A stretch of DNA of 58,174 nucleotides from a candidate division NPL-UPA2 bacterium Unc8 (GTDB lineage: Bacteria; NPL-UPA2): positions 1 through 58,174 of the forward strand of contig NDHY01000006.1 in assembly GCA_003574845.1 (NCBI GenBank), written 5' to 3'. Under the pieces are notes generated by a model that saw only the letters and a list, made by a program, of their open reading frames with translations, searched no databases and was not told where the DNA came from. Below, in pieces: positions 1-58,174 of this stretch. The position numbers and the translations under genes are program-made. The number at the start of each line of letters is the position of its first letter. Positions within the stretch are counted from its first letter, which is position 1.

Positions 1-84
1 ACAGACAGGAAAGATTTCCCCAAACCCAGTCCTCTAATCAATTTTTATAGGGCTAACGAGATTGTTTTTGTATAGAATAAAATT

Positions 85-1203
85 ATGAAAAAAATAATAG
101 TAGTTCTTACTGCTCTTGCCTTAATTTCATTTACTGTTGGTTGCAACGGGCAAAACATAAATGCAGTAATAACATTTGATTGCCTTAATGGTTTCATCAA
201 GCAAGAAATGGAGTCGAAAAGAATACCCGGCTTATCTGCTAGCATTATAAAAGATGATGAAATAATATGGGTAAATTCATTTGGATACGCAAATATAGCT
301 AACCAGATAAAAGTTTCTGGGGAAACTATATTTATGGTGGCTTCAGTATCAAAGCCGGTTGTGGCAACTGCAATTATGCAATTATATGAAAAAGGGAGGC
401 TTGATTTAGATGATAATGTCAATGATTATTTGCCATTTCAGGTTATAAACCCGAATTACCCGAATGAACATATTACCTTCAGGATGCTACTTGCCCATAC
501 CTCCAGTATAAATGATAATGATTACGAGGTTTATAGCTGGGGCAAAGATTCCCCCGTCGCTTTAGGCGATTTTCTACGCGATTATTTTGTGCCTGGTGGC
601 GAGCACTATTCAGAAGTAGAAAATTTTCATAAAAGTAAACCGGGCACTTATTACGATTATTCCAATGTTGGCTTTGCTCTCCTGGGATATTTAGTTGAAA
701 ACATTTCAGGCAAGCCCTTTGATGAGTATTGTAAAGAAAACATATTTATTCCATTGGGAATGACCAGCACTGCATGGAAATTAAAAGATATTGACATCAG
801 CCGAAAAGCAGTTCCTTACAATACAGATTGGCAGCCATATCAACACTATACTTTTGCCGATTATCCAGCCGGGCAATTAATGACAACAATTAATGATATT
901 TCAAATTTCTTATTGGCATATATACGGGGCGGCGCCATCAATGGCAGGCAGTTGCTGCTGAGTTCAACTATTGAATTAATGAAAGACAGGCAGTTTACCG
1001 AAGTGCAGAACGTATTTGGGCTTGGATGGTATTATGATTCAAGAATTGGTCAGGAATTATTTGGGCATATAGGAATAGAAATGGGAATCAGGACTGTTAT
1101 GTTTTTTAACCCTGAAACAAATATAGGCGGCATAATCCTCTCCAATGGAGAAGATGTTGATTTATTTCCAATATTGGAGCAAATGTTTAAAGCAACTAAA
1201 TAA
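85..1203 (+). CDS. Serine hydrolase, beta-lactamase class C/PBP-like family, probable lipoprotein
   Basis: SxxK (ASVSK), YxN (YDYSN), LLAHTSS and C-terminal GHIG motifs; N-terminal MKK-hydrophobic-TVGC lipobox-like signal. Confidence 0.85.
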   Translation: MKKIIVVLTALALISFTVGCNGQNINAVITFDCLNGFIKQEMESKRIPGLSASIIKDDEIIWVNSFGYANIANQIKVSGETIFMVASVSKPVVATAIMQLYEKGRLDLDDNVNDYLPFQVINPNYPNEHITFRMLLAHTSSINDNDYEVYSWGKDSPVALGDFLRDYFVPGGEHYSEVENFHKSKPGTYYDYSNVGFALLGYLVENISGKPFDEYCKENIFIPLGMTSTAWKLKDIDISRKAVPYNTDWQPYQHYTFADYPAGQLMTTINDISNFLLAYIRGGAINGRQLLLSSTIELMKDRQFTEVQNVFGLGWYYDSRIGQELFGHIGIEMGIRTVMFFNPETNIGGIILSNGEDVDLFPILEQMFKATK

Positions 1204-1240
1204 AAATACATTTGTTGACTGATTTTCCCTGAACGGAACG

Positions 1241-2230
1241 ATGAGACATATTATACAAAACTACAAGCATTATCCGGGCTATCATTGTGGTTCTTCAGGG
1301 CTCAGAAACCTCCTGAGTTACTGTGGATGTAACATAAGTGAAGATATGGTCATAGGTCTGGGTGAGGCTCCGTCTTTTTATTATTTTTCAGATCGTTCTT
1401 TTGACCCTGTCAAGATTATTCATACCAGATTTGGATTTTTTGAAGAAACTTTTATCAAGAACACCGGGCTTCCCTTCATGATTGAGTCCGGGTTAGAGAA
1501 TGCTGAATCGTGGCTTGCTGTAAAGGATTATATTAGAGTTGATATACCTGTAATGGCGAGGACAGATATTTTCTACCTCCCTTACTTTGATACAAAAGTT
1601 CATTTTAATGGGCATATAGTTGTTGTTTGGGGATTTGATGAAGAAAATAATGAGGTTTACCTTTCAGATACACTAAGACCGGAGGCTCAGACAGTCAGCA
1701 TAACCGACCTCATTCTGGCAAGTGCGAGTGAGACCCCGCCATATATGAAGAAAAATATAATCTTTACAATTAATAAAAGGATAAATAAAAGCGACATAGA
1801 CATAGTCAGGGTTGCTATCTCTGCCATCCGCTCGTGGGGAGAAAGGCATATTATGAGTGGTGTGGGCATTCAGTCCCTCAAAAATCTAAGAGAAGACCTT
1901 CCAGCGTGGGAAGATGTTGAATCAAGGTCGTGGTGCGAGAGATTTGCTTACCAGCAGATTGAAAAAAGAGGCACCGGAGGCGCTGCTTTTCGTATGCCCT
2001 ACTTAGGATTTTTAGAAGAGTTGAGAGCATACATAAAAGATGCTTCTCTTGATGAGGTTATAGGGCTTTTTTCAAAAAATGTCAAAGTCTGGCACCGACT
2101 CGCTGCTCTTTTTAAGGAAAAAAGTGAAGGCAACTTAAAGGATTATCTTGAGATTACCAGAGTTTTGGAGAATATAATAGAATTGGAGTCAAAAGCAGCA
2201 GAAGTCTGCCGTAATTTTAAAAGGAGGTGA
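1241..2230 (+). CDS. BtrH-like papain-fold (NlpC/P60-like) protein with DUF4872-type C-terminal domain
   Basis: N-terminal HCGSSGLRNLL (Cys), SEDMVIGLG, HFNGHIVVVWGFD (His) and C-terminal GTGGAAFR motif. Confidence 0.7.
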   Translation: MRHIIQNYKHYPGYHCGSSGLRNLLSYCGCNISEDMVIGLGEAPSFYYFSDRSFDPVKIIHTRFGFFEETFIKNTGLPFMIESGLENAESWLAVKDYIRVDIPVMARTDIFYLPYFDTKVHFNGHIVVVWGFDEENNEVYLSDTLRPEAQTVSITDLILASASETPPYMKKNIIFTINKRINKSDIDIVRVAISAIRSWGERHIMSGVGIQSLKNLREDLPAWEDVESRSWCERFAYQQIEKRGTGGAAFRMPYLGFLEELRAYIKDASLDEVIGLFSKNVKVWHRLAALFKEKSEGNLKDYLEITRVLENIIELESKAAEVCRNFKRR

Positions 2231-2237
2231 TTTTAAA

Positions 2238-2672
2238 GTGATAGACCCTAAATTTATAGGCAGGAAGTACTCTCCTATGACTTATGAGGTGTGTAAGGAG
2301 AAAATAAAGGAATATGCCCGGGCAGTGGGCGACTTGAATCCTCTCTATTTGGATGAGGAACAGGCTAAAAGTTCGCAGTATGGCAGGATTATTGCCCCTC
2401 CCCTTTTTGCAGCTATCTATGCCAGGGAAGTGCTGGAAAATTGGGTTCTTGATTCAGAGCTGTCTCTAAATCTGCCGATGATAGTTCATGGTGAGCAGGA
2501 GTTTGAGTTTTTTAAAGTAGTCAAAGCTGGAGATGTAATTGCTACTGAAGGACGTATAGCAGAAATCTATGAAAAGAAAGGGCTGAATTTTATATCGCTG
2601 GAGACTATTTCCATAAATCAACAGGGAGAGGTAGTTACCAGAGCAGTCTGGAGGATGGTTATCAGGAGGTAA
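2238..2672 (+). CDS. MaoC-like hotdog-fold dehydratase partner subunit (HadA/FAS1-dehydratase N-terminal type)
   Basis: KIKEYARAVGDLNPLY, APPLF and VHGEQEFEF motifs; AGGAGG RBS before GTG. Confidence 0.8.
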   Translation: MIDPKFIGRKYSPMTYEVCKEKIKEYARAVGDLNPLYLDEEQAKSSQYGRIIAPPLFAAIYAREVLENWVLDSELSLNLPMIVHGEQEFEFFKVVKAGDVIATEGRIAEIYEKKGLNFISLETISINQQGEVVTRAVWRMVIRR

Positions 2673-2675
2673 ACG

Positions 2676-3077
2676 ATGATTAAGACTAAGGATGTAAAGG
2701 TAGGTGACTCAATTCCCCCTTTGCGAAAGGATGTGGGAAAATATCAGCCGATACTCTATGCAGGAGCCTCGGGGGATTTTAATCCAATTCACATAGACCC
2801 GGAGTGGGGAAAAACCGTTGGTTTGGGAGGAAATATCCTGCATGGGCTCTGTACCATGGCATTTGTTTCTCAGATGAACATTGATTGGCTGGGAGACCCC
2901 GGCCGACTTAAAAAACTTAAGGTACGTTTTGTTAGCCCGGTAAAGCCGGAGGATACAATTACGATAGAAGGGAAGGTGGTCGGAAAAGAAGGAGATGCAA
3001 TTAAGTGCGAAATGTCGGTGAAAAATCAAGAGGGCACAGAAGTAATGATAAATGTAGCCTCTGAGGCAAAACTATGA
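2676..3077 (+). CDS. MaoC family (R)-specific enoyl-CoA hydratase/dehydratase, catalytic subunit
   Basis: Hydratase-2 motif YAGASGDFNPIHID and ILHGLCTM. Confidence 0.85.
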   Translation: MIKTKDVKVGDSIPPLRKDVGKYQPILYAGASGDFNPIHIDPEWGKTVGLGGNILHGLCTMAFVSQMNIDWLGDPGRLKKLKVRFVSPVKPEDTITIEGKVVGKEGDAIKCEMSVKNQEGTEVMINVASEAKL

Positions 3078-4253
3078 CCGCACCTTTAGAAGGAATTAAG
3101 ATTCTGGACCTGACGCGGCTGCTGCCTGGAGCATTCTGTTCAATGATATTAGCAGACTTAGGGGCAGATGTACTCAAGATTGAGGAGCCAGGGAGAGGGG
3201 ATTATGCAAGATGGCTTCCACCTTTTATAAAAAAAGAAAGTTCCAATTTCCTATCTATCAATCGCAACAAAAAAAGCATGATATTGGACCTGAAGCGCGA
3301 AAAGGGGAAAGAAATCTTTCTCAGGCTGGTTAAAGAGCATGATGTTGTTCTGGAAAGTTTCAGGCCAGGGACAATGGACCGTCTTGGGGTCGGCTATGGG
3401 GAGGCAAAAAAGATTAATCCCATGATTATCTTTTGTGCTATCTCTGGCTATGGCCAGGATGGTCCCTACAAAGATATGGTTGGGCATGATATAAACTATC
3501 TCGGAGTTGCCGGAATCCTGGGTATAACTGGTAGCTCTGATGGAACTCCTGTTATCCCTGGAGTGCAGATTGGAGATATCGGGGGTGGAAGCTTAATGGC
3601 AGCTATCGCTATTTTAGGAGCCATCGTTGCCCGGGAAAGAATAAAAAAGGGACAGTTTATTGATATATCTATGACAGATGGGGCTATTTCATGGTTATCC
3701 ATCCACGCTGGCAAATATTTCGCCGATAAGCTAATCCCAACACCGGGAAAGATGCTTTTGAGTGGAGAATTTCCTTGCTATCAAGTCTATCCCACTAAAG
3801 ACAAGAGGTATATCACCGTTGGTGCACTGGAGCCAAAATTCTGGCGGAATCTCTGCCTTGCCATAAGTAGAGAGGACTTGATAGTGCATCAATTTGCTGC
3901 TGGTGAGGAAGGAGAGGGAGTAACGAAGGAAATTCAAGATATCTTTCTTGCCAAAACCCAAAAGGAATGGCTGGAAACTTTTGAAGGGCTTGAGGTCTGT
4001 TGTGGTCCAGTCAATACTCTTGAGGAAGTCTTCTCTGATTCTCAATGTACTTCATCGGGAGATGCTTGCTGAGATTGAGCATCCCACTGAAGGAAAAATC
4101 AAACAGATTGGAATCCCGATGAAGTTTTCTGAAACCCCGGGCAGGATTAAAGCTCCACCCCCTGGTTTTGGTGAGCACACCGAGATGGTTCTTAAGACGC
4201 TAAAATTTACCAGGGAGGAAATTGAGAAATTAAAAGAGGAAAAAATTATATAA
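3074..4253 (+). pseudogene. CaiB/BaiF family III CoA-transferase, frameshifted
   Basis: LEGIKILDLTRLLPG, LADLGADVLKIE, NRNKKS and GHDINY motifs. The C-terminus (VLHREMLAEIEHP...PPPGFGEHT) continues in another frame after one extra base at about 4046 (CAA-T-GTA). Confidence 0.8.
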
Positions 4254-5206
4254 AACCTATAGCAAACATATGCCAGATAAGGCTTCCTCTTCCTTTTGCG
4301 CTTGACCACATCAACTGTTATGCAATTAAGGGGAATACAGGGTGGAGCCTAATTGATACCGGGCTCAATTACCAGCCCTCACAGATAGCATGGAAAGAGG
4401 CGCTTGCCGGACACGAGATAGCTCTTGATAACATTAAGGCTATTTATCTTACTCATTATCATCCCGACCACTTCGGGTGCGCTGGCTGGCTGCAAAAGCC
4501 TTCAGGGGCATCGGTGTTTATCTCATCAACGGATGAGAAAAGAGCGAAGCGCGTCTGGTTAAACTACCGGGGCGGAGACGATATTTACTCTGCCTTTTTT
4601 CTAAGATGCGGTCTGCCGCCACAGGAAATTAGTGAGATAGTTAACCACATGCAGCTCATTCTTCCCTTTGTACAGCCGTATCCTGAGCTGAAGACGGTAG
4701 AGGAAGGAGAGCTTATAACCCTGGGAGATGATAGATATGTAGCTATTCACACCCCCGGCCACTCTGATGGTCATCTCTGCTTTTATTGCAAGGAAAATGG
4801 TGTTATGTTTTCTGGTGACCATCTACTTCCTCACATCACTTCTAATATCAGTCTCTGGCCGGGAGCTGCCTCTGACCCGTTAAGTGACTATCTTTCCTCC
4901 CTGAAAAAAGTAAAGACTCTTAATTCAAAATTAGTTTTGCCGGCGCATGGCTCCTCTTTTACAAATGCCGGGGAAAGAGTTAGTGAGCTTGAGGAGCACC
5001 ACCACCAGCGGTTAAAAAAAATCCTCTCTCTTGCTCGAAGCGGAGCCACTGCCTATGAGATTTGTCTGAGGCTCTTTGGAGAAGACCTCCCCCTTCAGGA
5101 AAAGCGGTTCGCTCTGGGAGAGACCCTTGCCCATCTGGTATACCTTCAGAGAAGGTGCAAATTAGAGTGTAGAGCAAGGAACGGAGTTACTTACTATTCA
5201 AATTAA
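4250..5206 (+). CDS. MBL-fold metallo-hydrolase (glyoxalase II-like) with C-terminal winged helix; start is ATA or lost
   Basis: The frame of ORF 4514 is open back to 4226 and encodes RLPLPFALDHINCY, LIDTG and THYHPDH (HxHxDH). TPGHS, FSGDH and PAHG follow. No ATG/GTG/TTG before 4514; ATA at 4250 has GAGGA 9 nt upstream. Confidence 0.75.
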   Translation: MKPIANICQIRLPLPFALDHINCYAIKGNTGWSLIDTGLNYQPSQIAWKEALAGHEIALDNIKAIYLTHYHPDHFGCAGWLQKPSGASVFISSTDEKRAKRVWLNYRGGDDIYSAFFLRCGLPPQEISEIVNHMQLILPFVQPYPELKTVEEGELITLGDDRYVAIHTPGHSDGHLCFYCKENGVMFSGDHLLPHITSNISLWPGAASDPLSDYLSSLKKVKTLNSKLVLPAHGSSFTNAGERVSELEEHHHQRLKKILSLARSGATAYEICLRLFGEDLPLQEKRFALGETLAHLVYLQRRCKLECRARNGVTYYSN

Positions 5207-5383
5207 TTCAATTTTATTTTATTGAGAGGAAAGCTGTTGAGATTAGCGAGGATGGGTAATTTAATTTTTTGACAAACTGGAAGATATTTACTGTATTGTC
5301 TAAACTGTGGTTAAAGATGCCTAACCCAACCTGGAGTTTCAAAATGCAAAAGTGCCCGTGTCTCTAATGTCTGAATTGCATAG

Positions 5384-5403
5384 AAATCTGTGTAATCAGA
5401 TTT
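5384..5403. promoter_or_regulatory. Palindromic operator-like site upstream of the fadN-like gene
   Basis: AAATCTG-N6-CAGATTT inverted repeat directly before the AGGAGA RBS. Confidence 0.3.
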
Positions 5404-5421
5404 ATATATAAGGAGATTCAT

Positions 5422-7854
5422 ATGAAGAGGAAAATAAGGAAAGTGGCAGTGCTTGGCGCAGGTGTGATGGGGAGTGGGATAGCTGCCCATCTGGCAAATG
5501 CAGACATTCCTACCTGTCTTTTGGACATTGTCCCGAAGGAACTTAGCGAAGAGGATGTGAAGAAAGGATTAACCAAGGAAAGCCCTGCCTTCAGGAACAA
5601 ATTTGCGTTAATGGGCATAGAGAATGCGCTAAAGGCAAGACCGGCCGCATTCTATGTGCCAGAAGATGCCAGGCTCATTACCCCGGGCAATTTTGACGAC
5701 CATATGCACTGGTTGCAAGAAGCGGATTGGATTATTGAAGTGGTAATGGAGAATCTGGAGATAAAGAAGGGGTTATTCAAAAAAGTTGAAGAGGTCAGGA
5801 AACCAGGAGCTATTGTTAGCACTAATACCTTAGGAATATCAATAGATGCGATGTCCGAGGAATTATCAGAGGAGTTCAGAGAGCATTTTTTGGGAACCCA
5901 TTTTTTCAACCCACCAAGGTATATGAGGCTCATTGAGCTCATTGAAGGAAAATCTACTAAGAAAGAGATATTGTCCTTTATGACAGACTTCTGCGAATGG
6001 AGACTGGGTAAGGGGGTTGTCTTTGCTAAAGATACTCCAAACTTTATTGCCAATAGAATTGGTGCCTATGGCATAATAACAGTTATGAGAACTATGGTAG
6101 AAGATGGTTATACCGTAGAAGAAGTTGATGCGATAACAGGTCCTGCCATGGGAAGGCCAAAGAGTGCAACTTTTAGAACAGCCGACCTTGTTGGTCTGGA
6201 TGTTTTTGCTCATGTAGCAAAGAATGTATATGACAACATAGAAGATGAAAATGAAAAAAAAGAATTCGTCGTTCCAGAACTTATAACCAAGATGGTGGAA
6301 ATGGGTCTTCTTGGTGAGAAGGTAAAGCAGGGATTTTACAAAAAGGTAAAAACAGAAGAAGGTTCTGAAATATATTCACTGGACTACAATACTATGGATT
6401 ATATTCCGTGCAGGAAAGTAGATTTTCCTTCTCTTAAGGATATCAAGCGGATGGAAGGACTTGCAAAGAAATTAAAGACTCTGGTTTACTGCGAAGATAG
6501 AGCGGGTCAGTTTGCCTGGAAGGTAATGAAAGATGTGCTGCTTTACAGTGCCAGGAGAATTCCTGAGATAGCAGATGACATATTAAAAATAGATGAAGCT
6601 ATGAAATGGGGATTCAACTGGGAGCTTGGTCCCTTTGCAACCTGGGATGCCATAGGCGTCAAAGAATCTGTTGAGAGAATGGAGAAAGAAGGGGAAGAAA
6701 TACCGGAAAATGTAAAACAGATGCTCCTCTCGGGAAAGGAGCGATTCTACGAAAAGAAAGATGGGAAATCCTGTTACTTTGACTTTAAGAAATCAGACTA
6801 TGAGGAGATTGAAGAAAAGTCACAAATTATTATTCTTCCTTCCCTGAAAGAAAGAGAAAAACTGATTAAGTCCAATTCTGAGGCAAGCTTAATTGATCTG
6901 GGAGACGGAGTTGCCTGCCTGGAATTCCATTCTCCAATAAATTCCATTGGAGCTGAGTTGACTGATATGATGAGCTACAGTGTAGGAGAGGTAGAGGAGA
7001 ACTTTGAAGGACTCCTTATCGGCAACCATGGCCGCAACTTCTGTGTGGGAGCAAATTTAATGCTTCTTCTTATGGGAGCCCAAAGTCAACAGTGGGAGCA
7101 AATACGATTTATGGTGCAACAACTTCAGGGCGCTCTCATGCGGCTCAAGTGATCAGAAAAACCGGTAGTGGCAGCTCCATCCGGCATGGCATTAGGCGGC
7201 GGATGTGAAATTTGCATGGCTGCCGGCAAGGTAAGAGCTTATGCTGAATCCTACATAGGACTGGTAGAGGTGGGAGTAGGGCTCATTCCTGCCGCGGGCG
7301 GCTGCAAGGAGTTGCTTCTAAGAAACATTGAATGGGCGCCTCTTGCAGTTCCCAGCGCATCTCCTGCGGGAATCCCACCTGACCTTATTCCCTATGTAGC
7401 GAGAGCCTTTGAAACTATCGCTATGGCAAAAGTGGCTACAAGCGCCAGGGATGCTCAGAGATTATGGTATCTAAGACAGCAGGATAAGTGGACAATGAAT
7501 CAGGATTACTTTCTGCACGATGCTAAAGAGACAGTGCTTGCTATGGTGAAGGAAGGATACCGTCCGTATCGGCCCAAAGATGATATCAGGATAACAAGCA
7601 GAACAGGCAGAGCGCTCCTTGAGCTCTCAATCTACACGATGAAAGAGGGGAGATATATATCTGACTATGATGCCCACATTGCCAAAAAACTCGCCTATGT
7701 ATTAACCGGCGGAGATTTGGACAAAAATACCCTGGTAAGCGAGAAATATCTATTGGAACTTGAAATGGAGGTGTTTATCTCGCTCTGTGGAGAGAAGAAG
7801 TCTCAGGACAGGATGAAGCATATATTACAGACCAACAAACCATTGAGGAATTAA
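5422..7854 (+). pseudogene. fadN: 3-hydroxyacyl-CoA dehydrogenase/enoyl-CoA hydratase (FadN-like), in-frame TGA at 7150-7152
   Basis: GAGVMGSGIA, THFFNPPRYM, KDTPNFIANRIG, then a crotonase domain (FCVGANL, ALGGGCE, GLVEVGVGLIP). ORFs 5422-7152 and 7168-7854 are in the same frame (RLK*SEKPVVAAP). Confidence 0.85.
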
Positions 7855-7889
7855 ACTTTACCAGTGGGATGACAAAAGGAGTGGTAGAG

Positions 7890-9071
7890 ATGAGAGAAGC
7901 AGTTATAGTATCGGCAGTGAGGACGGCTATTGGAAGAGCACCAAGGGGAGCATTAAAAGATACGAGACCGGAGCATACTGCCTCGGAGGTTGTAGGAGAA
8001 GCTGTCAGAAGAGCCGATGGGTTGAGTTCAGAGGAGATAGATGATGTAATTCTCGGTTGTGCTTTTCCTGAAGCAGAGGCGGGAATGAATCTGGGTAAAA
8101 TCGTTGCCCTCAAAGCCGGATTTCCTAATTCGGTGCCTGGCGCTACTGTTAATAGATTTTGCTCCTCGGGGCTTGAAGCCATTGCCATTGCTTCGCAGAG
8201 GATTATGTGCGGATTTGCCGATGTGATAGTGGCAGGGGGGGGGTAGAGCATATAAGCTCTGTACCATTGGGAGGGAATAAAATGCTTCCAGACCCGGAAC
8301 TTATGGAAGACTTCCCCGAGGTGTATATAAACATGGGACTTACCGCAGAAAATGTGGCAAAAAAATATAATATAAGCAGAGAGGAACAGGACAGATTTGC
8401 TTTTGAAAGTCAACAAAAAGCAGATAAGGCATTAAAGGATAAGAAATTCACAGAGCAAATTCTGCCACTAAAGCTGACAAAGAGGAGCTTTAAAAATGGA
8501 AAGGCAGTGAAAAAAGAGATAATCTTTGACACAGATGAATCCGTAAGGCCTGATACTTCTATGGAGGCTCTATCAAAGCTAAGACCGGTTTTTCGCGCCA
8601 AAGGTACGGTGACTGCGGGAAATTCTTGCCCAATGAATGATGGGGCAGCGGCAGTAGTGATTACCTCAAGAGAAAAAGCCAGGGAGTTAGGATTGAAGCC
8701 GATGGGTGTATTCAGATCGTATGCTGTGGGTGGAGTTGCCCCTGAGTTAATGGGAATAGGGCCTGTAGTGGCTGTTCCCAAAACATTGAAGCATATAGGC
8801 ATCACTATAGATCAAGTTGACCTTATAGAGCTAAATGAGGCATTTGCCTCTCAATCGTTATATGTAGTCAAAACCCTGAGAATTGACCCGAATAAGTTAA
8901 ATGTAAACGGTGGTTCTATTGCTTTAGGACATCCATTAGGCTGCACCGGGGCATATCTGACTACAAAAACTGCTTTATGAGATGGAAAATAGAAAAGCAA
9001 GGTTTGGATTGATTACTATGTGTATTGGCGGCGGTATGGGAGCCGCAGGCGTATTTGAGAGAGAAGAATAG
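7890..9071 (+). pseudogene. fadA: Acetyl-CoA C-acyltransferase (thiolase), two frameshifts
   Basis: NRFCSSG, NEAFA, GHPLG and MCIGGGMG motifs lie in three segments; shifts at the G9 run 8235-8243 and the A5 run 8965-8969. Confidence 0.85.
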
Positions 9072-9086
9072 AGAAAGGAGGAAGCC

Positions 9087-10871
9087 GTGGAAGGGAAGGA
9101 AATTAGAAAGGGAGGTTCATTTCTGTGGGAAGAAATATCTTCACAGGAGATATTTACATCTGAGGACTTCACCGAAGAGCACAAGTTGATAATTAAAACC
9201 GCAGAGGACTTTATAGAAAACGAAGTATTGCCGCACATGGAAGAGATAGAGCACAAAGACTTTGAATTGACCATTAAACTGATGCGGATGGCGGGAAAGT
9301 TAGGATTTTTGGGGGCGGATATAGATGAAGAGTATGGTGGCGATCCACTGGGTAAGATAGGCTCGTTATTAATCAATGAATATACGGCACCGGGCGCTTC
9401 TTTTGCCTTAACTATGGGTGCTCATACTGGGATTGGGACAATGCCCATTGTGTTCTTTGGAACCAAATCCCAGAAGGAGAAGTACCTTCCTTCCCTGGCA
9501 ACTGGAGAAAAGATTGGGGCATACGCCCTTACCGAGCCTATGGCAGGCTCTGACGCTATGGCGATAGCAACCAAGGCAACCCTGTCTGATGATGGCAAAT
9601 ACTATCTGCTTAGTGGCGAAAAGCAGTTTATTACCAACGCTGGATTTGCTGATATTATTATCATCTATGCCAAGGTTGATGGCGACAAATTCACTGCCTT
9701 TATTGTAGAGAAGAATTTTGAAGGGGTATCCATCGGCGAGGAAGAGAAGAAAATGGGGATTCGTGGTTCCTCCACCGCCAACGTAATACTTGATGAGGCT
9801 AAAGTGCCGGTAGAGAATGTCCTCTTTGAAATTGGCAAAGGACATACAGTAGCGTTTAACATCCTTGATTTGGGAAGATTTAAACTTGGAGGAGGGGCAA
9901 CTGGAGGGGCAAAAAAGGCAATTGAGGTAGCGGTAAAATATGCCAAGGAAAGGGTGCAGTTTGGGAAGCCCATATGCCAATTTGGATTAATAAAACACAA
10001 GCTTGCTGAGATGGCAATCAAGACATATATAGCGGAGAGTATAACTTACCGAACCGGTGGTCTTATAGATAAGATACTTACCACTGTAGATATAAATGCT
10101 GAGGATTCTGGCAGGCAGACCGCAAAGTGCATATCGGAATATTCTGTTGAGTGTTCCATTACCAAGGTCTACTGCTCAGAGGTGCTGGATTATGTCGCTG
10201 ATGAGACGCTCCAGATACACGGTGGCTATGGTTATACTGAGGAATATCCTGCAGAACAAATTTATAGAGATTCCAGGATAAACAGGATATTTGAAGGGAC
10301 AAATGAAATAAACAGGCTTATCATACCCGGGTGGCTCATGAGACGTGCATTAAAAGGCGAGATACCTTTTCTCTCTGTAGTCCAGAAGCTCTTCGGTGAG
10401 CTGCCGACCATAGAGCCTGTCTCCCCCAGCACAGAAGATGGGCACCTTGGATATCAGAAGAAGCTCGTGGATATGGCGAAGAAGATAGCCCTTCTTACCA
10501 CCGGGGCAGCAGGACAGAAATATGGAAAAGAAATAATAGAGGAGCAGGAGGTTCTGGGGTTCCTGAGTGAGATTATAATAGAGACTTATGCTATGGAAAG
10601 TGGTCTCTTGAGAGCGCTTAAGTCTATAGAATCTTCTGGGATTGAGGCGTCAAAGATAAAGATAAATATGGCAAAGGTTTATATAAATGATGCTATGAAG
10701 AGGATAGATGATTATGCCAGCCAGGTATTTGCTGCTATGGAGAAAGAGGATACTCTTCATACTCAGCTTGGAGTGCTGAGGAAGCTCTCCGGGCTCATTC
10801 CCATAAACACTGTAGAGGGAAGGAGAAATATCGCCGACAGGATTATAGAGGTGGAACGATATATATGTTAA
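9087..10871 (+). CDS. fadE: Acyl-CoA dehydrogenase (FadE/long-chain type with C-terminal extension)
   Basis: YALTEPMAGSDA, GEKQFITNA, KMGIRGS, QIHGGYGY and RIFEGTNEINR motifs. Confidence 0.9.
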   Translation: MEGKEIRKGGSFLWEEISSQEIFTSEDFTEEHKLIIKTAEDFIENEVLPHMEEIEHKDFELTIKLMRMAGKLGFLGADIDEEYGGDPLGKIGSLLINEYTAPGASFALTMGAHTGIGTMPIVFFGTKSQKEKYLPSLATGEKIGAYALTEPMAGSDAMAIATKATLSDDGKYYLLSGEKQFITNAGFADIIIIYAKVDGDKFTAFIVEKNFEGVSIGEEEKKMGIRGSSTANVILDEAKVPVENVLFEIGKGHTVAFNILDLGRFKLGGGATGGAKKAIEVAVKYAKERVQFGKPICQFGLIKHKLAEMAIKTYIAESITYRTGGLIDKILTTVDINAEDSGRQTAKCISEYSVECSITKVYCSEVLDYVADETLQIHGGYGYTEEYPAEQIYRDSRINRIFEGTNEINRLIIPGWLMRRALKGEIPFLSVVQKLFGELPTIEPVSPSTEDGHLGYQKKLVDMAKKIALLTTGAAGQKYGKEIIEEQEVLGFLSEIIIETYAMESGLLRALKSIESSGIEASKIKINMAKVYINDAMKRIDDYASQVFAAMEKEDTLHTQLGVLRKLSGLIPINTVEGRRNIADRIIEVERYIC

Positions 10872-10887
10872 AGGGGGTAAGAAAGAA

Positions 10888-11307
10888 ATGGCTTATAAGT
10901 TTCCCAGTGAGGAATGGATAGCAGAATTTGGAAAGGCAATAAATGCCAATGAGGAGTATAAGAGAACCGCTGCTACATGGGAAGGGCCTGTTGCTCTGAT
11001 ATTTAACGCTGAACCAGCTATTGGACTGGATGAAGATTTTTGTGTATGGGCAGACCTCTGGCATGGAGAGTGCAGAGAAATAAAGAAGGTTACACTTGAA
11101 GAAGCACAAAAAGCCCCTTATGTCATAAGGGGAAGCTATGCCAACTGGAAACAGGTGGTGCAGGGAAGACTGGGTCCGGTAAAAGGCATGATGCAGGGCA
11201 AGCTCAAGTTGAAAGGGAATTTGCCTACCATCATGAAGTATGTCAAGGCTTCTGATGAGCTGGTGAAATGCGCTGCGAAAGTACCCAGCGAGTTCCTTGA
11301 TGAATAA
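10888..11307 (+). CDS. SCP2 sterol/lipid-binding domain protein (copy 1)
   Basis: FPSEEW N-terminus, DLWHGEC and GMMQGKLKLKGNL SCP2-type C-terminus. Confidence 0.8.
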   Translation: MAYKFPSEEWIAEFGKAINANEEYKRTAATWEGPVALIFNAEPAIGLDEDFCVWADLWHGECREIKKVTLEEAQKAPYVIRGSYANWKQVVQGRLGPVKGMMQGKLKLKGNLPTIMKYVKASDELVKCAAKVPSEFLDE

Positions 11308-11324
11308 AAAGGAGGTGGTGATTT

Positions 11325-12485
11325 ATGGGTTATGATAGGAGCCTGTCTTTTATTTTTCGTTGTCCCACCAAGATAGTCTTTGGCGAAGGAGTGGCTGGAG
11401 ATGTAGGCAATGAAGTAGATGAATTAGGTGGTAAGCGAGCGATGATTATCACCGATAAGCACTTGGTGGAAACTGACCTGTACCGTCAGGTGGAAAAGGC
11501 GCTGGGCAGGCGATATGTTGGCACATTCAGTGCTGTGGAACCCGATACCGGCGTCCATATTGTCAATGAAGGTACCGATACTGCCAGAAAACTTAACGTT
11601 GACTGCCTGGTGAGTATAGGAGGAGGTAGTGTCATAGATACTGCCAAGGGTATTGCTATCCCACTCAAAGAGGGCGGCAGGTTGGAAGATTATGACGGAT
11701 TTCAATTGCTAACCGAGCCGGCAGTTCCTCACATAGCAATACCTACCACCGCCGGGACGGGCAGCGAGGTAACATTCGCTGCCATCATTAAGGACCACCA
11801 GGAGAAGCGAAAGCTCGTATTTGCCAATACCTATATTATCCCCAATGTGGCGCTACTTGACCCATTGATGACGGTGGGAATGCCACCTCATCTAACGGCA
11901 TCTACCGCTATGGATGCTATGAGTCATGCTGTTGAGTCAATGCACACCTCGGAAAGAATCCCTATTAGCGATGCTTTTGCACTCCATGCCATTCATCTGA
12001 TTGTTAATTACTTACCCGGGGTGATGGAGGATGGCAATGACCTCCTTGCCAGGGGGCAGATGCTCATCGCTGCCTGTATAGCAGGAGCTGCTATGAGTAA
12101 TACTCATGTGGGATTGGTGCACGCCCTGGCACATTCGGTAGGAGGGCGGTTTGGAGTGCCGCATGGCATAGCTAACAGTATTCTTCTGCCCCACGGTATT
12201 TTGTATAACCTTGACGCCTGCCCTGAAATATACGCCGCAATTGCCCGGGCATTAGGTGTGGATATTAGGGGAATGAGCGACGAGGATGCCGGCAAAAAGG
12301 CTGCAGATGCTATCTGGGAGCTGACTAAAAAGGCAGGATTGCCCCAGAAATTGAGTGAAGTAGGTGTTCCCGAGAATGGGTTGGAAGAGATAGCTGACCT
12401 GGCTATCTCCGATGGCGCCATAGTATATAACCCAAAACCTATGGACCCGGAGGAGAATCTAAAAGTGCTTAAACAGGCCTGGTAA
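11325..12485 (+). CDS. Iron-containing alcohol dehydrogenase
   Basis: GGGSVIDTAK, PTTAGTGSE, DAMSHAVE, HALAH and HGIAN motifs. Confidence 0.9.
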   Translation: MGYDRSLSFIFRCPTKIVFGEGVAGDVGNEVDELGGKRAMIITDKHLVETDLYRQVEKALGRRYVGTFSAVEPDTGVHIVNEGTDTARKLNVDCLVSIGGGSVIDTAKGIAIPLKEGGRLEDYDGFQLLTEPAVPHIAIPTTAGTGSEVTFAAIIKDHQEKRKLVFANTYIIPNVALLDPLMTVGMPPHLTASTAMDAMSHAVESMHTSERIPISDAFALHAIHLIVNYLPGVMEDGNDLLARGQMLIAACIAGAAMSNTHVGLVHALAHSVGGRFGVPHGIANSILLPHGILYNLDACPEIYAAIARALGVDIRGMSDEDAGKKAADAIWELTKKAGLPQKLSEVGVPENGLEEIADLAISDGAIVYNPKPMDPEENLKVLKQAW

Positions 12486-12523
12486 TGAGGCAGGTAGATA
12501 GGTTGTTAGAGGAGGGGAATATT

Positions 12524-14377
12524 ATGGGTGGATATACGAATTGTATCCTGGAAGTTAATTTAAAGACGGGCGCGATTACACACTCTCAACTGGATAATGA
12601 GACCAAGCGCAGTCTCTTGGGTGGCAGCGCAGTAGCTGCCAAACTTTTCCTGGAGCGCCTTGACCCAGGCGTGGAGCCACTCAGTCCGGCCAATACTCTC
12701 TTTATTATGACAGGGCCACTGACCGGCACCACTTTTCCAGGCGTATCCCGATTTGCGGTATGCGCCAAATCTCCTCTTACCGGCATATGGGGTGAAAGCA
12801 CCTGTGGCGGTTACTTTGGGGCACAATTAAAATTTGCTGGATATGACGGGATAATCTTTACCGATGTTGCCCCTAAACCCGTATATCTATTTATAGATGA
12901 TGATAAGGTTGAGCTTCGTGATGCCTTTCACTTGTGGGGCAAAGGAATCTATGCGGTAACCGATGAATTACAGAAAAGTGAAGCAGGAGGCAAAAAGTTT
13001 GAGGTGCTCTCTATCGGACAGGCAGGAGAGCATTTAGTTAAATATGCCGCTGTTAGTAATAATGGCGTTCACTTTGCCGGTAGAGTTGGCATGGGGGCAG
13101 TGATGGGCTTTAAAAAGCTTAAGGCTATCATTACGCGCGGCTCAGGTAAAGTAGAGTATTCAATTCCGGAAAAAGCGAGAGAATTACGGAAAGAGTTAAT
13201 CAAGAAAACCAAAGAACATATGACAGCCCAATCATTAAAAGAACTTGGTACCGATGCCACAATGTCTATGGGCATGATGACCGGCGATATACCAATCAAG
13301 AACTGGGAGATAGGCGAGGACCTTGAATTTTCTGAGACGTTGGGTGGTCATATCTTAACTGAAAAGTATCTTACCAGGTCTTTTGCTTGTTATTCCTGTC
13401 CGATAGCCTGTAAAAGGGTGGTAAAAATAAAAGAAGGACCTTATCAGACAGAAGAAATCCCGGGCCCTGAATATGAGACCTGTGCTGCCTTCGGCACTAT
13501 GCTGCTCAACAAAGATTTAGCTGCAATAATCAGGGCTAACTATCTATGTAATGATTATGGAATGGATACCATATCCTGTGGAGCCACAATAGCATTTGCG
13601 ATGGAGTGTTATGAAAAAGGGCTGTTATCCGCGCAGGATACCGGAGGATTAGAATTAGCCTGGGGTAATGTAAAAGCGGTCATTGAACTTCTCCCTAAAA
13701 TTGCACTTCGGGAGGAAATAGGCGGATTGCTGGCAGAAGGCTCCCGCGAGGCGGCGAGGCGGATTGGAAGAGGTGCTGATAAGCTGACAGTAGAAGTAAA
13801 GGGTTTGGAAGTGCCCATGCATGACCCAAGAGGATTTCATGGAATGGGGTTGGGCTATGCCATCAGTAACCGGGGAGCTTGTCATCTACAACATATGGAC
13901 CTCTACATAGAGCAGGGGATGACCACTTATACAGAGGCAGGGTTTGAGAAGGACTATCTTGCCCAGACCAGTGAAGGCAAGGCAAAGATGCATTATCTCT
14001 CGGAAAATCTGGGTGTATTGGCTTCTGCAGCTCCTATCTGTATCTTTGCTCTGGGATGTATTACGGCAGATGATTTTACCGGCATGTTGCGGATAACTAC
14101 AGGATTTGACTATACTTTAAATGAATTGCTTGAGTGCGGAGAACGGATATGGTTGCTGAAGAGGAAGCTAAATAATTTGATGGGTATAACCAGAGAAGAT
14201 GATTACTTGCCATTAAAAATACTCTCCCCGGTTAAGGAAGGGGCAGCGGTTAACTCTGTCCCGGATATAGAGAAGATGCTGTCGGAGTATTATGAATTGC
14301 GGGGATTAGACAGTCATGGCGTTCCTAAAAGAGAAACATTAGAAAAAGCAGGGTTGGGTTCTTATAGAGGAGGATAA
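12524..14377 (+). CDS. aor: Aldehyde:ferredoxin oxidoreductase (tungstopterin AOR family)
   Basis: KSPLTG, GAVMG(F)KKLKA, CYSCPIAC, GPEYET, DTISCG, HDPRG and RGACHL motifs; GGAGG RBS before ATG 12524. Confidence 0.9.
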   Translation: MGGYTNCILEVNLKTGAITHSQLDNETKRSLLGGSAVAAKLFLERLDPGVEPLSPANTLFIMTGPLTGTTFPGVSRFAVCAKSPLTGIWGESTCGGYFGAQLKFAGYDGIIFTDVAPKPVYLFIDDDKVELRDAFHLWGKGIYAVTDELQKSEAGGKKFEVLSIGQAGEHLVKYAAVSNNGVHFAGRVGMGAVMGFKKLKAIITRGSGKVEYSIPEKARELRKELIKKTKEHMTAQSLKELGTDATMSMGMMTGDIPIKNWEIGEDLEFSETLGGHILTEKYLTRSFACYSCPIACKRVVKIKEGPYQTEEIPGPEYETCAAFGTMLLNKDLAAIIRANYLCNDYGMDTISCGATIAFAMECYEKGLLSAQDTGGLELAWGNVKAVIELLPKIALREEIGGLLAEGSREAARRIGRGADKLTVEVKGLEVPMHDPRGFHGMGLGYAISNRGACHLQHMDLYIEQGMTTYTEAGFEKDYLAQTSEGKAKMHYLSENLGVLASAAPICIFALGCITADDFTGMLRITTGFDYTLNELLECGERIWLLKRKLNNLMGITREDDYLPLKILSPVKEGAAVNSVPDIEKMLSEYYELRGLDSHGVPKRETLEKAGLGSYRGG

Positions 14378-14380
14378 AGA

Positions 14381-15616
14381 ATGAGAGAATGTGTAGTAGT
14401 GGAAGGGGTAAGAACCCCAACCGGTAAGTCAGGCTGGAAAGGAATGGCGAAGGGAGGACAGTTTGCAAATATATCTGCCCAGGATTTATTAGCATCTGCA
14501 GTAGAGGGATTAGTGGAGAAAGTAAAACAAAAGTGTGAGAAGTTCAAAGAAGAAGAAATTGAAGATGTTGCTGTAGCCTGCCTGTCACAAATCGGAGAGC
14601 AGGGAGGAAACTTAGGAAGAATTGTTGCACTTGCCGCCGGACTTGGCAAGAGTGTGCCCGGTTGGACAATTGACAGACAGGCTCCCGGCGGGTTGCAAGC
14701 AATAAATGCCCAGGCACAGGCAATAATTTCCGGTTGTGGCGATATAATGATAGCCGCCGGAGTAGAGCATATGTCACATTATCCCATGGGATCTACCGTT
14801 CCCGGGGTGGAAGGTGCGATTTTTCCGATGATTGTTTCTGAGCGAAGTCAGAGGAGCTCGGCAATGTCCATGCCTATGGGTCATGCGGCAGAGATGGTTG
14901 CAGAGAAGTATAACTTAAAAAGAGAGGAGCTGGATAAATTTGGATTGCGCTCACATCAGAAAGCAGTAAAGACAATGAGAGACCTAAAAAGTTATAAAAA
15001 GAGAGTGGTGCCTGTTACCGTACTGAAGGGAGATAAGAAAGAGATAATTGGCGAAGTTGATGAAACACCCCGGCCAAGTGCCCTGGATAATCCGGAAGAA
15101 GCATACGAAAAGATGAAGACACTAAAACCAAGTTTTAATGTTGAAGGAATGGTAACCGCAGGAAATTCCTCGGGAATTGCCGATGGTGCGGCTGCGGTTA
15201 TGCTTATGTCAGGGGAGAAGGCAAAAGAGTTAGGCATTAAGCCACTTGCAAGAATTGTATCTATGGCAGTTGCCGCAAGTGACCCTCACATAATGCTTCT
15301 GGGGCCTATCCCGGCAATGAATAAGGCATTTAATAGAGCAGGACTCCAGATGAAAGATATAGATGTTTTTGAGCCAAATGAAGCATTTGCCTCACCGGTT
15401 CTTGCTTTTTGTAAAGAATATGGAATTGCCTTTGATGATGAAAGGATAAATCCAACCGGCGGTGCCATTGCACTTGGTCATCCAATTGGTGCAAGTGGAG
15501 TGATTTACTTTCTTGAAATGGTTCACTATTTGGCAGAAAACAACTTAAAATATGGAATACAGACATTATCTGGCGGCAGCGGAGTAGGAATTGCGACTAT
15601 AGTAAGTAGAGAGTAG
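14381..15616 (+). CDS. Thiolase-family protein lacking both catalytic cysteines
   Basis: Full thiolase fold (RTP, GVEHMS, TAGNSSGIADGA, NEAFA, GHPIGASG), but DRQAPGG replaces NRxCxSG and LSGGSG replaces MCIGGG. Confidence 0.85.
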   Translation: MRECVVVEGVRTPTGKSGWKGMAKGGQFANISAQDLLASAVEGLVEKVKQKCEKFKEEEIEDVAVACLSQIGEQGGNLGRIVALAAGLGKSVPGWTIDRQAPGGLQAINAQAQAIISGCGDIMIAAGVEHMSHYPMGSTVPGVEGAIFPMIVSERSQRSSAMSMPMGHAAEMVAEKYNLKREELDKFGLRSHQKAVKTMRDLKSYKKRVVPVTVLKGDKKEIIGEVDETPRPSALDNPEEAYEKMKTLKPSFNVEGMVTAGNSSGIADGAAAVMLMSGEKAKELGIKPLARIVSMAVAASDPHIMLLGPIPAMNKAFNRAGLQMKDIDVFEPNEAFASPVLAFCKEYGIAFDDERINPTGGAIALGHPIGASGVIYFLEMVHYLAENNLKYGIQTLSGGSGVGIATIVSRE

Positions 15617-15623
15617 AAGAGGG

Positions 15624-15820
15624 AGGCACAGAGGCACAAAGCGCGAAACCCTAAATACGAAACTCGAAACTCGAAACAAACTCAAAACTCAAATGACCGA
15701 AATTCAAGTTTCCGAAGGCTGAAGGCTGATAGTTGATAGTTGATAGCTGATAGCTATTTAGCAGTGATTGGTGATTGGTGATTGGTAAATTGTGACTGCC
15801 AACTGCTGACTGCAGACTGT
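15624..15820. repeat. Composite short tandem repeat array
   Basis: AGGCACAG/AGGCACAA x2, CGAAACT-type, GAAGGCT x2, TGATAGY x4, GTGATTG x3 and ACTGC-NN units in succession. Confidence 0.85.
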
Positions 15821-15857
15821 TTAGAGTTTACTCAAGTAATAGTCGGGAGGTAAGACA

Positions 15858-16793
15858 ATGGGAAAGTTATTAGAAGGGAAAGTAGCAATTGTTACCGGGG
15901 CAGGAAGAGGACTTGGAAGATGGGAGGCATTGCTTTTAGCAAGAGAAGGGGCTAAGGTAGTGGTCAATGACCTTGGTGGAGGCTTTGATGGCAGTGGTAA
16001 GGCTACTGGCCCTGCTGATGAGGTAATAGCGGAAATCAATGGCGCTGGTGGAGAGGCTATAGCTAATTATGAAAGTGTGGCTGATTTCCAGGGAGCCAAG
16101 AGAATTATTGACTGCGCTATAGAAAAATTTGGCAAGCTAAATATTCTGGTTAATAATGCCGGCATCTTGCGAGACAGGATGATGTTTAACATGTCGGAAG
16201 AGGAATGGGATGCGGTAATAGGTGTCCATCTCAAAGGTACTTTTAATTGCTCCAGGCATGCCTGTGCCTACTGGAGAGAAGAACACAAGGCGGGAAGAAA
16301 CCATGAGGGGAAGGTTATAAACACTGCTTCTGATGCTGGTCTTTTGGGAAATCCCGGTCAAGGTAATTATGGAGCCGCTAAGGCAGGGATTGCTGCTTTA
16401 AGCATTATTCTGGCTAAGGAAATGGAGAGATATGGTGTGACCTGTAATTGCGTTGTTCCCGTGGCGAGGACAAGACTAACCACGGATGCTACTCCTTCAA
16501 TGGCGGCAATGATGGGAACTGCGAAGCCAGGGGAATTTGATATTTTTGACCCTGAGCATCTGTCTCCACTTGTAGTTTACTTAGCCTCTGATAATGCCAA
16601 AGAAATAAGCGGGGAGACATTCAGGGTTATGGGAAATAAGGTTTGGTTTCTCCGAGGGTGGTATAATGTAGATGTGGCTACCAAAAAAGAGAAAGCAAGG
16701 TGGAACCCTGAGGAACTTGACTCGGTAATTAAGGAGATGGTGAAGAAGGCTCCTCCTAAAAAGGATTTAGCTCAAGTGCTATTGGAAGCATAA
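15858..16793 (+). CDS. SDR family oxidoreductase ((R)-3-hydroxyacyl-CoA dehydrogenase, MFE-2-like)
   Basis: TGAGRGLG, VVVNDLG, NNAGILRD and YGAAKAG motifs. Confidence 0.9.
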   Translation: MGKLLEGKVAIVTGAGRGLGRWEALLLAREGAKVVVNDLGGGFDGSGKATGPADEVIAEINGAGGEAIANYESVADFQGAKRIIDCAIEKFGKLNILVNNAGILRDRMMFNMSEEEWDAVIGVHLKGTFNCSRHACAYWREEHKAGRNHEGKVINTASDAGLLGNPGQGNYGAAKAGIAALSIILAKEMERYGVTCNCVVPVARTRLTTDATPSMAAMMGTAKPGEFDIFDPEHLSPLVVYLASDNAKEISGETFRVMGNKVWFLRGWYNVDVATKKEKARWNPEELDSVIKEMVKKAPPKKDLAQVLLEA

Positions 16794-16811
16794 AATAAAG
16801 GCACAAAGACT

Positions 16812-16888
16812 ATTCACGGGGATCGGGGATCGGGGATCGGGAAATTCTAACCCCTGAACTGTGAACCGTGAACTGTGAACTGTGAATC
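16812..16888. repeat. Heptamer arrays (CGGGGAT)3 and (TGAACYG)~4
   Basis: Seen directly; the outer ends ATTCAC and GTGAAT are complementary. Confidence 0.85.
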
Positions 16889-16916
16889 CTTAATAGCTTG
16901 TGAGAGAGAGGGAAAA

Positions 16917-17336
16917 ATGGCTTATAAGTTTCCCAGTGAGGAATGGATAGCAGAATTTGGAAAGGCAATAAATGCCAATGAGGAGTATAAGAGAACCGCT
17001 GCTACATGGGAAGGGGATGTCGTGTTGATATTCAAGGCTGAACCAGCTATTGGACTGGATGAAGATTTTTGTGTATGGGCAGACCTCTGGCATGGAGAGT
17101 GCAGAGAAATAAAGAAGGTTACACTTGAAGAAGCACAAAAAGCCCCTTTTGTCATAATGGGAAGTTATGCCAACATAAAACAGGTGTTCCAGGGGAAATT
17201 GGGTCCAGCGAAAGCTACAACACAGGGCAAAATTAAGGTTAAAGGGAATTTGCCTACCCTCGTGAGACATCTCAAGGCTATTGAGGCAATGATAAAGTGT
17301 GCCGCAAGTATACCCACTAAGTTTCTTGATGAATAA
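16917..17336 (+). CDS. SCP2 sterol/lipid-binding domain protein (copy 2)
   Basis: Paralog of 10888-11307 with the same length and two DNA-identical blocks; true start is ATG 16917. Confidence 0.8.
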   Translation: MAYKFPSEEWIAEFGKAINANEEYKRTAATWEGDVVLIFKAEPAIGLDEDFCVWADLWHGECREIKKVTLEEAQKAPFVIMGSYANIKQVFQGKLGPAKATTQGKIKVKGNLPTLVRHLKAIEAMIKCAASIPTKFLDE

Positions 17337-17371
17337 TAGAAAACAGTGTCAGTCCTCAACATTCAACAAGA

Positions 17372-18805
17372 ATGAAAGTAAGAGTAAGATTTGCTCCAAG
17401 TCCAACTGGCTTTCTCCATATCGGAGGAGCAAGAACTGCGCTTTTCAATTGGCTTTTTGCCCGCAATAAAGGCGGCGCGCTCATTCTGCGAGTTGAAGAT
17501 ACCGATGTCGCTCGTGCAGCAAGCGGAGCGGTTGAGAAGATACTTGAAGACCTCAAGTGGCTTGGGATTACCTGGGATGAGGGTGCTTATTTTCAAACAG
17601 AAAGGCTTTCTCTCTATCGTCACTATGCGGAATTACTGCTTAAAAATGGCAAGGCTTACTTTTGCTATTGTTCGCCAGAAGAACTTGATGTAAGAAGAAA
17701 AGAGGCGCTGACAAAGGGAAATCCACCCGGTTATGATGGGCGGTGTCATCAGCTTTCGACCGGAGAAGCAGAAAAATTAAAAAAAGCACGAGGAAAAAGA
17801 GTAATCCGCTTCAAAATTCCTCATACCGGAGCAACGGAGTTCACAGACCTCGTAAGAGGAAAGATTAGATTCAATCACAGTGTACTTGAGGACTTCGTAA
17901 TTATGAAGTCGGATGGAATTCCTACTTTTATTTTTGCCAATGTTGTTGATGATGAGAATATGGAAATAACCCATGTCATCAGAGGCGATGAACATCTCTC
18001 CAACACCCCGCGTCAGTTGTTGCTATACCAGGCTCTGGGGTGGCAGCCGCCATTTTTTGCTCATCTGTCAATGATCCTTGGAACTGATGGGAAAAAACTG
18101 AGCAAGCGGACCGGAGCAGTATCGCTTTCCTGGTATCGCAAGGAAGGCTATCTGCCAGAAGCGCTCGTTAACTATCTTGTCCTACTTGGCTGGGCTCCTG
18201 AAGGTAATCAGGAGCTTTTCTCATCAACAAAAGAGATTATTAAAAAGTTTTCTCTTAAGCGGATAAGCTGCAATCCAGCAATATATGATACAAAAAAACT
18301 TGACTGGATAAACGGAAATTATATAAAAAGAAGTAATTGTAAAAAAATTACTATGCTCATCAAACCATACCTTGAGGCAGCGAATCTCTTGCAGGGTGAT
18401 GAAGATGAGGGATGGCTGGAGCAAGTCATTGAACTGGAAAAAGGAAGAATAAAACGGCTTTCCCAGATAGTTGAATATGGAGACTTTTTCTTTCTTCCTG
18501 AGATTAGCTATGAAAAGGATATCGCTAATAGTGTCCTCCTCCGGAAGGAGACAAAAGAACTCCTTGGTGCCTATCGCGCCGCGCTGAGCGAATTAGAGGA
18601 TTTCACTAAGGAAGAGGCAGAAAAAAGAGCAAGGAAGGTAATTAAAGATGCAGGGGTAAAAGGCGGCGATTTAATTCATCCGGTACGGTTTGCCCTCACT
18701 GGGCGTACAGTTGGGCCGGGATTATTTGAAATAATTGCACTTCTTGGAAAGAAAAAGACACTCCATCGCCTTGATAACGCAATTAAAATAGCTAAAGGTT
18801 GTTAG
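17372..18805 (+). CDS. gltX: Glutamate--tRNA ligase
   Basis: RFAPSPTGFLHIGG (HIGH), RVEDTD, HVIRGDEH, KLSKR (KMSKS) and a C-terminal anticodon-binding domain. Confidence 0.97.
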   Translation: MKVRVRFAPSPTGFLHIGGARTALFNWLFARNKGGALILRVEDTDVARAASGAVEKILEDLKWLGITWDEGAYFQTERLSLYRHYAELLLKNGKAYFCYCSPEELDVRRKEALTKGNPPGYDGRCHQLSTGEAEKLKKARGKRVIRFKIPHTGATEFTDLVRGKIRFNHSVLEDFVIMKSDGIPTFIFANVVDDENMEITHVIRGDEHLSNTPRQLLLYQALGWQPPFFAHLSMILGTDGKKLSKRTGAVSLSWYRKEGYLPEALVNYLVLLGWAPEGNQELFSSTKEIIKKFSLKRISCNPAIYDTKKLDWINGNYIKRSNCKKITMLIKPYLEAANLLQGDEDEGWLEQVIELEKGRIKRLSQIVEYGDFFFLPEISYEKDIANSVLLRKETKELLGAYRAALSELEDFTKEEAEKRARKVIKDAGVKGGDLIHPVRFALTGRTVGPGLFEIIALLGKKKTLHRLDNAIKIAKGC

Positions 18806-18878
18806 CAGTAACATTCTTAACTAAATGGTTAAAATTTGATATTTTGCTCAAATTAGTCTCCCGAGAGAAATGGCTAAT

Positions 18879-18915
18879 AGCCTAACAGTCTTCAGCCTAA
18901 TAGGCTTTGTTTTTT
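18879..18915 (+). terminator. Possible intrinsic terminator built from a dispersed 20-mer repeat
   Basis: AGCCT-AAT-AGGCT followed by TTGTTTTTT; overlaps the 20-mer AGCCTAACAGTCTTCAGCCT, also found (inverted) at 43078 and 56888. Confidence 0.4.
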
Positions 18916-18934
18916 AAGAAAAGGATATTTCAAA

Positions 18935-19417
18935 ATGAGAGAAGCCATAAAGCAGTTCACAAAAAGCCGTGAGAATCTGATACCTATCTTGCAGGAGATT
19001 CAGAAAGCGGAGAAGTATCTGCCGCCGGAAGCCATCTATGAGGTTAGTCGTTTCCTAAATTTATCTGAAAACGAAATATACAGCATTGCCACTTTTTATG
19101 CTCAGTTCCGTTTCGCCAGGCCGGGAGAGCATATAATTAAAATTTGCCTGGGGACAGCGTGTCATGTACGCGGAGGAATCAATATCTTAGAGTCCATAGA
19201 GCGGAAACTAAATGTTCAAGCCGGAGGGACTACTAAGGATGGTAAATTCAGCCTGGAAAGAGTTGCCTGTGTTGGCTGTTGCGCCCTGGCGCCGGTAGTG
19301 ATAGTTGATGAAGATGTGCATAGTAAGATGACGATGAAAAAGGTGGAGACCTTTCTTGGTCCACTTCTAACAGGGAGCAAAAAAAAAGTGAAGATGAAGA
19401 AAATCAATGACTTTTGA
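18935..19417 (+). CDS. nuoE: NuoE/HydC-like [2Fe-2S] subunit of a bifurcating complex
   Basis: CLGTACHVRG and ACVGCCALAP thioredoxin-like 2Fe-2S motifs. Confidence 0.9.
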   Translation: MREAIKQFTKSRENLIPILQEIQKAEKYLPPEAIYEVSRFLNLSENEIYSIATFYAQFRFARPGEHIIKICLGTACHVRGGINILESIERKLNVQAGGTTKDGKFSLERVACVGCCALAPVVIVDEDVHSKMTMKKVETFLGPLLTGSKKKVKMKKINDF

Positions 19418-21272
19418 GCAGCGACAGCACAATGCCATAGCAGAATGGAAGGCTCTTGATGAGAAACCCTGCATCTATGTTGGAGCTGCAACCTGTGGGC
19501 GAGCCTCTGGTGCTCTGAAGCTAATAGAGTCAGTCAACAAAGAGCTTAAAAAAAATAGGCTGGCCGCGAATATGATAGAAGTTGGCTGCATTGGACTTTG
19601 CTACGCTGAACCATTAATTGACATAGCCGGAGCCGATGGCGTTCGTGTTTCCTACCGCAATGTTACCACGGAGATGATTCCTCAACTGATAAATGAACAT
19701 CTTATCAATAATAATCCTGTAGCAGCGCTCGCTCTTGGCGTAGTAGGGAGCAGTAAAATCTCCGGCATCCCCAACCTCTTTGACCTTCCTGTGCTAAAAC
19801 CTCAAGAAAGAATAGCTCTTCGCAACTGTGGCTACATTGACCCTGAAAACATCAATCACTACATAGCTTCAGATGGCTACCGCGGCTTAAAGAGAGCATT
19901 AAAAATGAGCCCTGATGAAGTAATAGAAGAGGTCAAAATTTCCGGGCTTAGAGGTCGGGGGGGAGCTGGGTTTCCCACTGCTGTCAAATGGCAGTTCTGC
20001 CGCAAGGCGCCGGGAGACGAAAAATATCTTATCTGCAATGCTGATGAGGGCGATCCGGGAGCCTTTATGGACAGGGCGCTTCTGGAAAGTGACCCTCACT
20101 CGGTGCTGGAGGGAATGCTTATTGGCGCTTATGCCATTGGCACTACAATGGGCTACATCTACATCCGCTCGGAATATCCATTAGCTATTACCAGACTCAA
20201 GATTGCTTTAGGGGCGATGGAGGATTACGGGCTCCTTGGCGACAATATTCTCGGCTCTGATTTTAACTTTCATATAAAGGTTAAAATTGGAGCTGGAGCA
20301 TTTGTCTGTGGCGAGGAAACGGCAATGCTTTTCTCTATAGAGGGAAAGCGAAGCGTCCCGCGCAGCCGCCCTCCATTCCCGGCAAGCTCCGGATTATGGG
20401 GTAAGCCTACCAACATTAATAATGTGGAGACATGGGCTAATGTATCGGCTATCTTCGACAAGAGTGGAGAATGGTATGCCGGCTATGGCACTGAAAAGAG
20501 CAAAGGAACCAAAATATTTGCCCTGGCCGGGAAAATAAATAATACCGGGCTTATTGAGGTGCCAATGGGGATTACGCTTGGTGAGATTATTTATGATATT
20601 GGCGGAGGTATCCCTGATGACAAGGAATTCAAGGCAATTCAAACCGGAGGTCCTTCAGGTGGCTGTCTGCCGAAAGCGGCGCTTGACCTTCCTGTTGACT
20701 ATGAACAATTAGCAGCTGCGGGGTCTATTATGGGCTCCGGTGGAATGATCGTTGCCGATACGGATACCTGTATGGTTGACATCGCCAGATATTTTCTTAC
20801 CTTTACCCAGAATGAGTCCTGTGGCAAATGCGTGCTGTGCCGGGAGGGAACGATGCAGATGTTGGAAATTTTAACTGATATAACTCAAGGCAAAGGCAAC
20901 TCAAGCGACATAGAGCGGCTGTTAGAATTGGCTGAGGCGGTTAAGATAGGCTCACTCTGTGCTCTTGGAGGAACGGCACCTAATCCGGTATTAACTACTA
21001 TAAAGTATTTCCGTCCGGAGTATGAAACGCATATCAATGAAAAGAAATGTCCGGCAAGAGTATGCAAGGCGTTAATCTCTTTTTATGTTTCCCCGGATAA
21101 ATGCAAAGGATGCATGGCTTGTCTTAAAGCCTGTCCGGTTGGCGTAATTAAAGGTAAGTCAAAGATGATTCATATAATAAATCAAGAGGGATGTATCAGG
21201 TGTGGAGTATGCCTTGATGTCTGCCCGCCTAAATTCAAGGCAATAGCAAAGGTTACTGGTAGCTTACCTTAG
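19407..21272 (+). CDS. nuoF: NuoF/HydB-like FMN/NADH-binding subunit
   Basis: N-terminal 2Fe-2S domain, GRGGAGFP, NADEGDPGAFMDR, GGPSGG, ESCGKCVLCREG and two C-terminal CxxCxxCxxxCP motifs. Confidence 0.92.
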   Translation: MTFEQRQHNAIAEWKALDEKPCIYVGAATCGRASGALKLIESVNKELKKNRLAANMIEVGCIGLCYAEPLIDIAGADGVRVSYRNVTTEMIPQLINEHLINNNPVAALALGVVGSSKISGIPNLFDLPVLKPQERIALRNCGYIDPENINHYIASDGYRGLKRALKMSPDEVIEEVKISGLRGRGGAGFPTAVKWQFCRKAPGDEKYLICNADEGDPGAFMDRALLESDPHSVLEGMLIGAYAIGTTMGYIYIRSEYPLAITRLKIALGAMEDYGLLGDNILGSDFNFHIKVKIGAGAFVCGEETAMLFSIEGKRSVPRSRPPFPASSGLWGKPTNINNVETWANVSAIFDKSGEWYAGYGTEKSKGTKIFALAGKINNTGLIEVPMGITLGEIIYDIGGGIPDDKEFKAIQTGGPSGGCLPKAALDLPVDYEQLAAAGSIMGSGGMIVADTDTCMVDIARYFLTFTQNESCGKCVLCREGTMQMLEILTDITQGKGNSSDIERLLELAEAVKIGSLCALGGTAPNPVLTTIKYFRPEYETHINEKKCPARVCKALISFYVSPDKCKGCMACLKACPVGVIKGKSKMIHIINQEGCIRCGVCLDVCPPKFKAIAKVTGSLP

Positions 21273-21277
21273 CAGAA

Positions 21278-23407
21278 ATGATTACATTAGATATTGATGG
21301 GCATAAAGTTAAGACTGAGAAAGGCAAGACAGTGCTCCAGGCAGCGTCAGAAGCTAAGATTTACATTCCTTCCATCTGCGCCCATCCTGACCTGACCCCC
21401 TTTGGTGCCTGTCGGCTATGCATTGTTGAGGCTGAAGGTTTAAAAGGACTGCCAACAGCCTGTACAACTCTCGCTGCTGATGGAATGAGAGTGAAGACTA
21501 AAACCCCTCAGGTCAACTCAACGCGTCGCATTGCGATGGAGCTAATGCTCGCCAGCCACTCAGCTGACTGCCTGAGATGTACTCAAAACCTGAACTGTGA
21601 ATTGCAAGCAATAGCCCAATATCTGGGCATCACTGAGGAACGTTGGAAGAAATCCACCGAGGAAGTCCAGATTAATACTACTAATCCTCTCTTTAATCAT
21701 GACCTTAACAAGTGCATTCTCTGCGGTCGGTGTGTCCGGGCCTGCTATGAACTGCGTGGAGTGGAGGTGCTATCTTTTATGAAACGAGGCAAGGAGTCTT
21801 ACATCGGCACTGCCCTTGACAGTTCTTTAAGTGATGCTAACTGCAAATTCTGCGGTGCCTGCGTCCAGGTCTGTCCCACTGGCGCTCTCCAGGACAAGAA
21901 AGGATTGCTTGAGGTGGGGACTAACCGTGAGGAAATGCTGGTCCCTTGTAAGCATAACTGCCCTGCTGAAATAGACATACCTCGCTATCTGTATCTTATT
22001 GCTACAAAGAAATATTCTGAGGCAGCCGCGGTGATCAGAGAGAAGGTTCCTTTTCCTGAAGTCTTAGGTCGTGTCTGCATACATCCATGCGAAGAGGTCT
22101 GCCAACGTGGTGAGGTGGACGAAGCAGTTTCCATAAGGTCTCTTAAGCACTTTGTGGCCGAAAGAGACACCGTCTTGTGGAAAGAGCATATGAGAAAAGC
22201 GCCGCCGACAGGCAGGCGGGCAGCCGTGGTAGGCTCAGGACCAGCAGGGTTAACGGCCGCGTATTATTTGACGAAATTAGGGCACAATGTTATTGTGTTT
22301 GAAGCGCTGCCGGTGCCTGGTGGTATGATGCGAATTGGCATTCCTGAATATCGCCTGCCCAGGAAGGTCTTAGAAAGAGAAATAGAGGAAGTAAAGCAAG
22401 TTGGGTTTGAAGTAAAGACCAATGCACGGGTGGAATCGCTGGATGACTTATTTCAAAAAGGCTATGAGGCTATCTTTTTAGCAATTGGTGCTCACAGGGG
22501 CATCAAGATGGGGATAGATGGCGAGGATACTTTAGGCGTAATAGAGTGCACTGATTTTCTCAGGAAGGTGAGCCTGGGAGAAAAAGTAAAATTAGGGAGC
22601 AGGGTAGCTGTTATTGGTGGTGGTAACGCTGCCATAGATGCTGCTCGTACTGCCTTAAGGCTGAAAGTTAAAAAGGTTATAATTATTTACCGTCGCACAC
22701 GGACTGAGATGCCTGCTAGCCCTGAGGAGATAGATGGCGCTCTTGAAGAAGGAGTGGAGTTCATCTATCTCGCAATGCCAACTAAGATATGGAATAGAGG
22801 TGGCACGGTGAAACTTGAATGTTGTCGCATGGAGTTAGGAGAACCTGATGCCAGCGGCAGGCGGCGTCCAGTACCCATTGAGAATAGTGAATTCCTAACA
22901 AGCTATGACTCCGTTATTGCTGCCATCGGTCAGATGCCAGAAGTTCCAGAAGGATTTCAGGTAGCTATCGGGAAGGGGAATAGGCTCAAAACTAATCTGG
23001 AAAGCTGTGCTACCAACCGGAAGGGTGTCTTTGCCGGTGGCGATGCAGTAACCGGGCCAGCCTCAGTTATTGAAGCTATTGCTGCTGGGAGGAAGGGGGC
23101 CGCAGCTATAGATAAATATTTTGGTGGCAGCGGAATTCTGGATGAGGAGTTAACATCAATTGCTCCCGCTAACGGCTGGCTGGGTCGAGAGAGAGGATTT
23201 GCTCCTCGGCAACGAGAGAAGATGCCGCAGGTACCAATAAAAGAACGGGTCCTGGGTTTTGCTCAGGTAGAAGTCGGCTATGAAGAAGGAGCAGCCATTA
23301 AAGAATCATCACGGTGTCTGCGGTGTGATTTAAGGCTTGGCATATCAAGTGTAGAATTGCCGCCCAGGAGAATTTCCAGTAAAACGGTTACAAAAGAAGA
23401 AGGCTGA
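21278..23407 (+). CDS. Fusion of HydA/NuoG N-terminal FeS domains with a GltD/NfnB-like FAD/NADPH oxidoreductase
   Basis: GACRLC, HxxxCxxC and two ferredoxin motifs, then PCKHNCP, GRVCIHPCE, GSGPAGL, GGGNAAID, YRRTR and FAGGD. No H-cluster motifs. Confidence 0.85.
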   Translation: MITLDIDGHKVKTEKGKTVLQAASEAKIYIPSICAHPDLTPFGACRLCIVEAEGLKGLPTACTTLAADGMRVKTKTPQVNSTRRIAMELMLASHSADCLRCTQNLNCELQAIAQYLGITEERWKKSTEEVQINTTNPLFNHDLNKCILCGRCVRACYELRGVEVLSFMKRGKESYIGTALDSSLSDANCKFCGACVQVCPTGALQDKKGLLEVGTNREEMLVPCKHNCPAEIDIPRYLYLIATKKYSEAAAVIREKVPFPEVLGRVCIHPCEEVCQRGEVDEAVSIRSLKHFVAERDTVLWKEHMRKAPPTGRRAAVVGSGPAGLTAAYYLTKLGHNVIVFEALPVPGGMMRIGIPEYRLPRKVLEREIEEVKQVGFEVKTNARVESLDDLFQKGYEAIFLAIGAHRGIKMGIDGEDTLGVIECTDFLRKVSLGEKVKLGSRVAVIGGGNAAIDAARTALRLKVKKVIIIYRRTRTEMPASPEEIDGALEEGVEFIYLAMPTKIWNRGGTVKLECCRMELGEPDASGRRRPVPIENSEFLTSYDSVIAAIGQMPEVPEGFQVAIGKGNRLKTNLESCATNRKGVFAGGDAVTGPASVIEAIAAGRKGAAAIDKYFGGSGILDEELTSIAPANGWLGRERGFAPRQREKMPQVPIKERVLGFAQVEVGYEEGAAIKESSRCLRCDLRLGISSVELPPRRISSKTVTKEEG

Positions 23408-23409
23408 AA

Positions 23410-24183
23410 ATGAAGCTTGCTATTGCCGGTAAAGGCGGAGTTGGCAAAACGACGATAGCTGCTCTGCTTGTCAATCTCTTTCAACATAATGACTGCACTG
23501 TTTTAGCGATAGATGCCGACCCCGTCGCCAATTTAGCCGCCAGTCTGGGTTTTCCTCGTGCTCAAACTATTGTTCCCATCATTGAAATGAAAGAACTGAT
23601 TGAAGAACGCACAGGCACCAAGGCAGGTGATATTGGTGCATATTTCAATTTAAACCCTCATGTAGCTGACATACCTGATAAGTATGCTGTCTGTCATAAT
23701 GGTATAAAGTTAATAGTAATGGGTGGCTTTCGCTCCGTTGCCAGTGGCTGTTTCTGTGCGGAGAATGCATTCCTGAAGGCTCTGTTGAGCCATCTGCTGG
23801 TCAAACGGGATGAAGTAGTTATTGTGGATATGGAAGCAGGTGTAGAGCACTTAAGTCGGGGAACGGCAGTGGCGGTAGATATGTTGCTCGTCATAGTGAA
23901 CCCAGGAAAAAGAAGTATTGATACAGCGCATAAAATTAATGAGGTGGCAAAGAGTGTAGGTATCAAACGGATTCAGGGTATCGGCAATAGAGTGAGCAGC
24001 AAAGAGGATGAGGAGTTAATAACCGCAGCTATGGCGCCAATAGAAATGCTGGGCTTTGTCTCCGATAGTCAGCTTGTGCGAGAAGCAGACATCAAAGGAA
24101 AACCTCTTTTGAATGGCGATGAGAAGATTATCAAAGAGATTGAAGCTATAAAATTAAACATAAAAGTAGTTTGTGGTAGGTAG
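23410..24183 (+). CDS. cooC: CooC-type nickel-insertion ATPase
   Basis: GKGGVGKTT, DADP, GCFC and DMEAGVEHLSRGT motifs. Confidence 0.9.
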   Translation: MKLAIAGKGGVGKTTIAALLVNLFQHNDCTVLAIDADPVANLAASLGFPRAQTIVPIIEMKELIEERTGTKAGDIGAYFNLNPHVADIPDKYAVCHNGIKLIVMGGFRSVASGCFCAENAFLKALLSHLLVKRDEVVIVDMEAGVEHLSRGTAVAVDMLLVIVNPGKRSIDTAHKINEVAKSVGIKRIQGIGNRVSSKEDEELITAAMAPIEMLGFVSDSQLVREADIKGKPLLNGDEKIIKEIEAIKLNIKVVCGR

Positions 24184-24196
24184 TAAGGGTTTGGCA

Positions 24197-24955
24197 ATGA
24201 GCTTAGCAATTGCAGTAGCCGGAAAGGGCGGCACGGGTAAAACAACTGTTGCCGCACTCATCATCGGTTACCTAAAGAATAAATTCAATGGCTCCATTTT
24301 GGCGGTTGATGCTGACCCTACTGCCAATTTAGAGGAAGCAATTGGACTTGAAATAAAGGCAACAATCGGTGCTACGCTGGCAAAGTTTCGGGAAGAGCTA
24401 TCTAATTTGCCCCAGGGTATTCCCAAGAATGAATACCTGGAATCTAAGCTGGACGAAATTTTGGTTGAGGGCGAAAAAGTTGACCTTCTGGTGATGGGTT
24501 GCAAAGAAGGGTCTGGGTGCTATTGCTATCCTAACCAGATATTGCGGCAATACCTTGATATGCTGGCAAAAAACTACTCTTTTCTGATTATTGATAATGA
24601 GGCAGGGATGGAGCATCTATCCAGAAGAATGACGCGGGAGCTGGACTTCTTGTTTTTAGTTTCTGACCCCACCGTTCGAGGAATAAGAACGGCAGGAGCA
24701 TTGCGGGACTTAGCAAAAGAGCTTGAATTGAACATAAAGGAAATCTTCCTGATAATTGATAAGCTGCACGGAGAGCTGCATCCATTGGTGCTGGAGGAAA
24801 TAAAAAAGCAAAGGCTGGAGCTTATTAAAACTATTCCCGAGGATGCCATGATAGTTGACTACAGCCTTTCCGGCAAGCCGCTGACTGGTTTACCGGAAAC
24901 CTCAGTTGCAACAAGGGCAATTAACGAGTTAATGAAGCAAATTATAGCCGTGTGA
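24197..24955 (+). CDS. cooC: Second CooC/AcsF nickel-insertion ATPase
   Basis: GKGGTGKTT, DADP, GCYC and DNEAGMEHLSR motifs. Confidence 0.9.
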   Translation: MSLAIAVAGKGGTGKTTVAALIIGYLKNKFNGSILAVDADPTANLEEAIGLEIKATIGATLAKFREELSNLPQGIPKNEYLESKLDEILVEGEKVDLLVMGCKEGSGCYCYPNQILRQYLDMLAKNYSFLIIDNEAGMEHLSRRMTRELDFLFLVSDPTVRGIRTAGALRDLAKELELNIKEIFLIIDKLHGELHPLVLEEIKKQRLELIKTIPEDAMIVDYSLSGKPLTGLPETSVATRAINELMKQIIAV

Positions 24956-24982
24956 TAGAAGTAATGAGGAGGGAGTGAAAAA

Positions 24983-25864
24983 GTGATTCTTATCGGTGAG
25001 AATATAAATATTATGGTGAAGGTCATCTCTAAGGCGTTAGAGGAGAGGAATCCTGAACCAATCCAGAAATTAGCTATTGCACAGACTGAAGCCGGGGTTG
25101 ATTTTCTTGATTTGAACCTTGGCCCGGCGCGCAAAGATGGTGAAGCGCAGATGGAATGGCTGGTGAGAACGGTGCAAGAAGCAAGCACATTGCCATTGTC
25201 GTTAGACACCACCAATCCAGTCGCAATGGAGGCCGGCTTAGCCATTTGCAGGGACAAAGCATTGATAAACTCTGCATCCGGCAAACAGGAAAGCATAGAA
25301 AAAATGCTTCCTCTGGCGCAGAAATATTCTGCCGGTGTAATAATATCGGTTTTAAATGATGAGGGTATTCCCTCTGATGCTGCAGGACGGGCAGAAAGTA
25401 TTATGGAGACTATTTCTACCGCCAATGAACTTGGCATCTCTAATGAGGATATCTGGGTTGACCCAATTCTCCTACCCGTCAGTGTTGACCAACAGCAAGT
25501 AGTTGAGTATATGGAATTTGTAAAAATGCTCGCTGATTTGGCACCAGGAGTTAAATCAACGGTTGGTCTGTCCAATCTGTCAAATGGGACACCGGGAGAA
25601 CTCAGAGGTATTCTTAACCGTACTTACATGATAATGATAGGACGTTGCGGTCAATATTCCGCTATCGTTGATGCCTTTGATAAAGAACTTATCAGTATTA
25701 ACAAAGGTGAGATGACAGGCATTACAGAGCTGGTTCACAAGGTAATGGATGGAGAAGATATAGACACAGCAAGTCTCTCCTCTAAAGAGCGTGACTATGT
25801 TAAGACAGCTGCAGTAATTATGGGAAAAGTTCTTTATTCCCATTCCTGGCTGGAATTGGATTGA
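24983..25864 (+). CDS. acsE: Methyltetrahydrofolate:corrinoid iron-sulfur protein methyltransferase
   Basis: Pterin-binding barrel (LIGENIN, LDLNLG, LSLDT, INS, VDP, GLSNLSNG) inside a CODH/ACS cluster. Confidence 0.85.
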   Translation: MILIGENINIMVKVISKALEERNPEPIQKLAIAQTEAGVDFLDLNLGPARKDGEAQMEWLVRTVQEASTLPLSLDTTNPVAMEAGLAICRDKALINSASGKQESIEKMLPLAQKYSAGVIISVLNDEGIPSDAAGRAESIMETISTANELGISNEDIWVDPILLPVSVDQQQVVEYMEFVKMLADLAPGVKSTVGLSNLSNGTPGELRGILNRTYMIMIGRCGQYSAIVDAFDKELISINKGEMTGITELVHKVMDGEDIDTASLSSKERDYVKTAAVIMGKVLYSHSWLELD

Positions 25865-25871
25865 GAGAAGT

Positions 25872-26549
25872 ATGCGAATATTGGCAATATTGCAGGGCAC
25901 CTATGGCAAGAGAATCACAAAGACTATAGGAAAGTATAAGCCAGATGGATGGACGCTGGAGGTCTATACTTTCCCATCTCCTCTCCCTGCCCTTAATGAG
26001 GATTCTTTAACAGATTTATTGCCGGAACGATTGCCGGCAACAGATCTCCTGCTACTGTTGGCTGAAGACCCAATTATTGCTGAATTAGTTCCTGATATGG
26101 TGAAATTCAGCGAAGCCAATGCCGTACTTGCGCCGGTAGCCAATCGTAGCTGGCTGCCTCCCGGGCTGGCAAATCAGATAAAGAGGAAATTAGGTGAGGT
26201 GAGTATGATAACGCCGGTACCTTTTTGTACACTTGATGAAGGTGATACTGATGATAAGTTTATCAAGAAGTTCGCACAGCACTTCGGTAGGCCCCGCGTA
26301 AAGATAGAACAAGAGCAGGAGAAAGTAAAGAAAGTAACTGTTCTGAAAGATGCTCCCTGTGGAAATACCCGCTTTGTAGCGAAAAAATTAATCGGGACTA
26401 ATACTAAAGATGCTTATTTTGAAGCAGGGTTGTTGCATCATGCGCATGTCTGCTATGCAACAATGGTGATGGATCGCGAATTTGGCGATACGTTGATGCA
26501 CCGTTCAGGATTGGCAATGAAAGATGCGGTGGCAGAGGCAATAAAATGA
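25872..26549 (+). CDS. DUF166 family protein
   Basis: QGTYGKRI, PVPFCTL, FGRP, APCG, AGLLHHAHVC and MHRSG pattern. Confidence 0.7.
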   Translation: MRILAILQGTYGKRITKTIGKYKPDGWTLEVYTFPSPLPALNEDSLTDLLPERLPATDLLLLLAEDPIIAELVPDMVKFSEANAVLAPVANRSWLPPGLANQIKRKLGEVSMITPVPFCTLDEGDTDDKFIKKFAQHFGRPRVKIEQEQEKVKKVTVLKDAPCGNTRFVAKKLIGTNTKDAYFEAGLLHHAHVCYATMVMDREFGDTLMHRSGLAMKDAVAEAIK

Positions 26550-26578
26550 GGGCAGTGGAAGAGAAAGGAGGAAAGTGA

Positions 26579-27448
26579 ATGGCATACGAGGCAGCGATAG
26601 AAACCTATTCCGGCAAGGTGGAGGAAGTAACTATAGGTAAAGGTGAAGACTCTTTAAGAGTTGGAGGCGAAACCACGCTTCCCTTTCATTTCTTTGAAGG
26701 TAGGTTACCCAACCCTCCTAAATTGGCATTGGAGGTTTCTCACCAAAGGCAATTGGACCGGTCTGAAGAGGCCTTCAAAGCAGAAATCATCTCATTGCAA
26801 CTTCTCGGGACTGATGCAGAAGGGAAAGATATTGAAGAGATAGCGGCAATGACAGCTGAGATTGTCAGGTCCGTTGGTGTGCCAGTCATCGTCTATGGAA
26901 CAGGAGAACCAGAGAGAGACAGGGAACTGCTGCCAAAGGTGGCCGAGGCGTGTGCCGGTGAAGGCCTGCTTTTAGGACCGGTGAAGAAAGAAAATTACAG
27001 AGAGATAGCTGCTGCCTGCCTGAAATATGACCATCGCCTTATTGCTCAGACGCCGTTGGATGTTAATGCTACAAAGCAACTGAATATCATGCTTACAAAG
27101 GAAGGTATTTCCACTGACAGGATTGTAATTGACCCCTTGAGTTCTGCGTTAGGATATGGGATGGAATATAGCTATTCGGCGATGGAGCGCATTAAGTTAG
27201 CGGCTCTTGCTCATAATGATAAGATGCTGCAGATGCCGATCATTGCCAATATCGGAGGAGAGTGCTGGAAAGTAAAAGAGGCTAAAGAAGATGATGCCCA
27301 GGGTGTTCTCTGGGAAGGGATAACGGCTCTCTGCTTTATCCTGGCCGGGGCGAATATCCTCATTCTGAGAAGCCCACATACCTACAAACTAATACAACAG
27401 ATACTATCCAAACATCTAAAGAACTATGACAACAGGGAGGGCTATTAA
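26579..27448 (+). CDS. acsD: Corrinoid iron-sulfur protein small subunit
   Basis: VGGETTLPF, DVNATKQLN, IDP..ALGYGMEYSYS.MERI, WKVKEA and WE motifs (CdhD/AcsD). Confidence 0.92.
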   Translation: MAYEAAIETYSGKVEEVTIGKGEDSLRVGGETTLPFHFFEGRLPNPPKLALEVSHQRQLDRSEEAFKAEIISLQLLGTDAEGKDIEEIAAMTAEIVRSVGVPVIVYGTGEPERDRELLPKVAEACAGEGLLLGPVKKENYREIAAACLKYDHRLIAQTPLDVNATKQLNIMLTKEGISTDRIVIDPLSSALGYGMEYSYSAMERIKLAALAHNDKMLQMPIIANIGGECWKVKEAKEDDAQGVLWEGITALCFILAGANILILRSPHTYKLIQQILSKHLKNYDNREGY

Positions 27449-27449
27449 T

Positions 27450-29741
27450 ATGTCAAAGAATAAGGAGGAGACATTAAAAATCATAAAAGGAGAAGACGCA
27501 TGGGAGCCTGTCGGTCCAACGCCGCTGCCGGATATTACTGACTTAAGAAACTGGAGTATGCGCCTGCTTAAGACCTACAAGCCGTTTTATGCACCTTTCT
27601 GTGACCTGTGTTGCAATTGTACCTACGGTAAATGTGACCTTACGGCAGGGAAGAAAGGCGCTTGTGGTATTGACATTGCTACTCACCAGGCAAGATGGGT
27701 GCTCATGCAGTGCTGTATGGGTCTTTCTGCTCATGGGGCGCACGGGCGCCACTTGATAGATTACCTTATCAATAAACATGGGAAAGACTACAAGATTGAC
27801 CTGGGGCTACAGGTAGATGTGGAGGCGCCGATAATCAGAACAGTTATGGGACTAAAGCCGGAAATCTTGGGTGATTTAAGAACAGTTATTGAATATGTAG
27901 AGCGGGGTCTTATCCATCTTGTTTCTTCAACTCATACCGGTCAGGAAGGCCATTATCTTGATTTTGAAAACAAATCCCTCCATGCCGGGATGCTGGATCT
28001 TTTAGCGATGGAAGCAGCCGACATTGCCCAGATCGCCGGCTATAACTACCCTACCTCTATTGCTGATACACCGTTGGTAGAGCTGGGCTGGGGTGCGATT
28101 GATAAAACCAAGCCGGTAATTCTGGCAATCGGTCATAATGCTGCTCCCATTAACGCTACGATTGATTACCTGCAAAATAATAATCTGGAGGACAAGGTTG
28201 AAGTTTGCGGCATCTGCTGTACGGCTCATGATGTCACCCGCCGTTCTGATAGGGCGAAGGTGGTAGGGCATCTGGCCAGGCAGTTGTTCTTTATTCGCTG
28301 CGGCATCGCCGATGTAATTATTACTGATGAACAATGTGTCCGGACAGATGTGCCGGAGGAGGCAACTCGTGCCGGGGCATCCCTGATTGCTACTTCTGAC
28401 AAGATATGTTATGGCCTGGAAGATGTTACCGAAAAAGAAATTGACGAGATAGTCAAAATGATTACAGAAGAAAAGAAACAAGTGCTAATCCTTGATCCTG
28501 ACAAGGCCGGCGAGGTAGCGGCCAGGGTGGCTATAGCTATAGCTCCCGGTCGCAAGAAAGAATTCATTAATGAAAAAACAGCAATGAAGTTGGCTAAGGA
28601 GTGTAACGGATGCAACCTCTGCTCCGAGGCTTGTCCTAATCTGCTCTCTGTCGGCAAGTCGGTAAAGGAATTTGCAGATGGAGAGGTTGATAAATTAAGC
28701 GAGACCTTTAAACTTTGTTTCACCTGCGGCAAATGTGAGCAAAAATGTCCTAAGAATATTCCCATCATCAAGATAATGCAGGCAGTAGCAACGAAAGAAA
28801 CCTACAAGATGCGCAGTGGCCGCGGGCCAATTCACGATGTGGAAATTCGGCAAGTAGGCTCTCCTATCGTCTTAGGCACCATTCCCGGGATAGTTGCATT
28901 TGTCGGATGTTCCAACTACCCAAAAGGCGATAAAGAAATCGCTGAGATGATGGATGAGTTTGCCAGGAGAAAGTATATTGTAGTTGCCTCAGGATGTGCA
29001 GCTATGGCAGCCGGTATGGTCAAAGACAAGGAAGGCAAAACCATCTGGGAAAAGTATCCTCCTGGTTTTGAAGCCGGAGGAGTGTTGAATGTTGGCTCCT
29101 GTGTTGCTAATTCTCATATTGCCGGAGCGGCAATAAAGGTTGCTAATATTTTTGCCAAGCTGCCTGGCAGGGCTAACTATGAATGTATAGCTGACTATAT
29201 TCTAAACCGTGTCGGCGCCTGCGGAGTGGCATGGGGAGCGTACTCACAGAAAGCTCTGGCCATTGGAACAGGTTTTAACCGCTGGGGAGTTCCGGTAGTG
29301 TTAGGACCTCACTCGGCAAAATACAAAAGGCTGTATCTGAGCAGGAAAGAAGAGGATGACTGGAATATAATGGACGGTCGGACAGAAAAGATGATGGACG
29401 AGTATGTTGAACCTGCTCCTGAACACCTGGCAATTGTAATTGAATCAAAGGAACGTGCGATTGTGTCTATCGCCAAGTACTGCATCAGACGGAATGATAC
29501 GCCGGTAGGCCGCCAGATAAAGCTAAATCATTATATCGCTCTCTACAAGAAATATATGGGCGAGGGATTTCCGGACGATCTGCATCTATTTATCAGAAAA
29601 CCTACTGATGTGCCAATGTTCTTTAAGCGTGAAGTAATGGACTACTTAAAGAAGATTGGTTGGAAACCACGCCAGCAGGTAGGATTACCAACACTGATCA
29701 ACACCTATCCGACCAAGGCGAATATTGCCGACATCAAATAA
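27450..29741 (+). CDS. cdhA: CO dehydrogenase, archaeal-type ACDS alpha subunit
   Basis: GPTP, CDLCCNCTYGKCDL, GHN, GICCTAHD, DEQC, extra ferredoxin motifs CNGCNLC and CFTCGKC, GSCVANSH; GGGAGG RBS. Confidence 0.95.
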   Translation: MSKNKEETLKIIKGEDAWEPVGPTPLPDITDLRNWSMRLLKTYKPFYAPFCDLCCNCTYGKCDLTAGKKGACGIDIATHQARWVLMQCCMGLSAHGAHGRHLIDYLINKHGKDYKIDLGLQVDVEAPIIRTVMGLKPEILGDLRTVIEYVERGLIHLVSSTHTGQEGHYLDFENKSLHAGMLDLLAMEAADIAQIAGYNYPTSIADTPLVELGWGAIDKTKPVILAIGHNAAPINATIDYLQNNNLEDKVEVCGICCTAHDVTRRSDRAKVVGHLARQLFFIRCGIADVIITDEQCVRTDVPEEATRAGASLIATSDKICYGLEDVTEKEIDEIVKMITEEKKQVLILDPDKAGEVAARVAIAIAPGRKKEFINEKTAMKLAKECNGCNLCSEACPNLLSVGKSVKEFADGEVDKLSETFKLCFTCGKCEQKCPKNIPIIKIMQAVATKETYKMRSGRGPIHDVEIRQVGSPIVLGTIPGIVAFVGCSNYPKGDKEIAEMMDEFARRKYIVVASGCAAMAAGMVKDKEGKTIWEKYPPGFEAGGVLNVGSCVANSHIAGAAIKVANIFAKLPGRANYECIADYILNRVGACGVAWGAYSQKALAIGTGFNRWGVPVVLGPHSAKYKRLYLSRKEEDDWNIMDGRTEKMMDEYVEPAPEHLAIVIESKERAIVSIAKYCIRRNDTPVGRQIKLNHYIALYKKYMGEGFPDDLHLFIRKPTDVPMFFKREVMDYLKKIGWKPRQQVGLPTLINTYPTKANIADIK

Positions 29742-29784
29742 GTCATCAGTAGTCGGCCGTCAGTAGTCGGTAGCTGGTCATCGG
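29742..29784. repeat. Degenerate heptamer-like array between cdhA and cdhB
   Basis: GTCATCAGTAGTCGGCCGTCAGTAGTCGGTAGCTGGTCATCGG. Confidence 0.5.
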
Positions 29785-29819
29785 AAGTGTGAAATTGTAT
29801 CAAGGGAGGGAGAAGTGAG

Positions 29820-30356
29820 ATGAAACCTTATTGGGATGTGAATGTTTTGACAGGCACAAAAACGGCTAAAATCGTAGAAGATCCGGTGCAGTGGGCGAGC
29901 ATAATCAAAAAATCAATCAGGCCTCTCTACATTTTGGGGCCGGATACAGTTGACCGTAACATCGGTGACAAGCTATTCTTGGAATATTGTTTGGATGTTG
30001 CTAAAGCCGGAAATCTACCTATCTGCGCGACTGCCCATGTGCGCAAGAAGATGTCGGAAATGGGCGTTGAGACGGACAGTGCCTATGACATAATTGAGAT
30101 TATCAATCACTTGAAAGACCCTGAGTGGCAGGGAGTTAGAAAGGAGGGCAATCATGATTTGATAATGTTTACGGGAGTGCGCTGTGACCTTGCAGAACGG
30201 GGGCTTGCCACCCTTAAACACTTTGCTCCTCATCTGAAGACAATGGCTCTTTGTCGTTTCAGTCACCCTAATGCTGACTTTGCTCTCCCGGTTATCCGGA
30301 AAGATACAAAATGGCAGGAATATTTTGATGGCTTAGTTGCCAACTTAATAAATTAA
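29820..30356 (+). CDS. cdhB: ACDS epsilon subunit
   Basis: RPL..LGP and LKDPEWQGVRKEGNHDL motif; LKHFAP; directly follows cdhA. Confidence 0.9.
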   Translation: MKPYWDVNVLTGTKTAKIVEDPVQWASIIKKSIRPLYILGPDTVDRNIGDKLFLEYCLDVAKAGNLPICATAHVRKKMSEMGVETDSAYDIIEIINHLKDPEWQGVRKEGNHDLIMFTGVRCDLAERGLATLKHFAPHLKTMALCRFSHPNADFALPVIRKDTKWQEYFDGLVANLIN

Positions 30357-30364
30357 AAGGAGGG

Positions 30365-31585
30365 ATGGGCACAATGAAATTTAATGTGGAAGTAGGGCCG
30401 CAGTTTGAAGGAGAACGAGTTAGGAAAGATGACCTTTACATTGAATTTGGAGGGCCAAAGGTAGGAGCAAAAGTAGAGCTGGCTACCATAAAGAAAATGG
30501 ATGAGGTTGAGCACGGGAAGATTACAATTATTGGGCCAGATATAGGAGACCTGGCTGAAGGTGGCAGTTATCCCCTTGGGGTTCAGGTAGAAGTCGCCGG
30601 ACCTGAGCTGGATAAGGATATGGAGCCGGTATTTGAAAGGAGAATACACCAGTATTGCAACTATATAGAAGGCTTCATGCATTCGGCGCAACGGAACGAT
30701 GTCTGGATAAGGATAAGTAAAGATGCGGTAAAGAAAGGTCTTACTTCATTAGAAGAGGTGGGCAAGGTGCTGGTCTATCTTTATCCATCAGAGTTACCGA
30801 TTATTGAAAAAGTAGCAGTTACATTTATCACTGATTCTAAGAAAGTAGAAGAGTTTCTTCCTTCTGCCCTGACCGTTTACAAAGAGCGGGATGAGCGGGT
30901 AAAGGGACTGACCGAGGAGGTAGTGGATGAGTTCTATGGCTGCACTCTCTGTCAGAGTTTTGCGCCCACCCATGTCTGCATTATCACGCCGGAACGAGTC
31001 TCTCTCTGCGGTGCGGTAAACTGGTTTGATGGTCGTGCCGCATCCAAGATTGACCCATATGGTCCACAGTTTGTAGTAGAAAAGGGTGAACTTCTGGACG
31101 CGAATACAACAATATACAGCAAGGTTAATGAAGTGGTGGCGGAAAAATCTATGGGAGCAAGCAGTGTCTTTTGTCTGCATAGCGTCTTTGGGAATCCCCA
31201 CACCTCCTGCGGTTGCTTTGAATCCATTGCTTTCTATATTCCCGAGGTTGATGGGGTTGGAATCCTGACAAGGGATTTTAGTGGTGAGAGCGTTAACGGC
31301 AGTCCTTTCTCTACTATGGCTGGTGAGTTAAGCGGTGGCAAGCAAGTAGAGGGATACATAGGAATGGGAGTAGAATATCTACGGTCACCCAAGTTCCTAA
31401 AAGGAGATGGTGGCTTGCGGCGGGTGGTATGGATGCCAAAAGTGGTAAAGGAAAGGATGAAGGATTCTATATCTCCTGAAATGTTTGACAAGATAGCGAC
31501 GGAAGAACACGCTAAAAATATTGATGAGCTCACTGAGTTTCTTAACAAGGTTAAGCATCCTGTAATGAGCGGGGAATTTTCATAA
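30365..31585 (+). CDS. cdhC: Acetyl-CoA synthase, short archaeal-type beta subunit
   Basis: FEGERVRK, CTLCQSFAPTHVC, SLCGA and PHTSCGCFE motifs; 406 aa, lacking the bacterial AcsB N-terminal domain. Confidence 0.95.
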   Translation: MGTMKFNVEVGPQFEGERVRKDDLYIEFGGPKVGAKVELATIKKMDEVEHGKITIIGPDIGDLAEGGSYPLGVQVEVAGPELDKDMEPVFERRIHQYCNYIEGFMHSAQRNDVWIRISKDAVKKGLTSLEEVGKVLVYLYPSELPIIEKVAVTFITDSKKVEEFLPSALTVYKERDERVKGLTEEVVDEFYGCTLCQSFAPTHVCIITPERVSLCGAVNWFDGRAASKIDPYGPQFVVEKGELLDANTTIYSKVNEVVAEKSMGASSVFCLHSVFGNPHTSCGCFESIAFYIPEVDGVGILTRDFSGESVNGSPFSTMAGELSGGKQVEGYIGMGVEYLRSPKFLKGDGGLRRVVWMPKVVKERMKDSISPEMFDKIATEEHAKNIDELTEFLNKVKHPVMSGEFS

Positions 31586-31603
31586 AAAGGAGCGAGTTAT
31601 ATT

Positions 31604-32959
31604 ATGGCAGTTAAGGGAACTGATATTAAGGACAAACTACCGGGCACAAATTGTAAAGAATGTGGTATGCCTACCTGCTTCGGGTTTGCGATGAAATTAG
31701 CTTCAGGCAAAGCAGAGCCTGATAACTGCCCTTATCTTGACCCGCAAGTAAGAGAAGAATTAGAGGACCTTTTAGCGCCACCAATGAAATTGGTCACGAT
31801 TGGTTCCGGAGCACAGGCAGTAAGCATTGGTGAAGAGGAGGTTATGTTTCGGCATGAAAAAACATTCTTTCATGCACCCGGCTTTGCTCTTCTTATCTCT
31901 GATAATGAGACAGAGGAGGAGATTGCAGGTAAGATAAAGAGGATAAGGGAGCTGCAATTTGACCGTGTTGGGATAAACCTCAAAGCTGATTTACTGGCTT
32001 TACATTTTACCTCAGGAGAGGTGGCAAGGTATGTTGCTCTGGTGAAAAAAGTGGCGACAGAAGCATCAGATATAGGAGTCGTTCTGATTTCAGAAGATAC
32101 AGAGGCTCTCCTTAAAGCTCTGGATGCTTATGGTGCCGAGAAGAAACCATTGCTCTATCCGGTGACTGCCGACAATATTGTTAAAATCACCGAATATATT
32201 AAAGAGAAGCCGACTCCGGTAGGTGTGAAAGCAGGCAGTGTGGAGGAAGTCGCAGCACTGACAGCAAAGCTACGCGCTGCCGGTATAGAAGAAATAGTGC
32301 TGGATCCAGACTCTAAGAACCTGGCGGAGGCAGTGCGAGATCAAACTCTTATCCGGCGGGCTGCTCTGAAGAAGGGTTTTCGCCCACTCGGCTTTCCTTC
32401 AATCACTTTTCCCTGTTTTATGACAGAGGAAAAACAAGAAGAAGTTTTATTGGCAGCGGGGTTAATTGCTAAATATGCAGGGATTGTCGTGTTAAGCAAT
32501 ATGGAGAGTCACTCTATTTTTCCCCTTTTAGTAGAGCGATTAAACATCTATACCGACCCGCGTCGTCCGATGACAGTAGAAGAGAAGGTCTACGAAATAA
32601 ATGAACCAGATAAAAATGCGCCAGTCATTGTTACTACTAATTTTGCCTTGACTTATTTCGCTGTCTCATCGGAGATGGAGATAAGCAAGGTACCGTCTTA
32701 CCTGTGTATTCAGGACACCGAAGGTCTCTGCGTTCTGGCGGCCTGGTCAACAGGCAAGTTTACTGCTGATACCATCTCTTCCTATATCAAGCGGTCAGGA
32801 ATTGCTGATAAGATAAGTCATCGTAATCTTATTATTCCCGGATATGTCGCCCAGATTAAAGGTGAACTGGAAGAAGAACTACCGGATTGGCAGATTATCG
32901 TCGGTGCCCGCGAGGCAACAGGTATTCCGGCAATGCTAAAGTTAGGTGTTAAGTATTAG
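31604..32959 (+). CDS. acsC: Corrinoid iron-sulfur protein large subunit
   Basis: LPGTNCKECGMPTCFGFA, FRHEKTF, NIYTDP and TTNFALTYF motifs (CdhE/AcsC). Confidence 0.95.
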   Translation: MAVKGTDIKDKLPGTNCKECGMPTCFGFAMKLASGKAEPDNCPYLDPQVREELEDLLAPPMKLVTIGSGAQAVSIGEEEVMFRHEKTFFHAPGFALLISDNETEEEIAGKIKRIRELQFDRVGINLKADLLALHFTSGEVARYVALVKKVATEASDIGVVLISEDTEALLKALDAYGAEKKPLLYPVTADNIVKITEYIKEKPTPVGVKAGSVEEVAALTAKLRAAGIEEIVLDPDSKNLAEAVRDQTLIRRAALKKGFRPLGFPSITFPCFMTEEKQEEVLLAAGLIAKYAGIVVLSNMESHSIFPLLVERLNIYTDPRRPMTVEEKVYEINEPDKNAPVIVTTNFALTYFAVSSEMEISKVPSYLCIQDTEGLCVLAAWSTGKFTADTISSYIKRSGIADKISHRNLIIPGYVAQIKGELEEELPDWQIIVGAREATGIPAMLKLGVKY

Positions 32960-33005
32960 ATGTTAGATGTTGGGACATAGTATCTAAAATGAAGGAGGAA
33001 TAAAG

Positions 33006-34769
33006 ATGGCTCTTGACCCGACTAAATATAAGGACTGGCAGATTGCGGAAGATTCCGAGCAGAGAATGAAAAGGGTTTCTCAACTGGCAGATGAAATGGG
33101 GCTTCAGACAGAGGAGCTTTTGCCTTATGGGCACTATGTGGCCAAAATAGATTTCAAAAAGGTTATGGCTCGTCTCAAGGATACTCCTGATGCTAAATAC
33201 ATTGATGTGACTGCCATTACTCCTACTCCTCTTGGTGAAGGGAAAAGCACATCTACAATTGGTCTGGTCCAGGGCCTGGGTAAACGTAGTAAGCGCGTCC
33301 TTGGTGCAATCAGGCAGCCTTCTGGTGGACCAACAATGAATATTAAGGGAAGCGCCGCTGGTGGTGGGCTTGCGCAATGCATTCCCCTGACTCCCTTCTC
33401 ATTAGGTCTTACCGGCGACATAAATGCTATTATGAATGCTCATAATCTGGCGATGGTAGCGCTGACTTCACGGATGCAGCATGAGAATAATTACACCGAT
33501 GAAGAGCTATCCGAACGAGGTCTTAAACGGTTGGACATTGACCCGAAAAATGTGGAATTGCGCTGGATCATTGATTTTTGCGCACAATCTCTGCGGAACA
33601 TCGTCATTGGCTTAGGCGGCAATAGGGATGGCTTGACTGTGCAATCTGGCTTTAATATTGCTGTGAGCTCAGAGGTTATGGCAATACTCTCCGTTGCTGT
33701 GAGCCTGAAAGATATGCGGGAACGGATGGGCAAGATAGTAGTTGCTTATGATAAGACAGGCAGCCCTATTACCACAGCTGATTTAGAAGTAGATGGAGCA
33801 ATGACGGCATGGATGGTGGAAGCATTAAATCCTAATTTAATGCAGACCATTGAAGGTCAACCAGTCATTGTTCATGCAGGTCCATTTGCCAATATCGCTA
33901 TCGGCCAGTCTTCTATCATCGCCGATAAGTTAGGATTGAAACTGTGTGATTATCATATTACGGAAAGTGGCTTCGGTGCTGATATCGGCTTTGAAAAATT
34001 CTGGAACTTGAAGTGCCGCTACAGCGGGCTTAAACCGCATTGTGCTGTAGTGGTGGCTACCATCCGCGCCTTAAAAAGCCATGGTGGTGGTCCGCCTGTT
34101 CCGCCAGGGAAACCTCTTGCCTCAGCTTACCTAAAAGAGAATATAGCCTGGGTGGAGAAAGGATGCGAAAACCTGATTCACCATATTAACACTGTCAAAA
34201 AAGCAGGAATTAACCCTGTGGTGTGCATCAACTCCTTTTATACCGATACGAAAGCAGAAATTGAACTGGTGCGCAAGTTAGCCAGCACCGCCGGTGCGCG
34301 AGTGGCTGTATCTGAACACTGGCTGCGTGGTGGAGACGGGGCGCTTGAGTTTGCCGATGCCGTAGTTGATGCATGCGAAGAGAAGAATGATTTCAAGTTT
34401 CTCTATGACCTAAAGATGTCCCCTCGCCAGCGCATTGAACTGATTGCCAGAGAAGTCTATGGAGCAGATGGTGTGAGTTATACTCCTGATGCAGCAGCCA
34501 AAGTAAAAAAGATAGAGGAAGACGCTGAATTGTCCAGGCTCGGTATCTGCATGGTCAAGACTCATCTCTCTCTCTCCTATGACCCAACTCGCAAAGGTGC
34601 CCCGCGCGGATGGACGCTGCCGATCAGAGATGTTCTTACTTACAATGGGGCAGGCTTTATAGTCCCTGTGGCAGGAGCGATAACCCTCATGCCGGGAACA
34701 GCTTCTGACCCTGCCTATCGCCGCATTGATGTAGATACTGAGACAGGCAAGGTCAAGGGAGTTTTCTAA
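33006..34769 (+). CDS. fhs: Formate--tetrahydrofolate ligase
   Basis: [31 protein letters not shown] and [14 protein letters not shown] motifs. Confidence 0.97.
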
Positions 34770-34780
34770 TGTAAAATAAA

Positions 34781-34864
34781 TAAGTAGAGAGTAGAGAGTA
34801 GAGAGAGATGAAAATAGAAATTGGAAATTGGAAATTGGAAATTGGAAAATAGAAATTGAAATTG
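34781..34864. repeat. Heptamer arrays (AGTAGAG)3 and (GAAATTG)n at the fhs/Mrp boundary
   Basis: Seen directly; overlaps the presumed mnhE start. Confidence 0.85.
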
Positions 34865-35410
34865 CGAATTTGGCTGACCTTCCTCCTCTTATTTGGTTTC
34901 TGGATACTCTTATCCGGTCGGCTGGACATGATGCACCTTGGTCTCGGACTTGTTTGCTCCCTCCTGGTTGCTCTTTTTTCTCATGATTTGCTTATAAGAG
35001 ACTCTGGGGGCACTCTTCGCCGTCTGGCCATCTTCATCAGGTTTATACCATTTCTTGGGTGGTTAGTCTTCCAGATCATTATCGCCAACATCGATGTAGC
35101 GCGCCGGGTGATCGATCCCCGGATGCCTCTGTCCCCCGGAATCATAAAATTGAGCTCTCGCCTTAAGGGTGATATGGCTCTGACCACCCTGGCAAATTCG
35201 ATTACTCTGACACCCGGAACGATGACCTTGGATGTAGTGGGAAGCGACTTCTATATTCATTGCCTGGCAGTTGAGGACGCAGAAAAGTCTCTGGATATCG
35301 AAGGAGAGTTTGAGCGACAGGTGGAACGCTTGTGGGGAGAGGGGTTCAAAGTTCCAGGTTCAAGGTTCAGCGGTTCCCCTCCCAGCCCAACCGTGAACCG
35401 TGAACCGTGA
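34856..35410 (+). CDS. mnhE: Na+/H+ antiporter subunit E
   Basis: IIANIDVA, SPGII and LANSITLTPGT motifs; start uncertain; C-terminus extended by repeat-encoded sequence. Confidence 0.9.
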   Translation: MKLRIWLTFLLLFGFWILLSGRLDMMHLGLGLVCSLLVALFSHDLLIRDSGGTLRRLAIFIRFIPFLGWLVFQIIIANIDVARRVIDPRMPLSPGIIKLSSRLKGDMALTTLANSITLTPGTMTLDVVGSDFYIHCLAVEDAEKSLDIEGEFERQVERLWGEGFKVPGSRFSGSPPSPTVNREP

Positions 35411-35415
35411 ACCGT
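35342..35415. repeat. Inverted heptamer arms, GGTTCA-type then (CCGTGAA)3
   Basis: The left arm GGTTCAA/GGTTCAG units are complementary to the right arm TGAACC units. Confidence 0.85.
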
Positions 35416-35422
35416 ATAAGAA

Positions 35423-35683
35423 ATGAATGTCTTTCTGTTGATCGTGCTGGCGCTGTGTTTTACCACTCTGCTATGTTTCTATAGACTTATGGCTGGTCCC
35501 ACTCTGCCTGACCGGATAGTGGCGGCACAGGCAATCACCACCAAGACCCTGGCCATCCTGGTACTGCTCGCCTTTATCTATGACCAGATGATATTCCTGG
35601 ACATCTCTCTAACCTATGCCTTGCTGGCATTCCTGTCGGTGCTGGCAATTGCCAGATACCTCGGACACGGGAGGGTAGGATGA
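35423..35683 (+). CDS. mnhF: Na+/H+ antiporter subunit F
   Basis: YRLMAGPTLPDRIVA motif; three TM segments. Confidence 0.9.
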   Translation: MNVFLLIVLALCFTTLLCFYRLMAGPTLPDRIVAAQAITTKTLAILVLLAFIYDQMIFLDISLTYALLAFLSVLAIARYLGHGRVG

Positions 35684-36006
35684 TAATTGAGATACTCACG
35701 GTTCTTTTTCTCTCCTTGGGGGCACTGTTCTTTCTTATAGGGACTATCGCAATTCTTAGATTTCCTGATGTTTACTGCCGGCTTCATGGCACAACTAAAT
35801 GCGATACGCTGGGGTTGGGACTGATATTGGCGGGGCTAATCCTGTATGAAGGAGCAACACTCGCCAGTGTGAAAATGGTGTTTATTATTGTCTTCGTCTT
35901 TCTAACCAATCCCGTTGCAGCCCATGCTTTTGCCCGAGCGATCTATAAACATGGCGTGAAATTATGGGAGAAAAGCGTGGTGGACAGATATAAGGAGCAA
36001 TCCTAA
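35680..36006 (+). CDS. mnhG: Na+/H+ antiporter subunit G
   Basis: RFPDVYCRLHGTTKCDTLG and TNPVAAHA motifs. Confidence 0.9.
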   Translation: MIIEILTVLFLSLGALFFLIGTIAILRFPDVYCRLHGTTKCDTLGLGLILAGLILYEGATLASVKMVFIIVFVFLTNPVAAHAFARAIYKHGVKLWEKSVVDRYKEQS

Positions 36007-36130
36007 ATCCTAATTTCTAAGCACTAAACAAATCCAACTATCAAAATCTCAAATATGAGGCAGTTTTGAACATTTGTGCCTTTGGATTTTGGATTTGTTT
36101 AGGATTTGGGGTTTCGGATTTAGAGTTTAA
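36001..36130. repeat. About 130-bp imperfect palindromic element of degenerate heptamers
   Basis: CTAAACAAATCCAA ... TTGGATTTGTTTAG (14-bp exact inverted repeat) plus AAATCCTAA/TTAGGATTT. Confidence 0.8.
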
Positions 36131-36135
36131 ACAAT

Positions 36136-36378
36136 ATGGGGATACTTGAGTTCATACTGATGTCTTTTCTGGTAATACTGGCCATCGCAGTGGTCTTCGC
36201 GCGTGATTTGCTCGCCGCAACCATCGTTTTCCTGGTCTATAGCCTGATAATGGCCATAGTGTTCACCCAGTTAAAAGCCCCTGATGTAGCCTTAACCGAG
36301 GCAGCAGTGGGGGCCGGAATTACCACCTTGCTTTTCATTATCACTATAGCCAAAACAACCAGGAGGGAAGAAGAATGA
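36136..36378 (+). CDS. MbhD/DUF4040-like antiporter subunit
   Basis: APDVALTEAAVGAG motif. Confidence 0.85.
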   Translation: MGILEFILMSFLVILAIAVVFARDLLAATIVFLVYSLIMAIVFTQLKAPDVALTEAAVGAGITTLLFIITIAKTTRREEE

Positions 36379-36653
36379 TTAAGCAAGTGGCGTCACTTAT
36401 TGTCTTGCTGGGGATCGGTATCATACTCACCATGGCGGTGATCGATATGCCAGCATTTGGCGACCCGGAGGCACCCGCTCATCGCCATGTCGCCCCGCGG
36501 TATATTGCCCTGGCCGAGGAGGAAACCGGGGTGACCAATATGGTTACCGCAATCCTCGCCGACTACCGTGGATATGACACCCTGGGCGAGCTTACGGTGA
36601 TATTTGCCGCCGGAGCAGCAGTGTTATCATTGCTGGGGAGCAAGCACGAATGA
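36375..36653 (+). CDS. MbhE-like antiporter subunit (MrpA C-terminal fragment)
   Basis: NMVTAILADYRGYDTLGE motif. Confidence 0.85.
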   Translation: MIKQVASLIVLLGIGIILTMAVIDMPAFGDPEAPAHRHVAPRYIALAEEETGVTNMVTAILADYRGYDTLGELTVIFAAGAAVLSLLGSKHE

Positions 36654-37072
36654 CGACAGTAGTTATTCAGACAATCGGTCGGATATTGGTGCCATTTATA
36701 CAACTGTTTGGGCTATATGTCATCATACATGGACCGGTGAGCCCCGGCGGCGGCTTCCAGGGCGGGGTAATTGTGGGGGCGAGCATGATTTTGCTGGCGT
36801 TGTCTTACGATTTATCCAGCGCCGAAGCCAGGGCAAGCCACAAGGTGAGAATCGCTATGGATAGCACCGGCGCTCTGCTCTTCGCCGGAATCGGGTTAGT
36901 TGCTTTGCTGGCCGGGGGGTTTTTCCTGGAGTATGGTATAATTCCACTCCCAATGGCCCCGGCCGAAGTCAGGGGGATTTTCATTCTGCTGGTCGGGGTG
37001 GCCATCGGAATTCACATCATGGCACTGGCAGCCTCATTATTCCTGCATCTGGCGGAAGAGCATGAGATTTGA
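36650..37072 (+). CDS. mnhB: Na+/H+ antiporter subunit B
   Basis: HGPVSPGGGFQGG motif. Confidence 0.9.
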   Translation: MTTVVIQTIGRILVPFIQLFGLYVIIHGPVSPGGGFQGGVIVGASMILLALSYDLSSAEARASHKVRIAMDSTGALLFAGIGLVALLAGGFFLEYGIIPLPMAPAEVRGIFILLVGVAIGIHIMALAASLFLHLAEEHEI

Positions 37073-37403
37073 GTTCATCGCGGTCAATTTCCCTTATTTT
37101 GTTTCTGTCGCCCTGCTCCTCGTGGGGCTCTACGCCATGATAGTGCGGAAAAACCTGATCAAGAAGATTATGGGCCTGAATATCTTCTCCACTTCGGTTC
37201 TCTTCTTTTTGATAGCAGCGGGCTACAAAGAGGGTGGAGCGCCTCCCATAAGGGTGCCGGGGATAGAGGTATATGTGAATCCACTGCCCCATGCCCTGGT
37301 GCTCACCGGAATTGTGGTCGCCCTGGCGCTGACCACCTTTGCCCTCGCTCTGGTGATAAAGATATATAAAGAATACGGAACGATAGATTCGGACAAACTT
37401 TAA
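37062..37403 (+). CDS. mnhC: Na+/H+ antiporter subunit C
   Basis: NLIKKIMGL and NPLPHALVLTGIVV motifs. Confidence 0.9.
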   Translation: MRFEFIAVNFPYFVSVALLLVGLYAMIVRKNLIKKIMGLNIFSTSVLFFLIAAGYKEGGAPPIRVPGIEVYVNPLPHALVLTGIVVALALTTFALALVIKIYKEYGTIDSDKL

Positions 37404-37404
37404 C

Positions 37405-37467
37405 AGGTTCAAAGTTCCATGGTTCACAGTTCAAAGTTGTGAACCGTGAACCGTGAACCGTGAACCC
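37405..37467. repeat. Inverted heptamer arms, GTTC-type then (GTGAACC)4
   Basis: Shares GGTTCAAAGTTCCA and CCGTGAA units with 35342-35415. Confidence 0.85.
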
Positions 37468-37471
37468 GACT

Positions 37472-38998
37472 ATGGATCATGCTCCTATACTAGTAGTCAT
37501 AGCGCCATTTGTTGGTGCTTATTTGATTCCGTTGCTGGGCCTGTGGAAGGAAAAACTTTGTTATCCGGTCGCCACGGTAGCGGCATTGCTCTCAGCATTC
37601 TTCTCATTCTGGCTAACCGCCTCCGTGCTGGAGTTGGGTACCATTCGGTATTACGTGGGGGGCTGGGAGCCCCCCTGGGGTATCGAGTTAGTAGTAGACC
37701 CGCTCAGCGCTTTCATGTGTCTTACCATATCCCTGGTGAGTCTATTCGCGGTGATATATTCTAAGAACTACATTGGGAGGGAGCTCCCGGGGGGAAAGAC
37801 GACTTCCTACTATACACTGATATTGCTCCTCATCGGTGGCATGCTGGGGGCGGTGGTTACCGGTGACCTTTTTAACTTATTTGTATTGACCGAGATATTC
37901 TCCGTAGCCGCATACGCCCTGGTATGCATCGGCCGGAAAAGAGGTTCGCTCATCGCCAGCTACCGCTATCTGATACTGGCGTCAATTGGCACCAGTCTCA
38001 TACTTCTGGGTACCGGCTACCTCTACGTAGTCACCGGTACGCTCAACATGGCGGATCTTGCGGCGAGACTCCCCGCCCTTTATGACTCCTGGGTAGTAAT
38101 TGGCGCTATGGCCTTTCTCGTGGTGGGTTTCGGTATCAAGACTGCTCTTTTCCCCCTGCATACCTGGCTGCCCGACGCGCATTCCATCGCGCCAGCGCCG
38201 ATAAGCGTCATTCTTTCTGCACTGGTGATAAAAGTGGGCGCCTATTCGATCATCAGAGTACTTTTCTCTATCTTCGGGGTTGAATTTATCACCGGGCCGA
38301 TACCTATTGCATCGGTGCTGACATGGGTGGCGGCGGTGGGCATACTCATGGGTTCCCTGTTCGCCATATCGCAAACGGATATCAAGAGGATGTTAGCCTA
38401 TTCCAGTGTGGCCCACATCGGCTATGTGGTAATGGGCGTTGGATTGGCCATGGAGATCGGCATGACGGGGGGAATACTTCATATCTTTAACCATGCCCTG
38501 GCAAAAGGGTGTCTCTTCTTCTGCGCCGGGGCGGTGATCTATCAGACCGGGATTCGCAGCATAGACGATTTCCGTGGTTTAGGCAGTAAGATGCCGGTTA
38601 CGATGGCAGCCTTCACCCTGGCAGCGGCCTCAATGGTAGGAATCCCACCGACCGCCGGGTTCATGAGCAAACTCTATCTCGCCCTGGGGACTCTGGAAGC
38701 AGGAGCGTGGGTTTTCCTCATAGTCATACTGGTCGGCAGCTTTCTGACCGCGGTATTCTATCTCCGGGTTGTTAACCTCATCTACTTTGGTGAGTCAAGA
38801 GTCAAGAGTCAAGAGTCAAGAGTCGGGGTGGGGGACTCCAGACTCCAGACTCCAGACTCCAGACTCTTTAGGGAAGTCCCCCTCACGATGCTGATACCCA
38901 TAATTATCCTGGCGCTGGGGTGCACACTCTTCGGCATATTTGTATTTATACCCCTATCAGTGGTGGAGCCAGCAGTTAAGTTGTTGTTGGGAAATTGA
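37472..38998 (+). CDS. mnhD: MrpD/MbhH antiporter-like membrane subunit with in-frame repeat insertion
   Basis: GDLFNLFVLTEI, KTALFPLHTWLPDAH, KRMLAYSSVAHIG and GIPPTAGFMSK motifs. Confidence 0.9.
   Translation: MDHAPILVVIAPFVGAYLIPLLGLWKEKLCYPVATVAALLSAFFSFWLTASVLELGTIRYYVGGWEPPWGIELVVDPLSAFMCLTISLVSLFAVIYSKNYIGRELPGGKTTSYYTLILLLIGGMLGAVVTGDLFNLFVLTEIFSVAAYALVCIGRKRGSLIASYRYLILASIGTSLILLGTGYLYVVTGTLNMADLAARLPALYDSWVVIGAMAFLVVGFGIKTALFPLHTWLPDAHSIAPAPISVILSALVIKVGAYSIIRVLFSIFGVEFITGPIPIASVLTWVAAVGILMGSLFAISQTDIKRMLAYSSVAHIGYVVMGVGLAMEIGMTGGILHIFNHALAKGCLFFCAGAVIYQTGIRSIDDFRGLGSKMPVTMAAFTLAAASMVGIPPTAGFMSKLYLALGTLEAGAWVFLIVILVGSFLTAVFYLRVVNLIYFGESRVKSQESRVGVGDSRLQTPDSRLFREVPLTMLIPIIILALGCTLFGIFVFIPLSVVEPAVKLLLGN
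38792..38868. repeat. In-frame inverted heptamer insertion, (GAGTCAA)4+ then (GACTCCA)4+
   Basis: GAGTC cores pair with GACTC cores; translated as ESRVKSQESRVGVGDSRLQTPDSRL. Confidence 0.9.
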
Positions 38999-39067
38999 GT
39001 ATCGAGTTCTGAGTATTGAGTATTGAGGAGGAGAGGTGGGCGGCCTCAGAACTCAGAACTCTAAACT
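38995..39067. repeat. Inverted heptamer arms, GAGTATT/GAGTTCT then (CTCAGAA)2
   Basis: Seen directly between the mnhD paralogs. Confidence 0.8.
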
Positions 39068-40157
39068 ATGTCATATTTACCGGTCATTGCAGTGCTGGCA
39101 CCGATGCTGTTGGGCATTGTGGTGTACTATGTCGGGGGAAAGTCCGAAAAGGCGAGAGACATCCTCTCCATCGCCACCTGTGTGGGGTCTTTTCTGGCCG
39201 TCGCGGCAATGGCTCCTGCCGTCCTCGGTGGCAAGGTTATCGAATTCGTGCTGGTCTCCGGGGAGATTGCCCCCGTCGAAATCGCCTTCAGGGTGGACCA
39301 GCTCAGCTTGACTATAGCTCTGATGTGTTATCGGTGCCGCGTGCAAGGCAGGCATCTTTCCGGTGCATGTCTGGCTGCCAGTGGCACACCCAATAGCGCC
39401 CTCTCCGGCGAGCGCCATACTCTCCGGGGTGCTGGTCAAAGAGGGTTGCTATCTCATGATACGGGTAATCTACGATGTGTTTGGAGCGGACCTGGTGGCC
39501 ACGACTGGCCTCCACGTCGCTCTGGCGATACTCGCCGGATTTACCATGCTCTTTGGCGCGGCAGTGGCCATCAAACAGACTGATCTAAAGACCATGCTGG
39601 GCTACTCGACCATTGCACAGATGGGATAGATCTTCCTGGGGATGTCATTCCTTACCATGAGCGGACTGCAGGGAGCGATAGTGCACATTATCCACCACTC
39701 GATGATGAAAAGCGCCTTGTTCCTCGCTGCAGGGGCGATCATCTACAAGACCGGAATCAGGGGGATCGATAAGATGGCCGGGATTGGGAAGAAGATGCCG
39801 GTTACGATGTTAGTGTTCAGCATAGCGGCGCTCTCGATGATGGGGATACCGCCCCTGGCCGGCTTTATCAGCAAATGGACGCTTGCCATGGGCGCCCTGG
39901 AGACGGGAGAGCCGGTATTCATGGTATCCATCTTGCTGTTGATCCTGAGCGGTATTATGAACGCCATCTATTTCGTGCCCATCATCATCAAGGCCTACTT
40001 TGGCGCCAACGAATATGAGGGAGGATATGATGATGCGCCTCCCTCAATGTTGCTGCCAATGATGATACTGGCACTGGGGATTATCATATTCGGCATATTT
40101 ACCAACCTGAGCTTCTCCGCCATAATTCCTGCAGCCAGGGCATTACTGGAGCCGTAA
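39068..40157 (+). pseudogene. Second MrpD-like subunit with internal deletion, frameshift and nonsense codon
   Basis: After RVDQLSLTIALM the sequence jumps out of frame (about 39325) to VIGAACKAGIFPVHVWLP; TAG at 39627-39629 in QMG*IFLG; C-terminal half is intact. Confidence 0.85.
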
Positions 40158-42010
40158 TGGGAGCGATTCATCCGGCGGTCATATTCTTTGTCGGGGCGGC
40201 CCTCATACCATTCTTCAAGGGGACGGGCCAGAGGATCTTCGTAGTGGGTGTGGCTCTGGCCGCCTTTGTCTATATGCTATTTATCGAGCCACAAATAGGG
40301 TGGAGGTTTTCCTTTTTAGGGTTCAATGTCGTTCTCCTCAATGCCGATAGATTAAGCCTCTTTGTGGGACATATCTTCACCCTCATCGGGCTGCTGATTA
40401 TTCTCTACTCTATTCACGTCAAAGAAAATGAACATCATATTTTCTCTTTCCTCTACATTGGCAGTTCGCTGGGTGTGGTGTTTGCGGGTGACTTCTTCAC
40501 CTTCTTCATTTTCTGGGAGATGCTGGCGGTTACCGCAGCTATTCTCATATGGCTTAAGAAGGACGAGAGATCGCTGGGGGCAGGATTCAGGTACCTCATA
40601 ATGCATCTTATCGGCGGGGGCATTCTGCTCATGGGGATATTGCTGCATTTCTTGGCCACAGGCTCAATGGAGATCGGTGGGTTAACCGGAGTGCCGTTTG
40701 CCCTTATCCTGATAGGCATCGGATTTAAGGCCACCTTCATCCCATTCCATACCTGGTTGCCAGATGCCTATCCCAAAACCTCCTTCACCGTCAGCGTCCT
40801 CCTGAGCGTCTTCACCACCAAAGCCGGCGTGTATGCCCTGGCGAGGTTATTCCCCGGGATTGAGATAGTGGCCTATATGGGGGGAGTCATGGCTCTCTAC
40901 GGAGTTATCTTCGCCTTACTCCAGAGCAATGCCCGGAAATTGTTATCGTATCACATCATCAGCCAGGTCGGTTACATGGTGGCCGGTGTGGGAATGGGAA
41001 CCGCCATGGGCGTAGATGGGGGACTGTCCCACGTCTGGAATCACATATTATACAAATCATTGCTGTTCATGTGCATCGGGGCGGTAATCTATCGAACAGA
41101 AAAGAATGATCTCACCGAACTGGGAGGGCTGGCCAGGAAGATGCCCATAACCACGATCGCTTGCATCATCGCCGCCCTCTCTATCGCTGGTGTGCCTCCG
41201 TTCAACGGGTTCGTGAGCAAAGCGATGGTATACAAAGCCGCCGATTACCATGATGTGTTATATTGGATGCTGAAACTGGCATCGGTGGGGACCTTCCTAT
41301 CCTTTTGTAAGTTCACCTACTTTGGATTTCTGAGAAAAAAGGAAATCGAAGCCAGGGAAGCTCCCCTCACGATGACTATCCCCATGATCATCGTCGCTTT
41401 CTTATGCGTTCTGGGAGGTGTTTACCCGAATTTGCTGGGGAACATTCTCCCATATCAGAGCGAGCTCCATGTGTATACGCTAGGCAAACTGACCGACACC
41501 ATGCTACTCTTAGGGGTGTCCGGAGCAATATTCCTCTTCGCTAGAAGGCTCTTTGAGCCTCACGAGAGAGAGAGCCCCGACTTTGATTACCTCTACATAA
41601 GAGTGGCCGGCGGCTTCATGTGGTTTTGCAGGAATCCGGTCTCCTCCTTTGGCAGTTTGATAGATCTGGCTTATGCAAGAGTGGCAAAGGGCTTCATCTG
41701 GTTTTGCAGGAATCCTGTCTCATCCCTGGCGGCTGGTGTGGATCTGATGTTTGCCCGGGTTGCCCGAATACTGGTGGGGACGGATAGATATTCACCGATG
41801 ATAGCCGCTGCACGTCTGGCACACTGGATGGACCGGCTATCCCTGGCAGCGGAAAAAGCGGCCGCGCGTGGAGAGGAAAGAAGGAAAATGGTCACACAGG
41901 GGCAAACGAAGGTCGATGTCAGAAGCATAGACTCAGCCCTGTTCCTGGTGGCGGTAATGTTATTAATATTTCTGGTATATATGACACTGGTGTATATTTT
42001 GGCGGGTTAA
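40157..42010 (+). CDS. Third MrpD/MrpA-like antiporter subunit
   Basis: GDFFTFFIFWE, PFHTWLPDAYP, RKLLSYHIISQVG and GVPPFNGFVSK motifs; long C-terminal extension. Confidence 0.85.
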   Translation: MGAIHPAVIFFVGAALIPFFKGTGQRIFVVGVALAAFVYMLFIEPQIGWRFSFLGFNVVLLNADRLSLFVGHIFTLIGLLIILYSIHVKENEHHIFSFLYIGSSLGVVFAGDFFTFFIFWEMLAVTAAILIWLKKDERSLGAGFRYLIMHLIGGGILLMGILLHFLATGSMEIGGLTGVPFALILIGIGFKATFIPFHTWLPDAYPKTSFTVSVLLSVFTTKAGVYALARLFPGIEIVAYMGGVMALYGVIFALLQSNARKLLSYHIISQVGYMVAGVGMGTAMGVDGGLSHVWNHILYKSLLFMCIGAVIYRTEKNDLTELGGLARKMPITTIACIIAALSIAGVPPFNGFVSKAMVYKAADYHDVLYWMLKLASVGTFLSFCKFTYFGFLRKKEIEAREAPLTMTIPMIIVAFLCVLGGVYPNLLGNILPYQSELHVYTLGKLTDTMLLLGVSGAIFLFARRLFEPHERESPDFDYLYIRVAGGFMWFCRNPVSSFGSLIDLAYARVAKGFIWFCRNPVSSLAAGVDLMFARVARILVGTDRYSPMIAAARLAHWMDRLSLAAEKAAARGEERRKMVTQGQTKVDVRSIDSALFLVAVMLLIFLVYMTLVYILAG

Positions 42011-42027
42011 CAAAGGAGGGCATTGAT

Positions 42028-42765
42028 GTGTCGCGCTTTCATTACTGGTCAATGGTGGGAAGCAACGTCTGGTTAGCTATTCTCGCCGGGTACTTGAATG
42101 CATTCTCTACTGTGGCGCTTCTTTTTGAAAGGTCAGCTCACATGAGTGGACGAGCTACTGATTTGGGAAGGGGCTTTATGGCTTTTTTTGTGCTCACTGA
42201 TGCTGCCGAGAGAACCAGGCTTTTTGAGGAAGCTGTGATTATTCTCATAATTACGGCTTCTTTTCTTGCCGGCGCCATACTTGGAGCTAAACTTATGCGA
42301 ACTATTGGGCTGGGAAAAACCATTATGATGATTGGAGTTTTCATTGGCGTTTCCTCTATAATGGTACTTATAGGACTCCCATCAGGGGTAATAAATGTTT
42401 TCAGCCTTGAAAGGTCCCTTTGGGCAATTCTATTGTGTATTCCCATGGGGATACAGAACGCCGCCACCAGTGTTACCTCTATGGGGCGATCTACCCATGT
42501 AACAGGTACTCTAACCGACTTGGGCATTTCTATAGCCGAGGGAACCTATAAGAAAACAATTCACTTATCTTGCCGCTGGGGAGGCTTTGTAGGAGGAAGC
42601 GGTATCGGGCTGGGTATCTTTCTTGCCGTCCCTTCCCTCTCTACCCAATTACTAATCCTGGCCCTATGCGCTCTTTTAACCGGTGCTTTCTTTGCTCATC
42701 CTGCTGTAAGGAGAAAGCTGGGCACAGTACTCCAGTTCCAGGAGCCATTAGCAACGGCAATTTAA
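42028..42765 (+). CDS. DUF1275/YoaK family membrane protein
   Basis: AGYLNA, AHMSG, MGIQNA and THVTGTLTDLG motifs. Confidence 0.8.
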   Translation: MSRFHYWSMVGSNVWLAILAGYLNAFSTVALLFERSAHMSGRATDLGRGFMAFFVLTDAAERTRLFEEAVIILIITASFLAGAILGAKLMRTIGLGKTIMMIGVFIGVSSIMVLIGLPSGVINVFSLERSLWAILLCIPMGIQNAATSVTSMGRSTHVTGTLTDLGISIAEGTYKKTIHLSCRWGGFVGGSGIGLGIFLAVPSLSTQLLILALCALLTGAFFAHPAVRRKLGTVLQFQEPLATAI

Positions 42766-42777
42766 CATATGTTGGTT

Positions 42778-42806
42778 TTGACAATAAGAGGAATATGCAG
42801 TATAAT
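42778..42806 (+). promoter_or_regulatory. Consensus sigma70 promoter for tRNA-amrA-tatD
   Basis: TTGACA-N17-TATAAT, exact consensus. Confidence 0.8.
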
Positions 42807-42854
42807 TATAACCGCTGACGGGGGTCAGGGTTCACGGATCGGCAAAGGGAAAAA

Positions 42855-42960
42855 AGGCACAGAGGCACAAAGATAAATTCAAAAATCAAAAGTCAAAATT
42901 ACAATGCAAAATTAACTTTTAACTTGCACTTTTGCCTTTTGACTTTTAACTTTTGAATTA
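42855..42960. repeat. AGGCACAGAGGCACAAAG plus an A-rich/T-rich inverted heptamer element
   Basis: 18-mer identical to 15624-15641; AATTCAAAA..AAAAGTCAAAA pair with TTTTGACTTTT..TTTTGAATT. Confidence 0.75.
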
Positions 42961-42995
42961 GTTCTTAAACTGGTGGCTGGTGCACTGGTGATGAT

Positions 42996-43069
42996 GGCGG
43001 TGTAGCTCAGTTGGTTAGAGCAGCGGAATCATAATCCGCGTGTCCGGGGTTCGAGTCCCTGCACCGCCA
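42996..43069 (+). tRNA. tRNA-Met (CAT), probably elongator; CCA not encoded
   Basis: Acceptor stem GGCGGTG/CACCGCC, D-arm GCTC/GAGC, anticodon arm GCGGA-ATCATAA-TCCGC, T-loop TTCGAGT. Confidence 0.92.
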
Positions 43070-43114
43070 TAGGCTGAAGGCAGAAGACTGTTAGGCTGAG
43101 GAAGAGGAAATTAG

Positions 43115-43672
43115 ATGGAGTTTAAGCCACTTAATAAGTCAGCTCAGGAAGAGTTATTATCAATTGCTCGTTTCTCCATCACAAGCTATGTCCTGGATGG
43201 AAAAATTCCTCTCTTTGAAGCGAAAGAGCCAGCGCTCAGTGAGAGGAGAGGCGTGTTTGTAACCATTATTAGCAGGGGAAACCTGAGAGGATGCATTGGG
43301 CAACATGAGTCGGACATTCCTCTTTGTCAACTGACAGCTCAAATGGCAGTAGCTGCCGCCTGCGATGACCCACGTTTTCCTCCTGTGATGAAAGAGGAGT
43401 TTGGTGAGATTAAAATAAAAATATCTGTATATCTTATGCCTCCGACTAAAATCAAGAACATTAATGAGTTTGAGATTGGAAGAGACGGAGTTATTATCAA
43501 GAAGGATGACTATTCAGCTACCTATCTCCCTGAGGTTGCCCTTGAGCAGGGTTGGGGGCGTCAGGAAATGTTGAGCAATCTTTGCCTGAAGGCAGGACTT
43601 GCTCCTGATGCCTGGCAGGAAGAAATAGAGCTATTTATCTACCGCACTCAGATGCTTGAGGAACAATTTTAA
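43115..43672 (+). CDS. amrA: AmmeMemoRadiSam system protein A (AMMECR1 domain)
   Basis: GVFVT, LRGCIG, DPRFPP, YLPEVA and LCLKAGL motifs. Confidence 0.9.
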   Translation: MEFKPLNKSAQEELLSIARFSITSYVLDGKIPLFEAKEPALSERRGVFVTIISRGNLRGCIGQHESDIPLCQLTAQMAVAAACDDPRFPPVMKEEFGEIKIKISVYLMPPTKIKNINEFEIGRDGVIIKKDDYSATYLPEVALEQGWGRQEMLSNLCLKAGLAPDAWQEEIELFIYRTQMLEEQF

Positions 43673-43712
43673 TGCTGAATGCTGAATGCTGAATGCTGAG
43701 CGCTGAAGGCTA
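43671..43712. repeat. (AATGCTG)4 heptamer array plus two degenerate units
   Basis: Fills the whole amrA-tatD intergenic space. Confidence 0.85.
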
Positions 43713-43714
43713 AT

Positions 43715-45082
43715 ATGTTTATAGACACCCATTGCCATCTGGATTTTGACCAGTTTAGTGCTGATAGAGAGAAGGTAATCGCCAGGGCACGAGAGGAAAA
43801 CATTAAAGCGATTATTAATGTGGGGACAAGCCTTGAAGGGAGCCGCCGCTCTATTCAGTTAGCAGAAAAACACGCTCTCGTCTATGCTGCCGTGGGTATT
43901 CATCCTCATGAAGCAGAGAGGTTCCCGGCGGAGAGCTGGGAAAAGATTGAAAGATTAGTGCAGGAGGATAAGGTAGTTGCGGTTGGAGAGACAGGACTTG
44001 ATTATTTTCGTAATTACTCTTCTCACACCAGCCAGAAAGAGCTCTTCAGGAAACAGATAAAATTAGCCATAGAAGCAGACCTTCCTCTCATTGTGCACAG
44101 TCGCGAGGCTGATGATGAGACCCTTGGCATTCTAAGAGAGGAAGGGGCTTGCCGGGGAGTGCTCCACTGTTTCTCATCCACGAGGGAGGTGGCAGCGGAT
44201 TGCCTCCAGCTTGGATTTTATATCTCTATTGCCGGGCAGGTGACTTACCCTGCTGCCAAGCAGTTAAGGGAAGTCATTTTGAGGATTCCCACTAACAGGC
44301 TTTTGATTGAAACCGATGCCCCTTTTCTCACCCCGGAACAGTTGAGGGGTGGGCGTAATGAGCCTGCTCTCATCAAGTACACCGCGGCTGAGTTAGCGCA
44401 GCTATATGGTCTGAGTCTCGGTGATATCGCTCGCGTGACCACCCTCAATGCACAGCAGTTATTTGGAATTGGAAAGAAGCAATCTGGCAAGATTGCTTAT
44501 CCAATCAGGGACTCTCTCTATCTTAACATTACGAATCGCTGTACAAATAACTGCGTCTTCTGTGTCCGGCGAATTACCGACTTTGTCTGTGGACACAATC
44601 TGAAATTGAGCCATGAGCCAACACAAGATGAAATCATCCAGTCAATTACTAATTCTGCTTCCTATAAAGAGGTCGTCTTCTGTGGATACGGCGAGCCTCT
44701 AATAAGACTTGATGAAGTTCTCTATGTTTCTCGTTACTTGAGAGAGCGCAATATCCCCGTAAGAATAGTGACAAATGGGCACGGAAATCTCATCCATCGG
44801 CGAAATATAGTTCCGGAGCTTGCCTGGATGGTCTCGGCAATTTCAATAAGCTTAAATGCAGAGAATAAAGAAAAGTATCTCTCCATTTGCTGCCCACAGT
44901 CTGGAGAAGGAACATATGAAGAAGTAAGAAAATTTATTTTAGAGTGCAAGAAATATATCTCTCGCGTTGAAGTAACCGCACTGGATATGGATGGGGTAAG
45001 TATTACAGAGTGCGAGAGGATCGCCAGAGATGAATTAGGAGTAGAGTTCAGAGAACGCAGATATAATCATCCTGGTTCTTGA
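43715..45082 (+). CDS. tatD: TatD nuclease fused to TatD-associated radical SAM domain
   Basis: DTHCHL, GIHPH, GETGLD, HSREA and ETDAPFL, then YLNITNRCTNNCVFC and FCGYGEP. Confidence 0.9.
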   Translation: MFIDTHCHLDFDQFSADREKVIARAREENIKAIINVGTSLEGSRRSIQLAEKHALVYAAVGIHPHEAERFPAESWEKIERLVQEDKVVAVGETGLDYFRNYSSHTSQKELFRKQIKLAIEADLPLIVHSREADDETLGILREEGACRGVLHCFSSTREVAADCLQLGFYISIAGQVTYPAAKQLREVILRIPTNRLLIETDAPFLTPEQLRGGRNEPALIKYTAAELAQLYGLSLGDIARVTTLNAQQLFGIGKKQSGKIAYPIRDSLYLNITNRCTNNCVFCVRRITDFVCGHNLKLSHEPTQDEIIQSITNSASYKEVVFCGYGEPLIRLDEVLYVSRYLRERNIPVRIVTNGHGNLIHRRNIVPELAWMVSAISISLNAENKEKYLSICCPQSGEGTYEEVRKFILECKKYISRVEVTALDMDGVSITECERIARDELGVEFRERRYNHPGS

Positions 45083-45345
45083 GTTGTTGGGGATGCCTCT
45101 TCTATGATGACGGGGGCAGGGCGGGCGACAAAGAAGGTAAGAAAGAGAGTGGTGATAAGAAAAATAACCCCAAGCGTTGTGGTCAGACGGGTAAGAAATG
45201 TAATTGTTCCTACGCCAAAGAGACTCTGGCTTCCCTCTCCTCCAAGAGCAGAAATAAAACCTCCTCCTCTTCCTGGCTGAAGCAGAACAACAGCAATCAG
45301 GAGTACACTTACCAGGACATGAATAACGAGAATAGCAGCCATCAT
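45067..45345 (-). CDS. secG: Preprotein translocase subunit SecG
   Basis: VLLQPGRGGG..SLFG..FLTRLT; downstream of tpiA. Confidence 0.9.
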   Translation of the reverse strand: MMAAILVIHVLVSVLLIAVVLLQPGRGGGFISALGGEGSQSLFGVGTITFLTRLTTTLGVIFLITTLFLTFFVARPAPVIIEEASPTTQEPG

Positions 45346-46100
45346 TTTACACTCCTAACAATGATTTGAGAGAAGGAGTCAGCCTTCAGGCTTGCTCCTC
45401 CTACGAGTACTCCTGAAATCTCAGACTCATCTAACAGGGAGGATATGTTCTCAGGAGTAACGCTTCCTCCATAAATAACTCTTGTTGACGAAGAAATATT
45501 CTTGCCATAGATTTTATCAAGAAGTTCATAAATAAGCAAGTGTATTTCTTTTGCCTCATTCGTGGTGGCTACCTTGCCAGTTCCGATTGCCCATACCGGT
45601 TCATAGGCAATTACTACTCCTTGCATTTCCTCTTTACTGATTTCATTTAGTCCTTCTCTGAGATGATCTTCAACGACCCGGAAAGCTTCTCCGTTTTCAC
45701 GCTCGGTCAGTCCCTCGCCAATGCAGAGAATTGGAATAAGCTCCACATTCAGGGCAGACCTCAGTTTTTTATTAACAGTCTCGTTTGTTTCCCCGAAATA
45801 TTTCCTTCTTTCGGAGTGACCAATAATCACATATTTACACCCTGCCTCCTTGAGCATTGCTGCCGAGACTTCTCCGGTGTAGGCGCCGCTATCTTCCCAG
45901 TAAACATTCTGGGCTCCAAGTATTATGTTGCTGCCGCTGGTAATATTATAAACAGCTGCCAGTGCGGTAAACGGCGGGCAGAGAACAAGGTCAACCTCGT
46001 TTGCTGCTCCTACATTTTTCTGCAGTGCCCTAACAAAGATAGCAGCTTCAGCGGGGGTTTTATTCATTTTCCAGTTTCCCACAATTAACTTCTTCTGCAT
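45342..46100 (-). CDS. tpiA: Triosephosphate isomerase
   Basis: GNWKMN, GHSERR, AYEPVWAIGTG and YGGSV motifs. Confidence 0.97.
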   Translation of the reverse strand: MQKKLIVGNWKMNKTPAEAAIFVRALQKNVGAANEVDLVLCPPFTALAAVYNITSGSNIILGAQNVYWEDSGAYTGEVSAAMLKEAGCKYVIIGHSERRKYFGETNETVNKKLRSALNVELIPILCIGEGLTERENGEAFRVVEDHLREGLNEISKEEMQGVVIAYEPVWAIGTGKVATTNEAKEIHLLIYELLDKIYGKNISSSTRVIYGGSVTPENISSLLDESEISGVLVGGASLKADSFSQIIVRSVK

Positions 46101-46123
46101 GTTATGTCCTTTTTGCTTTAGTA

Positions 46124-49598
<3,475 letters not shown>

Positions 49599-49619
49599 TG
49601 CATTATTCTTTTGCTCCTG

Positions 49620-49648
49620 ATGTTAACATCTCTCTCCTAATAGGTCAA
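49620..49648 (-). promoter_or_regulatory. Sigma70-type promoter of the DUF1015-gap operon
   Basis: Minus strand TTGACC-N17-TAACAT with extended -10 TG. Confidence 0.55.
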
Positions 49649-49690
49649 GAGCTTTAGGGGTCGTTGTCTTGACACAAGCAGTTTAAATGT

Positions 49691-49719
49691 TTGACCTTTT
49701 ATTATATGCATGATAAGAT
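49691..49719 (+). promoter_or_regulatory. Sigma70-type promoter of the pyr operon
   Basis: TTGACC-N17-TAAGAT with extended -10 TG. Confidence 0.55.
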
Positions 49720-49730
49720 AACTTTTTACT

Positions 49731-50270
49731 ATGATTAAAAAAAGACTGAGAATAATGGGAGAGATAGAAATAGAGAAAGCTCTTCGCCATCTCTCTCATA
49801 TGATAATGAGGGATGTATCCCACGAGGAGCTTGCCTTAATCGGAATCAGAACCAGAGGAGAACACTTAGCAACAAGAATAAAGAAAATAATAAGTGAGAC
49901 TTCTTCATTCCCTATCCCTATGGGTATTCTTGATATTACCCTTTACCGCGACGACCTTACTATGATTGCCCCCCATCCTATTGTGCGCAAAACCGAAATT
50001 CCATTTGATATAACGAAAAAAGCTATCGTTTTAATAGATGATGTGCTCTTTACCGGGCGCACAGTGCGGGCGGCGCTGGATGCGCTGATTGACCTTGGTC
50101 GTCCCCGCTGCATTCGGCTGGCTGTTCTTGTTGATAGAGGAAGCCGCGAGCTTCCCATTCAGGCTGATTATACAGGAAAGAAGACAGTAATTTCTGCAAC
50201 TGAAATGATTGAGGTAAAGCTAAAAGAGACGGATGGGTATGATGAAACAGCAATCGTTACCAGAGCATAA
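49731..50270 (+). CDS. pyrR: PyrR regulator/uracil phosphoribosyltransferase
   Basis: [28 protein letters not shown] and DRGSRELPI motifs. Confidence 0.95.
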
Positions 50271-51204
50271 ATCTGTGGAGTGGAAAAGGAAAGATATTTT
50301 AGGACTGGAGGAGCTCACTGCCCGGGAAATTGAGTTTATCCTTGAGACCGCAGAATCCTTCAGGGAGGTAAGCCTGCGTCCGATTAGAAAAGTTCCTGCT
50401 CTTAGGGGAAAAACCATTATCACACTTTTCTTTGAACCAAGCACAAGAACCCGAATGTCGTTTGAACTGGCGGCAAAGAGGCTTTCCGCGGACACCGCAA
50501 ACATATCTTCTTCTACCTCAAGTGTAGTTAAAGGAGAGACTCTCAAGGATACCGCAAGAAACATTGAAGCAATGAAAGTTGATGTAATTATTATACGGCA
50601 TAGTATGGCCGGGGCACCACATTTGCTGGCGCGTGAGGTGAGCCCGGGAGTAATCAATGCCGGGGATGGAGCACATGAACATCCAACGCAAGGGCTGATT
50701 GACATTTTCACGATGAAGGAGAAAAAAGGGAAAATCAAGGGGCTTAAGGTTGTGATTATTGGAGATATTGCCCATAGCCGCGTAGCACGTTCTAATATAT
50801 GGGGCTTGCGTAAATTAGGGGCACTTGTCTCGGTTGTTGCTCCTCCAACTCTCATTCCTGCAGAAATAGAGAGAATGGGAGTTAGAGTTTGCCATTCAAT
50901 CAAGGAAGCAATAAGCGACGCGGACGTTATTAATGTGCTCCGCATCCAGCGCGAGAGGCAGAAAGCAGGTTTTTTTCCTTCAATCAGGGAATATCACCAG
51001 CTTTTTGGGATTACCAGAAAAAGCCTTGAATCAGCCCCTTTCGATGTCCTCATTATGCACCCGGGGCCGATAAATCGCGGCGTAGAGCTGGATGGCGATG
51101 TAGCTGATGGACCTTATTCAGTAATTCTTGACCAGGTGACCAATGGGTTGGCAGTGAGAATGGCGGTTCTGTATCTCACCTCAGGAGCAGGCGAGAAAAG
51201 ATGA
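50233..51204 (+). CDS. pyrB: Aspartate carbamoyltransferase catalytic subunit (start may be 50242 or 50275)
   Basis: [15 protein letters not shown] and MHPGPINRG motifs. Confidence 0.97.
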
Positions 51205-52508
51205 AATTATTGCTCAAGGGTGGTCGGGTGATTGACCCGTCAAGGGGAGTAAATAGAGTATCCGACATTCTTATTGATAGAGGTAGAATTGCTGAAATAG
51301 GCAGGAATATACCCCACAAGGGAGAGAGAGTCATTGATGTTAAAGGAAAAATTGTCTCGCCTGGCTTGATTGATATGCACGTCCATCTGCGGGAGCCGGG
51401 AAATGAAGAGGCTGAAACGATTGAGACAGGAACAAGAGCTGCCGCCAGGGGTGGATTTGTGCTCCTTGCCTGCATGCCAAATACTAATCCTACCATTGAT
51501 AACCAGGATACAGTTGCTTTTATCCATTCTATGACTAAAAAGAAGGGAGCTGCCAGGGTGCTTCCAATCGGAAGCATTACAAAGGGGTTGGAAGGTAAAG
51601 AGTTGGCTGAAATGGGAGAGCTTAAAGGAAGTGGTGTCGTTGCTGTTTCAGATGATGGCGGTGTCATTCACAACTGCGATATAATGCGCCATGCCTTAGA
51701 ATATGCAAAGATGCTTGAACTCTTAGTAATCTCACATTGCGAAGACGAAACTCTCAATATTGATGGAGTGATGAACGAGGGGTATTGGGCTACAAGTCTG
51801 GGGCTTGCCGGCACCCCAACTGCCTCGGAGGAAATCGCAGTTGCCCGTAACATTCGCCTCCTGGAACTTTCCGGGGGAGCGCTTCATATTGCTCACCTGA
51901 GCTGTGCAGGGTCTGTATCTCTGGTTAGAGAAGCAAAAAAGAGGGGGATAAATGTAACCTGCGAGACGGCACCGCATTACTTTACTCTAACCGATGAGGC
52001 AATCAAGGAGTACAATACCAATACAAAAGTAAAACCACCCCTGAGGGGAAAGAAGGATGTGGAGGCAATTAAAGAAGGCTTGAGTGACGGGACAATAGAT
52101 GTCATCGCTACCGACCATGCTCCGCATACTCCTGAAGAGAAAGAAGTTGAATATGAGTTAGCTCCTTTTGGAATGATTGGGCTGGAAACAGCCCTGCCGC
52201 TGATTTTAGGATTGACTCGGGAAGGAGTGCTTGATTTAAATGAAGCACTGGCAAAAATAACGAACAATCCGGCTCGCATTCTCAACCTTGATGGAGGAAC
52301 ACTAAAGGTCGGCAGCACTGCTGACATCACTGTTATTGACTTAGAAGAAAAAGTAATAGTAAAAAAAGATAGTTTTCAATCAAAGAGCAGGAATTCTCCT
52401 TTTATTGGCTGGGAACTTCAGGGTATGGCTGTCCTAACCATTTGCGGCGGAAAGATAACTTCAATGTCCGACCAAGTGAAAAATAAATTATGTGGCAGGA
52501 CAAAGTAA
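51201..52508 (+). CDS. pyrC: Dihydroorotase
   Basis: [16 protein letters not shown] and ATDHAPH motifs. Confidence 0.95.
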
Positions 52509-53257
52509 GCATCGTAACCAATAAAGAGATATCTCCAGAGTATTTCAAAATGTCTCTGGAGGCAGGCAAAATAGCCAAAATAGCAAAACCGGGGCAGTTT
52601 CTTCACATTAAGATTGATGATATGCCTTTTTTAAGAAGACCCTTTAGTCTACATCGAATGTATAACTCAAACATTGACATTTTCTATCATGTGGTTGGAA
52701 AGGGAACACAAGCCCTAAGTCAAAAGGAGAGTGGGGCAAAGCTTGATATACTTGGCCCTCTTGGAAATGGATTTGAAATTAAAGAGATAAAAAACCAGGT
52801 GCTTATTGGTGGCGGGATTGGCATTGCCCCTCTTTTTGCCCTGGCTGAAGCACTGGTTAATACTTCTACCCAAATTTGTGTCATTATTGGAGCAAAGACG
52901 AAAGAGAGACTTCTTTGTGAGGAAGACTTTGCAAAACTTGGCTGCAAAGTTCAAGTGGCAACTGAGGATGGAACAGGTGGCAAAAAGGGAATGGCAACGG
53001 ATATTCTTAAAGATATTCTTCTCTCCTTGCCACCAACAGAAACCATTCTTTATTCCTCGGGACCAAATAAGATGTTAGCAGAAGTAAGCCGGGTGGCTAA
53101 TGTTGCTTCAGTCTCCTGCCAGATTTCATTGGAGGAAACCATCTGCTGTGGAGTAGGGGCTTGCCTTGGCTGTGTGGTAAAGACGGCAACTGGTTACAAG
53201 AGAGTTTGTAGTGAAGGTCCGGTTTTCAAGTCAGATGAGATTTTGTTGGGAAGTTGA
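52490..53257 (+). CDS. pyrK: Dihydroorotate dehydrogenase electron-transfer subunit
   Basis: LRRPFS, GPLGNGF, GGGIGIAP and CGVGACLGC...VCSEGPVF motifs. Confidence 0.92.
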   Translation: MWQDKVSIVTNKEISPEYFKMSLEAGKIAKIAKPGQFLHIKIDDMPFLRRPFSLHRMYNSNIDIFYHVVGKGTQALSQKESGAKLDILGPLGNGFEIKEIKNQVLIGGGIGIAPLFALAEALVNTSTQICVIIGAKTKERLLCEEDFAKLGCKVQVATEDGTGGKKGMATDILKDILLSLPPTETILYSSGPNKMLAEVSRVANVASVSCQISLEETICCGVGACLGCVVKTATGYKRVCSEGPVFKSDEILLGS

Positions 53258-54009
53258 TGGAAGGGGGCACTAAATTAATTCTTGCGCTTGACCTGGACGA
53301 GAAAGAAGCTGCCCTTAAAATAGTTGACCGCCTCAAAGATTACATTCGGATTTTTAAGATAGGAGCCCAACTCTTTACTGCACATGGCACTGATATTGTA
53401 AAGATGATTCAGGAAAAGGGAGTTGAAGTATTCCTTGACTTGAAATACCATGATATTCCGGTAACAGTTGCCCGTGCCGCCGCTGCCGCTACTCAGCTTG
53501 GGGTTTATATCTACAATCTTCACATTCTCGGCGGAGCAGAAATGATGAAAAAAGCAAAAGAAGCTACGGTCAGGAGGGCTGAAGAGTCAAGGATAAGAAA
53601 GCCAATTATCCTTGGGGTAACAATATTGACAAGTCTGGATGATGATGCGATGCAGGAGTTGAGAATAGAAGGTCCAGTCAAAGAGAGAGTGGTGCAGTTT
53701 GCATCTCTTGCCCGCTCAGCAGGAATAGATGGAGTGGTTTCTTCTCCTCAGGAAATTAAATTCATTCGCCAGGAATGCGGTAGTGATTTTATTATTCTTA
53801 CCCCTGGGGTCAGACATCAGTCTGATATTAGCTCGCCGCAGGACTTAATGTCTAAGTACAATGACCATAAGAGAACGCTCGGAGTTGCGGACGCCGTCCG
53901 AGATGGAGCCGACTTTATCGTTGTTGGAAGACCGATTTTAGAAGCACATGACCCGGTAAGGGCAACACAGGGAATATTGCAAGAAATGAGAGCAGCGGGG
54001 AATGACTGA
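53257..54009 (+). CDS. pyrF: Orotidine-5'-phosphate decarboxylase
   Basis: LALD, FLDLKYHDIP, TPGVR and VVGRPI motifs. Confidence 0.96.
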   Translation: MEGGTKLILALDLDEKEAALKIVDRLKDYIRIFKIGAQLFTAHGTDIVKMIQEKGVEVFLDLKYHDIPVTVARAAAAATQLGVYIYNLHILGGAEMMKKAKEATVRRAEESRIRKPIILGVTILTSLDDDAMQELRIEGPVKERVVQFASLARSAGIDGVVSSPQEIKFIRQECGSDFIILTPGVRHQSDISSPQDLMSKYNDHKRTLGVADAVRDGADFIVVGRPILEAHDPVRATQGILQEMRAAGND

Positions 54010-54571
54010 AGAAGAAGTTTTACTTATTCTTGAAAAGACAGGGGCTCTTCTTAAGGGGCATTTTCGGCTAAGCTCAGGGCTTCATGGCAGTGAGTATGTT
54101 CAGATGGCTCTGGTGCTTTCTTATCCTGCTTATGCATCAAGACTGGGAGAGGCGCTTGCCCAACGGTTCGCAAGTAAGAAAATAGATATTGTGATTGGCC
54201 CGGCGTTAGGAGGGATTATTCTTTCTTATGAAGTAGGAAGAGCACTCGGGAAAAGGGCAATATTTGCTGAAAAAGAGAACGGTATCTTTAAACTCCGACG
54301 CGGCTTCTATGTTCAGAAAGGAGAGAATGTCCTCGTCGTTGAGGATGTAACCACAACCGGTGGCTCTGCCCTTGAGATAGTAACTCTGATAAAGGAGTTG
54401 GGGGGAGTAATAGCAGGAGTTGGCTCTCTTGTTGACCGTTCAACCGAGGGCTCTCAATTGTTAGCTCTTAATCATCAGGCACTTATTCATCTCTCATTGG
54501 AGTCTTATCGTCAGGAGGAATGCCCTTTATGCAAGGAGGGCATACCCGTTGAAAAACCCGGATCAGGGTAA
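54002..54571 (+). CDS. pyrE: Orotate phosphoribosyltransferase
   Basis: GHFRLSSGLH, VVEDVTTTGGS and CPLC...KPGS motifs. Confidence 0.95.
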   Translation: MTEEEVLLILEKTGALLKGHFRLSSGLHGSEYVQMALVLSYPAYASRLGEALAQRFASKKIDIVIGPALGGIILSYEVGRALGKRAIFAEKENGIFKLRRGFYVQKGENVLVVEDVTTTGGSALEIVTLIKELGGVIAGVGSLVDRSTEGSQLLALNHQALIHLSLESYRQEECPLCKEGIPVEKPGSG

Positions 54572-54618
54572 TTGAACCCTTGAATCCCTGAACCCTTTTT
54601 GGCAAGGTATTGACTATT

Positions 54619-55464
54619 ATGAAAAGTATGACTGGATTTGGACGCGCGGCAGCCAATAGAAACCAGGGTGAATTGGTAGTAGAAATTAGGTCTTTCAACC
54701 ACCGTTTCTTTGAGTTCAAAACAAATTTTCCGCCATCTCTTGGTAACATTGAAATAAAAACAAGAGAACTACTGCGCAAAAAAGTGCAACGCGGGTCTAT
54801 CTACTTATCAATAAACTGCGAAGACAAGAAGGTTAAAATTGACCAGGAACTAATAATGGATTATGTAGAAAAGATTCGGTCATTGAAAGACTCTTTAGGT
54901 TTATCTGGTGAAATTGATGTGAGCTTCCTAACGCGACTCCCCGGGGCAGTATCTTTGGGAAATAATGCAAAAGAAAAAATAAAATGGGATTCACTAAAGA
55001 AGGTGATTGAAGAAGCATTGAGAAGGCTCGTGATGGGGCGTGAGAGAGAAGGTGGGCTCATTCAGCAGGACATTATTCACAGACTGGCAATTATTAACCG
55101 TCATCGTGAAAAAATAAAAGAAAGGTTGCCCCTGAGAATAAAAAAATATCGCGAGCGGCTGGTAAAGAAAATAAAAGGGCTTGCTAAAGATGAAGAGCGG
55201 CTGGCACTTGAGGTATCGCTCTTTACGGATCGCTCAGATGTTTCGGAAGAGATGACAAGATTCAGCGGACTTCTTTGTGAGCTGCGCCGGATTGTAGGAG
55301 CATCCAGGCCAGTTGGGAGGGAGTTAGAGTTTGTGCTTCAGGAGATGGGGCGTGAAGTAAATACCATTACTGCCAAGGCAAATGATTTGTCAATCTCAAA
55401 GGCAGTTATCTCCATTAAAAATGAATTAGAGAAAATAAAAGAGCAGGTGTTGAATGTTGAATGA
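54619..55464 (+). CDS. yicC: YicC/YloC family endoribonuclease
   Basis: SMTGFG, GRELEFVLQEMGREVNT and KEQVLNVE motifs. Confidence 0.93.
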   Translation: MKSMTGFGRAAANRNQGELVVEIRSFNHRFFEFKTNFPPSLGNIEIKTRELLRKKVQRGSIYLSINCEDKKVKIDQELIMDYVEKIRSLKDSLGLSGEIDVSFLTRLPGAVSLGNNAKEKIKWDSLKKVIEEALRRLVMGREREGGLIQQDIIHRLAIINRHREKIKERLPLRIKKYRERLVKKIKGLAKDEERLALEVSLFTDRSDVSEEMTRFSGLLCELRRIVGASRPVGRELEFVLQEMGREVNTITAKANDLSISKAVISIKNELEKIKEQVLNVE

Positions 55465-55672
55465 GATTTCAATAGAAGAATTACGGAAAAAAGTCGGGAG
55501 TGTTTATAAATTGGTTAATCTTGCCGCTATGAGAGCAAGGGATTTGAATGATGGTGCACCCAAATTGGTGAATATAGACACAAAAAACACAATTCTCATC
55601 GCTCTAACAGAGATCGCCGAAGAAAAGATCAGATGCAAAAAAGAAGATGCAGACAAAGAATCCGTTATTTAA
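55454..55672 (+). CDS. rpoZ: RNA polymerase omega subunit
   Basis: SVYKLVNLAAMRARDL and ALTEIAE motifs; yicC-rpoZ-coaBC context. Confidence 0.9.
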   Translation: MLNEISIEELRKKVGSVYKLVNLAAMRARDLNDGAPKLVNIDTKNTILIALTEIAEEKIRCKKEDADKESVI

Positions 55673-56210
55673 AGAAAAGGAGATTATCCTTGGGGTAACC
55701 GGGAGCATTGCTGCATACAAGGTGGCAGAGCTCATCGGTGCACTGAAGAAGGAAGAAGCGGAAGTTACCGTCATGATGACCGAATCCGCAAAGAGATTTA
55801 TCACTCCGCTTACTTTAAGGACAATTTCTAAAAATTATGTCTACCATTCACTTTTTACTGAGGAGTGGAACATCTCGCATATTTCCCTTGCCACTAAAGG
55901 AGACCTTATCCTCATTGCTCCGGCAACAGCAAATATTATTGCAAAACTCGCCGCTGGATTTGCTGATGACCTGCTTACCGCTGTTTGTTTGTCAACGAAG
56001 GCTCCAATATTGATTGCCCCGGCAATGAATTCTCAGATGTACGCCAACCCTATCTTGCAGGAAAACATAAAAAAGCTGAAAAAATCAGGCTATCGGATTA
56101 TTCCCCCCGTCTCAGGCACTCTTGCCTGCGGTGAAATCGGTGAGGGGCGATTGGCATCTATTGAGGCTATCCTCAAGGAAATCAAGAGAACCTTTGAGAA
56201 ATCCCATTAA
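55647..56210 (+). CDS. coaC: Phosphopantothenoylcysteine decarboxylase (stand-alone)
   Basis: GVTGSIAAYK, APATANIIAK, PAMN and LACG motifs. Confidence 0.9.
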   Translation: MQTKNPLFKEKEIILGVTGSIAAYKVAELIGALKKEEAEVTVMMTESAKRFITPLTLRTISKNYVYHSLFTEEWNISHISLATKGDLILIAPATANIIAKLAAGFADDLLTAVCLSTKAPILIAPAMNSQMYANPILQENIKKLKKSGYRIIPPVSGTLACGEIGEGRLASIEAILKEIKRTFEKSH

Positions 56211-56224
56211 AATTAGATTTCAGG

Positions 56225-56887
56225 ATGAAAAGCAAGAAAGGAATGTTGGCAGGCAAGAAACTGCTCATTACCGCTGGTCCAACTGAGGAACCAATAGACC
56301 CGGTGCGCTTCATCTCTAACCGCTCTACGGGAAGGATGGGATACCTCCTGGCATCATCTGCTCATCAGGAAGGAGCAATAGTTACTCTTATCAGTGGACC
56401 CACTCATCTTTCTCCTCTACAAGAAATCAAAGAGTATATCTCGGTCAGAACGGCTCTTGAGATGAGAGAAGAAGTGCTGAAAAGAATTAAGGCTTGTGAT
56501 GTCCTCATTATGGCTGCTGCTCCATCTGACTACAGACCTCGGCATTACTCAGCTAAAAAAATAAAGGGGAAGAAGAAAACCGCTTCCATTGAGCTTTTCC
56601 CCAATCCGGACATCCTGAAAGAAGTGGGAGAAAAAAAGAGAAAAAAGATGGTTGTTGTCGGATTTGCCGCCGAAACGGATAATCTAATTAACAATGCCCG
56701 CAGAAAACTTAAAGAGAAAAACCTTGATTTCATCATTGCCAATCGGATTGATATCAACGGAGCAGGATTTGGCACCGCTACCACCGAAGTAAAGATTATC
56801 ACAAAAGAAAAAACAGAAATCCTTGACGGCATCAGTAAAGAAGAACTTTCCTCCATCATCCTCAAAAAATTGGGTGGTGAAGGCTGA
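56225..56887 (+). CDS. coaB: Phosphopantothenate--cysteine ligase (stand-alone)
   Basis: TAGPTEEPIDPVRFISNRSTGRMG, AAAPSDY and GFAAET motifs. Confidence 0.9.
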   Translation: MKSKKGMLAGKKLLITAGPTEEPIDPVRFISNRSTGRMGYLLASSAHQEGAIVTLISGPTHLSPLQEIKEYISVRTALEMREEVLKRIKACDVLIMAAAPSDYRPRHYSAKKIKGKKKTASIELFPNPDILKEVGEKKRKKMVVVGFAAETDNLINNARRKLKEKNLDFIIANRIDINGAGFGTATTEVKIITKEKTEILDGISKEELSSIILKKLGGEG

Positions 56888-56918
56888 AGGCTGAAGACTG
56901 TTAGACTGTTAGACTGTT
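56878..56918. repeat. Heptamer array, (GAAGGCT)2 then (GACTGTT/A)3
   Basis: Contains the dispersed 20-mer also found at 18879 and 43078. Confidence 0.8.
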
Positions 56919-56919
56919 C

Positions 56920-56941
56920 GTAGCGGTCGGATTTATCCGAC
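56920..56941 (+). repeat. REP-like hairpin with GTAG foot
   Basis: GTAG-CG-GTCGGAT-TT-ATCCGAC. Confidence 0.55.
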
Positions 56942-56961
56942 TCTTGAAATCACAAATTCCC

Positions 56962-56993
56962 GTTTCAATCCACGCCCCCGCACGGGGGGCGAC
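56962..56993 (-). CRISPR. Solitary type I-C-like CRISPR repeat (32 nt)
   Basis: Minus strand reads GTCGCCCCCCGTGCGGGGGCGTGGATTGAAAC: GTCGC start, hairpin, ATTGAAAC end. Single copy; no cas genes in the window. Confidence 0.8.
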
Positions 56994-57023
56994 TGTTACA
57001 GACATCATAGCCTTCACGCGCAG

Positions 57024-57051
57024 GAGTTCCCCACACATGTGGGGATGGACC
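57024..57051 (+). CRISPR. Solitary type I-E-like CRISPR repeat (28 nt)
   Basis: GAGTTCCCCACACATGTGGGGATGGACC fits the G(A/T)GTTCCCC-hairpin-GGGGAT-NN-ACC(G) pattern; single copy. Confidence 0.75.
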
Positions 57052-57336
57052 TTAATTAGACACCCTGATAAAACTTATCATGAAAAGGGGGTTGATGTTC
57101 GTTTGTCTGTAGAGATGATTAGATTTGCTCGAGAAAATAAATACAATATTGCTTATTTGGTGAGTTCTGACACAGATTTGGTGGCAGCAGTAGAAGAAGT
57201 TCGGTCAATCGGAAAAACCATTCAATATGTCGGCATTCCTAAGGGACAGTCATATGGGCTTTCAAGTGTTGCTAATAATGTTAGATTATTAAGGCTGGAA
57301 GAAATAGAAAAATTTTTTCCTGAAACAAAAAATTAA
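57052..57336 (+). pseudogene. NYN (PIN-like/LabA) domain gene, 5'-truncated
   Basis: EKGVDV..MI, YLVSSDTDL and GKTIQYVG motifs are present; the N-terminal DGxN half is absent and replaced by repeats. Confidence 0.75.
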
Positions 57337-57343
57337 GAACCAA

Positions 57344-57559
57344 ATGATGAAGGGATTTATCTTATTTGAATTATATTTAAAAATTGCTTTAATTCTTTCG
57401 ATTGTCTTTTTTCCTATGGCAGTTTTAAAGCTATGGAGAGAATTTCCTCAAATAGCTTTAGTTGTAGGAATTTGGGGTGGAATCACTATTTTTATTATTT
57501 ATTGGCTTGGCCCCAAATTGATAAAAGAATTGAAAAAAGGAGATGATGAAAATGGCTAA
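57344..57559 (+). CDS. Small hypothetical membrane protein (2 TM)
   Basis: Hydrophobic ORF in AT-rich DNA, co-oriented and overlapping the next ORF. Confidence 0.5.
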   Translation: MMKGFILFELYLKIALILSIVFFPMAVLKLWREFPQIALVVGIWGGITIFIIYWLGPKLIKELKKGDDENG

Positions 57560-57770
57560 ACTATCTAAAAACCCCCTTTATTGCTTGCTAATTTTAACTT
57601 ATTGCTTGCTTTCAGCTATGACAGTTGGTATGCTATTGACTATTATTGTTGAACTTGAAGACCCCAAAGATCCCATGGTAGTTTTAATTCTTATAGGATC
57701 TATAATTTTTCTTATATTTTTTGCTTATTGGGTTTGCAAAAAACTAATAGAAGAATCGAAAGAACCCTAA
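57543..57770 (+). CDS. Small hypothetical membrane protein (2 TM)
   Basis: Two hydrophobic segments; AGGAGA RBS before ATG at about 57552. Confidence 0.5.
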   Translation: MMKMAKLSKNPLYCLLILTYCLLSAMTVGMLLTIIVELEDPKDPMVVLILIGSIIFLIFFAYWVCKKLIEESKEP

Positions 57771-57819
57771 CTGTTTTTTAATTATGAAAGAAAAAGTTAA
57801 GAAAAAGATTTAATTCAAT

Positions 57820-58065
57820 ATGGGAAATTTAATCATTGGCTTTATCTTGGTAACTGCTGGATTTATTATTGTTCGGATGGCACACCAACCTGCCACGAAA
57901 CGACCTCTATTGTTTAATTCAGTAGTTTTGACTTCTATAATACCCACTATCTTGATTATTGGAGGATTATATTTATGTTTTATGGTGCAATGGTATTTTG
58001 CTATTATTGTTTTTTTTACAGCACCACTTGTTGCAGAAATTATCCGGAAATTAATTTGGCATTAA
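57820..58065 (+). CDS. Small hypothetical membrane protein (2-3 TM)
   Basis: Hydrophobic ORF in AT-rich DNA. Confidence 0.5.
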   Translation: MGNLIIGFILVTAGFIIVRMAHQPATKRPLLFNSVVLTSIIPTILIIGGLYLCFMVQWYFAIIVFFTAPLVAEIIRKLIWH

Positions 58066-58174
58066 TAGAATAAATTTATTAAAAATAGATCAATTAATTA
58101 TAAATTTAATGAAGTAATATGAATATAGTAGAAATATTTCTTGTCCTCCTCTCTTTATTAATATATCTTCTTTT

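Follow-up and report, generated by a model that had tools for sequence, protein, structure and literature searches.

Close to the right-hand end of a bacterial contig, two complete CRISPR repeats of different subtypes, I-C and I-E, lie back to back with 30 nt between them. Is such a pair a locus for decoy or regulatory RNA, the product of recombination between two arrays, or an assembly chimera? These three readings were offered in a preliminary description made from the sequence alone, and we examined them using metagenome contigs, related genomes and sequence searches.

Two genuine repeats on either side of one linker

The window, the whole 58,174-nt stretch of DNA analysed here, is the entire contig C21 of a 996-kb, 24-contig bin (G000; 94.67% complete) from an organism with a GC level of 44%. 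No overlaps able to extend C21 were found among the contig ends. The features around the repeat pair are as follows.

56225-56887, + strand: coaB-like gene (DFP C-terminal domain; Pfam PF04127, E=2.7e-70), the last conserved gene
56879-56918, no strand: 7-/8-base tandem repeats read directly from the sequence, with units GAAGGCT, GAAGACT and GTTAGACT
56920-56941, + strand: REP-like element, GTAG followed by a 7-bp hairpin, with an exact 22-nt recurrence in relatives
56962-56993, - strand: complete 32-nt type I-C repeat in single copy (sequence search, fold, exact matches in GTDB genomes)
56994-57023, no strand: linker, likely a spacer remnant, lying 5′ of both repeats and unique in G000
57024-57051, + strand: 28-nt type I-E repeat, the joint common to the haplotypes (sequence search, fold, comparison with the loci L028 and L034 and contig C5)
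57052-57336, + strand: 3′ half of an NYN-domain gene (Pfam PF01936), a pseudogene of foreign composition
57344-57559, 57543-57770 and 57820-58065, + strand: three small hydrophobic ORFs in 30%-GC DNA (ORF reading, composition)

Sequence search confirmed both repeats and the 30-mer between them, with the positions and sequences of the repeats as first described, and both are genuine repeat types; none of 100 shuffles yielded either repeat at ≤3 mismatches. The 5′ end of each repeat faces the 30-mer, so the two point away from each other, and their divergent orientation is borne out. Where an ordinary array would have at least two repeat copies in one orientation together with spacers, the window holds one copy of each repeat. 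A working array is excluded by this geometry, because the 30-mer lies upstream of both repeats and neither strand gives a guide with both handles. No terminator-like site adjoining the repeats was found in a scan of the window. Two of the 20 periodic clusters listed in G000 were inspected; a 66-nt periodic repeat on contig C11 was rejected as a CRISPR candidate and reads as coding tandem repeats.

The I-C repeat has exact 32/32 counterparts in 108 stretches of GTDB species genomes; many phyla are represented, the longest array numbers 92 copies, and a 9-copy array at 1 mismatch is present in a further genome (G037). It is predicted to fold into a 7-bp stem with a 5-nt loop (-15.1 kcal/mol), followed by an 11-nt tail ending in ATTGAAAC, in keeping with type I-C hairpins. 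The Rfam family CRISPR-DR9 matches it weakly (23 bits, below the threshold of 45). A single I-C copy (counted at ≤7 mismatches) occurs in 12 of the 108 exact-repeat loci, several of the 12 being cut by contig ends.

The I-E repeat, which has no match in Rfam, is predicted to form a 7-bp stem with a 4-nt loop. It occurs twice in the sibling haplotype L028, at 871 and 932, which gives the 61-nt period that, with a length of 28-29 nt and this stem and loop, characterises I-E repeats. It shares 21/29 positions with the repeats of L034, a locus encoding Cas7e, Cas5, Cas6e, Cas1 and Cas2, and thus resembles repeats that adjoin I-E cas genes; at stem position 10/17 the window and L034 differ on both sides with pairing kept, a compensatory change. 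The 29th base, directly after the repeat, is T in the window, G or A in L028 and A on C5. As to whether such sequences belong to known families, the I-C repeat matches real arrays and the I-E type is seen in arrays too.

A second copy of the I-E repeat, differing by 2 mismatches that both fall in the loop, is found on contig C5, 25 nt short of the contig end, where it adjoins mraZ and rsmH; the claim that each repeat is single-copy is thus correct within the window and fails for the I-E repeat in G000 as a whole. No link between coaB and mraZ was found in relatives, the two genes being on different contigs in four of five genomes, those in which both were placed, and the C5 repeat is therefore not assignable to the same array as the window repeat. 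Units of GTAG plus hairpin also occur near the C5 end and at ~3420 on contig C12.

Spacers measure 33-37 nt in I-C arrays and 32-33 nt in I-E arrays, so the 30-nt linker falls 2-7 nt short of a spacer of either type. Its uniqueness was upheld, no match >11 nt being found elsewhere in G000. It is absent as a spacer from all 108 I-C loci and has no exact match in viral contigs; the look-up in spacer and phage sets that the preliminary description proposed, made with the 30-mer and the right flank, gave no matches. The 30-mer is likely the remainder of a spacer.

Independent contigs across the junction

Six groundwater-metagenome runs from two studies contain the stretch, and four of them (X1-X4) were compared as independent k=31 contigs. 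A 92-nt contig of X1 and a 91-nt contig of X2 cover exactly 56962-57052, unbranched and without differences, the former with one unaligned letter at its I-C end. Their depths (20.5 in X1 and 22.7 in X2) stand beside 24.3 and 19.7 on the coaB side and 16.8 and 18.2 on the NYN side. A separate metagenome assembly (L029) contains the full arrangement, with 9 SNPs relative to the window, all left of 56348. A chimera at k=31 needs a shared 30-mer and branching, and the core contig does not branch; the proposal of an assembly chimera is therefore refuted for the core of repeat, 30-mer and repeat, and the outcome that would have spoken for it, a junction that nothing spans, did not occur there.

Further to the left, no contig linking 56901-56961 to the 30-mer is among the listed contigs of X1-X4, so the path from coaB through the trailer and the I-C repeat to the 30-mer comes from the two assemblies, and this leftward link through the I-C repeat may be chimeric. 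X2 has no contig over 56883-56948; cover gaps of this kind carry no evidential weight. The I-C repeat is a hub in the metagenome samples, where its summed depth is 16,500-136,000 and dozens of repeat-spacer-repeat contigs have a depth of 80-425 with 33-37 letters between copies.

Native-looking DNA to the left, compositionally foreign DNA to the right

The tandem-repeat tract that follows coaB contains its stop codon. Units similar to those of the tract are found elsewhere in G000, and the tract is the genome's own intergenic signature. The 22 nt of the adjacent GTAG and hairpin unit recur exactly in intergenic DNA of two genomes of the same phylum (G008 and G010); the unit resembles REP elements and may be of that kind. 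No proteins starting like the ORF at 56944 were found. The 3′ side of the I-C repeat faces this native-looking trailer, and the repeat therefore occupies the position of a terminal repeat, beside intergenic sequence that is native-looking for G000. The usual fused coaBC is split in the window into two ORFs (55647-56210 and 56225-56887), and the C-terminus of the second differs among the three haplotypes or species compared.

On the other side, homology to NYN proteins starts at 57052, the first base after the I-E repeat. The fragment is 88-89% identical to residues ~93-184 of 186-aa proteins and matches profile positions 68-140 of 145 in PF01936, the C-terminal half; the N-terminal half is absent from G000. 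Its nearest named relatives come from Patescibacteria and Bathyarchaeia, and among 41 genomes the best match outside G000 has 44% identity. GC drops from ~0.45 to 0.30 at 57050. GC3 is 0.23-0.27 in four right-flank ORFs (0.23 in the NYN fragment), below that of 99.6-99.8% of the 818 long ORFs of G000. To the right of the I-E repeat the sequence is of foreign composition and starts midway through the NYN gene. Searches for the right flank in 12 relatives and among phages, plasmids and viral contigs gave no match.

The low-GC tail is 1.1 kb long. In X1-X3 a deletion variant joins 57372 to 57775 (57373-57774 missing, 402 bp). The deletion removes two small membrane ORFs, and imperfect inverted repeats lie at its ends (57375-57403 and 57754-57782). 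The depth ratio of right to left flank is 0.69, 0.92, 0.51 and 0 in the four runs, and since it varies between runs the right side may belong to another replicon. Fifteen of the 1957 1-kb windows of G000 have <33% GC, seven of them at or close to the ends of contigs (C20 left, C21 right, C24 right), and assembly seems to break in low-GC accessory DNA.

A hypervariable site after coaB

The site directly after coaB is strain-variable and indeed hypervariable. L028 matches positions 56065-56882 of the window at 99.5% identity and then departs, so that haplotype divergence begins after 56882, within the final codons of coaB. There L028 has 52 nt, an I-E repeat, a 32-33-nt spacer and a second I-E repeat, and the genes beyond this I-E mini-array are absent from G000. 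The 52-nt segment is unrelated to the 142 nt of the window, 240 of 500 shuffles scoring equally well. GC in L028 reaches 58-60% at 2100-3562, and compared with the 44% of the organism the DNA there also looks foreign.

This second route, from coaB through the 52 nt to the I-E repeat, is also that of the long coaB contigs in X2, X3 and X4, where 56882 connects to 57025. The X4 contig continues with the spacer and the second repeat, stopping 61 nt past the first, and there is no cover from X4 over 57095-57532. The coaB contig of X3 stops precisely where the I-E repeat stops, and a different contig, beginning 3 letters ahead of that repeat, extends into the NYN fragment. Read most simply, these contig ends would give a third haplotype in X3 that runs from coaB through the 52 nt and one I-E repeat into NYN. 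The only sequence common to the haplotypes at the site (at least two, probably three) is the I-E repeat, which places the exchange at that repeat. Branching directly after the leader-side I-E repeat in X2 and X3 hints that an I-E array may still be active there with varying spacers, in which case a cas operon may lie outside the bin. Neither repeat was found after coaB in G001, a genome of the same genus.

Searches for cas genes, promoters and mobile elements

No Cas1, Cas3-HD, Cas5, Cas6e or Cas7e was found in G000; on the I-C side the search covered Cas3-HD, Cas5 and Cas1. The profiles PF08798 and PF09344 gave no match in G000 and also missed the E. coli control; tblastn with five I-E Cas proteins of L034 was therefore added, and its best hit had E=0.58. 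In four other genomes Cas8c (PF09709) had no match, and as the control genomes likewise gave none, this result was left out of the evidence. The initial claim that cas genes are lacking thus holds for the 94.67%-complete bin, to which it is confined, and the search for I-C and I-E cas loci suggested in the preliminary description found none there.

A consensus scan, a weak test, found no promoter-like site adjoining either repeat. Viral, phage or plasmid carriage of either repeat was not found, and no phage or plasmid genes are present. Set against known RNA anti-CRISPRs (Racrs), the bin has no cas operon of matching subtype, and the flank is foreign in composition and without match in phages, plasmids or viral contigs. 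Set against CreA and crlRNAs, in which two repeat-like arms of one type and one orientation enclose a guide with a partial promoter match, the arms are of different types and divergent, and the guide has no match >11 nt in G000.

Lone and paired repeats in other genomes

The preliminary description had proposed a search for mixed-subtype pairs elsewhere, and one was found, with the same two types. In L034 (an FCPU426 MAG; G042:C186), one of the 12 single-copy I-C loci and part of a genome unrelated to G000, an I-C leader-like motif, an I-C repeat, 31 nt and an I-E repeat follow one another in one direction at 6991-7082. The pair is separated by 930 nt from a complete I-E locus, the array of which ends in a degenerate repeat of its own. 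It sits between two paralogous four-helix-bundle genes (23S_rRNA_IVP), and a TTCGCGGA motif ~50 nt upstream of the I-C repeat is common to L039 and L104. Weaker I-E look-alikes occur near a lone I-C repeat at 33 nt in L089 and at 12 nt in L065, and in L088 one is 390 nt away from where an I-C array ends. A pattern search for the 3′ end of an I-C repeat with an I-E hairpin after it came up empty in 401 genomes (a sample of one phylum), which argues that such pairs are rare. At the level of literature listings no description of lone I-C/I-E pairs was found, and the solitary-repeat tables of PMC10651486 may contain paired cases.

A lone I-C-like repeat in G002, a genome of the same order (L019 107-308; G002:C6), adjoins the N-terminus of cas3, of which the first ~58 codons are left. 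The best match of a 43-residue stretch is the Cas3 HD N-terminus (TIGR01596, E=6.5e-8, model positions 1-45), the stump is frameshifted within a run of eight A, and tandem heptamers lie on the trailer side of the repeat. This fusion looks like the deletion scar of a lost I-C locus.

Origin of the repeat pair

Our best reading is that the repeat pair is real DNA and not a dedicated gene. Tentatively, and giving it a little less than an even chance, we take it for an inert recombination scar that joins the end-units of two CRISPR arrays at the strain-variable site after coaB. Recombination between arrays is the best fit of the three readings offered at the outset and is partly supported, by an I-E repeat that is the sole sequence common to the haplotypes, by the short linker and by foreign DNA that starts from the repeat edge. 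The I-C/I-E join and the repeat/NYN join would both have arisen through recombination precise at repeat edges, the site would be a hot spot with CRISPR repeats as breakpoints, and the repeat unit, without cas genes and promoter, would be inert. Candidate routes of joining are spacer-target homology, repeat-to-repeat homology and aberrant integrase action; the short linker, the completeness of both repeats and the truncation of a gene right at the edge of a repeat suggest that joining was guided by homology or by integrase chemistry. Some of this also counts against a scar, since precise edges and a spacer-like 30-nt gap are more orderly than random deletion predicts, and the 31-nt gap between the same repeat types in an unrelated genome speaks in the same direction. 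Also counting against it are the missing contig link from 56901-56961 to the 30-mer, the flank depth ratio that varies between runs and the branching in X2 and X3.

Partial mis-assembly, in which the 91-nt unit and the low-GC tail of another replicon or organism were threaded to the coaB contig through the I-C repeat, we regard as unlikely, with a chance that is by no means negligible. The extreme abundance of the I-C repeat in the samples would make such threading easier to credit, and the tail is short, compositionally foreign, absent from the 12 relatives searched and nearest, among named relatives, to Patescibacteria and Bathyarchaeia; in X2, moreover, the depth of the 91-mer is similar to that of the full-depth coaB contig although the latter enters the other haplotype. 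Against mis-assembly, two assemblies that differ in SNP background arrive at one path, the DNA left of the I-C repeat bears the repeat signature of the genome itself, and the X3 contigs fit together and, judging from their ends, would link NYN to coaB while bypassing the I-C repeat.

The dual decoy or regulatory RNA locus first envisaged gained no positive support from the promoter scan, the cas searches in the bin or the viral and plasmid comparisons. Single repeats that mimic known subtypes are proven to act in phages as anti-CRISPR RNAs (PMC10651486), and a functional mobile-element cassette, whose repeats would divert Cas5d and Cas6e as RNA decoys or provide homology arms for recombination into I-C or I-E arrays of the hosts, would accord with two intact repeats with canonical hairpins, a foreign and strain-variable flank whose depth is unlike that of the chromosome, haplotype exchange exactly at the I-E repeat and the presence of both repeat types in the community. 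We nevertheless judge it distinctly unlikely, given that the scan saw no promoter-like site beside the repeats, that repeats, 30-mer and flank match no viral contigs, phages or plasmids, and that phage and plasmid genes are absent; the bin is also without cas genes, whereas 83% of the solitary repeats reported in PMC10651486 match a host cas operon. Here the I-E repeat halves a gene, which looks accidental, and the pattern of I-C 3′ end and I-E hairpin did not occur in the sample of 401 genomes. There is a slim chance that the low-GC tail is part of a mobile element and carries a two-headed I-C/I-E cassette that docks in either array type through repeat homology and whose transcripts soak up Cas5d and Cas6e; the haplotype of coaB, I-E repeat and NYN would then be a docking event. 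A hybrid mini-array or crRNA-like regulator, its guide lying between the two repeats and loaded into Cascade, is hardly credible: the gap is spacer-sized, and the L034 pair does lie close to a complete I-E locus and behind an I-C leader-like motif, but the two repeat types diverge, neither strand combines a 5′ handle with a 3′ hairpin, the 30-mer lacks any match >11 nt elsewhere in G000 and the bin has no cas genes.

If the recombination scar is the true explanation, the locus would illustrate clearly, from nature, how CRISPR repeats act as breakpoints when a very small genome gains and loses accessory DNA, and it would also caution that lone repeats found in metagenome bins should be checked at the level of reads. 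The precision at the repeat edges and the spacer-sized gaps, 30 nt here and 31 nt in the unrelated genome, point to a joining process specific to repeat edges, which is directly testable.

Comparison with known systems

Intact repeats without cas genes are also a feature of orphan or degenerate arrays and of the lone terminal repeats that remain when CRISPR-Cas loci are lost, and the I-C repeat of the window is likewise terminal beside a trailer; the relative G002 shows a comparable lone repeat fused to a cas3 stump. The window differs from them in that two subtypes stand head-to-head through one linker of spacer length and that foreign DNA starts exactly at a repeat edge. In staphylococcal phages, mobile elements reportedly recombine with CRISPR arrays through homology to a spacer or a repeat. 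Recombination of that type would give a junction at a repeat edge, as at 57051/57052, and an exchange of haplotypes at the repeat; no matching spacer, second junction or phage was seen in the data for the window.

Racrs, as PMC10651486 presents them, are similar in being single, intergenic repeats that mimic a subtype and have no associated cas genes. The window differs from them in pairing two subtypes, in having one repeat that truncates a gene and in being without a recognisable virus or plasmid, a promoter or cognate cas genes in the bin. Recombination of arrays is treated in PMC4524480. For Pyrobaculum, PMC3396285 describes different repeat variants side by side in one array and attributes them to recombination or to copying from another array. 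Those are variants of one type within a working array, whereas the window joins two subtypes, in opposite orientation and with one copy of each.
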